This document shows positions 1 to 56,329 of a stretch of 56,329 nucleotides of DNA, piece by piece. Source of the stretch: a virus (taxonomy: Duplodnaviria; Caudoviricetes); IMG/VR virus record IMGVR_UViG_3300031718_000014, positions 1-56,329 of that record. The stretch is one strand, 5' to 3'. Position 1 is the stretch's first letter. The number at the start of each line of letters is the position of its first letter. Made by a program: the position numbers and the translations under genes. The notes beneath the pieces were generated by a model that worked only from the letters and a program-made list of their open reading frames with translations, had not been told where the DNA came from and did no database searches.

Positions 1-127
1 GTCCGTGCACGCTGGGATGCCGTTCGTTCCGCCCACGCTTCTTACATGGCTCCCTTCCACGACGAGAGCATTGAAGACGCCATGCGGTATCTGGAAGAGT
101 TACGCAAGGTCTGTGAGGAAGGCGCGC
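1..127. repeat. Terminal direct repeat (copy 1), assembly overlap of a circular contig
   Basis: 1-127 is identical to 56203-56329, and an ORF reads through the junction. Confidence 0.95.
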
Positions 128-369
128 GCATAATGAACGACCGGATCAACGACGAGAAGAATCCCAAGATGTGCTCCGGTCCCGGCTGCAAGAAAAGCTG
201 CGAGGACCGTGTGGACGGTCGCGGTCAGAAGCATCCCGGTTACGTCTCGGTCAAGTACGTCAAGGACCCCAACCAACCTGGTATCGGTCGCAATCTCTTC
301 TTCTGCTCAGAGCTTTGCGATAACAAGTTCGCTCGCCAGCACAACGGAGCCATGGGAGGCACCCAATAG
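1..369 (+). CDS. 3' part of an origin-spanning hypothetical Cys-rich (zinc-finger-like) protein; true start at 56128, 147 aa
   Basis: In frame with ATG 56128 (AAGGAG upstream); CSGPGC...FFCSELC motif. Confidence 0.75.
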   Translation, partial: VRARWDAVRSAHASYMAPFHDESIEDAMRYLEELRKVCEEGARIMNDRINDEKNPKMCSGPGCKKSCEDRVDGRGQKHPGYVSVKYVKDPNQPGIGRNLFFCSELCDNKFARQHNGAMGGTQ

Positions 370-380
370 ATTTCGATGCA

Positions 381-2105
381 GTGGAACGATTTCTTTCCCG
401 CTGCTCTATCCGGGACCGCGACAGTCACGTCCGCATTCCCTTCGTTCTCAATTACAATCAGAAGCTCATTCATCAAAAGGCCAAAGAGCAGTACGAATCC
501 GGCCAGCCCGTTCGCATTCTCGTAGACAAGGCCCGTCGCGTCGGTGTCTCCTCTTGGTCCGAAGGTCTTCTCTTCTGCCACTGTCTCTCACTCCCCGGTT
601 CCCACGCTATGATAGCCGCTCACGAGTTCAAATCATCCAAAGCTCTGTTCTCCATACCAATGGGCTTCGCAGACTCTGTCCCGTTCCTCAACATAGACGC
701 AGTCGAACGTGAAATGCGCTTCCCTCATCCCTCTTCCGAATCTTTAATGCAGATTATAACCGCCGGAAAGAAAACCAGTGGCAGGGGCTTTACTTTGTCG
801 GCGCTCCACATGTCGGAAGGCGCTCACTACGAATCACCGGAACCTTACATCTCCATGCTCCCCGCTGTTTCTAATCACCGCAACACTATCGTCATCATCG
901 AGACCACACCAAACGGCATGGAAGGCGAGGGCGAGCCCTTCTATCAAATGTGGATGGATGCCATCGGCGGTAAGAACGATTACATCGCGGTCTTCCTCTC
1001 CTGGACCGACGATCCCGCCTGCATCGCTCCAGAAGAGATGGCCAAAGACGCTCCCATAGACGAAGAGGAGAAGGATCTCATCAAGCGCGGTCTATCCCGT
1101 TCCCAACTGGCATGGCGTCGTATGAAGATCAACTCTCCCGAGTGTGGTGGCTTCGTAGACAACTTCCATCAGGAGTTCCCCGTCACTTGGGAAGAGTCTT
1201 TCATTACTTCCGGTATGCCCGCTTTCACTCCCGAAGAAAAGCGCTGGGCTCGCAAGAACATTCGCCCTCCCAAATGGCAAGGTTTCCTAGAACGCCGTCT
1301 CACCGGGGCGTGGGATTTCCGTGAGCATTACAAAGGCGATCTGCGTATCTGGGAGGACCCAAAGTCGGGGCATTATTATTACATCGGTCTGGACGCCGCT
1401 CGTGGTGAAGAAGGGCGGGACTTCTCCGCTTCCGTCTGTTTCGACGGCAACACAGGGCACCAAGCGTTCACCTACGCAGCGCACTGCGTCCCCGAACACT
1501 TCTCCGCTTACATGAACTCAGCTGGTCGCCGTTACAACAAAGCTATGCTCAATCCAGAACTAACTGGCGGCTACGGGTACAACGTCCTTTCTAATCTGCG
1601 CGACGCGTTCCGTTACCCCAACCTCTACTATTGGAAGGGCAAGGACGACAAAGTAGCGGGGAGCACAACTCGCCGCACGTTCGGTTTCGAGACCACCGGC
1701 CACATGCGGACCGTCCTTTTTGAAACCATGCGAGCCTCCATTCGTGAAGCTGCTGGCACTGACGGCGATTACGGCGTCACCATCTACGACGAACAACTGG
1801 CCAGCCAAATCGACCTCTCCACTCGCAAGGACACTCGTATCGACGTAGAGAAGGGTCACGACGACATTCTGTTCGGTGCTATGCTAGCTAACATCGCCAT
1901 GAAGCACTGGGCTCCTCCTCGCAATCCCAATCCTTCCCGTGGCAAGGACGCCGAAGAAGAACGCGCTGCTTTACAGAAAATGCGCGATGACGGTTACGTG
2001 GTGGAAGACGATCACAAGCACGCGCTACAGCGTCATCACGACAAGATCGCCCGGTCCATCAAGTCTTATCGTAGCGACCGGGAATTGGAAATGGAGGAAG
2101 TCTAA
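381..2105 (+). CDS. terL: Terminase large subunit (possible true start ATA at 366)
   Basis: LNYNQ adenine motif, KARRVGVS Walker A, LHMSE Walker B, ETTPNG, IGLDAARG and HDDILFG nuclease motifs. Confidence 0.92.
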   Translation: MERFLSRCSIRDRDSHVRIPFVLNYNQKLIHQKAKEQYESGQPVRILVDKARRVGVSSWSEGLLFCHCLSLPGSHAMIAAHEFKSSKALFSIPMGFADSVPFLNIDAVEREMRFPHPSSESLMQIITAGKKTSGRGFTLSALHMSEGAHYESPEPYISMLPAVSNHRNTIVIIETTPNGMEGEGEPFYQMWMDAIGGKNDYIAVFLSWTDDPACIAPEEMAKDAPIDEEEKDLIKRGLSRSQLAWRRMKINSPECGGFVDNFHQEFPVTWEESFITSGMPAFTPEEKRWARKNIRPPKWQGFLERRLTGAWDFREHYKGDLRIWEDPKSGHYYYIGLDAARGEEGRDFSASVCFDGNTGHQAFTYAAHCVPEHFSAYMNSAGRRYNKAMLNPELTGGYGYNVLSNLRDAFRYPNLYYWKGKDDKVAGSTTRRTFGFETTGHMRTVLFETMRASIREAAGTDGDYGVTIYDEQLASQIDLSTRKDTRIDVEKGHDDILFGAMLANIAMKHWAPPRNPNPSRGKDAEEERAALQKMRDDGYVVEDDHKHALQRHHDKIARSIKSYRSDRELEMEEV

Positions 2106-2554
2106 TGTCCGAAGCCACTAAGAAAGCCCAGCAGATAGAACTTATGTGGCGTTACTTTTATCAACAGGGCAGCCTTCCAACGGAACTTACCAACGCGGAA
2201 CTGAAGGTAGCGGTTCCACGAACAATCGACATAATGGTCATGCAGCTCATCACTCACATAGCCGGTGAACGCGTGGAAGAAATCCGCTATCCTCTGGATT
2301 GGTGGCAAGCTATCCGTGAACGCTGGCTGCCTGTATTCTGGCTGCGTCTCTATCCGGTCAAATATAAACACTGGAAGATGGACTTTCTCTATCCCAAGAT
2401 CAGGACTTCCGAAGAACCAATGATCGCTCTTTACCACAACAGGGGACCGGCAGGTTATCCTCACTGGGAAGACGAAAAGGTAATCTACAGAAAGAAACGG
2501 GACGGCGTACCTGCTTGGTTGTGGGTACTACTTTCTGTTCCAGAGGAGGATTAA
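2105..2554 (+). CDS. Hypothetical protein
   Basis: TAATG coupling to terL, GGAGG upstream. Confidence 0.7.
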   Translation: MSEATKKAQQIELMWRYFYQQGSLPTELTNAELKVAVPRTIDIMVMQLITHIAGERVEEIRYPLDWWQAIRERWLPVFWLRLYPVKYKHWKMDFLYPKIRTSEEPMIALYHNRGPAGYPHWEDEKVIYRKKRDGVPAWLWVLLSVPEED

Positions 2555-2974
2555 GTGCCCGCACACACTATCGACCTGAACGATCCCAAGACCATCGCTC
2601 GCCTTCTAACCTGCTTGGTTATTCATCGTGGCGGCGAGATTCGCATTCCCGCTGCCGCTTACGATTCCTATGAGCGGGGTAGACTTCTCTTGGTGGACTA
2701 TGATAGAGATAAGGGCGACCTTGTGCTCCGCTCCACCTCGGACTTCGGTCGGGTTGTTGTCGTGCCCCCGGAAAACTCGCAATGGTTAAGACCACAAGAG
2801 GAAATCCCCCGAGAGAGATCGCGAGTCCAAGCCGAGCAGTCGGCGGCTCGCCGGATCGTCCGCTCCGACGAAGAGTTAGCGGAGTTCGAGGAGATGAGGG
2901 AGAAGGAAGCGCAGCTAGCCCGCGAGTCCAAAGAGGGATCGCTCCCCAGAGTGCCGTTCCACACAAAGCAGTAA
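2555..2974 (+). CDS. Hypothetical protein
   Basis: GAGGAGG SD then GTG; abuts the previous gene. Confidence 0.75.
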   Translation: MPAHTIDLNDPKTIARLLTCLVIHRGGEIRIPAAAYDSYERGRLLLVDYDRDKGDLVLRSTSDFGRVVVVPPENSQWLRPQEEIPRERSRVQAEQSAARRIVRSDEELAEFEEMREKEAQLARESKEGSLPRVPFHTKQ

Positions 2975-3270
2975 AAAAGAATCCCCGTGTCGTCTGGGGT
3001 GAAATCTGGGCCGACTTCTCCATCCGTCGTGAAAAGGATCGTACTTCTGCTTATCTTAATCTTCTTCGTCATCTTTCCGACTCTGGTAGTATCCTTGTTC
3101 CTGAACTTGTTTCTCCCAAGGACTTCGCGGACCTTGTCATCCATATTGAATCGTTTGTCAAAGCGGATACTGGAGCGAGAGAAGGTTCGGCTATCGAAGC
3201 CGTCCAACGCTTTCTCAACGGAGACTCCAACGACAAGCCAAAGCAATCCGGTTCCATTAGGGTCCAGTAA
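2782..3270 (+). CDS. Hypothetical protein (start uncertain; 2975-3270 is the convincing part)
   Basis: C/T-ending codon usage matches neighbouring genes in this frame from about 2975. Confidence 0.55.
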   Translation: MVKTTRGNPPREIASPSRAVGGSPDRPLRRRVSGVRGDEGEGSAASPRVQRGIAPQSAVPHKAVKKNPRVVWGEIWADFSIRREKDRTSAYLNLLRHLSDSGSILVPELVSPKDFADLVIHIESFVKADTGAREGSAIEAVQRFLNGDSNDKPKQSGSIRVQ

Positions 3271-3430
3271 TCCCGATCTGGCACCGCCCTGTTCCCACTG
3301 CGGACAGCCGATGCAGAAGAACACCGCTGTTTCTACTCCCTACGTCACCCAATTCATCTGTGCTTGCATGGGCACCGTTCACTTCGTTAACATTCACAAG
3401 GGAGACAAGACGCGAGAGGGTAAAACCTAA
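3230..3430 (+). CDS. Small zinc-ribbon-like protein (CSHC...CAC), putative ACG start
   Basis: Typical codon usage in the 3' part; GGAG 6 nt before ACG; TAATG coupling to portal. Confidence 0.5.
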   Translation, partial: TTSQSNPVPLGSSNPDLAPPCSHCGQPMQKNTAVSTPYVTQFICACMGTVHFVNIHKGDKTREGKT

Positions 3431-4926
3431 TGGCTTTCACTGTCTTCCGCACTAGCAAGGGCGCTTCTCCCGAGCACACACCAGCCGATTCCGGTTCCGA
3501 GAAGGACCTTCGTTCCCGTCAGATAGATGAGTTGTGTCGGCTCTCTGACAACGCTCGCCGTGAGTTCTACGGTCCCAACCACGACGAAGACACTCGCCAA
3601 TTCTACAACCTTCTGGACAAGACCCGCCGCACCCCCACCTTTCGTCCGAAGATCAGCGCCCCTCAATTGCAAGTCCTTCTTCTCTCCGAGGCCGGAGACT
3701 TGACCGATAGCAGAGTCCGAGTCACTATCAACCATAAAGAGAATGGACGAGACAAAGAGCGCGAGCGAGCTTTTCAGGAGCATTGGCGACAGGAACAGTT
3801 CGATTTTGCCCTTCTCCAGTCGAAGATTTACTCTCAGTTCGCGGGCACTGCATTCATACAAGTTGGCTTCGATCCCCTGGCTAGACGTGGCGATGGCTCT
3901 GTCTGGATGGCAGCAAGGGAGCAGCGTTCCGTCTACTGCGACACAATTAGTCCTTGGCCAAACCATTGGAGCTGGCAAGTCGTAGAAGACCTGATGTACC
4001 TAGACGAGATCAAGCTGCGGTATCCAGACCGCGCCGATCAGATTAAGCCTCGCACAGCCAAAGCAGAACAACTGGCCGGGCCTCCTGCTGGCGGCATCGA
4101 GATGCCTCCCGGTCCCATGAGTGTGACCGTTCGTGGTCTGCCGGGTGGTGAGCAGTACAGCACAGACGGTGTTCTATCGGTCCGCACTCTGTTTGCCAAA
4201 GACTCTTCCATTGTCGAGCCGACCGACGCTCAAGTGGCCGCATTCGAGAAGCGCAACATGGTAGTGCCGAAGTATTTGCCGAAGTATCCTCTCGGTCGGA
4301 TGATCGTAGACTGCGAAGGCACCATTCTAGTAGACGGCCACTCCTGGGTTCCACTCGGTCTCATGTGGCCAGCCATCCCGGTCTGGTCCATGCCACCGTG
4401 GGACAACGTGTGGTGCCCGCCTCCGTCCAAATACAGCCGGTCGTTGCAAGAAGCAGGCGAACGCATGATGAGTCAGACTGAAGAGAACGCGCGACGCCTG
4501 AACAACGGCATGATCGTGATTAACGCCGCTTCCGACCTGACCGCTGATTCTGTCGGCGGTATGCCCGGTGAGATTCTGGTGATCTCCGCTAACTCTCCTC
4601 AGAACGCAGTAGAGATCAAGTACCCTGCTCCCATGCCCGCTCAGATGATCCAACTTCCTCAGACCTACTTCGCATTCCAGAAAGAATTGCAAGGTTTCAC
4701 TGCCGCACGCCAAGGGAATCCCGGTGCTGGTAACGTGGGCTCCGATCTATTTGATTCTGCCGTTAGTCAGTCTCAATCCATCACTCGCTTGCGATCCAAG
4801 CTGTTTAGTTACAGTGTCCAGAAAGCCGCCGAACTGGTCTTCTACACAATGTGCAAGTTCTACAAGAATCCTCGGCACTTCTATTCCAATTTAGCCCGTC
4901 AAGTCCCGGAGCAGAAATCCGCATGA
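3430..4926 (+). CDS. Portal protein, N-terminal/main part
   Basis: Position after terL, size, podovirus-portal-like segments (PKYPLGRMIV, NNGMIVI, GMPGEILV, KFYKNPR). Confidence 0.8.
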   Translation: MAFTVFRTSKGASPEHTPADSGSEKDLRSRQIDELCRLSDNARREFYGPNHDEDTRQFYNLLDKTRRTPTFRPKISAPQLQVLLLSEAGDLTDSRVRVTINHKENGRDKERERAFQEHWRQEQFDFALLQSKIYSQFAGTAFIQVGFDPLARRGDGSVWMAAREQRSVYCDTISPWPNHWSWQVVEDLMYLDEIKLRYPDRADQIKPRTAKAEQLAGPPAGGIEMPPGPMSVTVRGLPGGEQYSTDGVLSVRTLFAKDSSIVEPTDAQVAAFEKRNMVVPKYLPKYPLGRMIVDCEGTILVDGHSWVPLGLMWPAIPVWSMPPWDNVWCPPPSKYSRSLQEAGERMMSQTEENARRLNNGMIVINAASDLTADSVGGMPGEILVISANSPQNAVEIKYPAPMPAQMIQLPQTYFAFQKELQGFTAARQGNPGAGNVGSDLFDSAVSQSQSITRLRSKLFSYSVQKAAELVFYTMCKFYKNPRHFYSNLARQVPEQKSA

Positions 4927-5273
4927 GCGACCCATCAAATCCGTTTGCCGGTCTGTTAGAGAAAATCAACTCCAGTCCAGACGATAACCAAGACGGCAAA
5001 CAGACTGGGGGCGGTGACTCCTCTCGTCCTGACAAAGTCACATGGCAGCCTGACGAAGCCTCTGAGGACTATGATGTTCGCTTATCCGATGGTTCTATTC
5101 GCCCGCAGTCTGAGTCCGCTCTGCGTTCCATGGTCATTGAGCTTCGTAAGGCCAATTTGATCGACGCTCGTCACGCTCTGATGATGCTGGACATCCCGGA
5201 CGCGGACGAGATCGCAGATGCATTGGAGAAAGAATTACAACTCAGTGCGTTGGCAAAGTTGCAGAGAAAATGA
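4923..5273 (+). CDS. Portal protein C-terminal part, encoded as a separate ORF
   Basis: ATGA overlap; YDVRLSDGSIRPQS...LIDARHALMMLDIPDADEI resembles portal C-terminal regions. Confidence 0.65.
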   Translation: MSDPSNPFAGLLEKINSSPDDNQDGKQTGGGDSSRPDKVTWQPDEASEDYDVRLSDGSIRPQSESALRSMVIELRKANLIDARHALMMLDIPDADEIADALEKELQLSALAKLQRK

Positions 5274-5274
5274 T

Positions 5275-5688
5275 TCAGCAGAACTTTCCCCAAAAGGCTG
5301 CTCGTCCTTTGTCAATTGCGTCGCGTCTGTTCTTTTTGTTGTTTCCAAGAAAGAGATGTTCTGGATTCACGCAGAGCGGATTGTCGCAAGTGTGGAGCAC
5401 CAATTTGTTTTTGGGGATGGCTCCAAAATGAATAACCCAAGAAACGTGGTGTGCCCAGTGATTCCTTTTTCTGTTGGGGGCTCCCATGGCAATGAGTCCG
5501 TAGTGATCGTTCGTGGCTCCGATCCAAAACCAACAGCCCTCTGTTTTGTAAACGAACTTCCAGAACCTCTCAGCCACGGGAGTGGCGCGGCATTTATTGC
5601 TGCAAAAGTTGGCTTGGCCGTTTCTGACTTGATAAGGTTTACATTGGAAAGGGCGTTTACATCTTTTACATATTCTGGTTATTGGCAT
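5275..5688 (-). CDS. HNH homing endonuclease
   Basis: CKRC...FCSNKC finger, then CWFWIG...AHHVSW...VLHTCDNPLCVNPEHLFLG; AT-richer, antisense to its operon. Confidence 0.9.
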   Translation of the reverse strand: MPITRICKRCKRPFQCKPYQVRNGQANFCSNKCRATPVAERFWKFVYKTEGCWFWIGATNDHYGLIAMGAPNRKRNHWAHHVSWVIHFGAIPKNKLVLHTCDNPLCVNPEHLFLGNNKKNRRDAIDKGRAAFWGKFC

Positions 5689-5710
5689 GAGCAAGTATAC
5701 TCTCTTTAGT

Positions 5711-5755
5711 AAGGAGATGCAACTGGCTGCATTGGCCAAGCTCCAACGCAAATGA
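5711..5755 (+). pseudogene. Orphaned duplicate of the portal C-terminus (KEMQLAALAKLQRK*)
   Basis: 12/14 aa identical to KELQLSALAKLQRK* at 5229-5273. Confidence 0.85.
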
Positions 5756-5934
5756 CTAACGATTTCTTTCCTCCCGACAACACTTACCGTTCCGTCTCTT
5801 ACGCTGCTCGCTTCTTTGGCCGAGCTGAGCGCACTATTCGCTACTGGGCTCAGTTCGGAGTATTCGCCACTCTCAACATCCCTACCTTCAAAGATCGGAA
5901 GGGCCGCTTGTGGATACGCATTCCCTCTGACTAG
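5752..5934 (+). CDS. Small MerR/excisionase-like HTH protein
   Basis: SVSYAARFFGRAERTIRYWAQFG...GRLWI. Confidence 0.7.
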   Translation: MTNDFFPPDNTYRSVSYAARFFGRAERTIRYWAQFGVFATLNIPTFKDRKGRLWIRIPSD

Positions 5935-5959
5935 TATCTGTACTCCGGCAACACCTACA

Positions 5960-5990
5960 TTGACACTCCCCCTTACCCAGCCTTCATACT
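5960..5990 (+). promoter_or_regulatory. Putative sigma70-like promoter TTGACA-19-CATACT, 7 nt before GTG 5998
   Basis: Perfect -35 in an intergenic gap; long spacer. Confidence 0.4.
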
Positions 5991-5997
5991 CCCACTC

Positions 5998-6261
5998 GTG
6001 CAGCAGCAGAATCAATCTACTAGTTTCGAGTTACTCTCTATCGACCCTTTGTACGACTCTGAAGGTTGGCGCTACGTCGAAGTAGCCGTCAACGGGGTGC
6101 GTGCTCTCCCATTCGCGTTCCACAAGACCGTGGCTTCCCAGTTCCCAACCGAAGACAGTCTGATGGCGTACCTCTGTCGTCAGGCCAAGACCATGATCGA
6201 ACGCTATGGTGATGCACGCAATCCCAAAATTCCCGATGCAAGGGAAGGAAGAGTCAACTGA
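5998..6261 (+). CDS. Hypothetical protein
   Basis: ORF with typical codon usage; no SD. Confidence 0.65.
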   Translation: MQQQNQSTSFELLSIDPLYDSEGWRYVEVAVNGVRALPFAFHKTVASQFPTEDSLMAYLCRQAKTMIERYGDARNPKIPDAREGRVN

Positions 6262-6291
6262 TGGGTCAACTTCATAACAGGAGCAATACTC

Positions 6292-6369
6292 ATGGCCAAG
6301 CGTGGAGGCAGTATGCGTGGTAGGCACATGGGAAAGACTTCCACCCGTCGAGGGGGAAAGCGGTACTAA
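6292..6369 (+). CDS. 25-aa basic micro-peptide MAKRGGSMRGRHMGKTSTRRGGKRY
   Basis: AGGAG SD; not in the ORF track; C-terminus matches the 18794 peptide. Confidence 0.65.
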   Translation: MAKRGGSMRGRHMGKTSTRRGGKRY

Positions 6370-6447
6370 CGCAGTACCGCTGGCAGTACCGTCAAGGGGG
6401 ACTCTCCTCTCAGTGTGAGGATGACCTTGGCAGAAAGGAGTCCAACG

Positions 6448-6489
6448 ATGGCGCGACGCAGACATCGGCGCGGCGGAAAACGGAAGTAG
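6448..6489 (+). CDS. 13-aa basic micro-peptide MARRRHRRGGKRK
   Basis: AAAGGAG 7 nt before ATG; protamine-like composition. Confidence 0.6.
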   Translation: MARRRHRRGGKRK

Positions 6490-6596
6490 CTGCTGCCGAA
6501 CAATCGAAAGTCTCAGGTGGATTCGGATACGAAGCACGGGGATTGGGGCGGCGAAAATATCACGCTGCCCCTTCCGAGTAACAAAGGAGAACAAGG

Positions 6597-6797
6597 ATGC
6601 CTGACAAATTTAATGCCGGAAAGTACACAGAGTTGCTCACTCCCGTAGACGAAGAGGGCAATCGCACTAAGAACGATCCCCCGACCGCTAACCCTCCTCA
6701 AGAGATCGACCCCCCGGACCCGATGGGCCTGATGCACGGTCTGGATAAGGGAAACCGCTTGGCTAAGGACGGAAAGGCTCGACGCGACCGGAGTTAA
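6597..6797 (+). CDS. Small Pro-rich protein with basic tail
   Basis: AAGGAG SD. Confidence 0.7.
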   Translation: MPDKFNAGKYTELLTPVDEEGNRTKNDPPTANPPQEIDPPDPMGLMHGLDKGNRLAKDGKARRDRS

Positions 6798-6926
6798 ATG
6801 GCAGGTACTCCATCATCGAACGAAACAAGGGCACTTGCTGCGCGAGCGATGACTCGTAGAGCAAGACGCCGACAGTTGTTCGAGGATCAACGTAAGGCAG
6901 TACGTAGTTCGGGGAAGAGAAAGTAG
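6798..6926 (+). CDS. 42-aa basic peptide ending SSGKRK
   Basis: GGAG SD; exactly fills the gap between flanking ORFs. Confidence 0.65.
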   Translation: MAGTPSSNETRALAARAMTRRARRRQLFEDQRKAVRSSGKRK

Positions 6927-7346
6927 ATGGGAGCTTTCAATCCACAAGCGCTTCTGCAAATGCTCTCCGCTCGCGGTGGCGGCGCGGTCCCCGGTCAGCC
7001 CGGTCCCACCTCCACAGGCACCGGCTCTGGGGACGAAGCTGTGGGCAACGCTTCTACTCAGTTGCAGGGCGCTAATCCTGAATACGCTCTCAAGGAGATC
7101 ATGGACGTGAAGCAGCGGGTGGTGAATAACATCACTACTCTGGCGTTCCGTGTTCCCTCTGCATCCCGTGCGTTGAGTTCAATCCTTAAAGGATTGGACG
7201 CCGCGATCAAAGAGTTGCAGAACGCCCAATCCACCATGCAAGCCATCGGTGGCCCGGTCAATCTCAGTGCAATTCCGCGTCCCTCGCCACCGGGAGGATC
7301 ATCTCTCCCGTCACCGGGGGCGACCCCCAGTTCGCAAGGATTCTAG
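6927..7346 (+). CDS. Hypothetical head-region protein
   Basis: Abuts the previous stop; Gly/Pro-rich ends with a helical core. Confidence 0.75.
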   Translation: MGAFNPQALLQMLSARGGGAVPGQPGPTSTGTGSGDEAVGNASTQLQGANPEYALKEIMDVKQRVVNNITTLAFRVPSASRALSSILKGLDAAIKELQNAQSTMQAIGGPVNLSAIPRPSPPGGSSLPSPGATPSSQGF

Positions 7347-7370
7347 CTGTAAGGAGAAGGAGTCAACACA

Positions 7371-8186
7371 ATGGCATCGTTAGAAGAAATTCTGGCAAAA
7401 GCCGATCTGAACGACGACATCGCATTCGAGTTCGGTGGCAGCAAGTTCACCGTTGGGGACGTTCGTAAGTTGCGAAAAGGTTTGGACGCGGAGACCAAGA
7501 CCGCCAAGCAGAAGCGCGAAGAGGCTGAACAACTGGCCATCCAAGCGGCTACCTTACTGACACAATTACAGGAAGCCGAAGCCAAGGCCAAGGAAGCTGC
7601 TGCTGCACGCAAAGTGACCGAAGGCAATAACGGAGGCAATGCGAACGATTGGCGCAAGGACCCCTTCTACGCGCCCGTTGCCGAAGAACTGGCCCGCATC
7701 TCCGGTACTTACGACACCGCGATCAAAGAAGTCCGCGAACTGGCTGGTGCTCTCAAAAAGACCATGGACCAGTACAGTTCCGTTTACGCCTACGAACGCT
7801 TGCGTGCCCAGTACGACCGCAACGCCGACAAGTTGAAGGGCAAGGGGGAGTTCAAAGATCTGGCTAAGCAAGCAGTCGAGCGAAAGTTGCTCGATGACTA
7901 TGGTCTGCCCACTCTCGAACCTCTGATCTCCGAGCTGACTCTCCCCGAACGCATCGCCGCCGAACGCAAGGCAGCTGTGGACGAAGCCAAAGCCACTTGG
8001 GAGAAGGAACAGGCCGCGAGATCAGTGGCCAGCCAACGTCCTGGTGCTGCCGCTCGCTTCAGTGTCAAGAAGGACGAGAAGCCCCCGATTGCGAAAATCG
8101 AGGAACTCTCCAGTGAGAAAATCATGCAGGGCATCGCGGACGATCCCGAGTTCGCCAAACAGATGGCGGGAGAAACAGTTCAGTAG
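7371..8186 (+). CDS. Capsid scaffolding protein (putative)
   Basis: Charged coiled-coil protein before the capsid gene; strong SD. Confidence 0.7.
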   Translation: MASLEEILAKADLNDDIAFEFGGSKFTVGDVRKLRKGLDAETKTAKQKREEAEQLAIQAATLLTQLQEAEAKAKEAAAARKVTEGNNGGNANDWRKDPFYAPVAEELARISGTYDTAIKEVRELAGALKKTMDQYSSVYAYERLRAQYDRNADKLKGKGEFKDLAKQAVERKLLDDYGLPTLEPLISELTLPERIAAERKAAVDEAKATWEKEQAARSVASQRPGAAARFSVKKDEKPPIAKIEELSSEKIMQGIADDPEFAKQMAGETVQ

Positions 8187-8187
8187 A

Positions 8188-8703
8188 TCAACATGCCGGT
8201 TCGATTCCATATTCGGGTTCTTTGTTGTGGGGACAATAACCAAAAAACCCCAGCGAACAGTTGCAGTTGTAACAGAGAACCCGAAAGTCGTCAGGGAAAC
8301 CGTGACGGATTATCCAGAGATAAAGGTCCGTCGAATTTGTCAATTTCGCATCTCTTCGATGCTTGTTCCCACCGCCTTTTACGTGGTCGATTGACAAGAA
8401 CTCGATGCGGGTCTCTCCACAACACGCGCACAGTCTGCCGTAGTGATCGAAAATCAGTTCGCGCTGTTTTATTTTATAATTCAAAATCCTCGCACGGTTT
8501 TCTTCCGGATGCTTTGCTCGCCACTTGGCGCTGTATTCGTTCGTCTTTCCAGGATGAGCGTCTAGCCATTTGCGAGTGTTTGCTTTCTGTTGTTCCTTAT
8601 GTGTCGCATAGTATTTTTTGCAATTTGCGAGGATTTGTTCGCGCTTTGCGAGATACCTCTCTCTGGCTTTCTGTCGAGCGACTTCTGGATCTTTGTAAGG
8701 CAT
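8188..8703 (-). CDS. HNH endonuclease
   Basis: CACCGE...LSIDHV...VLCYNCN...CPH; GGAGG SD; antisense insertion. Confidence 0.88.
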   Translation of the reverse strand: MPYKDPEVARQKARERYLAKREQILANCKKYYATHKEQQKANTRKWLDAHPGKTNEYSAKWRAKHPEENRARILNYKIKQRELIFDHYGRLCACCGETRIEFLSIDHVKGGGNKHRRDAKLTNSTDLYLWIIRHGFPDDFRVLCYNCNCSLGFFGYCPHNKEPEYGIEPAC

Positions 8704-8752
8704 TTGTCCTCCCAACCGGCTTTGTAGAGTTTACCACAAAAGGAGAACTAAC

Positions 8753-9736
8753 GTGGCCTCAGTAACAGGTACCGGTATAAGTACGCCACCTGCACAGTTA
8801 GTTAATACCGTGCAAGCTATTGTGCAAAAGTTTATTGCCCCCGTTCTCGGTGATCAAATTCTGTTACCAAGTCCGACCATGTGGGCTCTTGTCCGTCGTG
8901 GCAAGAAGATGGCTGGCGGCGCTCTGGTCTACCCGGAGTTCTTCTCTGAGGAAACCACCGGTGGCGCTTACTACGGCGCTCAATTGCTCAACACTGCCCT
9001 ACAAGATGTCGTCACCCCGGCTGAGCAGCAGTGGCGGTTCTATTACGAAGCCGTGGTCATTCCGTACACCGACATCATCCTAGGCCGTGGCGGTTACGCC
9101 GGTGTCGATATCGTGCGCCAGAAGTTCCAGACGGCAGCCGGGTCCTTCATGCAGAAGCTGGCCCGCGCTCTGTGGCACACTTCCCCGCAAAACACTTCCC
9201 TGGACATCGACGACATCAACTCATGGCTGGGTCTAACCACCAACAACATCGCCGGGATCGACCGCTCACAAGCAGTCAACGCTTACTGGAAACCTCAAGC
9301 GAACGTCTCCGCTGGCAATGCCAACCTGACCATAGCCAACGCGGACGCGGCCTATTGGTCCACTGTCTTCGGTTACGACGAGCCCGACTTGATGGTCGGG
9401 GATAACACTCGTTTCGCCAACTTCAAGCAAGCCTTCGTCGGCAACATCCGTTATGAGGGTAACATCCAGGACAAGGAAGCGTTGCAAGGCGGCTTCCGTT
9501 ACCACTTCCTGTTCAACAACTGCATCGTGCTCGCAGACCGCAACGCTCCGGCGAACGCGTTCTATATTATGAACACCAAGTACATGTTCCCGGTGTTCCA
9601 CGAAGCCGATTACTTCACTATCGATCCTTGGGTCAAACCAAGTAATCAACGTGTGCTGGTGTCAAATATCTACCTCACGTGGCAATTGGCCGATATGTCG
9701 CCGCGCATGGGAGTAGAAATCACGAACGCTTCCTAA
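8753..9736 (+). CDS. Major capsid protein
   Basis: 327 aa after the scaffold, AAGGAG SD, capsid-like segments (NIAGIDRS, EPDLMV, FYIMNTKY). Confidence 0.82.
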   Translation: MASVTGTGISTPPAQLVNTVQAIVQKFIAPVLGDQILLPSPTMWALVRRGKKMAGGALVYPEFFSEETTGGAYYGAQLLNTALQDVVTPAEQQWRFYYEAVVIPYTDIILGRGGYAGVDIVRQKFQTAAGSFMQKLARALWHTSPQNTSLDIDDINSWLGLTTNNIAGIDRSQAVNAYWKPQANVSAGNANLTIANADAAYWSTVFGYDEPDLMVGDNTRFANFKQAFVGNIRYEGNIQDKEALQGGFRYHFLFNNCIVLADRNAPANAFYIMNTKYMFPVFHEADYFTIDPWVKPSNQRVLVSNIYLTWQLADMSPRMGVEITNAS

Positions 9737-9750
9737 AGGAGACGACCGCA

Positions 9751-10356
9751 ATGTACGCAACGATCATCACTTTGTTCTCTCTGTTTCTGTTTTACCCAGT
9801 CGCCTCCTTGCTAGCTGCTCTGGGCGTTCTGGGATTGTGGGGTCTGTTCAAAGGCTTCGGTCTGGCCAAGGTCCTTTTCTTGGTGGGCATGGCGATCAAC
9901 AATTCCGTGGCCAACAACTCTCCGGGCTTCGGTGCTCCCCAGTTGGTTCAGCGTCTAGGTGTTGCTCTGTCGGGTTCCTCCCAGCAGACCACTTCCATTC
10001 CGTCCAGCGGTTCCATCTCTCCTGGTGTCTATCAAGGCAAGATCCGCATTAAGGTCTACAACGGCACCGGGACCGGCGTGACTCTGACCGACATGTTGAT
10101 CCAGATCACGGACGGGACCAACACAGCGGTCTTAGCCGAGTTCCATCCCAACAGCGCAACCGCTTTGACTTCTACTCAGTGGGTGGACTACCTGAACGAC
10201 TTTACAGTGGACTTCGGTACTACCACTGGCGGTGCCACCGGCCAACTGATCGCTCCCGGTGCCGCTACCGCAGCTGCTATCGTGGTCCAAGTGCTAACCA
10301 CCTTGGGTGTCCCTGGCGGTGCAAGTATGGATGTTGAAGTCATCGGGAATCCCTGA
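9751..10356 (+). CDS. Putative capsid decoration/minor head protein with hydrophobic N-terminal extension
   Basis: AAAGGAG SD; follows the capsid gene; Thr/Gly-rich beta-type body. Confidence 0.6.
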   Translation: MYATIITLFSLFLFYPVASLLAALGVLGLWGLFKGFGLAKVLFLVGMAINNSVANNSPGFGAPQLVQRLGVALSGSSQQTTSIPSSGSISPGVYQGKIRIKVYNGTGTGVTLTDMLIQITDGTNTAVLAEFHPNSATALTSTQWVDYLNDFTVDFGTTTGGATGQLIAPGAATAAAIVVQVLTTLGVPGGASMDVEVIGNP

Positions 10357-10388
10357 GTTCCTTACGAAGAGGGTGAGGGTGGCTCCTT

Positions 10389-10438
10389 CCGGGGGTCTAG
10401 AGTTAAAGGTCGCAAGACTCAGACTCTACGACCCCCGG
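10389..10438 (+). terminator. Long hairpin after the head genes, possible terminator or processing site
   Basis: CCGGGGGTC/GACCCCCGG and TAGAGT/ACTCTA stems, GTC-GCAA-GAC tetraloop, followed by CTCCTTTT. Confidence 0.55.
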
Positions 10439-10455
10439 CTCCTTTTAGGTGAGCA

Positions 10456-11688
10456 ATGTTAGTTGGCGACATCATCTTCGGTATCCGTTCGGCAATTACC
10501 GACTTGCCGGGTACTCTTCCCGCTCCGGCCAATCCCACCGTCGCCAATAATGCCGCTGCTTCTACTCTCCCCAACGGAGTCTATTTCGGTTTCATCACTT
10601 TCCGTACTCCGTGGGGTGAGACTCTTCCTAACGCAACCGAGTTCACCGTTACGACTACAGGCGGCAGTCCGTCCATCCAGATCACCGCTCCCGCACTTCC
10701 TCCGGGCGCATCCGTCATGCGAGTGTACTTGACTCTGGCTGGCGGATTGGCTGGCACTGAGCAACAGATGCTGGAATCGGCCACTTTGCCGTTCACCATC
10801 TCTACCCCCGGCACTGCTGCCTTGGTTCCTACTCGCAACACCGCTTACATTCCAGATGCGGACGGGGACTCTTTCTCTGCTGGTCTGATCTACCAGTGGT
10901 TCAATGATGCACTGAAAATATGCTCCCAGATCTGCGGCGGTCTGCCTGATTGGGGCGGTGTGAGCACCGTCAGTGGCCAAGGTTCTTACGTCGTCCCCGG
11001 CATGTGGCGTACTATCTCTGATGTGTGGTACGACGGTTACCCTCTGGCCATGGATAAGCGCGGCAATATATTCCGGCGCAACCCGGTCACTTCCAGCGTT
11101 CTCTCTCAAGTCGTTACGTCCTTGTTCACCGAACGCATGATGATAGAAGTCTGGCCACAGGCAGCACGCACTGCCGCCAGTTCCACATTAGCAAGCGGCA
11201 TGGCTTCGACTGACACCAGCGCCACTCTTGTTTCCACTGCTGGGTTCCTCTTAACTAACGGCTTCGCTCAGATTGGTTCCGAGATCGTCCAATACGCGGG
11301 CACTGCGTCCAACATTCTGGCCGGTCTGATTCGCGGTCTGGCCGGTGGTGCTCCCTCCGCTTATGCGATTGGAACTACGGTCAGTGAGATCAACTTATTC
11401 TTCGGCGGTTGGCGCATGTATGCTCCCGCCTTCACTCCTGGCCAAGCATTGCTCACCATCCCCGTCCCGGTGGGCTGGGAAACCATGCTGCCGATCTACG
11501 GGTTAGCCAGAGTCAAACTGGCCGAACAGAACGCACAGGAATACAGTGCATTGAAGAAGGATTTTGAAGAGACTATGAAAGCGTGGTGGAAGACTAATAA
11601 GGTCACAACTGGTCCGAGGCAAGTGGGAGAAGAGTCCACGGCACTTGAGGTCGTTCCGAATTTGGGCGGCGGATGGGTAATTCCTTGA
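10456..11688 (+). CDS. Head-tail adaptor/tail tubular A-like protein with inserted beta domains
   Basis: Position; helical N- and C-terminal adaptor-like segments. Confidence 0.6.
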   Translation: MLVGDIIFGIRSAITDLPGTLPAPANPTVANNAAASTLPNGVYFGFITFRTPWGETLPNATEFTVTTTGGSPSIQITAPALPPGASVMRVYLTLAGGLAGTEQQMLESATLPFTISTPGTAALVPTRNTAYIPDADGDSFSAGLIYQWFNDALKICSQICGGLPDWGGVSTVSGQGSYVVPGMWRTISDVWYDGYPLAMDKRGNIFRRNPVTSSVLSQVVTSLFTERMMIEVWPQAARTAASSTLASGMASTDTSATLVSTAGFLLTNGFAQIGSEIVQYAGTASNILAGLIRGLAGGAPSAYAIGTTVSEINLFFGGWRMYAPAFTPGQALLTIPVPVGWETMLPIYGLARVKLAEQNAQEYSALKKDFEETMKAWWKTNKVTTGPRQVGEESTALEVVPNLGGGWVIP

Positions 11689-11705
11689 AAACAAAGGACT
11701 TATAA

Positions 11706-14700
11706 GTGGTTAGACCTTCTACAATCGGGCCATTCCTTAAGGGTACTGTCGCCAGTACAGATTCATATACGGTGCCTCGTGGCTCCGTTCCTCGTTCATC
11801 CAACTTGCTCTTGACCACTCGCGGCAGTTTGACTGAGTGTGACGGTACTCAAGTCATTAACGCCTTCAACGGCACTGTTCAATCCGGTCGCGGGCGCTTC
11901 CTGGAAGTTTTCATGTTCGCTCCCACTGGAGTCCAGCCTTACTACCTAGTCTTGTCTCAGGGTTTGGATCAACCTCTGGGCTTCCCTCGCAATCTAGCCG
12001 CTTCCGATGGCGGTGCTATCTCTTCCGGTCTAGCTGCGGGAACTTACTTCTACGTAGTGACAGCGGCAGACATATTCGGCAACGAGACCGTAATCTCGAA
12101 TGAAGTCAGTCAGACTGTCCTCGTCAATCACAAGATCAATCTGACTTGGAATGTAGTCCCCAACACTTACGGTTACAACATCTATCGAAGCACCACCACA
12201 GGCACGGAGACCTTTCTCGTCCAGGTCCAGCAACCGTCCCCTATTACAGCCAGCGTGAGTTACAGCGACACCGGCCAAATTACTCCCGGAGTCAAAGTCC
12301 CTCCTCTAGTGGACACGACCAGCCAGACCGTTCTGTTCAAGATGCCTCCTGGTTCTGTCCTCCCCATCACTTACACGAATAACAATATCGTGGCTCTCTT
12401 CCCCAACACCGTAGTCGGGTTCGGTTCCCCTCCTGCCGGTGTGGTGGGAGCGGGCAGTCCTGCCATTTGCACTCGTTGCACTCCCTCCGGTGGCATTGCT
12501 GGGATGTGTTCTCTCCTCCCCCAGATGGTCCAGTTCACCAACCGGGTCGCTATCGCTCTGGGAAACGGATTCTCTCCTCAAATTTACTTCGACGCCACAG
12601 GCACGCCGACAAATCCAGCAACCGTCTTATCCATAACCGGAGTCAGTACGGATGCCAACGGAGTGGTTACTGTAACCACTTCTATAGCAAGCGGATTCAT
12701 AGTGGGAACCAACGTAATTCTGTCCGGCATGACGGACTCTATCTACAATGGCGTGTTCGTGGTCATCACCTCTTCCGGGACCACGTTCACTCTGCAAAAC
12801 ACTTTGGCTACCGGTCACGGTTCGGCCACAGGAACAGTCACTTCCACCACCGTTCCCCTCTTCAACAATTTTATTCCCGCTTACCCTAAGTGGGTTGCCA
12901 GTTCCCAGTACTCCATCAACTCGATAGTGGAGCCCACTTCCGGCACCGGCAATTTCTTCAAAGCAGTCCAAGCCGGTGTCACCGCTGGCTCCGAACCTGT
13001 TTGGGCTAACGCTCCTGCTCTGGGCAACGAGATTGGCGACGGCACGGTGATCTGGCAGAACCAAGGTCCCATTCTGGGATCCGTTCCCGCTCCTATTGGT
13101 GCCGGTCACGTCTGGGTCTACGCTGGATCTCTGTGGTTCCTGAACACAGCTACTATTAACACTGCTTCTGGTTTGGACGGTCCAACTTCACTCCGAATGT
13201 CCGACGCTAATAATCCATTCTCTTACAACCCCGTGAACCAAGCCTTCTTGGACAAGGACGACGGGACCGAAGGCATGGGACTGGCTACGTTCACCATCAG
13301 CGCCGAAGGCATCCCTCCCGAAGGGTCTCTGATCGCCTTCAAAAACTACGCCGGTTACCAGATCGTCGGTGTTTTCGGTGCCAGTTTCTTCTCTATCCAA
13401 CGTACCCGTTCGGACATGGGCTGCATGGCCCCTCGTTCCATTCGCTTTGTCCCCGGCTTTGGCATTAGTCGCATCGCTCACTTGGGTATCGCCAACTTCG
13501 ACGGGGTCCGCGACACCGTTGCAAGTGAAGAAGTTCGCCCTTACCTCTTCCCTTTGAACGACCCCTTGGTATCCGACATCACAGTAGCGGACGCCACTTG
13601 GATCGCTGGAGCACAAGCCGATCTCACAGCGAACCCTCCTCTCTACTCCACTTTCATTCCCATCGGAAATTCTAACGGTGCTTTAACTCGCGGTTTGGTC
13701 TACGACATGGTGATGAGAACTTGGAGCGTGGTAGACCTTCCTTTCTCCATTAGTTGCATCTACCAAGCGCGTCCTGTGGCCAGCAACCCGATCACTCTGT
13801 TCGGTGGATTCCAAGACGGCTTGCTTCACCGCTGGCAAGGCGGCGACGTGCAGTGGCTACAAGGGGCTTCCCCTACTTATATCGTCGGGTCTGCTTCCGC
13901 TACAGGTACTGGTCCCGTTGTATTTAATTTGGGTTTCCCCGTAGAAGTAGGCGACTATATTACCTTTTTTTGGATAAAGAACGATTCTGCTGTTGGAACC
14001 ACATTTATCTCTGATAACTTAGGAATCTCTTATTCCAGCGGCACTATTCTGTCTGATTTCTCGACCTTTTTTGGGATTGCTGGTTTTGGCATAGCGGGTT
14101 CTTTGGGACAGACAGTCGGTACTGTCTTAGGCACCCCGACCATCACGGTTAATTTCCCTGCTGGTAAGGTGGGAGCTGTCATAGTGTTTGTAGTGCGCGG
14201 CATTACAGCAGGGCCTCCACTTGGTCCTTTCGGAGTAACTTTCGACCGGAATGTTATAGGTGGGCCATCTAGCACAACATCTCTCACGGCCACCATGTCC
14301 GGTTCCACCACCAATCCCAGCGATATACTGCTTAGTTTTGGTTTCTCCAAAGGTCTGGGTCTTGCTAATGGAGATGGGATTCTTATTGGAACAGTTACCT
14401 CCAGCTTGAATTGGATGATAGGGGCTTCTTACCGTAAAGTAGAAGCCACTGGGACTTATTCCACCACTTGGAACCAGACTGGAAGTGCTACCATGATGAC
14501 TTATCTGATAGCACAGAAACTTCCGTTCCAAGCCAACAGCGTGGGCACCGATGTGATATGGAGCGTTAATCTGCCGGATGAATACAATCGTCAGGACCCC
14601 GGTAACAAATTGTTCTGCCGACGCTTGGTTGTTCGCGGTGTCGGTGCGGGTGCCAAAACTCTGACTGTCACACCGATTGTCAACGGAGTGTCTAAACCCG

Positions 14701-14870
14701 CTCAGAGCTATCCCCTTCCCGCGTCGGGGGATTTCGAGGTGTTTGCCGGAATACAACGTGACGGGTTGCGGTTCGCGGCTAAACTCTCTGGCAGCGGTCA
14801 CATAGAGATCGACAGGGCTGTCTGGCACATCCAGCCCAAGCAGATCGGGGCTAAGAGCGTGGTGGCTTAG
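11706..14870 (+). CDS. Tail nozzle/stabilisation protein (tail tubular B-like)
   Basis: 1054 aa, beta-rich; LIAFK...MGCMAPRSI and LVYDMVMRTWS propeller-like motifs. Confidence 0.7.
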   Translation: MVRPSTIGPFLKGTVASTDSYTVPRGSVPRSSNLLLTTRGSLTECDGTQVINAFNGTVQSGRGRFLEVFMFAPTGVQPYYLVLSQGLDQPLGFPRNLAASDGGAISSGLAAGTYFYVVTAADIFGNETVISNEVSQTVLVNHKINLTWNVVPNTYGYNIYRSTTTGTETFLVQVQQPSPITASVSYSDTGQITPGVKVPPLVDTTSQTVLFKMPPGSVLPITYTNNNIVALFPNTVVGFGSPPAGVVGAGSPAICTRCTPSGGIAGMCSLLPQMVQFTNRVAIALGNGFSPQIYFDATGTPTNPATVLSITGVSTDANGVVTVTTSIASGFIVGTNVILSGMTDSIYNGVFVVITSSGTTFTLQNTLATGHGSATGTVTSTTVPLFNNFIPAYPKWVASSQYSINSIVEPTSGTGNFFKAVQAGVTAGSEPVWANAPALGNEIGDGTVIWQNQGPILGSVPAPIGAGHVWVYAGSLWFLNTATINTASGLDGPTSLRMSDANNPFSYNPVNQAFLDKDDGTEGMGLATFTISAEGIPPEGSLIAFKNYAGYQIVGVFGASFFSIQRTRSDMGCMAPRSIRFVPGFGISRIAHLGIANFDGVRDTVASEEVRPYLFPLNDPLVSDITVADATWIAGAQADLTANPPLYSTFIPIGNSNGALTRGLVYDMVMRTWSVVDLPFSISCIYQARPVASNPITLFGGFQDGLLHRWQGGDVQWLQGASPTYIVGSASATGTGPVVFNLGFPVEVGDYITFFWIKNDSAVGTTFISDNLGISYSSGTILSDFSTFFGIAGFGIAGSLGQTVGTVLGTPTITVNFPAGKVGAVIVFVVRGITAGPPLGPFGVTFDRNVIGGPSSTTSLTATMSGSTTNPSDILLSFGFSKGLGLANGDGILIGTVTSSLNWMIGASYRKVEATGTYSTTWNQTGSATMMTYLIAQKLPFQANSVGTDVIWSVNLPDEYNRQDPGNKLFCRRLVVRGVGAGAKTLTVTPIVNGVSKPAQSYPLPASGDFEVFAGIQRDGLRFAAKLSGSGHIEIDRAVWHIQPKQIGAKSVVA

Positions 14871-15272
14871 ATGCAGACCGCTACCCAAGCCCGTGTAATG
14901 CGTCGTGGCGATCTGATCCCCGATGGTCTGTACGATCTCGGTTTGGGCAAGTTGGACCCGGATTGGGTGTGGCTGTCACTGGAAAACGAGCGCGTGGTGG
15001 GATGTCTGACAGCCACCCCGTGTCACGGCATCATCATCATTCTGCGAGTAAAAATGGACAAGAACGCCCCTCGTACCGCTCTGCGTCGCTTACTGCGAAC
15101 TTGTTTCCACGACGCTAAACAAAGGGGCTTCGATGGCTATATGACTTGGTTCGCGGAGGACTCCGAGGACGAACGCATTCTGATGACCATTGCACGCAAC
15201 AGCGGCGGTCTGGTGATTCACAAGGTAGGGACTGCGGTAGCGAGTTGGTTCCCACCGGAAGGTACGGTCTGA
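14871..15272 (+). CDS. GNAT-like fold virion assembly protein (putative)
   Basis: Size and position between nozzle and ejection genes, as in podoviruses. Confidence 0.5.
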   Translation: MQTATQARVMRRGDLIPDGLYDLGLGKLDPDWVWLSLENERVVGCLTATPCHGIIIILRVKMDKNAPRTALRRLLRTCFHDAKQRGFDGYMTWFAEDSEDERILMTIARNSGGLVIHKVGTAVASWFPPEGTV

Positions 15273-15277
15273 TTCCG

Positions 15278-15577
15278 ATGCCTGCCGTCATTCCATTGCT
15301 AGGAACTATCTTCTCTATCGTGGGGGGCGGCGTGGGAGCCGGTGAAGCTATTGCCAGTGCGGTGTCCGGTCCACCGTCTGTGTCACAGCCTCCCAACGTT
15401 CCTACGAACGCTCCACCTAAAGTCGCTCCGTCCACTGTGGCGGCAGCCAATTCGTCTACGGCAGCAGACATTCAGGCTCGCGGTGGTGGCGGGCTTTCTC
15501 CTCTGTTCACTCAGTTGATAGAAGGCACACCCTCTCCAGATGGCAGCGGTGGAGGAGTCCCGTACACAGGGGCGTAA
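15278..15577 (+). CDS. Putative internal virion/ejection protein
   Basis: Gly/Ala-rich hydrophobic N-terminus; position. Confidence 0.55.
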   Translation: MPAVIPLLGTIFSIVGGGVGAGEAIASAVSGPPSVSQPPNVPTNAPPKVAPSTVAAANSSTAADIQARGGGGLSPLFTQLIEGTPSPDGSGGGVPYTGA

Positions 15578-15581
15578 ATCT

Positions 15582-16199
15582 ATGCCTGAAGTCGTGCAAG
15601 GTCTAAGCAGCATATTCAAATCTCCTGCGTTCGGTCCCGCAGTATCCGGTGGGACTCTGGCTCTGGGAGAAGTGGGCAATCTGCTCGCTGGCCGACAGCA
15701 ACAGAACGCTTACAACGCCGTCACCAAGATGACTCCCGATCAGATTGCTCGGGACGCTGCTCGCACCGCAGCGCCGCTGGACCGGGCTCTGACTCAGAGC
15801 GTGACCAACCAAGTGAGTGGCGACTTGGCTTCCCGTGGTCTATCACAAGCCCCTGGCATTCTAGCCTCCACTGAATCTCAAGCGCTGGCTCCTTACGCTT
15901 ATCAGAATTACCAAGCGGCTTTGCAGGCTGTCCTACAGAAGCTGGGGCTGAACCTGAACGCTGCCGAACTGTTGCCCAAAGGACAGAACCTCACTCCTGC
16001 AATGATGCTGTTCCTACAACAAATGGCCAAGCTCAAGCAGACCAATGCGAACGCGGGCGCGACTCCACCCACGTTCCCCAATACCAACCTACCACAAGGA
16101 CCGTCGCAATTCCCTGCTGTCCCTGAAGGGACTACGTTCGGCCCACCAGCAGTAGCACCGGAAGCCGATCTCGCCGGTCTCGGGGTGAATCCAGGATAA
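15582..16199 (+). CDS. Putative DNA ejection protein
   Basis: Ala/Gln-rich, LASRGL motif; position. Confidence 0.6.
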   Translation: MPEVVQGLSSIFKSPAFGPAVSGGTLALGEVGNLLAGRQQQNAYNAVTKMTPDQIARDAARTAAPLDRALTQSVTNQVSGDLASRGLSQAPGILASTESQALAPYAYQNYQAALQAVLQKLGLNLNAAELLPKGQNLTPAMMLFLQQMAKLKQTNANAGATPPTFPNTNLPQGPSQFPAVPEGTTFGPPAVAPEADLAGLGVNPG

Positions 16200-16201
16200 C
16201 C

Positions 16202-17062
16202 ATGGGTGGCTTCGGCAATATCGCTCGGACTATCGGTGGTGTGGGCAACGAAGTCATGGCTGCCCAGACTGGTTTGCAGGACCTTAACCAGAAGCTAGTC
16301 GAAACCAAAGTCAAGAACCTGATGGATCAGTTGAAGATCCAGCAGACTCAGCAGCAGATTAAGAAGGGTGAGACCGATCCCCTACAGCAACAACTCGCAG
16401 CTATGGAACAGATTCTCGGTCGCAAGTTAACCGACCAGGAGAAGATCACTTTTCTAAATCTGCTGCCACCACAAGCGAAGGCGCTTCCTGATACTCCATT
16501 TGCAGCATGGCGTGAGCAGAATCCCACTGCTCCTATATCTGAATGGCTGAAACTGGAGAGTAAGCCAGCAGCACAGTCCACTCCATTTGAAGTGTGGCAC
16601 GCTGCAAATCCCAACGCTTCGGTAGCGGACTGGCTGAAACTGGAACAGAGTGTTAAGCCTAAGAGGGCCGCGACTCCCTCTCCCGCCCTCGACCAGTTAG
16701 TAATCGGTCTGTCTACAGGCCAGATCAACAAATGGCCTACCGGGAAGTTGCTCGCACAGGTACTGACTAGGGCCAAAGAAATGGATATTAAGTTACCCAA
16801 GCAGCCCGGTCTGCCTGACAATTCAGCTAAAGCTATTGCTGCCGCTCAAAAGGAGTACCAGTCCGAACTGGACAAGTACAACAGGTGGAACACCGATCAC
16901 TACATGATGCGGCACTTTGAGGACAACCCTTATAAGCAATCTCTATCTGAGAAGATGGATAAGTTGAAAGCACTTAAGACCGGAGCAGTCACTACTCCCG
17001 GTGCTCTTGGTCCCGCTGGAACCGATCTTTCCGATCTAGGTGCAAAGCCGGTGTCGCCGTAA
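16202..17062 (+). CDS. Putative DNA ejection protein
   Basis: Gln-rich helical protein; position. Confidence 0.6.
   Translation: MGGFGNIARTIGGVGNEVMAAQTGLQDLNQKLVETKVKNLMDQLKIQQTQQQIKKGETDPLQQQLAAMEQILGRKLTDQEKITFLNLLPPQAKALPDTPFAAWREQNPTAPISEWLKLESKPAAQSTPFEVWHAANPNASVADWLKLEQSVKPKRAATPSPALDQLVIGLSTGQINKWPTGKLLAQVLTRAKEMDIKLPKQPGLPDNSAKAIAAAQKEYQSELDKYNRWNTDHYMMRHFEDNPYKQSLSEKMDKLKALKTGAVTTPGALGPAGTDLSDLGAKPVSP
16493..16645 (+). repeat. Internal 29-aa-period repeat (TPFxxWxxxNPxAxxxxWLKLE x2)
   Basis: Seen in translation and in DNA (ACTCCATTTG, TGGCTGAAACTGGA). Confidence 0.8.
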
Positions 17063-18780
17063 TGCCTGACGCTGCCACAGTCCGAATGCAGACTCCTGAC
17101 GGCAAAGTATGGGATGTGCCACAGGAGAACGTCCAGAAGGCGCTCTCTCGCGGAGCCAAATTGAGTGGCATCAGTGCTGGAGGGGTGCAGCCATGGGAGC
17201 GCCGCGTTGTCTCTGGGATGGGATTGGATGCGGACAAGATTGCTTCTGCTGGAGGTGTAGGTGCTCAGTGGAAGGAAACCGGCAGCGAAGTTCTCTCTGG
17301 CATTGAAGGCATCCCCAGTTGGCTGCTCTCCGTTCTCAAGGACCCTTTGCACGCCGCCGACCCGGTAGCCAACCCTCTGATGACCATGAAGAAGGCCATG
17401 GACGAGGGCGATTACGCCACTGCGGTTGGGGCTTTGTCTTCAGCGGTGATGGGCAAGAAAGCAGTGGAAGCGGAAGTCCCTTCTATTCGCTACCTGTTTA
17501 ACAAGCCGATTCGCTCTGCCGCTCAGTTCGTCAGCGGGGTAGGTAAAGACGCGGTCGCGGACGCGGAAGCCGCTCACGAAGCCAATATGAGCAACTTGCG
17601 TCAAGGCTACTTGGACGACCTTCGCAAAGCCACTGAAGAGCATGGCAAGAAACTGGACGCGGTTAAGAGCAAGAACGTGGACATTGAGTCCGCTAACGAA
17701 GCCGCTCGTGCCGCCTATCAAGACAAAGTGGCGGGGATCAAAAAGACCTATGCGCAAAAAGTGGCAGACTACCTGAAGAAGTCCAAGGAAGCGTCGGTCA
17801 AACAAACCGAAGCCGGAGTGAAGGGCAAGACCTTTGCCGGTCTCCCAGGCGGCGCAGCGGTCCAGCGTCTTTACGAACTGGCGGACACCGCGTCCGATCA
17901 CGTGAAATCGGTGTACCGGCAGACCAAGGCTGCCATGGATGCTCGATGGAACAATCTTCGCCAAATGGTCGGTCCCGATGCCACAGTAAATTGGGAGCCT
18001 ATTCAGAACGCTGTGATCGCGGCGGAAGACAATCTCCTCAAGGGTTCTCAGGACAACATCAAGTTGTTCCGGGAGATTATGGGGAAGGACGTGATCGGTC
18101 GCAGTGTTCCCTATGAGCAAGCTCGTGGTTTCTTCACCGAGTTGGGAGAGAAAATTCAGTCCCAAGTCATTCCGGGCGACGTGTGGAGAGCACTGAATTA
18201 CGTTCGTGACACCATTGACGACGAGATCGGTAAGACCAACAAGGCAGTAAGTCCTCGCGTGCAGTCATACTACGAGAACCTGAAGAAGGATTATTCTCAG
18301 TACATGCAGGACTTCAGGGATCGTGGCAGTCCTCTTCGTAACCTGATGGAAGCGACCAACCCCAAGGACCGCGTGTCCGCGATTACAGGCAAAGAGGGAG
18401 CCAACGCTATAGATTCTTTGGGTAGGTATACGGACAACGGGTCCAACCCGACTGCTTTGGGTCGCGTTCGCAGCCTATTCAGCGATCTTCGGCAACTATC
18501 TTCCAGTGCTCCTGCATCGCCAGAGAAACCAGGTGCTCCCAAGATGCCTTCGGAGCCTATTCCCAAAAAGACAGTGGCCGAACCGAAGTTCACTCCACCG
18601 GAAGAACCTAAGACCACTGCGTTCAGTCCAACGGAAGCCCGGCTTAAAATCCTTCGCAGCCGTGGCACTGGCGGCGTTACTCCTTCCCTGTTCTGGAAGT
18701 ACACACTGCTTCGGGCTCTGATGCGCAAGCTAGGCAGGAACCCTGAAATAGAGAAGTGGCTCTCGCAGAATTCGCAATAA
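17062..18780 (+). CDS. Large putative DNA ejection protein
   Basis: 572-aa helical protein, TAATG-coupled. Confidence 0.65.
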   Translation: MPDAATVRMQTPDGKVWDVPQENVQKALSRGAKLSGISAGGVQPWERRVVSGMGLDADKIASAGGVGAQWKETGSEVLSGIEGIPSWLLSVLKDPLHAADPVANPLMTMKKAMDEGDYATAVGALSSAVMGKKAVEAEVPSIRYLFNKPIRSAAQFVSGVGKDAVADAEAAHEANMSNLRQGYLDDLRKATEEHGKKLDAVKSKNVDIESANEAARAAYQDKVAGIKKTYAQKVADYLKKSKEASVKQTEAGVKGKTFAGLPGGAAVQRLYELADTASDHVKSVYRQTKAAMDARWNNLRQMVGPDATVNWEPIQNAVIAAEDNLLKGSQDNIKLFREIMGKDVIGRSVPYEQARGFFTELGEKIQSQVIPGDVWRALNYVRDTIDDEIGKTNKAVSPRVQSYYENLKKDYSQYMQDFRDRGSPLRNLMEATNPKDRVSAITGKEGANAIDSLGRYTDNGSNPTALGRVRSLFSDLRQLSSSAPASPEKPGAPKMPSEPIPKKTVAEPKFTPPEEPKTTAFSPTEARLKILRSRGTGGVTPSLFWKYTLLRALMRKLGRNPEIEKWLSQNSQ

Positions 18781-18793
18781 GGAGGTACTAGCA

Positions 18794-18955
18794 ATGGCAC
18801 GAATACGATTCGGCGGTGACGGCGTTCACGACGGCGAACCTTCCGCGCAATCTCACGGTGAAGAGATGATGGCACCGGGAGTACGGCCTCACAAGCGTAA
18901 GGGCAAGAGGGGCGGTGGCCGGAAACACTCGCGCAAGGGTGGCAAGCGGTACTAA
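18794..18955 (+). CDS. 53-aa peptide with basic tail ending RKGGKRY
   Basis: TAAGGAGGT SD; not in the ORF track. Confidence 0.7.
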   Translation: MARIRFGGDGVHDGEPSAQSHGEEMMAPGVRPHKRKGKRGGGRKHSRKGGKRY

Positions 18956-18956
18956 G

Positions 18957-19139
18957 ATGGCCAGGAGAAGGAAACGCAGTCTGGTCTCTCAGAAGATCAG
19001 CCGTTTGGTGCGCGAGGAACACGTTCCGCAACGCCAAGCTATAGCTATGAGCCTGTCCATGAACCGTGCTCATCGCTTGCGTCCGGGAGGGGTTTACAAA
19101 CACGTTAGAAAGTCACGAAGAAAAGGGAGGAGGATGTGA
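18957..19139 (+). CDS. 60-aa basic protein (MARRRKR...QAIAMSLS...RRKGRRM)
   Basis: Starts 1 nt after the previous stop. Confidence 0.7.
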   Translation: MARRRKRSLVSQKISRLVREEHVPQRQAIAMSLSMNRAHRLRPGGVYKHVRKSRRKGRRM

Positions 19140-19140
19140 G

Positions 19141-19371
19141 ATGGGAAGAATGACATCTACCAAGGAAGATAAGTTCACCGACCGGCTACGCACTACTTGG
19201 GACTCGGAACTGGAACCAGAGATGGTTACTCCCAACACAGCCGGTTGTGAGGAACAGGAAGGCCGGGAGATCTTCCCTTTGGTTAACAAATTCAATCAGA
19301 CTAACATGCGTGATCGTCCACATCACGGTCGCCGTCGCAGCACATCCGGTCGCGGTGAGGATCAAGACTAG
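19141..19371 (+). CDS. Small hypothetical protein
   Basis: GGAGGAGG SD. Confidence 0.65.
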   Translation: MGRMTSTKEDKFTDRLRTTWDSELEPEMVTPNTAGCEEQEGREIFPLVNKFNQTNMRDRPHHGRRRSTSGRGEDQD

Positions 19372-19393
19372 ACCCGAAGAAAGGAGGTTCCAT

Positions 19394-22300
19394 TTGAAGA
19401 AAACTCTACTCACTGTCCTGTTGTCACTGGCTTTCCTGTTCACATTCTCAGGCAAGTCTCGTGCTCAGGATTTCGTGACATTCGGTCTGACCGCACAAGC
19501 AGCAGCGTGCCCGACTAACCCTGGAAACATATCCACATCCACTTCCGCTGTCACACTAGCTACTGTTAACGCGGGTGGAGCTACATTCACCATCGGGTCC
19601 ACCGCTTTCTCCGGCACTGTGTCGTTCTTCGGGTCCGGTGACGGTGGAACCACTTGGCAGGCTCTCAACGTCACGCCGTCCAATAGCACTACCGCTGTGA
19701 CCACCGCGACAGTGACTGGGCTTTGGCAGGCTAATGTAGCAGCTTACACACATGTTTGCATGGTCGTAACAGCGTTCAGCTCAGGCACTGTGACTGCCAC
19801 TATTCGCAAGTCCACTGTCTCCGCGCGTGCTGGGGGTGGTGGTGGCGGTGGTGGCAGCGGCACAGTTACCAGCGTGGCCACGACAGGCCCGATTACAGGA
19901 GGAACTTTCACCACATCGGGAACCATAGCCTGTGCCACTTGTGTCACGTCGGCAGCTGCACTAACTTCCACCGCTATCGTGACCGGGGCGGGCTTGCAAG
20001 CGGAACAGACCCCCTCTGCCACTTCCACCCTAAGCGCAGCAGGAAACTTAGCCATTGCCGGGTCGGTTTCTACAGGAGGTGCCACAGCGACGTTCGGTAC
20101 TGGTGGCGGGATCTCCATGAATGAAGGGACAGCTGCCACCGGAGCTGCCGGGACCGACATCTGCTATGCGGATTCCACCACTCATTCAGAGAAATGCTCT
20201 TACAACAACGGGACGTTCGGAGTTGTCCCTAATGCAGTCACTGCCCCGGTCACTTTGAGCAATGCCGGGAATATAGGATGTGCCACCTGTGCGACCACGA
20301 CCAACGGGGGAGCGATCAGCGGTACTGCGCCGGTCACCGTCTCCGCAGCCGGAGTGATCGCTTGTGCCATCTGCGCTACCACTACGAACGGCGGCGCAAT
20401 CAGCTTCGACAAGAGCGCCACTGGCCTCATCAACCCGACCGCCGATGCCACGTTCACTTACATCAACACGTCGGTCAGCGGTCTTACTTTGGCAGGCACA
20501 GCTCCGGCATCGTCAGCAGGTGCAGGCACAGCAGCGTCAACTCTGTTCAACGTCAATGCCATCATCGGCGGTGCCAGTACGGGAAGTGCGACCACAGCGG
20601 GAGCGGGATCGGCACCGTCCATAGTGGCAGGAGCAGGCGGGTCGGGTGCAGGTGGGACCAATGCCATCGGTGGTGCAGGCGGGTCTATTGCTCTGACAGC
20701 CGGAGCAGGCGGAGCATCAGGTGGCACAGCCATCAACAGCAACGGCGGTTCCATCAACATGACTGTAGGTTCGGCTGGTACTGGGGGCTCTGGCACTGCG
20801 GGTAAAGCCGGTGTGGTAAGCGTCACTGGACCTACCGCTGGATTCGTTTATCTGACGCAAGGCTCCGCGCCGACCACAGCTAATACCAATATCCCAGCGA
20901 ACACCATCATAGATAACGCTCCTGTATCTGTAACTGCATACTCCATCACCAGGGCAGGAGCGGCTGCTACGGGTCTACCTCACTACGCCAACGCCTCGAA
21001 CGTCATCACCGAGACCATCAGCGCAGTCAACTTGGCTTCTGCGGACGTGACCGGCTTGCTTCCCATTAATGACGTGGGCAGCGCCACCGGAGCTATAGCC
21101 ACCATAGCGGACGGTAACAATCCTCTCACCATCAACTGCGCTTTGACCAGTGGCACCACGTGTCTGACTACCGGAGAGACCACGGCGGCTACTACTGCCG
21201 GGGCAGTGGAGTATCAGATTACCACCCTTACGACTTCGACAGCCATCCCGTTGCAGTTAACTCAAGGTGCTAACGGTCCAGCCAGCGCAAACGCCCCTGC
21301 TTTGTTGAACGTCTCAGCAGCTGCTGCGGGAGGATTGGCCACTGCATCACAAAGCGGTTTCGTAGGCGCACCAATTACTTTTCTAACGGGTGCAGGTTCA
21401 GCAGGCGGAGCGACTACAGGCACAGGCGGCACTGGTGGAGCTTACAACCTGACTACGGGCAACGGCGGCGCAGCAGGCGGGAACACCGCTAACCCTGGCG
21501 GGCAGGGCGGCGCTATCAACGAGACCACCGGCAACGGCATTGTGGGTGCAGCTACAGGAGGAGGAGGAGCGGCAGGAGTCTATCAGTATACTGGTGGGAC
21601 AGGGGGTGCTGGAGGTGCTACGTCCGGGACCGGAGGGGCTGGGGGCGACTTCTTAGTCTCCACTGGAACAGGGGGAGCGGCTACTGCCGGGAGCACTACC
21701 GGGCGAGGTGGAAACGCAACATTCACCCTTGGTTCGGCGGGTGGTACTGGTACAGCAGGTGCTCCTGGTCAAATGAGAATAGCGGCTGGTACTACGGCAG
21801 GAGCCAATACAACACCGTTCATCAATCTGACCGGGACTTGGAATACCACTGGGGTTGTGGATGCAGGGATATTCGAGAACGTCACTAATACTGCGTCGGG
21901 AACAGGTTCACTACTATTGGACCTTCAACTGGCTGGGGCTTCGGAACTCAAATTAGAGAAGACCGGACTCTTAACCGCTGCCAATATCATTCAATCCACC
22001 GTAGGTACACAGGTAGTCTCAGGAGCCGACTATACTAACAGCACCACCACGCCATCCACGGTATTTAGTTGGACTCTCCCTGCCACTGCTGCTGCTAAGA
22101 ATTATCGTTACACCTGCGATATCATGTGGGAGAGCACTAACACCACTCTGACGGGTCCACAGTTCGGAGTGAGTATCTCTGCGGCACCTACGCAACTAAC
22201 TTCCTCTAATTCCGTTCAGAACACCTTGGCTGGAGCCGACATCAACGGGTATATATCAAATACTACAACAGGGCACCAGAATGTGGGTGTCGGCACTGCT

Positions 22301-22456
22301 GCGGGTGTAACTAACACTAATTACTGGGCTAAGATTTGGGGCACTATAGAAGGAGCGCCTGTGGCAGGCAGCACATTCATCATCGACGCCGCTGCTCTCA
22401 GCAACACGACATCGACCTTAAATATAAGACGTGGCAGTGGTTGTACCCTAAATTAG
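19394..22456 (+). CDS. Gly/Thr/Ala-rich tail-fibre-like protein with Sec signal peptide
   Basis: AAGGAGG then TTG; MKKTLLTVLLSLAFLFTFSGKSRA-QD; GTVTSV and Gly-rich repeats. Confidence 0.7.
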   Translation: MKKTLLTVLLSLAFLFTFSGKSRAQDFVTFGLTAQAAACPTNPGNISTSTSAVTLATVNAGGATFTIGSTAFSGTVSFFGSGDGGTTWQALNVTPSNSTTAVTTATVTGLWQANVAAYTHVCMVVTAFSSGTVTATIRKSTVSARAGGGGGGGGSGTVTSVATTGPITGGTFTTSGTIACATCVTSAAALTSTAIVTGAGLQAEQTPSATSTLSAAGNLAIAGSVSTGGATATFGTGGGISMNEGTAATGAAGTDICYADSTTHSEKCSYNNGTFGVVPNAVTAPVTLSNAGNIGCATCATTTNGGAISGTAPVTVSAAGVIACAICATTTNGGAISFDKSATGLINPTADATFTYINTSVSGLTLAGTAPASSAGAGTAASTLFNVNAIIGGASTGSATTAGAGSAPSIVAGAGGSGAGGTNAIGGAGGSIALTAGAGGASGGTAINSNGGSINMTVGSAGTGGSGTAGKAGVVSVTGPTAGFVYLTQGSAPTTANTNIPANTIIDNAPVSVTAYSITRAGAAATGLPHYANASNVITETISAVNLASADVTGLLPINDVGSATGAIATIADGNNPLTINCALTSGTTCLTTGETTAATTAGAVEYQITTLTTSTAIPLQLTQGANGPASANAPALLNVSAAAAGGLATASQSGFVGAPITFLTGAGSAGGATTGTGGTGGAYNLTTGNGGAAGGNTANPGGQGGAINETTGNGIVGAATGGGGAAGVYQYTGGTGGAGGATSGTGGAGGDFLVSTGTGGAATAGSTTGRGGNATFTLGSAGGTGTAGAPGQMRIAAGTTAGANTTPFINLTGTWNTTGVVDAGIFENVTNTASGTGSLLLDLQLAGASELKLEKTGLLTAANIIQSTVGTQVVSGADYTNSTTTPSTVFSWTLPATAAAKNYRYTCDIMWESTNTTLTGPQFGVSISAAPTQLTSSNSVQNTLAGADINGYISNTTTGHQNVGVGTAAGVTNTNYWAKIWGTIEGAPVAGSTFIIDAAALSNTTSTLNIRRGSGCTLN
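20240..20404 (+). repeat. 84-nt-period tandem repeat encoding TAPVTxSxAGxIxCAxCATTTNGGAIS x2
   Basis: Seen in DNA and translation. Confidence 0.85.
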
Positions 22457-22469
22457 TAATAACAACCTA

Positions 22470-24230
22470 ATGAGATATATAAATCTCTCTTTCAAAATAG
22501 CGGTGCAGGCTTTCCTCGTCGCCATCCTGGCAATAGGTGTGATCGCTCAATTTGGAGGGAACTCCGGCTTCGGGGGAAAGGCAGGGATCAGCGGAGTATC
22601 TGCATTGGTAGGGAACTCCGATTGCGTCAACGTGCTTTCCACGGGAGCGCTGGGCAACAATTCCAACGACGATACTGCCGGATTCGCGGCGGCTATAGCC
22701 AAAGCAGACAACAGCCAGACAGGGCCGCTATGTGTTTCAGTTCCATCCACCGGAAGTTTTTACTTAATTAAGACCTCCACGGGACTGGCCTTACCACGTT
22801 ATGTCCGAATCGTCTGTGATCCCGGTACTGTGATTAAATTCCCCAACGCAAGTGGAACCTTGTTCCAGTATGGAACAGCTACCGGAGTGGACACCACTTA
22901 TCTTCCCGGAGGCATAGAGAACTGCGGTTTGTTAGGCAATAATGGCGGATCGGATACCAGTCGCGGCCTTCAGCTATGCTCCAATTCCACGGGACAGCGT
23001 TGTGATAACGGAGTATTCCGCAACGTCGATATCTGCTGTTTTGGAGAGGACATCGTCTTCTCCGGCACCAGTGGAACCACTACTCCTTATATGGATGTTT
23101 TTGAGGATGTGCGTACTCACGGTGCCATCACAGATGGCCTTCTTTCAGAAGCCAGCGGCATAGGCGAGCCCAGCACTTTTAACGACTCTGTATTTTTCCA
23201 GAACGGTATCGGCTCGGCAACCGGGTGCGCGATTAGGGTAGCGGCGTCCTCGACCATAATCCTCAATATTACGAACGGTCACATAGACAACAATAGCCCT
23301 ACCAGCGGACAGATATGCACACCGGCGACAGGCAGTATAGAACTTCACATGACGCGGGATCACGTCGAGAAGTCTAACGGAGCAGCGTCCACCGATCTTT
23401 CTCTCTTGGGTACAGTAGCTAATTCAGCCATCAGTCAGGTCTTCTTGAACGACGTGGATTTCGTGGAGAATCAGGCAGCAGCCACTACTATTCTGCCATC
23501 CATTACCATCGTCAATGGATCGTTGCGCATAGACAACGGGACCTGGACTTACGCAGCCGGAGCATCCCAAACTCCCCTCATCAATGCCGGAAATAGCGTG
23601 ACTGGCCAAAGTCTGTTCGTCACTCTCAGCAATTCCAAGGCAACTTGTTCCAATACTTCGGCTAACTGCCAGTTCATATCCTTCACAGGCACCACCGCCA
23701 ACGATACGTACAACATAGTAGGGACCACCCTTTTAACTTTTACTTCCGCCACCAACATAGGCAGCTTCGGAAGCGCCAGTGGTATATCGGACTTAACGCT
23801 GAACGGCGGGGGAACCAGCCCCAGCGGGTCTTCCACTGCCACGGGAACGCTCGCGGCTAACGGCATGACCTGTTTTATTGCCTGTCAAGTGGCCGAAGTA
23901 AATCTCGGCAGCGGCCATGTTCTTATTTCAGGCACGGCTCCTACAATCACCACTCATTTTAACACCAGCGGCGACTCTATAGTAAGTAACGGCACGGCTT
24001 CTATAACGGTCACCGTGGGCACTGGTACAGGTACAAGTACCGGGGTTATTGGGTTGCCTACGGCAACGGCGGGGTGGAACTGTCACCTGGAAAATCAGAA
24101 TCGCGCCGATCAGATACAGCAGACAGGAAGCTCAACTGCTTCTGCTACTTTCACCAATTTCGGAACCACTTTTGCAGCGACAAATTGGACTAATGGAGAT
24201 ACCCTAAGAGGCTGGTGCTCAGCTAACTAG
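22470..24230 (+). CDS. Pectate-lyase-3-like beta-helix (tailspike-like) protein with signal peptide
   Basis: VNVLSTGALGNNSNDDTAGFAAAI motif; hydrophobic leader ending VIA-Q. Confidence 0.72.
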   Translation: MRYINLSFKIAVQAFLVAILAIGVIAQFGGNSGFGGKAGISGVSALVGNSDCVNVLSTGALGNNSNDDTAGFAAAIAKADNSQTGPLCVSVPSTGSFYLIKTSTGLALPRYVRIVCDPGTVIKFPNASGTLFQYGTATGVDTTYLPGGIENCGLLGNNGGSDTSRGLQLCSNSTGQRCDNGVFRNVDICCFGEDIVFSGTSGTTTPYMDVFEDVRTHGAITDGLLSEASGIGEPSTFNDSVFFQNGIGSATGCAIRVAASSTIILNITNGHIDNNSPTSGQICTPATGSIELHMTRDHVEKSNGAASTDLSLLGTVANSAISQVFLNDVDFVENQAAATTILPSITIVNGSLRIDNGTWTYAAGASQTPLINAGNSVTGQSLFVTLSNSKATCSNTSANCQFISFTGTTANDTYNIVGTTLLTFTSATNIGSFGSASGISDLTLNGGGTSPSGSSTATGTLAANGMTCFIACQVAEVNLGSGHVLISGTAPTITTHFNTSGDSIVSNGTASITVTVGTGTGTSTGVIGLPTATAGWNCHLENQNRADQIQQTGSSTASATFTNFGTTFAATNWTNGDTLRGWCSAN

Positions 24231-24245
24231 TATCTGGATAAGACT

Positions 24246-25052
24246 ATGTGCATCGGAACTACAAAGCGATTACTTCTCGCTCTCGTATTACTGTTCATCG
24301 CGGTTCAGGGGGCTCAGGCCCAATCCTTAGTCAGTCACACAGAAGGATCGAACAAGACTGCCAGCACTCAGAGCACTATAGCGACTAGTTCTACGATGAA
24401 CGTGGCAAGCGGCAACGCTCTGGTGGCCTGTGTGCGGCAAGGCACCAATAATACAGCGCCAAGTTCGGTTGGCGACGGCGGTTCTAACGCTTTTACGCAC
24501 ATAACGGCATCGGACGCTACATTCAATAGCACCAATCTTTTATCCCTTTGGGTTAACCAGAACTCTGTGGCCAATGCCACGGCAACCTTTACGGCGACAT
24601 GGGGCACCGCACAAGCGTTCAATTCAATCCTAGTGCGGCAGTATTCGGGAGTTGCGACCTCGGGCGCAGTCGATGCATCAGGAACGGGAACTGCTGCCGG
24701 TCCGGTTTCAAGCGTAACGTCATCGGCGTTTACAACCACGCAGGCTACTGAATTGATCTCCGTGTGTGCCACTGGCAGTGGCACGACTCTGACATTTAGC
24801 GCAGGCAGCATAGGGGGCACCACAGCGACCAATCTGCTCGCCGATGGAGCGGGCGGCGCTGAAATGACAGGAGAAGAGGACTTGACCGTTTCCAGTATTC
24901 AGACAGCGATCACCGCCGCAATGAGCAATGGCACCAGCGTAACTGGTTGGGAAATATCCGTCGTGACCTTGAAAGCGCACAGCGGCAGTGCTGGCGGTGC
25001 GGGAGCGGGAGGGACAGCTGGCTTTGGAGGGACAGGGGGAGTTGGTGATTAA
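24246..25052 (+). CDS. Ser/Thr-rich beta protein with signal peptide
   Basis: KRLLLALVLLFIAVQGAQA-QS. Confidence 0.7.
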   Translation: MCIGTTKRLLLALVLLFIAVQGAQAQSLVSHTEGSNKTASTQSTIATSSTMNVASGNALVACVRQGTNNTAPSSVGDGGSNAFTHITASDATFNSTNLLSLWVNQNSVANATATFTATWGTAQAFNSILVRQYSGVATSGAVDASGTGTAAGPVSSVTSSAFTTTQATELISVCATGSGTTLTFSAGSIGGTTATNLLADGAGGAEMTGEEDLTVSSIQTAITAAMSNGTSVTGWEISVVTLKAHSGSAGGAGAGGTAGFGGTGGVGD

Positions 25053-26925
25053 ATACTTTCTCTTTATCACCGTCCTCTTTATCGCCGTCATCTTTCTATT
25101 TGCACAACCGATTCAGGCGACCACTTGGTATGTTCGCACCGATGGCGGCACGGCTACGCAATGCACCGGCACGACCAATGCAGCTTATCCAGGCAGTGGG
25201 TCGGCTCAGCCTTGTGCGGTGAATCATCCATTCTGGCTGCTTAATCAATCTACATTCGCTTGGCTGATCTCTGGTGGCGACACGGTTCAGTTTGAAGATG
25301 TCGGGCCGTACTACATGGGTCAAAAGAACTCCACCTCAGGTATCGGCACTGGATGGTCTCCGTTCTGCGGCAGTTTAAGTGGCAGCGGCAATACTTCTTC
25401 CTGTATTTGGGGCAGTTTACCATCGGGCTCAATGGGAGCACCTACTCGTATTCTTGGGTTAGGGGCCGGTAACTGCCATCAAACCGATCCCAATATGCTA
25501 GGACCATCTGCTCTGACAGGAGCATGGTCGGGACACGGTATGCTAAAGAATGCTACACAGCTACTAGGTATCAATGGTGCTTTCGGGGTTATGAACCTAG
25601 AGGGTGCCGCGTGGATTGATGTGGAATGCTTCGATATCTCGCAACCTACGACCTGCACGGCATTTGGAGTTGATTATACACACTGCACGTCTAGCGCAAG
25701 CAACGATTGGGCCAAGTATGGCGTGGACCTTGCCGATGTGACGCATCAAGGACCGATTAACGCAGTTTTGAAGGACATCGCGGTACACGGAATGGAAAAT
25801 GAATGCTTCCACGGCGGTCATCTCAATTCGGCGGGAACCGATACTTTCACGGCGTCCGATATTTATTTATTCGGATGTGGCGGGGCCGGATGGAATTTCG
25901 ACGGAGGCAGTTGCGGAAATTCGTGCGAGAACCTCGGCACAATGAATATAAGCTGGCTGAGAATTGAGTGGGCTGGCTGTGTAGAAGTAAAGCCTAATGG
26001 CGGCTCTATCGGTGGAGCGGGATACACATTGTGTGCCGACGATAATCACGGCGGATATGGAGATGGCTGGGCGCTGATAGCCACCCAAGGAACATTTAAC
26101 GTCAACCATGCAATTTTTCGTTGGAACACGCAAGACGGATTCGATAGCTTGCATACGGGCGACGACCAAGCGCATCTGCCGACAGCGCTGAACATAAGCA
26201 ACTCATGGAGCGAGGGTAACGAAGGGCAAACATTTAAGATGGGCGTGGCAACTGCTGCTTTGGCCTACAACAATGTGTCTATCTCTAATTGCCGTAGGCT
26301 AGGCTCGGCATTCTCGCCTAATCCCACGGGGTACAACACCGATCTAAGCGATTTTTGCCGCGCCTCCGGTGATGAATGGGCGATAGAGCTTCTGAATGGA
26401 AATTCGGTAACTTTAGAGCACAATACTAGTACCGGCTACGGTGCGACGATGTTTGACATTTTTTGTGTTGGTGGTGGAACTTGCACAACTACGACGCAAA
26501 TGACCTTCAAAGACAATCTCTCGATGGGATTTGTGGACCCGAACACCAGCACACTGGCCGCAGGAATCAATTTCGGTACAACTAACCCGTTTGGTAACGC
26601 CGGATCGTCTATAGATCACAACCTGTGGTTCTCTATGAAGAACGGCACTTGTCCGCAGGACGCCACCAATGAAACCAATGCCGTCTGTGCCGATCCGCAC
26701 CTTACATCCGAATCGAACATCGATGCCATCGTTCCCACGCTGCTTTCCACAAGCAATGCGAAATACGCGGGAGTGACCATCGGCGGTCAAACAACGGATT
26801 TCCTGAGTAACTCGTGGAACGCGACTACTCCCAGTATCGGTGCGTATGAATTTGGTTCGCAGATATCCGGGGCTAGCGATGTGATCTCCAATGCAATCTT
26901 CGGCCCGACTATAGTCGTTCACTAA
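25045..26925 (+). CDS. Cys-rich right-handed beta-helix protein with signal peptide
   Basis: GGGGAG then GTG; leader ending IQA-TTWYVRTDG; GGDTV and C-terminal SIGAYEF motifs of secreted beta-helix proteins. Confidence 0.72.
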   Translation: MIKYFLFITVLFIAVIFLFAQPIQATTWYVRTDGGTATQCTGTTNAAYPGSGSAQPCAVNHPFWLLNQSTFAWLISGGDTVQFEDVGPYYMGQKNSTSGIGTGWSPFCGSLSGSGNTSSCIWGSLPSGSMGAPTRILGLGAGNCHQTDPNMLGPSALTGAWSGHGMLKNATQLLGINGAFGVMNLEGAAWIDVECFDISQPTTCTAFGVDYTHCTSSASNDWAKYGVDLADVTHQGPINAVLKDIAVHGMENECFHGGHLNSAGTDTFTASDIYLFGCGGAGWNFDGGSCGNSCENLGTMNISWLRIEWAGCVEVKPNGGSIGGAGYTLCADDNHGGYGDGWALIATQGTFNVNHAIFRWNTQDGFDSLHTGDDQAHLPTALNISNSWSEGNEGQTFKMGVATAALAYNNVSISNCRRLGSAFSPNPTGYNTDLSDFCRASGDEWAIELLNGNSVTLEHNTSTGYGATMFDIFCVGGGTCTTTTQMTFKDNLSMGFVDPNTSTLAAGINFGTTNPFGNAGSSIDHNLWFSMKNGTCPQDATNETNAVCADPHLTSESNIDAIVPTLLSTSNAKYAGVTIGGQTTDFLSNSWNATTPSIGAYEFGSQISGASDVISNAIFGPTIVVH

Positions 26926-26943
26926 GGCAAAAGGAGGAACGGC

Positions 26944-27135
26944 ATGACTGTAAGGGTACACGCAATTTTGCAAGTCCTCGGGGTTCTTATTTCAGCAGGG
27001 ACGCTTCTGCAAAACGGCAGTTACATTCCGGTCAAATACGAACCAATCATTGTGCTGGTTGTGAGCACCTTGCAGGGAATCGTGGGGCTCATAAATCACT
27101 ATTACGCTCCCAGTGGTGTTAAGATCTCTTCGTGA
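26944..27135 (+). CDS. Holin-like small membrane protein
   Basis: 63 aa, two hydrophobic segments, AAGGAGG SD. Confidence 0.55.
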   Translation: MTVRVHAILQVLGVLISAGTLLQNGSYIPVKYEPIIVLVVSTLQGIVGLINHYYAPSGVKISS

Positions 27136-27140
27136 AATGA

Positions 27141-27464
27141 ATGTTCCAAACTGGGCCAGATGCTATCACTTTAACCGGGTTGGGGTCCACAGGGCTACTG
27201 ATCTACCTAGTGGTCAAGGAAGCGCTGACCGTTGGCGGTAAGAAACGGAACGGCAAGAGCAGCGGGGAACTGAGCGCAGAATGGTGGGAGCTTAAGTTCA
27301 CCGAGATTGTAGAAAAACAGATGGAACCGTTGTGCAGGTTACTAGAATCGAACAACGAGAAGTTGGATCGAGTTCTAAAGAATCAGATCGACACCCAATA
27401 TGCTATTGCTCAGTTGGTGATGCAGAAGGGTATAATGCCTAAGCGAATTTCAGAGGAGGAATAG
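27141..27464 (+). CDS. Membrane-anchored helical protein (lysis region)
   Basis: N-terminal hydrophobic helix followed by coiled coil. Confidence 0.6.
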   Translation: MFQTGPDAITLTGLGSTGLLIYLVVKEALTVGGKKRNGKSSGELSAEWWELKFTEIVEKQMEPLCRLLESNNEKLDRVLKNQIDTQYAIAQLVMQKGIMPKRISEEE

Positions 27465-27468
27465 CCAA

Positions 27469-28071
27469 ATGGAAGCAATCAATCGCAGGACCTTCGGGAA
27501 GTGGTGGGGCGTAGCAATGGCATCGCTCACGCTGGGCGGTGAGATGTTTATGATCGGATGTGCATCGTTCGCGCAGATACTGGCTTGGGTGCAGACCGGG
27601 CTAGATGCCTTTCAGTCCGTGGTCGATCTGCTGGCAGGGAACGGCGTTATCACCATCGTCATCGGATCGGCTATAGACCTTATCATCAAGGCGATCAAAG
27701 CGGCTATCGCAGACATCGGGACGGCAGTGGATAATTACAATAACGCTCCCGCTGCTTCCAAGGCCACTCTGTTAGGGAAGATCACGGAAGCTCTGATCGC
27801 AGCTCAGAACGAGATCGGCCAGTTCTGGAATGACCTAGCGATACCAGACCCCAAAGTGGCGTCTACTACTGCGGGACTGCTTGGACTGATCGTGAGCCAA
27901 CTGTCTGCGTTCCAAGCCACTATGCCGGTGACCGCTGCGGTAAGGACGCAGATACAGTCCTTCCCTAAGAAGCTCAATGCTGCATCGAAGATGCGATCTA
28001 TCGGGGCATTCAAACAGGAGTTCAACACGATACTGGAGTCTAATGGCTATGCGCAGTACAAACACTTCTAA
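27469..28071 (+). CDS. Putative Tat-exported lipoprotein
   Basis: NRRTF twin-arginine motif, h-region, MIG-C lipobox-like site. Confidence 0.6.
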   Translation: MEAINRRTFGKWWGVAMASLTLGGEMFMIGCASFAQILAWVQTGLDAFQSVVDLLAGNGVITIVIGSAIDLIIKAIKAAIADIGTAVDNYNNAPAASKATLLGKITEALIAAQNEIGQFWNDLAIPDPKVASTTAGLLGLIVSQLSAFQATMPVTAAVRTQIQSFPKKLNAASKMRSIGAFKQEFNTILESNGYAQYKHF

Positions 28072-28531
28072 GCACGTCCTGTTCTTCTTATTACTACTGT
28101 TACTTTCTGGACTGAGCTTCCCGACGCACGCGCAGAATGTTCAGGAGGCTCAGGGGGCTCAGGGAATTCAGTTCCAGCTCAAGGTCACTGCGACCACTCC
28201 ACACAGTGTTACCCTATTCTGGGTAGCTTCTACCGATGCAGCACTTAACCCGACCTTGGGCTATCAGATCTATCGGTTGAACGGAGTGTGTCCGGCCATA
28301 CCACCGACAACGGTTGCAGCAGCTACAGGGTTCCAACTCATCAGTGGCGCAGTTGCTTTAACTGTGCTAACTTATACTGACCTAGGCTTCCCGACGACGC
28401 CACTACCACCAGGGAACTATTGTTACTTTGCCACTAGTATCTTAAACGGGGCGCAGTCTGTCCCGTCTAATCTTGCACCAGCGGTGGTACTTCCGGCACC
28501 GCCGGTCTTGGGTGTGCCAACCACCACTTAG
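28049..28531 (+). CDS. Fibronectin-III-like protein with signal peptide
   Basis: Leader ending THA-QN; SVTLFW...GYQIYR...YTD...YCYFATS...SVPSN. Confidence 0.7.
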   Translation: MRSTNTSKHVLFFLLLLLLSGLSFPTHAQNVQEAQGAQGIQFQLKVTATTPHSVTLFWVASTDAALNPTLGYQIYRLNGVCPAIPPTTVAAATGFQLISGAVALTVLTYTDLGFPTTPLPPGNYCYFATSILNGAQSVPSNLAPAVVLPAPPVLGVPTTT

Positions 28532-28582
28532 CTGGGTAGTGTGGTTTCTTACCGGTGAGTGCTATTGATCCTATTGATCCTG

Positions 28583-28786
28583 ATGATCCTGACCAATGCA
28601 CTGTCGGTCAACAACGACAGGATTGACATAGACTCAAGCGCCATCGAGGTGGTGTACGAGAACAGCAGTGTGGTAGGTGGATGCGTGGTCGTACTGAAGA
28701 GTGGGGAGACTTACTTGGTGAGGGAAGACTTTGAGACCATAAGGAGATTAAGAGATGACGCTGCCACTCAGTCCACTGGGACGTAG
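28583..28786 (+). CDS. Small FlbD-like protein
   Basis: IDIDSSAIEVV...VVLKSGETYLVREDFETI pattern; start uncertain. Confidence 0.5.
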   Translation: MILTNALSVNNDRIDIDSSAIEVVYENSSVVGGCVVVLKSGETYLVREDFETIRRLRDDAATQSTGT

Positions 28787-29525
28787 ATACGGGTACAGAC
28801 CTAATCCACCGGATCACAGGGATTACGGACTAAGCAGGATAGAGCTGGTCAGAACACTTCCTACGGCGTTCTCGCTGAAAGACTCTCTAGGTCCGGTCAA
28901 GGACCAGGGCGACGAAGGGAGCTGCACTGCTCATGCTGGGACAGAGAATCTGGAGTTCTTGTACCGCAAGTACAAACACTCGGAACCCATATTTAGTCCC
29001 GCCTTCCTCTATTATCAGGAGAGAGTAATAGACGGAGATCCGAACTACGACGGCGGTTCTACTGGCCGGTCGTCTTGTCAGGCCATGCACAACTACGGGG
29101 TCTGCCTGGAAAGCCAAGACCCCTATGTGGCAGGACAGTATGCGATCCCACCCACAGCAGAACAGGTCCAAGATGCTTTGCAATACAAGTCAGGAGCGTA
29201 CCACTTCCTGACTACGGTCGGGGACATCAAAGCGTGCATTGCTAGTGGATACTGTGTGATGGTTGGGTTCACTGTCTATCAGAGTTTCGAGAGCATTGGC
29301 AGCGATGGCTTGATGCCTACTCCAGACAAGAATGCCGAACAGGTGCTAGGTGGCCATGAAACCTTGATTTACGGATACGATGACGCTACCGGACTACTCA
29401 GCATTCTCAATTCGTGGGGTCCGTCGTGGGGCGATGCCGGATCGTTCAAGATGAAATACAGTGACGCCGCTGATTCTGATATTGTGATGGACTTGGTGAT
29501 TCAACACTTAGGGCTGCCATGGTAA
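28755..29525 (+). CDS. Papain-like (C1A) cysteine peptidase
   Basis: VKDQGDEGSCTAHA, GGHETL and NSWG catalytic motifs. Confidence 0.9.
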   Translation: MTLPLSPLGRRYGYRPNPPDHRDYGLSRIELVRTLPTAFSLKDSLGPVKDQGDEGSCTAHAGTENLEFLYRKYKHSEPIFSPAFLYYQERVIDGDPNYDGGSTGRSSCQAMHNYGVCLESQDPYVAGQYAIPPTAEQVQDALQYKSGAYHFLTTVGDIKACIASGYCVMVGFTVYQSFESIGSDGLMPTPDKNAEQVLGGHETLIYGYDDATGLLSILNSWGPSWGDAGSFKMKYSDAADSDIVMDLVIQHLGLPW

Positions 29526-29728
29526 TCATTCTCCCTGGCACCCCAATCGACCGCGCTCTATGGGGAGTGTGGGTCATCATGTTCGCAGTTCTTGAAGGTG
29601 TGGGAATCGCTCGCAAGTGGGGCTCAACCAGCTTGACCCGACTGACACTGGCAATAGTTCCGCGTTGGGCGCTTGCAATGGGACTTGGATGGACTGTTTA
29701 CCATTTTCTCATCCAGTACAGTCATTGA
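29519..29728 (+). CDS. Small membrane protein
   Basis: Two hydrophobic segments. Confidence 0.6.
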   Translation: MVIILPGTPIDRALWGVWVIMFAVLEGVGIARKWGSTSLTRLTLAIVPRWALAMGLGWTVYHFLIQYSH

Positions 29729-30240
29729 AAATTTAGATGGGCAAATTCACCAAACATACTCTTGGCAGCTTCATCATAGACTCTCGCTGCAATCTCCTTG
29801 CTTCGATAAAATCCAAGGGCCTTAGTTTTCCCGTGAATTCTGATAGACGCATACCATTTGTTTTTTACCTTGTCCCACGAAACTCCTTTGAAGCCACTGC
29901 GATTGTTGCTACGTATCTTCTGATTTCTATGATTCTGACTACCTACGGCACGTCTCAAATTGCTACGTCGATTGTCAAGGGTATCGTGGTTGCGATGGTC
30001 AGCTTGCTCCCACTTATTACAGTCAAGGATAAGGCGGTGCATGTATATTCCAGACGACCTTCGTTTAGCGTAAAAGCCGCCCATGGAATTTGGCAGAGCG
30101 GTCCAATTCCACTGGTTAAGCCATTCAAAATCGGCAGTGTCTACAAGGGCATTTTGTCTTTTGGTAAGTGGAATAATCTTGTAAGATGGGTCTCGCGGCT
30201 GGGTGACTGCGTGACGCTTCACGCGGTATTTTCTAGGCAT
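29722..30240 (-). CDS. HNH-AP2 homing endonuclease
   Basis: YMHRLI...DHRNHDTLDNRRSNLR plus AP2 domain SGFKGVSW...AARVYDEAA. Confidence 0.92.
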   Translation of the reverse strand: MPRKYRVKRHAVTQPRDPSYKIIPLTKRQNALVDTADFEWLNQWNWTALPNSMGGFYAKRRSSGIYMHRLILDCNKWEQADHRNHDTLDNRRSNLRRAVGSQNHRNQKIRSNNRSGFKGVSWDKVKNKWYASIRIHGKTKALGFYRSKEIAARVYDEAAKSMFGEFAHLNFQ

Positions 30241-30288
30241 CGGTCCTCCTTGAAAGGATCGCTGTTACCAGCCGCATTCTAACATACA

Positions 30289-30762
30289 ATGTCACTCGAT
30301 AACATCTCGCTTGCCAGACTAGCTGAAGTCCACCCGGTCTTGTCGGCTCGTGTTCAGAGTTTGGCATCGCAGCTGGATTTCCCTATCAGGGTCACGCAGG
30401 GCATTCGGACAGTTGCTCAACAGAACGCTCTGTGGCAGGAAGGCCGGGATAACGATGGGAATGTGATTGGTAGGACCGTGACGAATGCTAAGGGTACTGA
30501 GAGCAATCACGTCATGGGAGTAGCGGTAGACGTAGTGCCAATGGATCTGCCGGACGATCACCCGGACTGGGACGAAAACTCAGCGTCATGGCAGAGGATA
30601 GTAGCATTGGCTTCGTCATGCGGATTGAGGGATGGCAAGAGCTTCCATGACGAGCCTCATCTGGAACTGATGGAAGTACCGGAAGTTCCTACTGAGGAAA
30701 TTCAGAGTATCTATCTTCAGGCCGGAGCGATGGCAGTGTGGCAGGAGTTGAATATCGCTTAG
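30289..30762 (+). CDS. Endolysin, M15 family peptidase
   Basis: GIRTVAQQNALW..GR, SNHVMGVAVD, DEPHLE. Confidence 0.88.
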   Translation: MSLDNISLARLAEVHPVLSARVQSLASQLDFPIRVTQGIRTVAQQNALWQEGRDNDGNVIGRTVTNAKGTESNHVMGVAVDVVPMDLPDDHPDWDENSASWQRIVALASSCGLRDGKSFHDEPHLELMEVPEVPTEEIQSIYLQAGAMAVWQELNIA

Positions 30763-30777
30763 CGCTCGCTCACTTCG

Positions 30778-31143
30778 CTAACTCCTTTCCCGGCAGGCGG
30801 CGATGGCTGCTCGTAGCTTTGGGATGTCGCATCGCGGGCCGTGCCAGTCTTTTTCGCTAGACGAATGGCAACTGCAGCGCCGCTCAGAAGCATATGTAGC
30901 CGCAGCCAGCAACTCCCTTGCCTTCTCAAGCTCCCCGCGGCCTTGTACGACAACTTCGAGCACCTCCGCTTTGCCTACGAAGCCATCCCAGTCAAGAATC
31001 TTTTGCAGCGCTGGGAAGCTCTTAGGTTCAGCCATCTTTGACCTATCAAGAGAACATCCTTGAGCATGGTCGTATTCGTTTTCTTTGTGCCGTCCTGGCT
31101 TAACCGGCTGGCCACACTCTTTGCACAACTTAGGCTCAGCCAT
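30778..31143 (-). CDS. Hypothetical protein (two fused modules, each beginning MAEPK)
   Basis: AAAGGAG SD; internal MAEPK repeat. Confidence 0.65.
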   Translation of the reverse strand: MAEPKLCKECGQPVKPGRHKENEYDHAQGCSLDRSKMAEPKSFPALQKILDWDGFVGKAEVLEVVVQGRGELEKARELLAAATYASERRCSCHSSSEKDWHGPRCDIPKLRAAIAACRERS

Positions 31144-31342
31144 TCGCTAACTCCTTTCGGTATCCCCGCTTGAACTCCCCTATGCGCATAACTTTCTGGC
31201 ATCTACGACAAGTTGGTTTGAGGGCGCACTCAATTCGTGTGTTCACGGCAGTATCAAATTCATTGGCAACTTCCGTTCTATAAGCCAAGATTCCACAGGC
31301 TGTTTTATTGGAATACCCAAGATGCCAATGTGTGCGATTCAC
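31136..31342 (-). CDS. Hypothetical Cys/His protein
   Basis: AAAGGAG SD then GTG. Confidence 0.65.
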   Translation of the reverse strand: MNRTHWHLGYSNKTACGILAYRTEVANEFDTAVNTRIECALKPTCRRCQKVMRIGEFKRGYRKELANG

Positions 31343-31366
31343 GCTCTACTCCTTTTTACTCCAGAA

Positions 31367-31531
31367 TTATTGGGGTCCCTTGGGCTTGGGCGCGGCCCCG
31401 GCGATGCGTAACGCTACTCTCAGTGCCTCGGCCCACGTCTTATAGCAGCGCGAAAAGAAGCGCCATTCGTCGAAGGTTTCGACGCACCAATGATTGCCGC
31501 AACGTTCCAGTCTTGGCTTGGCCCAACTCAC
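31367..31531 (-). CDS. 54-aa hypothetical protein ending AAPKPKGPQ
   Basis: GTGA-coupled; not in the ORF track. Confidence 0.55.
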   Translation of the reverse strand: MSWAKPRLERCGNHWCVETFDEWRFFSRCYKTWAEALRVALRIAGAAPKPKGPQ

Positions 31532-31710
31532 TTATCCCCCTCGGGCTTGGGCGCGGCCCTCACATGTCTCACTATTGCAGCAATCTTGTTGCCCACTTTC
31601 TTCTCGACTTGCACCAATGGCGGGGCGCACTTGCTCTTGTGTTCGTGACAGCTACGGTCGAATTGAGCCATCAATAGTGCTGCTGCACCTATCCCAGCTA
31701 AGAGCCACAC
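31528..31710 (-). CDS. Hypothetical protein ending AAPKPEGDK
   Basis: Coupled ORF. Confidence 0.55.
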   Translation of the reverse strand: MWLLAGIGAAALLMAQFDRSCHEHKSKCAPPLVQVEKKVGNKIAAIVRHVRAAPKPEGDK

Positions 31711-31991
31711 TTTTCCCCTCCGTTTGCGTTGCCCTTATATTCTGCGCTCATCACTGCTGCCGTGGCCTGATAGACCTGTAACGCGGCGATGAAATCCATT
31801 ACAGCGCCATGGCCGTGAGAGTCTATTACTTCAAGATTATCAACCCACTTCACAGCATCTTTTTCCGCGATGCCACAAGCTGCGACAGCGCGAATCAGCT
31901 TCTCAAATGCCGACAGTAGAGCGCTGCCTTCTGTTTGTATCTCTGGGTGCTCCTTCATAACCTGCGACCACTTTTCATTCACTACGGTCAT
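31698..31991 (-). CDS. Hypothetical protein
   Basis: GGAGG SD before ATG 31991. Confidence 0.6.
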   Translation of the reverse strand: MTVVNEKWSQVMKEHPEIQTEGSALLSAFEKLIRAVAACGIAEKDAVKWVDNLEVIDSHGHGAVMDFIAALQVYQATAAVMSAEYKGNANGGEKCGS

Positions 31992-32637
31992 TCTTGCCTC
32001 CGTCTGCCTTACCCCCGCTAGGGGGTTCGTTGGCCAGTTTGCTGATTGCATCGTAGATTTGCTCTGGCTTGTAGCCTTGAATCGCCAGCGTTTGCGCTAC
32101 AGACGCGCATCGCAGATACGCTTCCCGCCTGATCTTGGCGTCGTGCTCTTTAGCTAGCGCTTTCTGGATCACCTTGTAGGCATCTAAGGCTTCCTGTGCG
32201 AACTTCTCGCGGTCGTCGGTGCAATACGCTTGCTTAGCGGCATCGTAACTCTCTTGCCACGCGGCTGTCTCAAGCTGCTCCTCCCGCTCTTTAGCCTTGG
32301 CAGCGATGTCGGCGGGGATGAGGGCCACAACTTGCTGCCTTAAATCGTAAAGGTATCGCTGCACGACGTTTCGAGAATATTCGATCATTTTGTCGTCTAC
32401 GTCAGCGCCATGTTTCTCGTTAACCATTGCCAATGCTGCTGCATCGTGAATGAGTTGCTTGACCGCTTCCAGTGCATCGGCGGTCGCTTGCGCTAGTTCT
32501 TGTTCGGTGTAGGTGCGAGGCGCTGGATCATCCCATGCAAGTGTGCTGATAGTCGCTCGGTCGTGGTGCCTCCCGATGTGGCCCGCAGGAAGAATGCACC
32601 GCAAATCCTGATAGGTAGATTTACATTGGCCGCTCAA
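31975..32637 (-). CDS. Hypothetical protein
   Basis: TTGA-coupled 220-aa ORF. Confidence 0.65.
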   Translation of the reverse strand: MSGQCKSTYQDLRCILPAGHIGRHHDRATISTLAWDDPAPRTYTEQELAQATADALEAVKQLIHDAAALAMVNEKHGADVDDKMIEYSRNVVQRYLYDLRQQVVALIPADIAAKAKEREEQLETAAWQESYDAAKQAYCTDDREKFAQEALDAYKVIQKALAKEHDAKIRREAYLRCASVAQTLAIQGYKPEQIYDAISKLANEPPSGGKADGGKNDRSE

Positions 32638-32906
32638 GCCTTGCCCCCTCTAGCGCGAATTTCGGCGGACCAATCGCGGAATATACTCTTGCCTGCTGGA
32701 ATGTCACCATCGCCATACAATTCGTGATAAGCCGCGCACCGCTCATACGCTTGCACTATCAGGTCGCAGATAGCTGGCTCGAATACGGCTGCGATGGTTT
32801 CTGTCATCTCTTGCTCATACTTAGGCCACGGGCTTCCTTTGCCCATAATGGATCGCGCAGCCTTCTCCGTCAGCCCCTTCACGGTGTCAGCCAAGTCTCG
32901 CGTCAT
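32634..32906 (-). CDS. Hypothetical protein
   Basis: ATGA-coupled. Confidence 0.65.
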   Translation of the reverse strand: MTRDLADTVKGLTEKAARSIMGKGSPWPKYEQEMTETIAAVFEPAICDLIVQAYERCAAYHELYGDGDIPAGKSIFRDWSAEIRARGGKA

Positions 32907-33091
32907 GGCTTGCCTCGCTCGCGCTTGGTGAGGGGACGCAGATCGCTTTCATCGCATTCTCTAAATATGCCATCTCTATAGAATCCAACCTTCGTCTCAA
33001 GGCCAGCTTGGTAGTAGGAATGTATGAGGACAAAAATCAACTTGCTGCCCCTGAAGCTAACCACCTGCCCTACTCGAAACTTCCTCTTCAT
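32903..33091 (-). CDS. Hypothetical protein (KFRVGQVV motif)
   Basis: GGAGG SD. Confidence 0.6.
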   Translation of the reverse strand: MKRKFRVGQVVSFRGSKLIFVLIHSYYQAGLETKVGFYRDGIFRECDESDLRPLTKRERGKP

Positions 33092-33216
33092 TTCGCCTCC
33101 AGTCGCCTCCAGATACCATCTCACCGGCACCGCGTTCTCGGCTAACTGTGCCGCCGTTACAACTGAGGCCCACGTTCAGGCGGACTTTCCATTCCTGTGT
33201 ATGTGAGCAGATGGCA

Positions 33217-33423
33217 TCACCTCGCTTTCGTCGCAGGTTGCGCTAAATACCATCGTACGAGTAAGGCAATCGAGTTCACCTTCAGCTTCATATACAAATG
33301 CCGCCTGTGCGCATCCACAGTCCACGGCGAGATGCCCAGCAGCCCCGCGATCTCCCGCGTAGTCTTGCCATCGCAGATCAGATGGACTACTTCTATTTCC
33401 CTGTCGGACAAGTTAGATGGCAT
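33217..33423 (-). CDS. LuxR/GerE-type HTH regulator
   Basis: LSDREIEVVHLICDGKTTREIAGLLGISPWTVDAHRRHLYMKL. Confidence 0.9.
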   Translation of the reverse strand: MPSNLSDREIEVVHLICDGKTTREIAGLLGISPWTVDAHRRHLYMKLKVNSIALLVRWYLAQPATKAR

Positions 33424-33701
33424 TCCCTCCACTCGTAGCCACCACTCATTGGCCTTCGGCCAATTTCGTGCTGCCTACTTCCTCCCTGCTCTCAAAATCC
33501 TCACGCACGGTGGCATCCAGCACCTTACGGAACCGCCAGAGTGCTTGCACTCCCACCAGACCCCACCTTGTCCAGATTAAGCCCCCAGTGATGGCGAAGG
33601 TAGTCAAGACCATGTACCCAATGTAACTCAAGAGGTCGAGCGTGGTTGATGTAGATTGCGGGTTAACCTGTGTGGCTCCCACTACCCCGCCCTCATGGGC
33701 C

Positions 33702-33917
33702 TCACTGGTCTGAGCCTGGATGTTGAGAGACACAGTGACCGTTAGGAGTAGTAAACATACTGCCCCCGCCACCAGTTTTTTCGTCAGAAACGAAGTCCCA
33801 ACCGGGCGGGCATTTGGCAACCATGATGTAATTAAAGTCGCCGGGGAATTGGTAGCCTTCATACGGTTCACCTTGTGCTCTCCACTTCGGCTCAGGTGCT
33901 TTGGTGTCATTGGGCAT
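33702..33917 (-). CDS. Hypothetical protein
   Basis: AAGGAGG SD. Confidence 0.55.
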   Translation of the reverse strand: MPNDTKAPEPKWRAQGEPYEGYQFPGDFNYIMVAKCPPGWDFVSDEKTGGGGSMFTTPNGHCVSQHPGSDQ

Positions 33918-34012
33918 CACCTCCTTTTTAGGTGGGATAGCTCCGGTCACCCAGAGGCCGTTCGTGCCTCACTAGATGCCCGCGTCGTCAGGCGACCGGA
34001 GCACAAAACTAT

Positions 34013-34318
34013 TTAGGCTTCCACCTCTATCCCGTCTTCCTGTTGCCTAGGTCTCACCCTGACTCCTATCGGCTTCCTTGTTGCCGGTCTGGACTTGGAC
34101 TGGGTGGATCCTTCCTGTCTCTTCCTGTGAGCGTGAGCCAATCGCAACTTCTGCTTGGTCTCCTCGCTCATGGGGCCACGGGGCTTCGATCTCCCTTGAC
34201 CCTTGGCACCCTTGCCGTGGACGAGACGGATCGCATTGTCAATAGTCTCGATGGCCTGCTCCAACTCCCGACGCTTTGCTGTTAGACCGGAATACAGACT
34301 TCCTCCTGCTCTGGGCAT
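34013..34318 (-). CDS. Basic protein with NUMOD3-like segment (MSEETKQKLRLAH)
   Basis: AAAGGAGGT SD. Confidence 0.65.
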   Translation of the reverse strand: MPRAGGSLYSGLTAKRRELEQAIETIDNAIRLVHGKGAKGQGRSKPRGPMSEETKQKLRLAHAHRKRQEGSTQSKSRPATRKPIGVRVRPRQQEDGIEVEA

Positions 34319-34754
34319 TGCTGTTACCTCCTTTCTCGATAGATTTTACTCCTGATCGTTTCTCCTGACCGCGAGTGCGACCTTTGGCTGTGTCGTACAC
34401 CCGAAGGTATGAAGAATGAGATACCACCGTAGCGGCTTCGATTGTAGTGGCCGGTACTCCAAGCTCCAACAACTTCTCAGCTGATATGGAGCGGCGGTCC
34501 TGATCCACCACAGTCGGTCTGAAGTCGTCCACCTGAACTGCCTTGAGCCCGGTCCCGGCCAGATCCTCAAATATCTGGTCGCTGAGACCTTTCTTCTTCT
34601 CTTCCAACTCGTCAATCTGATCGGAGATGGCTTGGCGCTCCAACACGGTCTTGGCGAACTTGGGAGTGAGTCCGACATCGCGGTAGCTGGGTATCTGGCC
34701 CATGCCTTCCATTGCCGTTGCCTCACGGAGTTGTTCGGCCTGTTTAGCTGTCAT
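34239..34754 (-). CDS. Hypothetical coiled-coil protein
   Basis: AAAGGAG SD, ATGA coupling. Confidence 0.7.
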   Translation of the reverse strand: MTAKQAEQLREATAMEGMGQIPSYRDVGLTPKFAKTVLERQAISDQIDELEEKKKGLSDQIFEDLAGTGLKAVQVDDFRPTVVDQDRRSISAEKLLELGVPATTIEAATVVSHSSYLRVYDTAKGRTRGQEKRSGVKSIEKGGNSNAQSRRKSVFRSNSKASGVGAGHRDY

Positions 34755-34909
34755 TTTCGGTGCTCCTTTCCAAGTTCAAGAACTAAAGCTCTTATCAGCA
34801 TGATCCGTAACTGACCGGCCAGGGTCCGTCCCTCTTCTTCGGCCAGCTTGCGACACTTCACCAGAATGTGATTGTCTATCTTGACAGACGTGGCTTGTTT
34901 CTTCTTCAT
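34751..34909 (-). CDS. Ribbon-helix-helix (Arc-like) regulator, 52 aa
   Basis: ATSVKIDNHILVKCRKLAEEEGRTLAGQLRIML; not in the ORF track. Confidence 0.75.
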   Translation of the reverse strand: MKKKQATSVKIDNHILVKCRKLAEEEGRTLAGQLRIMLIRALVLELGKEHRK

Positions 34910-34918
34910 GGCGTGGTC

Positions 34919-34946
34919 ACGATACCACTTTTAACAACTTTGTCAA
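34919..34946 (-). promoter_or_regulatory. Sigma70-like promoter TTGACA-16-(TGn)TATCGT
   Basis: Fills the gap between the polymerase and RHH genes. Confidence 0.6.
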
Positions 34947-34947
34947 G

Positions 34948-36486
34948 CTATTTTTCAAGGGAAGCCCAATTATTTGCAAACGCCACATGGACTCCGATAG
35001 GAACGACCAGAGGGTAAGCCGTTTCCATGATCTCTTTGACCTCGTTCCCGGCATAGGTCTTCAGGAAGTCGTGGTCAGTCAGCTCGAACAGCAATTCGTC
35101 GTGGACTTCCAGTATGGGCTCCAACCGGAACTCACTGAAGTCCCGCCAGAACTCCAATAGCCACTGCCAGATACGAGCTTCCATGATCTTCTTCAGACAG
35201 TGAGCACTCGACTGCACTACGTGAGTAAAGCTCTGACGTTCGGCCTCCGTTTTCAGCGACTCAATGGCCGAATGGATGTTAGGCAGGTATCTGATCCGGC
35301 CAAACATGTCTTTCACGTAACCGTGACGGCGGCAGAACTCCATCTCCTTCTTCTGCCACGCACGGACACCGGAATAGATGTCCAGCCACGATTCTATCAG
35401 CCAGTCACACTCTTCGACGGTACGCGGGTCGCCACCCAGCTCCTGGTACTTGTCGAACTGAGCGGACAGACCCACCCCAGTGATGCCGTTGCAGATTCCA
35501 AACCCGGTACGTTTGGCTGGACCACGGTGCTTGTTCTTGTCTACCTTGCTGACTGGGATCTTGAATATCTCCGCTGCGGTCTCAGTATGAATATCCTTGC
35601 CCGAATGGAACATGTCGATTAACTTAGCGTCACCTGACAGGTGTGCCGTCACCCGGAGAAACCACTGATCCAAGTCGAACGTCCCTAGAACACAACCCTC
35701 CGGTGCAATGAACCCTCTGCGAATCTCCTTCCCGATCTCACTAGCCACAGGGATAGCCAACAGGTTAGGATCGTAAGCAGCGGTCTGACCGTTAGGTGAC
35801 GAAGTGAGAGAGAAGCGGGAATAGATGCGACTGTCATCGTGGACCCACGGTAGCATTCCGTCCACGTAAGTTCCTTTGAGTTTCTGCAATTCCCGATAGT
35901 CTAGGATCATGGGAACGATGGGGTGCTTCTTGCGATTGCCTTGCAGAGCTTTCTCGTCCGTGGACTCTCTCTTCCGGCTCTTTGTCATTCTGGTAGTGGT
36001 CAGGCCCAGCTTCTTGTAAAGTAGATCTGCCACCTGATCCCCGGAGTTGGGATTAATGTGCCCCATTTCAACGTGTTCCCCGACTAGGGAGTCGATCTCA
36101 CCACCCTTGATCTCCAGTAGCGCATCCAGGTACTCACCAAATTGATGGAAGTGTTGGGGATCGACCATGGTCCCATTGCGGTGCATCCGTTCGTAGTAGG
36201 GGATTACAGCGAGGTCTATCTCTTCCACTCTTCCCAGATCCAGACCACTATGTGCGCGACTAAGTTCAGGATAAATGCGACAAGTACAATCCGCATCGCG
36301 AGCAGCATAACGAACCGCCTTGTTTAACGGGATGTCGTCTAAAGTTGCGGACGGGATCGTGCCCCAAGCGGCTTCAATGTCCTTGCAACGGTCTGGGAAG
36401 TCCGCTCTAATCTTCTCCCAGATCCCTTTCGGATTTTCTGAGACAATGGCGTTTTGGATTCTTCTGGCCAGTGATTGCTTACCCAA
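34948..36486 (-). CDS. Family A DNA polymerase (ExoIII motif plus polymerase domain), divergent active site
   Basis: YAARDAD, INPNSGDQV, YRELQKLKGTY, GKEIRRGF, GYVKDMFGRIR, VHDELLFE; GAGGT then TTG. Confidence 0.9.
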   Translation of the reverse strand: MGKQSLARRIQNAIVSENPKGIWEKIRADFPDRCKDIEAAWGTIPSATLDDIPLNKAVRYAARDADCTCRIYPELSRAHSGLDLGRVEEIDLAVIPYYERMHRNGTMVDPQHFHQFGEYLDALLEIKGGEIDSLVGEHVEMGHINPNSGDQVADLLYKKLGLTTTRMTKSRKRESTDEKALQGNRKKHPIVPMILDYRELQKLKGTYVDGMLPWVHDDSRIYSRFSLTSSPNGQTAAYDPNLLAIPVASEIGKEIRRGFIAPEGCVLGTFDLDQWFLRVTAHLSGDAKLIDMFHSGKDIHTETAAEIFKIPVSKVDKNKHRGPAKRTGFGICNGITGVGLSAQFDKYQELGGDPRTVEECDWLIESWLDIYSGVRAWQKKEMEFCRRHGYVKDMFGRIRYLPNIHSAIESLKTEAERQSFTHVVQSSAHCLKKIMEARIWQWLLEFWRDFSEFRLEPILEVHDELLFELTDHDFLKTYAGNEVKEIMETAYPLVVPIGVHVAFANNWASLEK

Positions 36487-37481
36487 TTATGCACCTCAAT
36501 TAGCCACTGAATCTTCTTCTCTTTGTCCGCTTCCCCGATCACGTCTTCGTAATCGTCCTGAACCATCCCGCATAGCCTGCGACTGAGTGGCTTGAGTCCC
36601 TGTGGAAACAAACACAGGTGGTATGCTTTAACCATGGTGTCGGTGAACCGGAACCCCTCTATTCCCATGGAACGCAGAACGGCAATGTCGTGGAAAGCGT
36701 TGTGTAATACGACTGTGACTCCATTCCATTTTACATAGTCAGCAATAGCACTAAGCCATTCCTTGTCGCTTGCCAGAACCACGTATCCTTCTCCGATACC
36801 AAAAGTAAAACTCAATCCCCATGGTTTCTCTGCCGATCCCTCGGTGTCCATGTAGATTAGAGTAGGGTTCTTCCTGCCATGGAAGATCAAACTGAACAGT
36901 TCTCTAGAGTAATCCGTGAGTAACATGTACTGAGGATCAGGGCAAGTGTCGATCAAGTGGTCTGCACTACCAGACGCTCCCCGAACCATCCGGCAGAACG
37001 CTTGGAAGTCCGACCAGACTAGCGGAGTCATGCTAGCCGAATGGAGTCCGAACGCGGGATGGTACAGGGGCATCATGCGGAAACGGCCCTGTGACGAGAC
37101 GAACGGCAGACCGTGACTCCAGTCCATCTCCAGATCGCCCCCAAGGAAGTAACGCGCTGCGAAACGGCCTACTAGACCAATGTACTTGGGTCGGACGGTC
37201 TTCAACTCTTCGATCAGGAAGTGTTCATCCCGTCTGATCTCGTCCGGTGTGGGGTCTGGATTCCCCTTCAGGAAGTCTTTGCACAGATTAGTGCAATACA
37301 CATCGTCCCGATGGATGCCGCCTTCCAAGAGGTAACGGTCCAGTTCCTTGCCCGACTTCCCGCAGAAGGGGTAACCGCGACGGGACTCCTCTTCTCCCGC
37401 ACGTTCTCCCAAAATAAGTACATCACATGGCACGGGGCCACGTCCCCAGACGTACTTTAGTTGACTTGGTTTCGTTTCCAT
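36339..37481 (-). CDS. Uracil-DNA-glycosylase-like domain fused to 3'-5' exonuclease (ExoI/II); N-terminal half of the split polymerase
   Basis: GERAGEEE..GYPFCGKSG, YCTN, YHPA; MDTE, HNAFHD, DTMV. Confidence 0.85.
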   Translation of the reverse strand: METKPSQLKYVWGRGPVPCDVLILGERAGEEESRRGYPFCGKSGKELDRYLLEGGIHRDDVYCTNLCKDFLKGNPDPTPDEIRRDEHFLIEELKTVRPKYIGLVGRFAARYFLGGDLEMDWSHGLPFVSSQGRFRMMPLYHPAFGLHSASMTPLVWSDFQAFCRMVRGASGSADHLIDTCPDPQYMLLTDYSRELFSLIFHGRKNPTLIYMDTEGSAEKPWGLSFTFGIGEGYVVLASDKEWLSAIADYVKWNGVTVVLHNAFHDIAVLRSMGIEGFRFTDTMVKAYHLCLFPQGLKPLSRRLCGMVQDDYEDVIGEADKEKKIQWLIEVHNWVSNHWPEESKTPLSQKIRKGSGRRLERTSQTVARTLKPLGARSRPQL

Positions 37482-37945
37482 GTTCGTATCGCGTGACAGT
37501 TGGCACAGACAATCTCACACTTCTCCAGCTCTCTTTCGATGGTTCTCCAGCCAGTTCCCAAGAGTCTGCCGATATTGTCTCGTTTATCTCTTATGTGATC
37601 GAAGTGCATTACGTAGTGAGGAAAGTTACCGCCACAATCGGAGCAAGGGGTCACTTCCTTGAGAGCCTTGAGGTATTCCCTTATCTTTGCAGACCTTCTG
37701 TTGGCCTTCTCCCGCATGTTCTTGCGACCGCGAGGAGTTTTTCTCCACATCCTCTGGTAAGCTAGCTGATTCTCTTTTCTCTGTTCTGGAGAGAGTGTGC
37801 TTTTTGGTCTAAGTCCCATTAATCTAGCGTTAGCTCTATGCCCGGCAGAACGTCCGAAACATTGACTGGAACAGAATCTTCGGTTAGGTGCTCTACTAGT
37901 GAACTCACACCCACACTGTTCACACTTATAATTGAACGATCTCAT
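37457..37945 (-). CDS. HNH endonuclease
   Basis: CEQC..FCSSQC; CSDC...HFDH...CEIVCANCH. Confidence 0.88.
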   Translation of the reverse strand: MRSFNYKCEQCGCEFTSRAPNRRFCSSQCFGRSAGHRANARLMGLRPKSTLSPEQRKENQLAYQRMWRKTPRGRKNMREKANRRSAKIREYLKALKEVTPCSDCGGNFPHYVMHFDHIRDKRDNIGRLLGTGWRTIERELEKCEIVCANCHAIRTWKRNQVN

Positions 37946-38679
37946 TTGCCATCCATCAGCGCTTTGGTCACCTTGGCCGCAATCCCCTTGCCTATCCCTT
38001 CGATCTGTTCCCACTCATCCTGATTGGCCAGTACCATCTCCACCACGCTGCCAAAATGCGCTGCCACTGCCTTGCTCTTAGTCCACCCGATATTCGGCAG
38101 TTCCGCTGCGATCCGGCGAGTCAGGTTGGGCTTAATCAGGATCTCGCTATCAACCTGAGCTTCGTCAAATGCCAGATGGGAGCGGTGCTCTTCCCACTCT
38201 TTTCCGGTCCACCACGAATGAAGATCAGCAATGTAGCGGGCAGTTTCAAGGCGTGATAATGTTCGTCGGACTCGAACGCCACCTCGCGTCTCCATAGTAG
38301 TAAGCCAGTGGTCCAGATCGCGGTAGAGGAATCTCCTGCTGCCCAGAGACAAAGGCTCCATCCGCTTCCCTTTGCGATACATGAGTAGTCCTGTTTCGTA
38401 ATCACACGAGAACTGGCCTTCCAAGACAAGCCACACGCGACCATAGTTCTTAATGAGTCCGGGCAACTGACGACCAGCAAATCGTCCATCGCAAATAGAA
38501 TTGAGGCAGTCCCTGATCTTCTTGATCTCAATTCCCACCTCCATGGTGCTGCCGTTGGGACCGTTGCCCTTTATAGCCGCGTCACCGTAATCCAATCGGC
38601 AGAGAGTGAACGGGACTCTCCACTTCTCGAAAAACACAGAGAGATCACCTGAACCTATTCTGTTATCAAGGCGAATCAC
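37942..38679 (-). CDS. ERCC4/XPF-like nuclease with HhH motif (possible resolvase)
   Basis: LDNR, LDYGD, IEIKKIRDCLNSICDGRF, LVLEG, IEGIGKG. Confidence 0.85.
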   Translation of the reverse strand: MIRLDNRIGSGDLSVFFEKWRVPFTLCRLDYGDAAIKGNGPNGSTMEVGIEIKKIRDCLNSICDGRFAGRQLPGLIKNYGRVWLVLEGQFSCDYETGLLMYRKGKRMEPLSLGSRRFLYRDLDHWLTTMETRGGVRVRRTLSRLETARYIADLHSWWTGKEWEEHRSHLAFDEAQVDSEILIKPNLTRRIAAELPNIGWTKSKAVAAHFGSVVEMVLANQDEWEQIEGIGKGIAAKVTKALMDGK

Positions 38680-38843
38680 TTCGATACCTCGTGAGGACAA
38701 AACCCGAAGAAGCCTCTTGCTAAATTGCAGTACCTGAGCACGTAACTTACGAGCACGCGCTCTGCTCCAATTCCTGAAGTAAGCTTTGGACTTCTCTGGG
38801 TTTTCCCTTCGCCATTACGTCGTCTTTGTTCTAGTGTTGACAC
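38676..38843 (-). pseudogene. Decayed, internally deleted HNH endonuclease
   Basis: WRRENPEKSKAYFRNWSRARARKLRAQVL and CNLARGFFGFCPHE in different frames match the N- and C-termini of the HNH at 8188-8703. Confidence 0.7.
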
Positions 38844-38857
38844 TAACTTTCTCCCAG

Positions 38858-39052
38858 TCACCAGTGATTCCACCAGAGCATATAGAACCAGTTACAGATC
38901 GCTCCCAGTAGCGTCTTGTGCCCGTGACAGCACTGGTACTCGGGAGTGAACGCACTAACCGGCAGACCATCCCAGTCAAAGCACCAGTGGCATCCCGGAC
39001 CGCGTAGCACCTTGCCGCGCCAATGCAAACAATCCTTCTCCCAATCGGTCAC
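38858..39052 (-). CDS. Small Trp/Cys-rich hypothetical protein
   Basis: GGGAG SD then GTG. Confidence 0.6.
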   Translation of the reverse strand: MTDWEKDCLHWRGKVLRGPGCHWCFDWDGLPVSAFTPEYQCCHGHKTLLGAICNWFYMLWWNHW

Positions 39053-39094
39053 TGTCTGGCTCTCCCTACACGTAGTCCAGTGCTTCGCACTGCC

Positions 39095-39358
39095 CTACTC
39101 ACTCTCTGCTCCCACTACTTCACGCACTCTGGCTTTGTCGTAGATTTCTCCAACTCTCTCTACCAGACTGGCAATGAACTCCCGGTCCATAGTATCTATG
39201 TGTTCGTGTTCCACGTCGTAAACCACGCAGACTAGATTCGCACACTCAGGACACTTCTCTACGGCTTCCTTCTCCAGAACGTCGGCTTTGGTAGGGATAG
39301 TGGCCAGCAGTTCGGCAATATCGTTCAGTTCGTATTCGGTCAGTTGGAAGTCCCTCAT
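39095..39358 (-). CDS. Hypothetical protein
   Basis: ATGA-coupled. Confidence 0.6.
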   Translation of the reverse strand: MRDFQLTEYELNDIAELLATIPTKADVLEKEAVEKCPECANLVCVVYDVEHEHIDTMDREFIASLVERVGEIYDKARVREVVGAESE

Positions 39359-40137
39359 CGCCATTGATCCTCCGTCGTGTCAGGAAACACTAACTGGCCT
39401 ATAGTGGCGAAGTTATTCAATTCCCCCTGGTAGTCCTCTCCATCTAGTTCCGGGTTCATCCCGCATGAAATCACAGTGCTATGATAACGGTCCGGTATAG
39501 GTTCCTTGTCATCTACCCAGTGTTGCACCACTAAATCACATTCATAGACCATCTTGCCCCAACCCTCCAGCACCATCTCTCCGGTAGGCTCGCTCTTCTT
39601 AGTCTCTTTGATGTACTGGTATTCCCGCTTCATCCTGTGTGTGAACACGACATTAGCATTGCTGTTACGAGCTAGATCGACCCACATCTTCATCTCCCGG
39701 TTGACCGGACCGTATTCGCGTTCCAGCACTTTCTCAGTCCGTCCGAAGCTGGCTAGGCGAGCAATCTCGTACAGTTCCGCTGCTCCGTCTACTGCTACGG
39801 TGCGAGCCTCGCCAAGAGCTTGAATGTAGTCAGTCCGCATCTGTTGCAATTGAGCGTCTGCAGCTTCTGATACTTCCTTGGCGGAGTTCCCGTTCGACCG
39901 GATGCCTGTGAACGCTTTGCGGTAGCGTGCCACGTAGATTTCCTTTTCCTTCTGGAAGCCCTTAATGGCCCGGTGAATCCCGTCGTCAATGTCGATCACA
40001 GCAATGGGCGGCGGCCCGGTCAAGTACCAGTGGGTCTTGCCACACTTCTGCATGGCTTGGGTGCAAACGATTAGGCGGGCCGGAATGTCAATGCCAGCCC
40101 GGATAAAACCGCTCTCACTACGTTTCTGTGACGCCAC
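39355..40137 (-). CDS. AAA/RecA-like ATPase (Sak4/AAA_24-like)
   Basis: AMQKCGKT Walker A, VIDID, VAVDG Walker B, NVVFTH. Confidence 0.75.
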   Translation of the reverse strand: MASQKRSESGFIRAGIDIPARLIVCTQAMQKCGKTHWYLTGPPPIAVIDIDDGIHRAIKGFQKEKEIYVARYRKAFTGIRSNGNSAKEVSEAADAQLQQMRTDYIQALGEARTVAVDGAAELYEIARLASFGRTEKVLEREYGPVNREMKMWVDLARNSNANVVFTHRMKREYQYIKETKKSEPTGEMVLEGWGKMVYECDLVVQHWVDDKEPIPDRYHSTVISCGMNPELDGEDYQGELNNFATIGQLVFPDTTEDQWR

Positions 40138-40279
40138 GTCGTATCTCCCGTCTGGACATCCACCGTTGCCCACAGCCGCAATAACACAGGTGTTTTCCCC
40201 TGTGTCCGTGATTCAGACAGCATCTGTATTCTAGTGTGCCGCGATCTCTCACGGCCTTGCATTTACGTTTTGGTGCCAC
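40118..40279 (-). CDS. Small Cys/His protein
   Basis: C..C.L..GH.G.H motif, AAGGAG upstream. Confidence 0.5.
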   Translation of the reverse strand: MAPKRKCKAVRDRGTLEYRCCLNHGHRGKHLCYCGCGQRWMSRREIRRGVTET

Positions 40280-40871
40280 TACGTTTCTCCTTCTCCATCG
40301 CTCGGGCATTGGCAGTGATTAACCGCCAGTTGTCTTCTAGTTCCCTGTCAGTGAACTCCACATCGAACTGCTTTACCTGAGGTCCGCTGTCCGCGTAGTT
40401 CCCGTTCACGAAGAACACTCGCAGACTCACCCGGTTGAGTTTCATCATCCAGCAGTACGCTTTGACCTGGACAAACCACGACCAGAAGTCCGTCTCTATG
40501 CTACGGCGGCTGGACCTCCAAGTGGCTTTGGTCTCGTCTATCGCCATCCCGGTTAGCTCCAGTCCATCCGGTGTCCCCACTATCCCATCCAACTCAATCT
40601 CCCCGGTACGAACGTATTCCCCACCGAAGATAGGGGTAAGAGACTGGGCGAGTAAGTCTTCCCATGCGTACCCAACGCTCACGTAGTTCCCCATGCGCTT
40701 CTTCTCGTTAGGGGAAAGGTCCTCGTAAGGCTTCCTCTGACCACGATGTATCACTCGATTGTCCACCCAACGCAAAATCTCACTTATGTGAACTTTGTCA
40801 GTTGAACGATCCCCTCTTCGTCCAGAAAGAACAAGGGGGTCTAGTTCAATTAGTCGTTCGACTATTTTCAT
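40263..40871 (-). CDS. PD-(D/E)XK (Cas4-like) exonuclease
   Basis: HISE, GTPDGL, DETKAT, QVKAY. Confidence 0.82.
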   Translation of the reverse strand: MKIVERLIELDPLVLSGRRGDRSTDKVHISEILRWVDNRVIHRGQRKPYEDLSPNEKKRMGNYVSVGYAWEDLLAQSLTPIFGGEYVRTGEIELDGIVGTPDGLELTGMAIDETKATWRSSRRSIETDFWSWFVQVKAYCWMMKLNRVSLRVFFVNGNYADSGPQVKQFDVEFTDRELEDNWRLITANARAMEKEKRSGTKT

Positions 40872-41388
40872 GCGGACAAACTCCACCGTTATATTCCATT
40901 CCACAGTTACAGTTGTAACAACGAGGCTCGAAACCATCAGGGAATCCGTTGTTTTTCAACCATTGGTATATGTCCTTCTTTATCTGTCTGCGGTGTTCAG
41001 CTCCATCATTGTTGATGTGATGAATCGTTAAGAAACCAAACTCAGTTTCTCCACAACAAGCACAGACCCCACCATAGTGTTCAATTACTAGTTTGCGGAG
41101 TCTCTTTCTATAGTTTCTAGAAAGACGATTGACAATCTCGCGGTGTGTTACCTGATACTCCTTACGATGCACCTGCTGCCACGCTAAGTAATACTCCTTG
41201 TGTTTCGCTCTCCATTGCCGCGCTAATTCGGCATGTCTTCCAGGATGTTCCTTTCTCCACTTTCTTGAGCGCTCCCTTTCTTTTTCTCTCGCTGCCTCAC
41301 TTACATGCAGCTTGTCTGTAGAGCGGTCCACACGACTGCGAGACATGACTAACGGGTCTAAATCGATGGACCGCTCTACGAGACGCAT
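40846..41388 (-). CDS. HNH endonuclease fused to a 31-aa duplicate of the exonuclease N-terminus
   Basis: CACCGE...LTIHHI...CYNCN..CPH; N-terminus MRLVERSIDLDPLVMSRSRVDRSTDKLHVSE. Confidence 0.88.
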   Translation of the reverse strand: MRLVERSIDLDPLVMSRSRVDRSTDKLHVSEAAREKERERSRKWRKEHPGRHAELARQWRAKHKEYYLAWQQVHRKEYQVTHREIVNRLSRNYRKRLRKLVIEHYGGVCACCGETEFGFLTIHHINNDGAEHRRQIKKDIYQWLKNNGFPDGFEPRCYNCNCGMEYNGGVCPHENSRTTN

Positions 41389-41393
41389 TGCGA

Positions 41394-42257
41394 TCACTCT
41401 GCCGCTGTAATGAACTCGCCGTCGATCACCCACGGCGCATCAGCCTGTTCCAGAAAATCGTTCTGAACCACGTACTTGATTAGTTCCTTCCTGTGCGTGG
41501 CCTTGGGAGCGGCTTGGAACGCAGCCATTCCCAGCCGCTTGACTTCGATGGGACCATCTGCCTTGGCCAGTGCAGCGACCACGGCTTCAATGGCTTCAGT
41601 ATTCAACTCGTCCGTATCTCCGTTGCTAGAAGGGGATGCAGCGGTCGCAGTAGTCGTTCTCGCACCAGCCGAACTCGCCGCACGAGACGCACCAACGGAT
41701 GACGCTTTTCCCTTTCCCCTTGCTTCCCATGGGAGTGAATGGATCTTGGTGAACACTCCAATGGGCTTGTTCCCTCCCTCCAGTCCTTCCCTCTTCTTCT
41801 TCGGTGCAATCGCGTTCATGTGACCCCGGAGTCCCACCGCAGTCTGAAACCCTTCATCCCGCAGCTTGTCTTCTGGGAACCCTTGATCGACCAGGGCTCC
41901 GAGAAATAGGTAGGCATTGCAGCTATTATTCAGCCCAGTCGCGCTGCTTCCCTCTGCCGGGTAGAAGCACGCTCCGTCGTCAGACGGAACGATCTTACTC
42001 AGATCGCCAGCGGAGTAGTATTGCTCGTGTTCAGTCCCATCGTCGTCCTTCAATTTAACCAGAAGGAACGCGCTGGGTTCCTGACTGCCGTTATAGTCCC
42101 ACGTGGTCGCGGTCATCTCCATGATGGTGGTGTCCACGTTGTCCGGTGCGCCGCCGCCTGAGACTGCGTCTGACGGTGCAACACTGATCGGTTTGCGGTC
42201 CTTACTGCCTGAGCCCGACTTCCCTTTCACAACGCTTGGCTTGCCAAGTGGCGACAT
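41394..42257 (-). CDS. Putative ssDNA-binding/replication protein
   Basis: Position between helicase and exonuclease; beta-rich domain plus Ala/Ser linker. Confidence 0.5.
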   Translation of the reverse strand: MSPLGKPSVVKGKSGSGSKDRKPISVAPSDAVSGGGAPDNVDTTIMEMTATTWDYNGSQEPSAFLLVKLKDDDGTEHEQYYSAGDLSKIVPSDDGACFYPAEGSSATGLNNSCNAYLFLGALVDQGFPEDKLRDEGFQTAVGLRGHMNAIAPKKKREGLEGGNKPIGVFTKIHSLPWEARGKGKASSVGASRAASSAGARTTTATAASPSSNGDTDELNTEAIEAVVAALAKADGPIEVKRLGMAAFQAAPKATHRKELIKYVVQNDFLEQADAPWVIDGEFITAAE

Positions 42258-42287
42258 ATTGGTGGTTCCTCTCTTTTGTTTTGAATT

Positions 42288-44750
42288 TTACTTCTCTAAG
42301 GGTTTGGGTATTACTTTACAAATCTCGACTGCTTCAGCAAACCACTTCGGAGCGAACTTCTTGAACTTAGGCCAGAACCACTCAAAGTGGTCGTCAACCA
42401 CTAAGACCTCCGACCAGTCGTCCTCGCTCCTAGTACTTCTCCCTGCCATCTGAACGATCTCCTGCATCGCTTGGTACATAGGATAGTCTCTGTCCCGGTC
42501 GCTGCGAGCCTTGGTGACTAAGTCTCTAGTGTCTGGGAACGGGACTTTGCACAATATCTGCCAGCGACACTCGGAGTCTGGAAAATCAAACCCGGTACTA
42601 ACGCTCGGGCTCACGAGTATGGCCGGGGCTTTGGTCCCTTTAAATCTTCGTATGGTGTCTTGGGAGGACTCTCGTGTGTGGACGAGCATATGCTCTGCGA
42701 ACTCGCTGTTTCTAGCGATCCACTGCGCTCTTTGATAGGAAACAGCGTGGATAATTCCCTTCCCTTGTAGTCTGGGCCTGACGATAGCGTCGATCTTCGA
42801 TATCCAGGCTCGTAAGTGCCCCGGTGTGGCTCGCTTGTCCATGCGTACACTAGGGACAAAATAGACAGGACGCCTACCCACTGGAAAGCTGGAAGGGTAC
42901 TCCCGAAAGTCCACATCGCCATGACCAATACCCAGAAGTTCAAGAGTCTTCGGACGAATCGTGGCGGAGGTAAGAACGACTCTCTTAATCCCACAGAACA
43001 GCCTCCTTTCGGCATAGTCGGCAGGCCACACCGGATCGAAGCGGGCTACTAGGCTCCCGCTGGGTCCTCGCCGCGTCACTTGAAAGACCCAGTCTCCCTG
43101 AGCGGACGATAACTGCGCCAGTTTCCGCTCAAGTTTCTTGAGATGCTTCGCTTGATGCACGGCCCACCGACTGTCGCCGTTATTAGCCAAACCGCCCTTT
43201 ACAGCCGCCTCAAGGTCTTCTCGCTGCGACCGGGCACGGTCCAGCCAAACTCTTGCCGTCAACTTCCATGGTTCAAAGTTAATTAGTTCGGGGAAACGGT
43301 CCTCGTCTACTAACTCCAAGTCGCTAGGGAATAGTTCTACTGCCAGATAGTTACTAAGTTGGTCCAGCGCATCGTGAGCCTCGTCTAGTACCAGCATCCC
43401 GAACGCACCGAGACCGCCGCCGTGTTCCATTTGGTGCATCCAATAGGAGTAGTTGGTAGAGACTAGAGTAACTTGTCTGGCCAACTTCACACGGTCGAAG
43501 TAGACGCAGCCGCTTTCCTTCAACTCGCAGCGAACTCCACCGTGGCACGGTCCTTCGTCGCACTTGATCTCGTCCGCAAAGTCTGTTTGAACATCACGCA
43601 GAGTGATAGTCCGACCGTTCGCTTTGTACAGGCAGGGGTAATTGTTCTGACCACGAACGTCCAATAGACCGCTATCCCCAAAGTCCTTCTCCAACTGATT
43701 CTGCAACCCTCTGGTACTGGTCAGGAATGCGGTACGTTCCCCAGACAATTGCGCCGCTGCCAGATAAGCCAGTGATTTGCCGGAGTTATGCACCACCATT
43801 CCGTTTGCGACAAAGTTTTCGTGCGGTTCACAAGCTATTAGGTCGTATACCTCTTCACTTATTTGCGCTCTCTTGACCCACGATACACGAACCTCTTTAG
43901 GTATCCCTTGATGGAAACTGGTGTGATCTCCATGTAATTTCTGGTGAGCCTCGTGCGTAAGAACCTGCAAGTTATCCAAGTCGTTGTGCGAGCTATCTTC
44001 ATCTCGATGGTGGACGGCAAAAATCTCTGGATCAAGGAATGTTAGTCCTTTTGTATTTCCCCTTCGGCAAACTTCTATGAACTCGTCTATGAATAAGCCG
44101 TTAAGGTTTGCTTCGACAACGATGCAGTGATAAGGAACGCGGTACAACCTGCCTTCCACATGGTTTCCTCTGTGTCTATAAGAACCGGAGTTTCCAGCGT
44201 AGGGATGGTTTTTTAATCCTTGAATTTGTCGATACTGTGCTTTGTGGTGCTTCTTTCCGTTTGATCGCGGTCTTGGTGTATCGCAGATCACTTCATCTGT
44301 GGAGACCAAATCCTCAATGCAAACAAAGCCTCGTGACGTGAGAACCTGATGATCGGGAGTTGCTCGCAATGACTTACCATCACGCAGGGTTAAAAGGACA
44401 GTTTCGCGCCGTCCTGAATAACCTACAGATGAAAATTCGTGAAGTCTTATCTCTTTGCCGTCGAAGCTTCGCGTAAAGGGAAGAATGCCTCTAGCTCTGC
44501 GATTGATATGGTTCTGTTGACAATAAAATTCCTGTTCAATTGTTCGCTGAATACTATTCTTCGCCCGATTCACTTGGACGATAGTGTCCCCAACCACACA
44601 GCCGGTTGGGAGTGCCAGCACCACAAACCGCTTGGTACTCTCAACCGCCCGTAGCGCAGCGTCCTCTTGCCCTGGTCGCCATGACTCAAAGCGTTCTGGC
44701 AGTCCCAACCCACTGGGCTCTGGGAGTATTCCGATGGAACTAACTGGCAA
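42288..44750 (-). CDS. DinG/Rad3-like SF2 helicase containing an intein
   Basis: RPGQ, PTG[intein]SGKS, DEAH, LTSAT, GFDFP, KVPFP, QMAGRSTRSEDD; AGGAG then TTG. Confidence 0.9.
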   Translation of the reverse strand: MPVSSIGILPEPSGLGLPERFESWRPGQEDAALRAVESTKRFVVLALPTGCVVGDTIVQVNRAKNSIQRTIEQEFYCQQNHINRRARGILPFTRSFDGKEIRLHEFSSVGYSGRRETVLLTLRDGKSLRATPDHQVLTSRGFVCIEDLVSTDEVICDTPRPRSNGKKHHKAQYRQIQGLKNHPYAGNSGSYRHRGNHVEGRLYRVPYHCIVVEANLNGLFIDEFIEVCRRGNTKGLTFLDPEIFAVHHRDEDSSHNDLDNLQVLTHEAHQKLHGDHTSFHQGIPKEVRVSWVKRAQISEEVYDLIACEPHENFVANGMVVHNSGKSLAYLAAAQLSGERTAFLTSTRGLQNQLEKDFGDSGLLDVRGQNNYPCLYKANGRTITLRDVQTDFADEIKCDEGPCHGGVRCELKESGCVYFDRVKLARQVTLVSTNYSYWMHQMEHGGGLGAFGMLVLDEAHDALDQLSNYLAVELFPSDLELVDEDRFPELINFEPWKLTARVWLDRARSQREDLEAAVKGGLANNGDSRWAVHQAKHLKKLERKLAQLSSAQGDWVFQVTRRGPSGSLVARFDPVWPADYAERRLFCGIKRVVLTSATIRPKTLELLGIGHGDVDFREYPSSFPVGRRPVYFVPSVRMDKRATPGHLRAWISKIDAIVRPRLQGKGIIHAVSYQRAQWIARNSEFAEHMLVHTRESSQDTIRRFKGTKAPAILVSPSVSTGFDFPDSECRWQILCKVPFPDTRDLVTKARSDRDRDYPMYQAMQEIVQMAGRSTRSEDDWSEVLVVDDHFEWFWPKFKKFAPKWFAEAVEICKVIPKPLEK
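43785..44600 (-). mobile_element. Intein (272 aa) with HNH endonuclease domain
   Basis: N-terminal CVVGDT, block B ATPDH, VYDL...NFVANGMVVHN followed by Ser; VHHRDEDSSHNDLDNL. Confidence 0.93.
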
Positions 44751-44904
44751 CTTGTGTTTGCTCCTGTGGCTTTGGTGTTCCACTGCCTTTGCATCGGTGG
44801 TGCGTTCGCTTGTTCCTGTGATCCACAATGGTTCCGTCCGACCACAGACGTACCAGTCTGCCGCACACGTCGCAGGGTATTCGGATCTCACTTTGAGTTT
44901 TCAT
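44740..44904 (-). CDS. 54-aa zinc-finger-like protein (CDVC...H...CKGSG)
   Basis: TAATG-coupled, GGAG SD; not in the ORF track. Confidence 0.6.
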   Translation of the reverse strand: MKTQSEIRIPCDVCGRLVRLWSDGTIVDHRNKRTHHRCKGSGTPKPQEQTQVAS

Positions 44905-45467
44905 TAGTCTCCGTCTCCTTCGTCCTTCTGAGCATCTCTAGGTGCCACACTGATTCTCTTAGGCAGCTTGATCTTCATCTCTCTGAAGTACCGTTTGAAC
45001 CTGTTATCGAACTCCGTCAGCCATCTGTTTCTCCAGTAGTCGTCATCCATTCCCTTGACCACTTCGATTTGTTCCCGGAGAAGAGATTCGATCTCGCTCT
45101 GAGCATCCCGTTTAGCTAACCTCTCGACACACTGTTCTATCTCCCCGATGTCGTCGTAGAACCTCATGTCGTCTTCTTTGTTCTTGACTAGTTTGAGCAT
45201 GGCGCGTTCCTTAGCCATGCGATTGCTAAACCCCTTGTTTTTGAGAACAGGTTCCAAGTCGTTCATTAACCGCCAGCACGCTACACGGATAAACTCACTG
45301 TGATTAGCGATGGCTCCTTTGATCTGCTGCCTGCATTCGTACACTACTTCCTCAAGTCTCGCTGCCATCCACTTAGGGAACTTGCCGCTAATAGTGATCT
45401 CGTTGCCTTCCCCTTGTCTCACAGGAACCCGGAACGGTTCTGGCGACGGTCGTATGGGTTGGCTCAA
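44904..45467 (-). CDS. Hypothetical protein with RHH-like N-terminal domain
   Basis: ISGKFPKWMAARL...NHSEFIRVAC. Confidence 0.6.
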   Translation of the reverse strand: MSQPIRPSPEPFRVPVRQGEGNEITISGKFPKWMAARLEEVVYECRQQIKGAIANHSEFIRVACWRLMNDLEPVLKNKGFSNRMAKERAMLKLVKNKEDDMRFYDDIGEIEQCVERLAKRDAQSEIESLLREQIEVVKGMDDDYWRNRWLTEFDNRFKRYFREMKIKLPKRISVAPRDAQKDEGDGD

Positions 45468-45655
45468 CTTACCTTCTCTTTGGCTAACATCCCAGCTACT
45501 TGAGAGCGGGACACTAACACCTTACCCCAATAGGTCGTAGAGCCAAGTTTCTTCTCTTTAATCATCTGGTAGATGCGTGCTGGGGTGAGTCCCAATATCC
45601 GTGCTGCTTCCGGCACGCTGATCCAATCGTCGTAATACATACGAGGCATGGGCAC
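45464..45655 (-). CDS. Excisionase-like HTH DNA-binding protein
   Basis: WISVPEAARILGLTPARIYQMIKEKKL. Confidence 0.85.
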   Translation of the reverse strand: MPMPRMYYDDWISVPEAARILGLTPARIYQMIKEKKLGSTTYWGKVLVSRSQVAGMLAKEKVS

Positions 45656-45657
45656 GG

Positions 45658-45686
45658 TTTTTAATCCCGTTCTAAGTTCTTGTCAA
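45658..45686 (-). promoter_or_regulatory. Putative promoter TTGACA-17-TAAAAA
   Basis: Shares the GCTTGACA context with the sites at 34946 and 48929; weak -10. Confidence 0.45.
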
Positions 45687-45746
45687 GCGAAAAGTGAGAT
45701 CAAAGTTCCTTTGGTTTTCCGTCCTGTGGGAATCCCGTGGAAAACC

Positions 45747-45855
45747 GTCTACGGTCTATGGGTCTACGGTCCATGGTATACAGTCTATAGGTAAACGGGG
45801 CCTATATCTACGGTATACAGTCTACGGGTTTACGACCGTTTTGGCCGTTTACCTA
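45747..45855. repeat. Degenerate heptamer array (GTCTACG-like, about 12 units) plus 11-bp inverted repeat; candidate origin
   Basis: GTCTACG/GTATACA/GTTTACG units; GGTATACAGTCTA twice; TAGGTAAACGG/CCGTTTACCTA. Confidence 0.65.
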
Positions 45856-45997
45856 ACTACTAAGATCTTTATAAGAGAACCTGCCTAAAGGGGTAGGTGG
45901 GGTGTTTCTAAGCCTATTTACCAGACATCGGCTTGAAAATCGCTTCTACCCCCCTAGGAATCGCAGGAAACAGGGTCGTACGCAGCGGTCTGACCCA

Positions 45998-46225
45998 TCA
46001 AAACGGTCCTTTGTCCTCCGTTTCGTCCGGCTTGCCGTTCTTAGTGTCCTTCACAGGTGCCAGCAGTATCGTGGTGGGAATGGGTACAGTCTGCAATTCG
46101 ATGTCGAGCGAGATCGTTCCTTTCTCTTCGTCGCGCCATGCCACGCCAACGCGATACCACCGTGTTCTACTGCTGCTTAGCGAGTTTACGGGAACCAACA
46201 CGTTGTAGTCCGGTCGCCTTCCCAT
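45998..46225 (-). CDS. Small DUF736-like/ssDNA-binding-like protein with acidic ..PF tail
   Basis: WYRVGVAW...ISLDI; C-terminal DETEDKGPF. Confidence 0.55.
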   Translation of the reverse strand: MGRRPDYNVLVPVNSLSSSRTRWYRVGVAWRDEEKGTISLDIELQTVPIPTTILLAPVKDTKNGKPDETEDKGPF

Positions 46226-46389
46226 TAGGCAACCGCCCAACAGATTGCGAACACCACCAGCAACGCGACCGCTCCGGCAATCCAGATGGCCCACTTGGTC
46301 TCGGCAGGCTGGCACTGCCACGCTCGGATCATGTAGCTGCGGCTTAGACTGGCTTTGTGCTGTAACGCTCTGGTCTCTTCGTGAGTCAT
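46225..46389 (-). CDS. Small membrane protein
   Basis: GGAGG SD; C-terminal hydrophobic helix. Confidence 0.55.
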   Translation of the reverse strand: MTHEETRALQHKASLSRSYMIRAWQCQPAETKWAIWIAGAVALLVVFAICWAVA

Positions 46390-46586
46390 TCGCGTTTCCT
46401 CCACACTTCGTTCCGCACTTGGAAATGCTCGCAGATGATTTTGGCCTCGGTCGCACTCTGACAGATGGCAATTATCTTTCCCTGGCCCCATGGTACTTTG
46501 TCCCACTGGAACACGTACACGCTGTCCTCTTCTTCGTTTTGCACGTGAAAGACGCACTGCGTTAGCTTGCTCACTAACATTGACAA
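46386..46586 (-). CDS. Hypothetical protein
   Basis: GGAGG SD. Confidence 0.55.
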   Translation of the reverse strand: MSMLVSKLTQCVFHVQNEEEDSVYVFQWDKVPWGQGKIIAICQSATEAKIICEHFQVRNEVWRKRE

Positions 46587-46687
46587 TTCCCTCCGTTTGG
46601 TGGTAAGCTCAGCTTACCACTGGCAATGCGATTGGCTATCCCCTTCACACAGTAACTCAGCGCTTTTTTCCTTCGCTTCGCGCTTCG

Positions 46688-46963
46688 TTACTTCCTCCCT
46701 GCTAATCTCGTTCCTTTGGCTCGTTCGATGGCTCGGCCCATTCTTCCAAGTAAAGTACCGTTCTCGAAATTGGCGGCTACTTTGCAGTTGATGTACTTGT
46801 ATGCGTCCTCCAAGGCTTCCAGCAACTCATCACGTTCTTGCAGTAGTCGAGTGATCTTGGCGTCAATCCGTTCGAGTGTTCCCATAATCTGTGCATGGGT
46901 GTCCAGTTTCAGATCCGCTGCGGTCACATTCCGGGTGGGCTTTCTGTCGGTGCTCATTCTCAT
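46688..46963 (-). CDS. Hypothetical protein
   Basis: AAGGAG SD; ELLEALE...AIERA motif common in small phage proteins. Confidence 0.65.
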   Translation of the reverse strand: MRMSTDRKPTRNVTAADLKLDTHAQIMGTLERIDAKITRLLQERDELLEALEDAYKYINCKVAANFENGTLLGRMGRAIERAKGTRLAGRK

Positions 46964-47080
46964 TCTCCTTGTCCCGATGGTTAGGCCGGTCTCGGGACGC
47001 TCACCGGCCAGAGCGAAAGCCTTCGTGTCCCTATCCTTGTGTCGCCTGATCGGGAGAACAGGACGTCAAGGAATTTCGTT

Positions 47081-48013
47081 CTAGCTCTGTATCGCTTCCA
47101 GTTCCGGTGCCAGTCTCTCGATCTCCTCCCACGGGATCACATGACACCCGGCGTACACGGTCCCATTCGCCTCAACCTTGTCCAGACTATACGGTCCGAT
47201 GTGGAACGTATGACCGTTACTCTTCCACTCTTCGCCCGATTGCATGACTTCCCGCACGAATACCAGTGTTCGCTTGGCATGAGCTACCGGCACTCGTGCC
47301 CCTCTCGATGTAACTACCTCTTCCCCTTCCAATCGGAGCATGGTTGGCACGTCATAGTTCCCGCCGTACCCGTAGAACTGTCCCCCATTGCGGAAGCGTT
47401 CGATAAACTCCTGTCTCTGTCTCTGGCGTCCCTCTTCCCTCAGTCTCTCGCGTTCCTTCTCGGCCTTGTTCGCTGCCGCACGTCTCTTGTCATCTTCGGC
47501 CTTGAGTTTGCGAACCAGGTTGCCATCTAGTGCCGGAACAGTAGGCGGCTTGAATCTGAGTCCAAAAAACTTGGCATACAGATTAGCTTCTGCCGCGAGT
47601 GCCAGAGCTTCTTTGTGATTCCATTCCTTATTGAAAGCGGTCCTGGCTCTGACGCTCTTCAGGGCAAACTCATTGATCCGGCGTCTGTAGCTTTCGAGAT
47701 TGGCTTTGTGTTTGTCCTTCGCGGCGTAGTTATGAGCGAATATCTCCGGCACATTGAACACTTGAATCCCTGCCGGTATCGCTCCGTGTACGTGCGAGAG
47801 ATGCTTTGACGTAGTGACACTGTAGGTTCGCGTGGTGAACATCACTGCGCGTTCCCCTTTGCGCGTCACTATGTCGGCAATGGGGAAGTGACTTCCGTAG
47901 CTGTAGATGGTTGTCCCATGGAAGTACAGATTGCCACTGCTATTCTTGGCGCTGTCTTGCGATTGGTGAATCCAGAGATGCGGTATCTCACTGCTAGGAT
48001 GTACGTGTCTCAT
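47081..48013 (-). CDS. Hypothetical early protein
   Basis: 310 aa, GGGAGG SD; IYSYGSHFPIA, YSVTTSKH. Confidence 0.8.
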   Translation of the reverse strand: MRHVHPSSEIPHLWIHQSQDSAKNSSGNLYFHGTTIYSYGSHFPIADIVTRKGERAVMFTTRTYSVTTSKHLSHVHGAIPAGIQVFNVPEIFAHNYAAKDKHKANLESYRRRINEFALKSVRARTAFNKEWNHKEALALAAEANLYAKFFGLRFKPPTVPALDGNLVRKLKAEDDKRRAAANKAEKERERLREEGRQRQRQEFIERFRNGGQFYGYGGNYDVPTMLRLEGEEVVTSRGARVPVAHAKRTLVFVREVMQSGEEWKSNGHTFHIGPYSLDKVEANGTVYAGCHVIPWEEIERLAPELEAIQS

Positions 48014-48099
48014 CTCACTTTCCTCCCGATTTTAATTTAGAGGGAATGCTCCCTCATCGCACGGTCTAGCAGTAGACCGGGCGACGCGAGTCACTCCAG

Positions 48100-48474
48100 T
48101 TACTGTCTCTTCGCTTTGCGGAGTCTCACGTATTCCCCGCTAGACTCGGGCCAGATTCCCACGTACCGCACACCATGGATAATCGCTCTGACCGATCTGC
48201 GGTAAGTATGGAAACCAAACCCGACTTGCTGTCTGTCGCCAACTTCGCAGGTGTCACTGACTGGCGTTCCCAACCACGTAATCACCACGTACATTCCGGG
48301 GGCAGTGTGCTGCTTGATGTAGAGGTAAAGATTCTGCGGCGCTGTCTTGATGTACTCCAGCTCTTTCGATTCCAATTCCCTATTGTGTTGGTCAACGTCT
48401 TGCGGCGCTATATCCGATCTGCCGCTAGGCGTAAACGTCCCGTGCGCGTTCCCTACATTGAATACGTATTCCAT
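48100..48474 (-). CDS. Hypothetical early protein
   Basis: GAGGGAG SD. Confidence 0.65.
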   Translation of the reverse strand: MEYVFNVGNAHGTFTPSGRSDIAPQDVDQHNRELESKELEYIKTAPQNLYLYIKQHTAPGMYVVITWLGTPVSDTCEVGDRQQVGFGFHTYRRSVRAIIHGVRYVGIWPESSGEYVRLRKAKRQ

Positions 48475-48676
48475 CGCTCCCTCTCCCGATTGCTTCACCG
48501 ATTGTGCGTTCGGTGCTACGCTCCCCGCGTGGCCCTAGTCTAGATTTTAGCTTCTCTTGCAATGCTTCGATCACAAACTCTCGAATGGTCTGTCCCTTGA
48601 GTGCGGCTGCACTCTTGACCTTGCGAGCCAATTCTCCCGGTACGCTGCGGATATTGAGATTGGTGTCTTTGGTCAT
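48425..48676 (-). CDS. Ribbon-helix-helix regulator
   Basis: NLNIRSVPGELARKVKSAAALKGQTIREFVIEAL. Confidence 0.75.
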   Translation of the reverse strand: MTKDTNLNIRSVPGELARKVKSAAALKGQTIREFVIEALQEKLKSRLGPRGERSTERTIGEAIGRGSDGIRIQCRERARDVYA

Positions 48677-48870
48677 ATAATGATAAATGGATTGGCTTCC
48701 TGCGCCAACCCTCGATTAGATATCTCTGTTAGTTCTGCCACTAAGTCTCTAGGGTCGAACAAACCACGGTGCCCTGAAGGAGTAGTAGCCCAAACGTTGT
48801 ACCGACCCGCGTTTGTTATGTCGATGCATCCCAGCTCCTTCAGCTTCTTAATCGCCTGCGCTTTAGTCAT
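48673..48870 (-). CDS. Hypothetical early protein
   Basis: AAAGGAG SD. Confidence 0.65.
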   Translation of the reverse strand: MTKAQAIKKLKELGCIDITNAGRYNVWATTPSGHRGLFDPRDLVAELTEISNRGLAQEANPFIII

Positions 48871-48900
48871 TTTCTAATCTCCTTTGTATCTTGCAGTACG

Positions 48901-48929
48901 TTTGTACCAAACGATACAAATGCTGTCAA
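48901..48929 (-). promoter_or_regulatory. Putative early promoter TTGACA-17-TACAAA with overlapping repeats
   Basis: TTTGTATC/GATACAAA inverted repeat and CAGTACGTTT direct repeat nearby. Confidence 0.5.
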
Positions 48930-49622
48930 GCGAATTATGCGTACCAGTACGTTTTCTGTACGAAGGGAAGGCGAATACGATACTGGAGTAATAGTACGCT
49001 CACTGATTCTGTTGCACTTACATCGGAGCAAATATATTGTGACTGGCGTTTATATTATTCTACGTTTCGATAAACGGGGCTTATAATTAGCGCACACTTA
49101 CATAATCGTTTGCTTACACATCGAAATAGTCGTGCCACGATAGATTAGACATTTAGACAAGTATCTAAATACTCGTGAGACGATACATTGGCCGATGCAA
49201 TGACATTGCGTCCGTTCCTATATAGTAACCTGTTCGCTTCGCGAAAGGTTACTAAAGTGTTAATACACTGGCCGAGGCAACGATAGATCGGGACGCGATA
49301 TAATGCGTTGGCGATTGCTCTGGCGATTTGCCGGACGTTTGGTCTTATGTTCGGGGGACCCTTTGGCCGATTGGCGAGCCCTGGCCGGAACCAAGGCGAG
49401 GGAAGCAGCGAGGGAGCGCGACACCCACCGGGTATGTGGGTGTGTGCTAGTACCAACCCGCTTGGTTATGGCACGGTCGGTGGTCCGGTCGGTGTCTATA
49501 TATTGGATCTATTCCCGCCCGCCACCCCTGAGTCTACCATGCCGTGTCAAGTCATTTGGAGAGCGGGAGGGAGGTAGTTACGCCGAAGGCGTAAGTACCG
49601 TGTGGAGGGACTGTGTTCTATT

Positions 49623-49832
49623 CTACTGAAGCACTGGCTTGTGGGTTGCTAACTGTTCCAGATACTCATTGGCTTCGGCCAGTTGAGCAGCGATCTCCCA
49701 AGCAGCTTGCAGTTGGTACATCTGGATAGTGGTGTGCAACATTCTGGGATCGGCTTTCGTTGGGTCTGGGCAGGTCTCGGCTAGCTTGGTCATCATAGTG
49801 TTGAACACTGTCCTGCACTCTTTGGCGGTCAC
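49623..49832 (-). CDS. Hypothetical protein
   Basis: GTGA-coupled. Confidence 0.6.
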   Translation of the reverse strand: MTAKECRTVFNTMMTKLAETCPDPTKADPRMLHTTIQMYQLQAAWEIAAQLAEANEYLEQLATHKPVLQ

Positions 49833-50269
49833 TCTATCCTCGCGGCACGTCTCGCTTTGCCCATGTCACTCATCTCGCGTTCCACTTCTTCTTCGTGCCT
49901 TCTGACAAACTCCTTGATAACGTACTCGCTCCCAGGGTGCCTCTCCAACCACGTAATCTCGTGATCCAACGCCATGATGTCCTCATCCAGTTGGTTGGCC
50001 ATCTGGATCTTGTCTTGGCGTCGCTTCCGCAGTTGTTCGGCCATAGTAGGCACGTGGGGCTTGATGTCTTGTGCCGGTGTCTGTGCTTGCCAGTTGATTG
50101 GTTCGGGTTTCGGTTCCTTCTTCTTTCGGTTGAACATTGGGTCGTTAGTCCTTTCCAAGTGTTCTTGGTATAGTCGCAGCGCTTTCTGCGCTCTCGTTAT
50201 TGAGTCTATAGCCCAGTCGTCCAATGGGTCTGCCGCAACGGGAGCAAAACCGCTGAGGTCTGCCGTCAT
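49829..50269 (-). CDS. Hypothetical protein (start uncertain, up to 50314)
   Basis: GAGGG SD before ATG 50269. Confidence 0.6.
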   Translation of the reverse strand: MTADLSGFAPVAADPLDDWAIDSITRAQKALRLYQEHLERTNDPMFNRKKKEPKPEPINWQAQTPAQDIKPHVPTMAEQLRKRRQDKIQMANQLDEDIMALDHEITWLERHPGSEYVIKEFVRRHEEEVEREMSDMGKARRAARIE

Positions 50270-50332
50270 ACTTTCCCTCTTGGTCCCGGTGATCCTGTGG
50301 GAATCTATCTCCATCTACTTTGCACTGGTTCA

Positions 50333-50587
50333 CTAGAACTTCGGCTTATCCAAGGTTATTTGAACTGGTTGCAGCGGCTGGTTAAACGTGGCCACGGTCA
50401 GGTACAGTCTACCTGCCAGTGCTAATTGCAACCGCTCTTTCCAGCTAAACTTCCACAGAGTGACCACTATCCCCTTGTCTTCCGCCACAGTTTTGTCTCT
50501 CATGCTTTCCACGCGATCCAGCTTAACAGAATGAGTTCGATGGCCATAGCACCGAGCATCAGGAATCGGTACTTGGCATCCAGCCAC
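50333..50587 (-). CDS. Hypothetical protein (WKFSWKERL...PLQP)
   Basis: C-terminal part looks coding; start uncertain. Confidence 0.45.
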   Translation of the reverse strand: MAGCQVPIPDARCYGHRTHSVKLDRVESMRDKTVAEDKGIVVTLWKFSWKERLQLALAGRLYLTVATFNQPLQPVQITLDKPKF

Positions 50588-50633
50588 TCAGTGATCGGTT
50601 TCCAGTCCATCCGAACCTTCCTCACACCGTACC

Positions 50634-50888
50634 TCATATCGTTACTCTGGACATCCAGTGATGTTCTTGCAATGGGTACGGTGGGTTCTCCTTAATCTTA
50701 TTGTTCGCGAAGACGATCTCTCCATCCAGTAGGGTCTGATCTACGATCACAGTGGCATTATTGAACTTGGAATTAGCCTGAACGTGCATCTTGCTGGCAG
50801 TCTGTCCGTTCAATCTCATCTCGTCCGGCTCCGAGTACCCGTAGCAAATCTTCTGGTAAGCCTCTTCGATTGCGATTAGGTCGATCAT
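50634..50888 (-). CDS. Hypothetical protein
   Basis: ATGA-coupled. Confidence 0.6.
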   Translation of the reverse strand: MIDLIAIEEAYQKICYGYSEPDEMRLNGQTASKMHVQANSKFNNATVIVDQTLLDGEIVFANNKIKENPPYPLQEHHWMSRVTI

Positions 50889-52018
50889 TGCGGCAACCGA
50901 TATGGCGTGAAAAAGGTTCCCTTGTACTTCCCTTGGTACTTACTTCTAATCTCCTCTTCGTAGTTCCACGCGAATATGCAGGTCCACTCGGGTTGTTCTC
51001 GTAACCAGTCGTCCGGGCTCACGATCCTCTGTCCGGTCCCCGGTATGAATTTGCCGATCTTGGCCGGAGTGGAGTCTGCGATCATGGGGATGAGATCGTC
51101 ACCTATATTGCAGAAGTTCAGCATCATGGTTGCCTTGGCAGCCGCTCCGAATCCCCACACTTTCTTCTCTCTTACGAAGTTGAATAGTGCATTAGTTTGC
51201 TGAACGATCCTTTCTCTCATCAGGTCGAAGTCGAACTTCTCGTCTGCCACCGCCACGCCTTCGTACCATGGGACTTTTAGGAAGAACAATCTTAAGCTCC
51301 CTCCGTGTGCCGGTATTCTCTCCAGCTTGGTAACACGCATTCCATTGCGGAGAAAAAGATTCAACACTGCATTTATCGAGAAGTAGTAGTTGTGTTCGTG
51401 GTAGATGGTATCAAACGCGGATTGTTCCACCAGACATCCCAAGTACGGGACTTCCACCACTACTACTCCATCCGGTTTCAATATCTCCCCAATTCCAGCT
51501 ACAAAGTCGTTTAAGTCCTGCACGTGAGCCAGCACGTTATGAGCATGAATCACATCGGCCTTGGGCAGCGTCTTAGCCAGTTTCAGCGTGAAGTAATCCT
51601 GCACCGTTGGTATTCCCTTGAGTGCCGCTACATTGGCTGGTCCTCTGGCAGGATCTACTCCCAATATAGGTACTCCCAATTCTCTGTATCTAGTGAGCAA
51701 GTAACCGTCGTTGCTGCCAATCTCTATAGCTAATTCCACGTTCCTTTCGTCTGGGTTAAATACCATCTGATCTACTATCTTTCTGGCGCTATCAATAGTA
51801 GGTTCGTTCACGCTGGAATAATAGACATATTCCTCGAACATCAGGGCGGGATCGACCTGTTCTTTCAACTGTCCCAGCTTGCAACCAGGGCAGAACATCA
51901 GATCCAGCGGGTACTTCTTATAGCTCTCGCTGGGATAGTCGAGCAGATGGTTCGCCAGCGGCATCTCCCCTAGTGATAGTACGCGTTCAGTCGGGCTCCC
52001 GCAGCTTCGGCAGTTCAC
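50885..52018 (-). CDS. NDP-sugar C-methyltransferase-like class I SAM methyltransferase
   Basis: CRSC..LGEMPLAN..CPGC zinc domain, EIGSNDG, FDTIYHEH, HGGSLR, GFGAAAKA. Confidence 0.88.
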   Translation of the reverse strand: MNCRSCGSPTERVLSLGEMPLANHLLDYPSESYKKYPLDLMFCPGCKLGQLKEQVDPALMFEEYVYYSSVNEPTIDSARKIVDQMVFNPDERNVELAIEIGSNDGYLLTRYRELGVPILGVDPARGPANVAALKGIPTVQDYFTLKLAKTLPKADVIHAHNVLAHVQDLNDFVAGIGEILKPDGVVVVEVPYLGCLVEQSAFDTIYHEHNYYFSINAVLNLFLRNGMRVTKLERIPAHGGSLRLFFLKVPWYEGVAVADEKFDFDLMRERIVQQTNALFNFVREKKVWGFGAAAKATMMLNFCNIGDDLIPMIADSTPAKIGKFIPGTGQRIVSPDDWLREQPEWTCIFAWNYEEEIRSKYQGKYKGTFFTPYRLPQ

Positions 52019-54048
52019 AGTTTCCTCGCCACTACGACCGTAGAGTAGTCGGCCCACACGTCGCTAATTTCCGGCATACATCCGACATCCCGCACAAATT
52101 GTGATAACTCGTCCGGCGTGAACCCCGGCCACACGTGCTCTTTGTTATACCCTGTGAACAGTTTAGGGTGCGGTGTCGCTACGATCAACTTGCCGCCTCT
52201 CTTCAGTATCCTCGCCCATTCTTTGAGCACTGCTTCGGTATCGTCCAAGTCCTCGATGCAGTGGCTGGAATAGACCCACTCGTAAATTCCATCGGCCACA
52301 GGTATTTTCCTAGCGTCTCCCCGCATGGTAACTTCAGGCCATGGATCGTCATCTAGGGCTGCACATCTGTCGGTCAGCGGGTCTCTGCCGCATCCAATGT
52401 CGATTCCCTGAGTCTCTTGGGTAATATAAGCGAGCACTCTCTCCCTGATCTTACTAGTCTCCTGGTACAACGCTTTCGCCCCCAGCACTTCCTCAATCGC
52501 TTTGACCGCGTCTTCCTCCCTCAGTCTGTCCATACACACGTCGCCCTGCTCTCTCACACATCTGCCGGGGCTCCCCTTGGGTCTCTCCGCATAGACAGTG
52601 TGGCATCCCAGACATCCGCATCCCATGAGTGGCGCTGTCAACGCTTTCACGAACGGGAACGGCAACAGTATATTCTTATGGTTCATTGCTCCGAATATCC
52701 CTACAGTCGGGATCAAACTAGCCTGTGCGAAGTTCATCAGGGCGCTGTCCACACCGAAAAATAATCCCGCTCCTTCCACCAACGAAGCCGCTTGGCGCAG
52801 GGTAGTCTTCCCCTGCAAATTGAGATCGCACGGTATTCCCGGTGTGAACTGAGTCCCCACTAGCACCGTTTTCCATCCCTTATGGTTTAGCCAATTAGAC
52901 ATCTGTACCATGAACGGTATTCTAGGATTCCGTCCCATCCACGGTTGGCCAATGTGCGGGTGAATTACCGCGTAAGGTTCGTTCCAAACGGCTTCCTTTG
53001 CCCATTTTCTGGCTTCCTCGCCGGGATACAGATGTAATCTCCAATCGTCCGTCGAGACTCCGCTTACCTCCTGGTAGGCTTCAATGATGTGCATGTCTGG
53101 TCTGCACTCGTAGGCACAATCGAGATTGATGTACTTGTCGCTTGGAGCGAAATGGTTTTCGGACTCGTTGTTAAAAACAGAAGTCACATCGGGGTTTCCC
53201 GCCAGAACATCCGGGCAACTGGTGTAAACAGTGATCTCTGCTTCGGCGTTCTGCTTTTTGATCTCTCGTAGTATGGGAGTCAGGAACAATACGTCTCCAT
53301 TGGCCCCGGTTCTTCGGATACCCCACTGCACCCGGAAGTTTCTGTTCTTGATGTAACTGCTCCACCGTTTCTTATAAGTCTCTTCATTGATCCGGTGGAA
53401 CCCATCCACATCTACTCCTTGTTGTATGACCGTTCCCATGGTCCCGCATCGCTTGTGCCGGACACTGGCCGGTACTCTTCCAATGTGATACCCCAATTTC
53501 CTGACTCTCAGGCTCAGGTCGTTGTCCTCAAAGTAGGCGAACCTGTACTCGGGATCGAACAGTCCTCCCTCAATCCTTCTGAGCAGGCTAGTCCTCCCCA
53601 TCATCACCGCCCCTTCCACGTACTCAAACGAAGCCCCTTGGAATCCATGCCCGTTCGGGTCTATGCTTCCGCAAACATCAGCAGCCTGTATTCCCACCAA
53701 GGCCATCTTAGGATCGTTCACAAATTGGTCCCGCATCATCTCCAGCCAGTCGGGACACAGGATCTCCACATCGTTGTTCAGTGTGACGAAGTATGGTGCG
53801 TGCGAGAATTCCAGTGCTTTATCCAGACATCTTCCCAGACCGGAGTTCCGTTCCATGACGATGACGCCGATCCTTCCAGCTTCCGCTTCTGTTCTCAGAT
53901 ACTCTGGGGTTTCATCTGTCGAATGGTCATCCACTACGATTACTTCTGCTCTACTAATCCCTTTGCTGATCTTCAAACTCTCCAGGCACTTCTTGGTCAG
54001 GTGCAGGTGATTAAACACAGGAATGGCGATAGTATAAAGTGGCCGCAT
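52015..54048 (-). CDS. Tri-domain GT2 + GT9-like glycosyltransferase + SAM methyltransferase
   Basis: IPVFN, VVDDHSTD, LNND, FEDND; GANGDV, FGVDSALMN; DIGCG, SSHCIED. Confidence 0.85.
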   Translation of the reverse strand: MRPLYTIAIPVFNHLHLTKKCLESLKISKGISRAEVIVVDDHSTDETPEYLRTEAEAGRIGVIVMERNSGLGRCLDKALEFSHAPYFVTLNNDVEILCPDWLEMMRDQFVNDPKMALVGIQAADVCGSIDPNGHGFQGASFEYVEGAVMMGRTSLLRRIEGGLFDPEYRFAYFEDNDLSLRVRKLGYHIGRVPASVRHKRCGTMGTVIQQGVDVDGFHRINEETYKKRWSSYIKNRNFRVQWGIRRTGANGDVLFLTPILREIKKQNAEAEITVYTSCPDVLAGNPDVTSVFNNESENHFAPSDKYINLDCAYECRPDMHIIEAYQEVSGVSTDDWRLHLYPGEEARKWAKEAVWNEPYAVIHPHIGQPWMGRNPRIPFMVQMSNWLNHKGWKTVLVGTQFTPGIPCDLNLQGKTTLRQAASLVEGAGLFFGVDSALMNFAQASLIPTVGIFGAMNHKNILLPFPFVKALTAPLMGCGCLGCHTVYAERPKGSPGRCVREQGDVCMDRLREEDAVKAIEEVLGAKALYQETSKIRERVLAYITQETQGIDIGCGRDPLTDRCAALDDDPWPEVTMRGDARKIPVADGIYEWVYSSHCIEDLDDTEAVLKEWARILKRGGKLIVATPHPKLFTGYNKEHVWPGFTPDELSQFVRDVGCMPEISDVWADYSTVVVARKL

Positions 54049-54701
54049 TAGAACCTTCCGTACAATGCAGGCTGGACTTGCGAGAACGATAGGCCAAAAT
54101 GCGAGTAGTATAAGTTCATACAAAGGGCTTGCTTCTTATTATTCTTGTTTGCCCAATCTGCGACGATAGGGTCTTGCTTGTCAGCCGGTCCTTTGAACTC
54201 CCCATAGGGCACTGCTCCACGGTAGCTCATGTAGGGGCATCCCCACCAGTAGGGCATCTCTTCCACTTCCAGCTTGGAGTTTCGTAGTCTCTCGTGGTGT
54301 CTCACTGAGTCTTCCACCGTGAGCATGGGCCTGCCGACCATCATCACGTACTTTCTATCTACGTTGTATAAGTGCCACAGATTGACCGCGTGTTCTACCC
54401 AATTCGCTCCCAGCGGCATTTCGTCGTCGTCTACCATCAGGTAGGGTTCGGTCTCAGCGTTTTCATCGGCATACTGTCTGCTGGCGAAGTGGAAGTTCTC
54501 CGCTGGAAAGCACTTCTCCCAGCTCAGCTCCAGATAGTCTCTGTAGGTGAAAGGTTCCGCCAATTTAGTCCCGCCCAAAGCTATGGGTCTGAGCCTGACC
54601 AGGGGATCGCTTTTCCATCGGGCTACGCAGGCCATTGCTATTCCCAATCTGATCCGGTCCTTGGGACCGATGCGAATGAAAAGGTCAATCTTCTCTGTCA
54701 C
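54048..54701 (-). CDS. Putative GT-A-fold glycosyltransferase
   Basis: YLMVDDDEMP DxD motif; coupled to the GT2 gene. Confidence 0.55.
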   Translation of the reverse strand: MTEKIDLFIRIGPKDRIRLGIAMACVARWKSDPLVRLRPIALGGTKLAEPFTYRDYLELSWEKCFPAENFHFASRQYADENAETEPYLMVDDDEMPLGANWVEHAVNLWHLYNVDRKYVMMVGRPMLTVEDSVRHHERLRNSKLEVEEMPYWWGCPYMSYRGAVPYGEFKGPADKQDPIVADWANKNNKKQALCMNLYYSHFGLSFSQVQPALYGRF

Positions 54702-54874
54702 TTGATCTTCCTTCTCTTGGCAATCCGTCCTGTATACTTCCTTCCGGGCCACCGGGACTCTAAAGCCTTTTCAATGTTCCTTCTGGCAGCATCCTTCTTC
54801 TCTTCACTCTTGCTCTTGCCGCCCTTCTTTCCCAATTTGCTCAGGTGTTCGCTCAGAATGTTTTTGACTTTCAT
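54698..54874 (-). CDS. Small basic protein (LGKKGGKSKS..AARRN)
   Basis: KGG-like motif; GTGA overlap. Confidence 0.6.
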   Translation of the reverse strand: MKVKNILSEHLSKLGKKGGKSKSEEKKDAARRNIEKALESRWPGRKYTGRIAKRRKIK

Positions 54875-54921
54875 GGTGGGCGACCCTAGCATAACCAATC
54901 GGCTTGAGTCAATAGTACCCA

Positions 54922-54951
54922 TTGACATTTATATCCGGCTTGTTTTACATT
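54922..54951 (+). promoter_or_regulatory. Promoter TTGACA-18-TACATT at the strand divergence
   Basis: Near-consensus; 6 nt before GTG 54958. Confidence 0.6.
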
Positions 54952-54957
54952 CTCCCA

Positions 54958-55539
54958 GTGATCCGTCCAGGCAGACGCAACACTCCTCTCTCCGATCCTA
55001 ACCGCTTGCCTTGCGGTCATTTGAAGTCCCGCCGTCACTGGAATCCCTGGTGCCGCTTCTGCATCCAGGGTCCCAAGTACAACCGTCGCAAGTGGCTGGC
55101 CGAGCATCCTAACGATACTCACCCTACTCCTCACCACTGGCGTCGGCATCACAAGTCTAAGCATCGTAAGAGCAGTAAGTTAGGCGGTGCTGCTCTGGCC
55201 GCTCACGATCTCAAAGTGCGCCGTGAACGCCCACCCCGCATCTCTCCTAATAGCATTCGCCAGCGCAAGCTCCGTCACAAGGAAGAGATGGCCAGAATCA
55301 GTTACATTCTGTTCCATCTAGGTCAAGGCAGAATCGGCAAGCTCCCTTCCCGTGAGGCGCGGTTGGTCAGTGCTCACCGGGACAAACTGTATTCGGAGTA
55401 TCTAACCCGCCAGAAGTTCGCAGACCGCAAAACCATGACCAAGCACAACTGGGCCAGGAAAATATGGTACTGTAACCTTCGCTTGGTATATTCTCGTGGT
55501 GCTGCCAAGGCTACTGAGATGGAAATGTCCAATGGCTGA
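54958..55539 (+). CDS. Highly basic Arg/His/Lys-rich protein
   Basis: Long ORF with typical codon usage; first gene of the + strand block. Confidence 0.65.
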   Translation: MIRPGRRNTPLSDPNRLPCGHLKSRRHWNPWCRFCIQGPKYNRRKWLAEHPNDTHPTPHHWRRHHKSKHRKSSKLGGAALAAHDLKVRRERPPRISPNSIRQRKLRHKEEMARISYILFHLGQGRIGKLPSREARLVSAHRDKLYSEYLTRQKFADRKTMTKHNWARKIWYCNLRLVYSRGAAKATEMEMSNG

Positions 55540-55774
55540 CTTCCCGATCTGCCGGAACTTCCGCGAGAAGCGGGGATGCGCTCGTTCCCAAGTGGTCATG
55601 TTGGGTGAGGGTGACGATCACTTTACCTTCCGCTGTGAGACCTGTCAGTTGGAATTTGTCTGTTCCAAGACCAGCGCCATCGCCGCTTCCTCTCTTCGTG
55701 TTCAGCAGGAGAAACTACGCCGCCGCATTGAATCCCGCCGACAGCACGACAGTAGAAAGAAGATATTCGTATGA
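55532..55774 (+). CDS. Small zinc-ribbon-like protein
   Basis: C..C...CETC; overlaps its neighbours. Confidence 0.6.
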   Translation: MADFPICRNFREKRGCARSQVVMLGEGDDHFTFRCETCQLEFVCSKTSAIAASSLRVQQEKLRRRIESRRQHDSRKKIFV

Positions 55775-56127
55775 GTCCGGTCGAACAATCCCGTCGCGGT
55801 CGCCCAGCCCTCTCTCCCCGTCAGGATCAGCAGAACTTTGATCCTGTGACCGGCGAGATCGAACGTCCCCGTGAACTCATTCGCGTTGATTCCATCCCGA
55901 CTCCTCCATCCATTGAAGTCCGTGGTGACCGTTCCGGCACCCAGTCTATCAATCTGGAAGAGAAAGTCCTGTCCATTCTCAAAGAGGAGATGGACGACCT
56001 AGCAACCCGTTTGGATCGCTACGGAGTCAAGCTAGACACCCGTCTCCAGCAGGAACTAGTCGATCTGGCCATGGCTATGTTGGGCGGCGGATTCCAAACA
56101 GGCGGTGGCGCGATAAGGAGCAGATAG
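55771..56127 (+). CDS. Hypothetical protein
   Basis: ATGA-coupled. Confidence 0.7.
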   Translation: MSPVEQSRRGRPALSPRQDQQNFDPVTGEIERPRELIRVDSIPTPPSIEVRGDRSGTQSINLEEKVLSILKEEMDDLATRLDRYGVKLDTRLQQELVDLAMAMLGGGFQTGGGAIRSR

Positions 56128-56329
56128 ATGCCCAAAACAAAGCCGATTGCTACGGTGGTTGAACCTGAACGCGAATCTGAATCTTCCCACATGCGTAGAG
56201 TGGTCCGTGCACGCTGGGATGCCGTTCGTTCCGCCCACGCTTCTTACATGGCTCCCTTCCACGACGAGAGCATTGAAGACGCCATGCGGTATCTGGAAGA
56301 GTTACGCAAGGTCTGTGAGGAAGGCGCGC
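56128..56329 (+). CDS. 5' part of the origin-spanning protein ending at 369
   Basis: TAAGGAG SD; in frame across the junction. Confidence 0.75.
   Translation, partial: MPKTKPIATVVEPERESESSHMRRVVRARWDAVRSAHASYMAPFHDESIEDAMRYLEELRKVCEEGA
56203..56329. repeat. Terminal direct repeat (copy 2)
   Basis: Identical to 1-127; 127 is a common assembler k-mer length. Confidence 0.95.

Follow-up and report, generated by a model that had tools for sequence, protein, structure and literature searches.

A phage HNH endonuclease gene lies in a nuclease gene between the native 5′ end and a diverged replacement of it

The window analysed here, the whole 56,329-nt stretch of the tailed-phage record IMGVR_UViG_3300031718_000014 (Caudoviricetes), contains an HNH endonuclease gene lodged in the 5′ end of a nuclease gene. 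We consider it probable that this is a homing-endonuclease cassette carrying a diverged copy of codons 1–33 of its target, which keeps the target whole. This reading draws on the anatomy of the locus (Table 1), its alleles with (filled) and without (empty) the HNH, the evidence that the second copy is foreign and the recurrence of the layout elsewhere. The cassette would sit at codon 31–33 of the native gene, whose codons 1–31 would stay upstream as copy 1. Fused in frame, copy 1 would supply the HNH body with a start codon and a conserved 5′ hairpin and would couple it to the upstream gene, and copy 2, with its ATG and a Shine-Dalgarno motif within the last HNH codons, would restore an intact nuclease ORF without splicing. 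The layout is already known from fungal mitochondria and is also present in other phages.

The coordinates and starting peptides of the HNH and exonuclease ORFs agreed exactly with the preliminary description, as did the presence of two 31-aa copies 517 nt apart. Both copies extend 93 nt from their own ATG to the same 8-mer (CTCACTTA at 40779 and at 41296, spacing 517 nt), and deletion of the 517 nt therefore yields a single in-frame gene. The first 26 nt of copy 2 overlap the end of the HNH ORF. The GGTGGAG motif is located 25 nt upstream of the nuclease ATG at 40871 and falls within a 60-nt stretch identical in the window and in L083, a second filled allele. Homologues of the upstream gene occupy the same position in L083 and in two loci lacking the HNH (L001 and L002), and its final ~50 nt are identical between the window and L083. 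The shared 8-mer was considered as a target-site duplication and rejected; it occurs three times in the window, against 1.3 expected, and corresponds to conserved V/I-S-E codons. Nor can TAAGTGAG be read as a signature of insertion.

Table 1 Features of the nuclease locus and of the portal locus in the window.
Feature	Coordinates	Strand	Remarks
Replacement C-terminal segment of portal gene	5226..5273	+	EKELQLSALAKLQRK, then stop
HNH gene of a different family, opposite strand to portal gene	5275..5688	-	phrog_1872/826 HNH, E 1e-25
Displaced native C-terminal remnant of portal gene	5711..5755	+	KEMQLAALAKLQRK, then stop; E 4e-4, 12/16 aa
Restored nuclease gene, 202 aa	40263..40871	-	starts MKIVERLIELDPLVLSGRRGDRSTDKVHISE; predicted lambda-exonuclease/Cas4-like PD-(D/E)XK fold
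Copy 2, foreign replacement of nuclease codons 1–33	40773..40871	-	low GC3; unlike empty alleles
HNH endonuclease ORF, 180 aa (copy 1 + HNH body)	40846..41388	-	starts MRLVERSIDLDPLVMSRSRVDRSTDKLHVSE
HNH-specific body, foreign, low GC	40849..41295	-	GC 0.44, GC3 0.42; missing from empty alleles
Shine-Dalgarno-like GGTGGAG for restored nuclease gene	40881..40887	-	within HNH codons N-G-G-V
Copy 1, native codons 1–31 of nuclease gene, now HNH leader/start	41296..41388	-	
Long hairpin inside copy 1, stem about 22 bp	41314..41384	-	conserved in all native alleles
Upstream gene, 287 aa, function unknown	41394..42257	-	stop 5 nt before copy 1 ATG

Sequence searches with the nuclease returned nothing in PHROGs (E ≤ 0.01) or, by profile search, among PDB sequences (E ≤ 1), and neither the nuclease nor the HNH matched a Pfam family at E ≤ 0.01. 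The AF2 model of the nuclease (pLDDT 76) matched Cas4 SSO0001 (4ic1, E 5e-5), lambda exonuclease (3slp/1avq), RecE (3h4r) and MGME1 in Foldseek, with a probability of 1.0 to 4ic1, 3slp, 3h4r, 5zyv and 3k93 (TM 0.4–0.56). On this model the product of the host gene is predicted to adopt a lambda-exonuclease/Cas4-like PD-(D/E)XK fold. D102, E113 and K115, forming a D...E-x-K motif, were invariant in 25 sequences and are the putative catalytic residues. In the N-terminus, R22 and H28 were also invariant and S30 nearly so, suggesting that the nuclease needs this region intact. Copy 2 retains the invariant residues and the host ORF is intact. Scanning genome contigs with the nuclease alignment gave 68 pattern matches, of which none was confirmed.

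Syntenic loci lacking the HNH were found four times (L001, L002, L084 and L085), representing three distinct sequences, and filled alleles three times, in the window, in L083 and in a contig (X3) from a third soil data set. The preliminary description had raised the possibilities that empty alleles might match the downstream copy and that the exonuclease-like leader might be a general feature of these HNH genes; neither was borne out. All four empty loci match the upstream copy: the gene starts of L001 and L002 share 83–84 of 93 nt with copy 1 versus 56–62 with copy 2, and copy 1 differs from the empty alleles with a dN of 0.014–0.059 and a dS of 0.47–0.81. The leader was missing from all 80 HNH relatives in viral contigs (0/80) and, among 100 database homologues, was confined to the protein of the window itself and those of the L083 type. 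A copy-2-type start occurred in one of 22 aligned homologues (P0001, the L083 type). Searches of 24 protein homologues and 83 loci revealed no donor lineage combining such a start with its own diverged gene body, and blastn against 50,697 phage records gave no match.

L083 has the same layout, with an HNH 67% identical to that of the window and an in-frame junction after K26 instead of E31. Between these two alleles, the HNH bodies are saturated at synonymous sites (pS 0.97), against a pS of 0.24 for the HNH 3′ end together with copy 2. Similar flanks around saturated HNH bodies are not what one recent homing event would produce, and the history of the filled alleles therefore appears more complex, with allele swapping or repeated invasion as candidate causes.

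These alleles bear on the alternative that survives best, although we regard it as unlikely. Here, the locus would be a repair scar without ongoing function: the HNH would normally be intergenic, directly upstream of the nuclease gene of a diverged donor phage, and one half-homologous event, combining a homologous crossover in the gene body with an illegitimate join at the break, would have left the recipient 5′ fragment behind. The fusion would then be a matter of chance, with the HNH possibly decaying or immobile in its present setting. As scars predict, three of the five N-terminal-type cases described below (L047, L045 and L210) carry unfused remnants ending in early stops. Upstream synteny also varies, with a 91-aa or 73-aa ORF preceding the gene in the empty alleles and missing from the filled ones, so upstream homology would be unreliable, and decayed HNH remnants occur in this genome. 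However, both filled alleles keep the fusion in frame although their junctions differ and their HNH bodies have diverged strongly. The HNH itself is under purifying selection, as indicated by a dN of 0.27 with saturated dS between the window and L083, and copy 1 differs between these alleles by one nonsynonymous and five synonymous changes (binomial P = 0.004). Judged by its start codons, the window HNH would be untranslatable without copy 1: the only plausible starts of the ORF sit within copy 1, with none outside the borrowed segment before residue 73. This agrees with the earlier proposal that the HNH uses the start of the host gene. The low divergence of copy 1 can also be explained by a nucleotide-level constraint imposed by its hairpin, and its retention may be a by-product of repair.

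Copy 1 and copy 2 (31 codons each) are identical at 21/31 residues and 57/93 nt, a likeness detectable by tblastn within the window (E 2e-9) and well above shuffles (z 21). Copy 2 is A/T-rich like the HNH, as had been described, with a GC3 of 0.26 compared with 0.42 in the HNH body, 0.58 in copy 1 and 0.68 in the remainder of the nuclease gene (binomial P = 2e-6 for copy 2 versus 0.68), which argues that it arrived with the HNH. The foreign tract extends 6 nt past the 8-mer through codons 32–33 (IL in the window, VI in the empty alleles) and stops after ATTTTG, with a shift in composition at codon 33/34; GC falls to 0.38–0.45 across 40750–41200. Copy 2 was not synonymously recoded, with 10/31 residues differing, and the term 'recoded' is better read as drawn from a diverged allele.

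Local tandem duplication of the gene 5′ end, with one copy diverging in place and the HNH landing between the two, would account for the matching length (31 codons) and register of the copies and for a hairpin in each. We consider this improbable. Between the copies, synonymous divergence has reached saturation (pS 0.93), beyond that of copy 1 from the empty alleles; the GC3 of copy 2 matches the foreign HNH and not the gene, with a sharp switch at codon 33/34; and a two-copy allele without an HNH was observed at 0 of 69 scorable loci.

The HNH ORF matched an HNH endonuclease family (phrog_2255, E 1.2e-7), and its CxxCGE...(D/H)HxNNDGxxHRR...CYNCN...CPH motifs are intact and common to 100 homologues. 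Its stop codon (40846–40848) and a frame differing from that of the host gene ruled out an intein. A group I/II intron with an endonuclease ORF was rejected following a search of both strands of 39000–43000 against Rfam, which gave no match at E ≤ 1 and hence no ribozyme core. This result also counts against the 517 nt being a self-splicing intron or a bypassed segment, with copy 1 as the true first exon and copy 2 irrelevant. Such a reading derives from the return of the native frame once the 517 nt are removed and is, in our judgement, very improbable, as copy 2 has a complete start (Shine-Dalgarno motif and ATG), is conserved in the filled alleles, which share 60 identical nt there, and retains the invariant residues. 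Furthermore, on our own reading, the repeat boundaries lack the usual group I junctions (U before, G at the end). Contigs from three DNA runs contained no joint skipping exactly the 517 nt, although contigs cannot show absence. The locus has the attributes of a free-standing homing endonuclease gene (HEG), namely a recognised nuclease family, variable presence and no embedding in an intron or intein, as well as a sign of co-conversion in the form of a low-GC3 foreign tract over target codons 1–33 with a sharp end. An assembly chimera of two strains, conceivable for a metagenomic assembly, is the least credible explanation, given that a 14-kb contig at depth 30, which may come from the source sample, covers the entire nuclease–HNH region without differences and that the layout is repeated in L083 and in the third-study contig.

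From these sequence comparisons we infer cleavage by the HNH, homing, translation from the borrowed start and an absence of splicing. Under the homing-cassette reading, the HNH would cut HNH-less alleles near codons 26–34. A filled genome would then serve as the template for repair of the break, copy 1 and the DNA upstream of it providing homology on the left and the gene body providing it on the right. Finally, the diverged copy 2 would abolish the target site and would differ too much from copy 1 for recombination between the two to remove the cassette.

A scan for HNH genes flanked by protein-level duplications, a check proposed in the preliminary description, was performed by comparing HNH flank against flank at the protein level. 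The layout recurred at 6 of 158 surveyed HNH loci in other viral contigs, four of the N-terminal type (L047, L045, L210 and L236) and two of the C-terminal type (L247 and L203). All six rest on short peptides (13–23 aa), and the pairs in L247, L203, L210 and L236 are reported from protein alignments. HNH flanks scoring z ≥ 3 were more frequent than control positions (16/158 versus 2/120; Fisher P = 0.005), where the control positions assume an HNH match starting at 3001, which is untrue for some loci. The two control matches comprised adjacent paralogous genes with no flanked insert (L078) and a long gapped Q-rich match (L017). Ten weak matches (L015, L013, L007, L050, L029, L171, L194, L216, L215 and L242) were gapped, low-complexity or internal-repeat similarities and were not counted as cases. 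An earlier scan, comparing the first 45 aa of each HNH with downstream DNA, found nothing in 80 loci beyond self-overlap artefacts (L081, L052 and L053); it missed the unfused cases that flank-against-flank comparison later found. No empty alleles were identified for L047 or L045, for which the only target-gene relatives in viral contigs were the loci themselves.

The end of the HNH ORF, including its stop, and the start of the restored gene overlap by 26 nt in the window, 4 nt in L047, 8 nt in L045 and 16 nt in L210; for L236, the final base of the HNH stop codon (1662) is also the first of copy 2. As the restored gene begins before the endonuclease ORF has ended, its translation is predicted to be coupled to the parasite. 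Of the five N-terminal-type cases, two (window/L083 and L236) showed in-frame borrowing of the host start. In L047, L045 and L210 the HNH starts independently, so host-start use is not general. The six further cases lend support to the suggestion of a general strategy as regards the layout, though not as regards in-frame use of the host start.

The parallel drawn with the portal gene of this phage proved real. At its end, the order of gene-end remnant, HNH and replacement gene end is the same as at the exonuclease locus (Table 1). The stop of the portal remnant overlaps the ATG of the next gene, and the portal HNH is missing behind the portal genes of L163 and L164. Tentatively, and with somewhat more doubt than conviction, we propose that phage HNH genes have recurrently entered coding genes at their ends, using neither intron nor intein and carrying a diverged spare set of the first or last 13–33 codons. 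The displaced native piece would become a homology arm and sometimes the start or stop of the endonuclease, and the restored gene would become translation-coupled to the parasite.

In intronless homing, typified by the seg and mob genes of T4, a free-standing HEG adjoins its target, is variably present and co-converts flanking DNA, and the target sequence of the donor is diverged and presumably resistant. The locus described here shares the adjoining position, the variable presence and the diverged co-converted flank. Classical intronless homing, however, replaces the recipient flank through two-sided homologous recombination and is not known to leave a duplicated gene fragment, and its HEG has its own start, unlike the window HNH. 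T4 mobA and the translational-bypass element of gene 60 form a mobile cassette. There too, the HEG carries extra sequence that sustains the interrupted gene and protects against self-cleavage, but the repair device is a ribosomal hop and not a duplicated gene end.

The closest precedent is the mobile-ORF (mORF) 'gene hybrid' of fungal mitochondria, described in PMC3630166 for atp6, atp9, cox2 and nad3 of Glomus sp., with Allomyces macrogynus atp6 cited there as the first case. In both systems, an endonuclease ORF lies inside a protein gene between two copies of a terminal segment, in some cases shares the reading phase of that gene and requires no splicing (PMC3630166). Identities are comparable, with 64–81% nt identity for the foreign copy joined to the core in the fungal accounts (60–67% here) and 91–98% between the displaced native copy and close relatives (89–90% here). 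The flanking foreign and displaced native segments and the intact host ORF are all found at our locus. The fungal mORFs, as reported there, are mitochondrial LAGLIDADG or GIY-YIG genes at gene 3′ ends, in contrast to a phage HNH at a 5′ end; here, additionally, the displaced native piece carries a start codon that the endonuclease appears to have taken over, and the restored gene starts within the end of the endonuclease ORF. The HNH cassette therefore works like the gene-hybrid family without being a member of it (phage HNH, gene 5′ end).

Two further reports are related. In mitochondria, mobile insertions that bring along a diverged version of a host-gene segment have led to partial replacement of that gene by a foreign one (PMC7315562). 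These resemble the present case in the diverged copy, yet are described as intron or transposon-like, with one of six a real intron and no start-codon takeover described. In PMC8393795, endonucleases gain the translation signals of a host gene by in-frame fusion to upstream host coding sequence, as here. Those fusions are removed by RNA splicing, whereas we detected no intron and a duplicate restores the host gene.

If correct, these observations would add a third route into genes besides introns and inteins, in which the endonuclease supplies a duplicate of the short terminal piece it displaces. An important gene could thereby accommodate a selfish endonuclease and remain unharmed. Translational coupling would make loss of the parasite costly, and the start of the restored gene within the endonuclease ORF suggests possible self-stabilisation of the parasite. 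The resemblance to the gene hybrids of fungal mitochondria suggests that very different genomes share a solution, and the layout provides a way for phage genes to acquire mosaic 5′ and 3′ ends. With regard to annotation, short orphan ORFs beside HNH genes may be displaced gene ends, and HNH proteins may bear foreign leaders or tails.

A promoter and terminator scan of 39300–42400 gave one promoter-like site, on the other strand, and no terminators, which was not above shuffles. The hairpin in copy 1 contains a perfect 13-nt inverted repeat (41318–41330/41367–41379) and folds with an MFE of −49.7 (z −4.2). RNAalifold predicted 27 pairs across five sequences, with an invariant 14-bp core. This conserved 5′ hairpin of the nuclease gene may be among the features that the cassette recognises or exploits. 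Copy 2 has a hairpin of its own at 40802–40849 (MFE −35.4, z −3.3).

The HNH ORF and the nuclease ORF (table below) overlapped by 26 nt in different frames, and both opened with a version of the same 31 codons. Copy 1, which leads the HNH ORF, and copy 2, which starts the nuclease ORF, were identical at 21/31 residues and 57/93 bases (tblastn E 2e-9; z 21 against shuffles). After this leader, the HNH ORF encoded an HNH endonuclease (phrog_2255 match, E 1.2e-7), with no match in Pfam. The 8-mer CTCACTTA was located at 40779 and 41296, 93 nt from the respective ATG in either copy, so that a 517-nt deletion puts copy 1 in frame with codon 32. As an insertion signature this 8-mer was rejected, since it occurs three times in the window (1.3 expected) and reflects the conserved V/I-S-E codons. 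Sequence libraries yielded no name for the nuclease gene. An AlphaFold2 model built on a 25-sequence alignment (pLDDT 76) matched Cas4 SSO0001, lambda exonuclease, RecE, MGME1 and a phage-related exonuclease in Foldseek (E 5e-5 to 1e-3, probability 1.0, TM 0.4-0.56), making the label 'exonuclease' in the preliminary description correct at the fold level. Residues D102, E113 and K115 were invariant. Within the duplicated segment R22 and H28 were also invariant and S30 nearly so, indicating that the nuclease gene requires an intact N-terminus.

Coordinates of the nuclease-gene locus, the portal case and the six further cases
Feature	Location	Strand	Description
HNH ORF	window 41388 to 40846	minus	180 aa; first residues MRLVERSIDLDPLVMSRSRVDRSTDKLHVSE
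Nuclease ORF	window 40871 to 40263	minus	202 aa; first residues MKIVERLIELDPLVLSGRRGDRSTDKVHISE
Copy 1 hairpin	window 41314-41384		perfect 13-nt inverted repeat, stem ~22 bp, codons 2-25
Copy 2 hairpin	window 40802-40849		differs from copy 1 hairpin; present in both filled alleles
Present portal end	window 5226-5273		EKELQLSALAKLQRK, stop; flanks HNH
Portal-case HNH	window 5275-5688	opposite to portal	another HNH family
Second portal-end copy	window 5711-5755		KEMQLAALAKLQRK, stop; flanks HNH
L047	2777-4082		23-codon remnant of a putative cytosine methyltransferase start, HNH, replacement start and gene
L045	2829-4069		17-codon remnant, HNH, replacement start of 196-aa ORF
L210	1119-2309		N-terminal type, remnant unfused
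L236	1024-2222		N-terminal type, remnant in frame with HNH as in the window
L247	196-726		C-terminal type, native tail in frame at HNH end
L203	1089-1716		C-terminal type

Alleles lacking the HNH had been proposed as a check, and syntenic HNH-less genes were found on four contigs, of which two were viral (L001, L002) and two metagenomic (L084, L085), giving three distinct sequences as L002 and L084 were identical in the gene. Their products shared 88-89% amino acid identity with the window nuclease and started MRLVERFIDLDPLVMSRSRVDRSTDK[L/I]HVSEVIRW (MRIVERF... in L085), which is the type of the upstream, HNH-fused copy and not of the downstream one. Copy 1 matched L001 and L002 at 84/93 and 83/93 nt, versus 62/93 and 56/93 nt for copy 2. 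The divergent tract terminated after codon 33, and 3' of this point window-empty identity (82-86% nt) equalled the similarity among empty alleles. Synonymous sites were saturated between the two copies (pS 0.93, dN 0.25); between copy 1 and the empty alleles, dS was 0.47-0.81 and dN 0.014-0.059. GC3 was lowest in copy 2 (0.26), followed by the HNH body (0.42), copy 1 (0.58) and the remaining gene (0.68; copy 2 versus this value, p 2e-6). On sequence comparison, copy 2 is foreign. It had been described as a recoded replacement; the 10 differing residues mark it as a diverged allele, not a synonymous recoding. No donor was found in 24 protein homologues or 83 loci. In an alignment of 22 homologues, a copy-2-type start occurred only in P0001, which is of the type of L083, a second HNH-containing contig.

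The HNH insertion appears to be neither an intron nor an intein. The HNH ORF terminates at a stop codon in a frame other than that of the nuclease gene, and an Rfam search of 39000-43000 returned no family at E<=1. Copy 1 was predicted to form a hairpin (MFE -49.7, z -4.2), and the same fold occurred in every empty allele and in L083 copy 1 (z -2.7 to -4.4). Its 14-bp core was invariant in the close clade although gene dS was near 1; one pair carried a double change and three carried one-sided changes. The different hairpin of copy 2 had z values of -3.3 and -4.2 in the two filled alleles, and 7/9 distant homologues carried a long hairpin of unrelated sequence in the first ~100 nt (loci with hairpin data: both window copies, L001, L002, L083, L085 and L088-L103). 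A long hairpin near the gene start is conserved across the nuclease family, and it supports the view of copy 2 as a natural gene start of another lineage. The hairpin-encoded residues 9-20 were variable and poorly modelled. In both the window and L083 the HNH junction lies immediately 3' of the hairpin.

Start codons in the HNH frame occurred at residues 1, 15 and 20, all within copy 1, then at 73, 144 and 164; two further GTGs lay upstream, within the preceding gene. The residue-73 start had no Shine-Dalgarno motif and would drop the segment homologous to the N-terminal region of the family. In addition, an HNH paralogue in the window (8188-8715, minus strand, 40% identical), encoded on the opposite strand with a scaffold-like gene on one side and the major capsid gene on the other, had ~43 residues of its own in place of the leader. 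Together, these observations suggest that translation from copy 1 is the only plausible way in which the HNH could be expressed. Copy 1 differed between the window and L083 by one nonsynonymous and five synonymous changes (p 0.004 versus neutrality), a pattern to which nucleotide-level constraint on the hairpin may contribute.

The alternative that the upstream copy is a general HNH feature was not borne out. Of 100 homologous HNH proteins from the protein collection, the window protein and P0026 alone had the leader, and it occurred in 0/80 viral-contig relatives, which had their own K/R-rich or zinc-finger N-termini, arguing that it is not an HNH feature. Likewise, among the 69 nuclease loci with enough upstream DNA to be scored (83 in total), only the window and L083 had an upstream duplicate with an HNH.

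L083 (2675 nt) comprised the upstream gene, MRLVERFIDLDPLVMSRSRVDRSTDK fused in frame to an HNH (P0026; 195 aa, 67% identical to the window HNH), then the same copy 2, followed by the gene. Unlike that of the window, its fusion junction followed K26, without LHVS and with 14 extra N-terminal HNH codons. GGTGGAG was located 9 nt 5' of the restored-gene ATG, within the conserved N-G-G-V-C-P-H terminus of the HNH, and the 60-nt stretch containing it was identical in both filled alleles. Divergence between them was mosaic along the locus: dS was 0.57 in the upstream gene, 0.34 in copy 1, 0.35 in the last 25 HNH codons, 0.25 in copy 2 and 1.0 in the rest of the nuclease gene, and the HNH body was saturated (pS 0.97, dN 0.27). 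The HNH 3' end and copy 2 were significantly closer than the gene body (synonymous differences 9/38 versus 58/105, p 0.001) and the HNH body (p 6e-16). Between the two HNH alleles at this site (L083 1051-1638; window 40846-41388) synonymous sites were saturated, while their 3' ends and both gene-start copies were alike. In a third soil study, one contig spanned both flanks, with 432 different letters, the length expected of the L083 type, replacing the 387-nt HNH body. These data argue that the layout did not arise by misassembly and that its history is older, or more dynamic, than a single recent event. Either HNH alleles were exchanged between conserved ends or invasion was repeated.

The parallel with the portal gene drawn in the preliminary description was real. 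Short-peptide self-comparison of the window identified an HNH between two copies of the last 15-16 portal residues, and the related portals L163 and L164 were continuous, without an HNH. For HNH genes from two families, the translated sequence on the left of the gene was then compared with that on the right. In the first family, 78/80 loci were scorable and seven reached z>=3, two being clear when inspected (L047, copies identical at 39/69 nt and 14/23 aa; L045, 32/51 nt and 13/17 aa). In the second, portal-type family, all 80/80 were scored and nine reached z>=3, four with the exact geometry (L210, L236, L247 and L203). All six cases had 13-23 terminal codons of the neighbouring gene as a remnant plus a replacement, and their putative targets, by motif reading, include cytosine methyltransferase, RusA-like and Hjc-like genes. 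Flanks with z>=3 were more frequent around HNH genes (16/158) than around 120 pseudo-inserts placed elsewhere in the same loci (2/120; Fisher p 0.005); one control match was an adjacent paralogue pair. Taking both control matches as real, 6/158 inspected cases versus 2/120 was not significant (p 0.47), so the case for these six loci stands on geometry and not on count. The HNH stop overlapped the restored-gene start by 26 nt in the window, 4 in L047, 8 in L045 and 16 in L210, and copy 2 of L236 started at the final nucleotide (1662) of the codon that terminates the HNH.

Overall, the duplication reported in the preliminary description was real and its interpretation was supported by comparative evidence. 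Mobile ORFs of fungal mitochondria produce gene hybrids of this kind at the 3' ends of genes, with Allomyces atp6 cited as the first case and identity figures very similar to those here (PMC3630166), Tremella mitochondria carry insertions with N-terminal duplications of host genes (PMC7315562), and fusion of intron endonuclease ORFs, in frame, with the exon lying upstream is termed 'core creep' (PMC8393795). The available part of PMC10448857 described no such case, and PMC12724721 made no mention of duplication or of a fused or in-frame arrangement. No phage gene hybrid of this kind was found in full-text literature searches covering main texts and few subscription journals. T4 seg/mob and mobA-gene 60 are further comparison systems. 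The description that best fits the window locus is that of a phage counterpart to the mitochondrial gene-hybrid mechanism, with an HNH and at the 5' end of the gene, going beyond it in that the endonuclease would take over the start of the host gene; cleavage, homing and expression of the HNH are putative.

With its identical ends (1-126 = 56203-56328), the window represents a complete genome of a phage, ~56.2 kb long, which is either terminally redundant or was assembled as a circle. It encodes terminase, portal, capsid, DNA polymerase and helicase, and HNH elements number at least five. The portal was encoded by two overlapping ORFs (3430-4926 and 4851-5273; 498 and 140 aa) and by one ORF of 566-568 aa in relatives; this split may have arisen by frameshift, insertion or sequencing error. 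The helicase (42288-44891) contained an intein with an HNH domain within the Walker A region (LPTG/C...N/SGKS); the L001 helicase (305-2833) was uninterrupted there and had an intein at another site. The DNA polymerase also occupied two ORFs (36339-37481 and 34948-36486) overlapping by 148 nt in different frames, with a free-standing HNH (37457-38014) just upstream. Finally, a decayed HNH C-terminal remnant (38679-38891, minus strand; ...GFFGFCPHEVSK, stop) overlapped at its end the start of a 252-aa ORF (37942-38700), repeating the end-to-start geometry of the nuclease locus.
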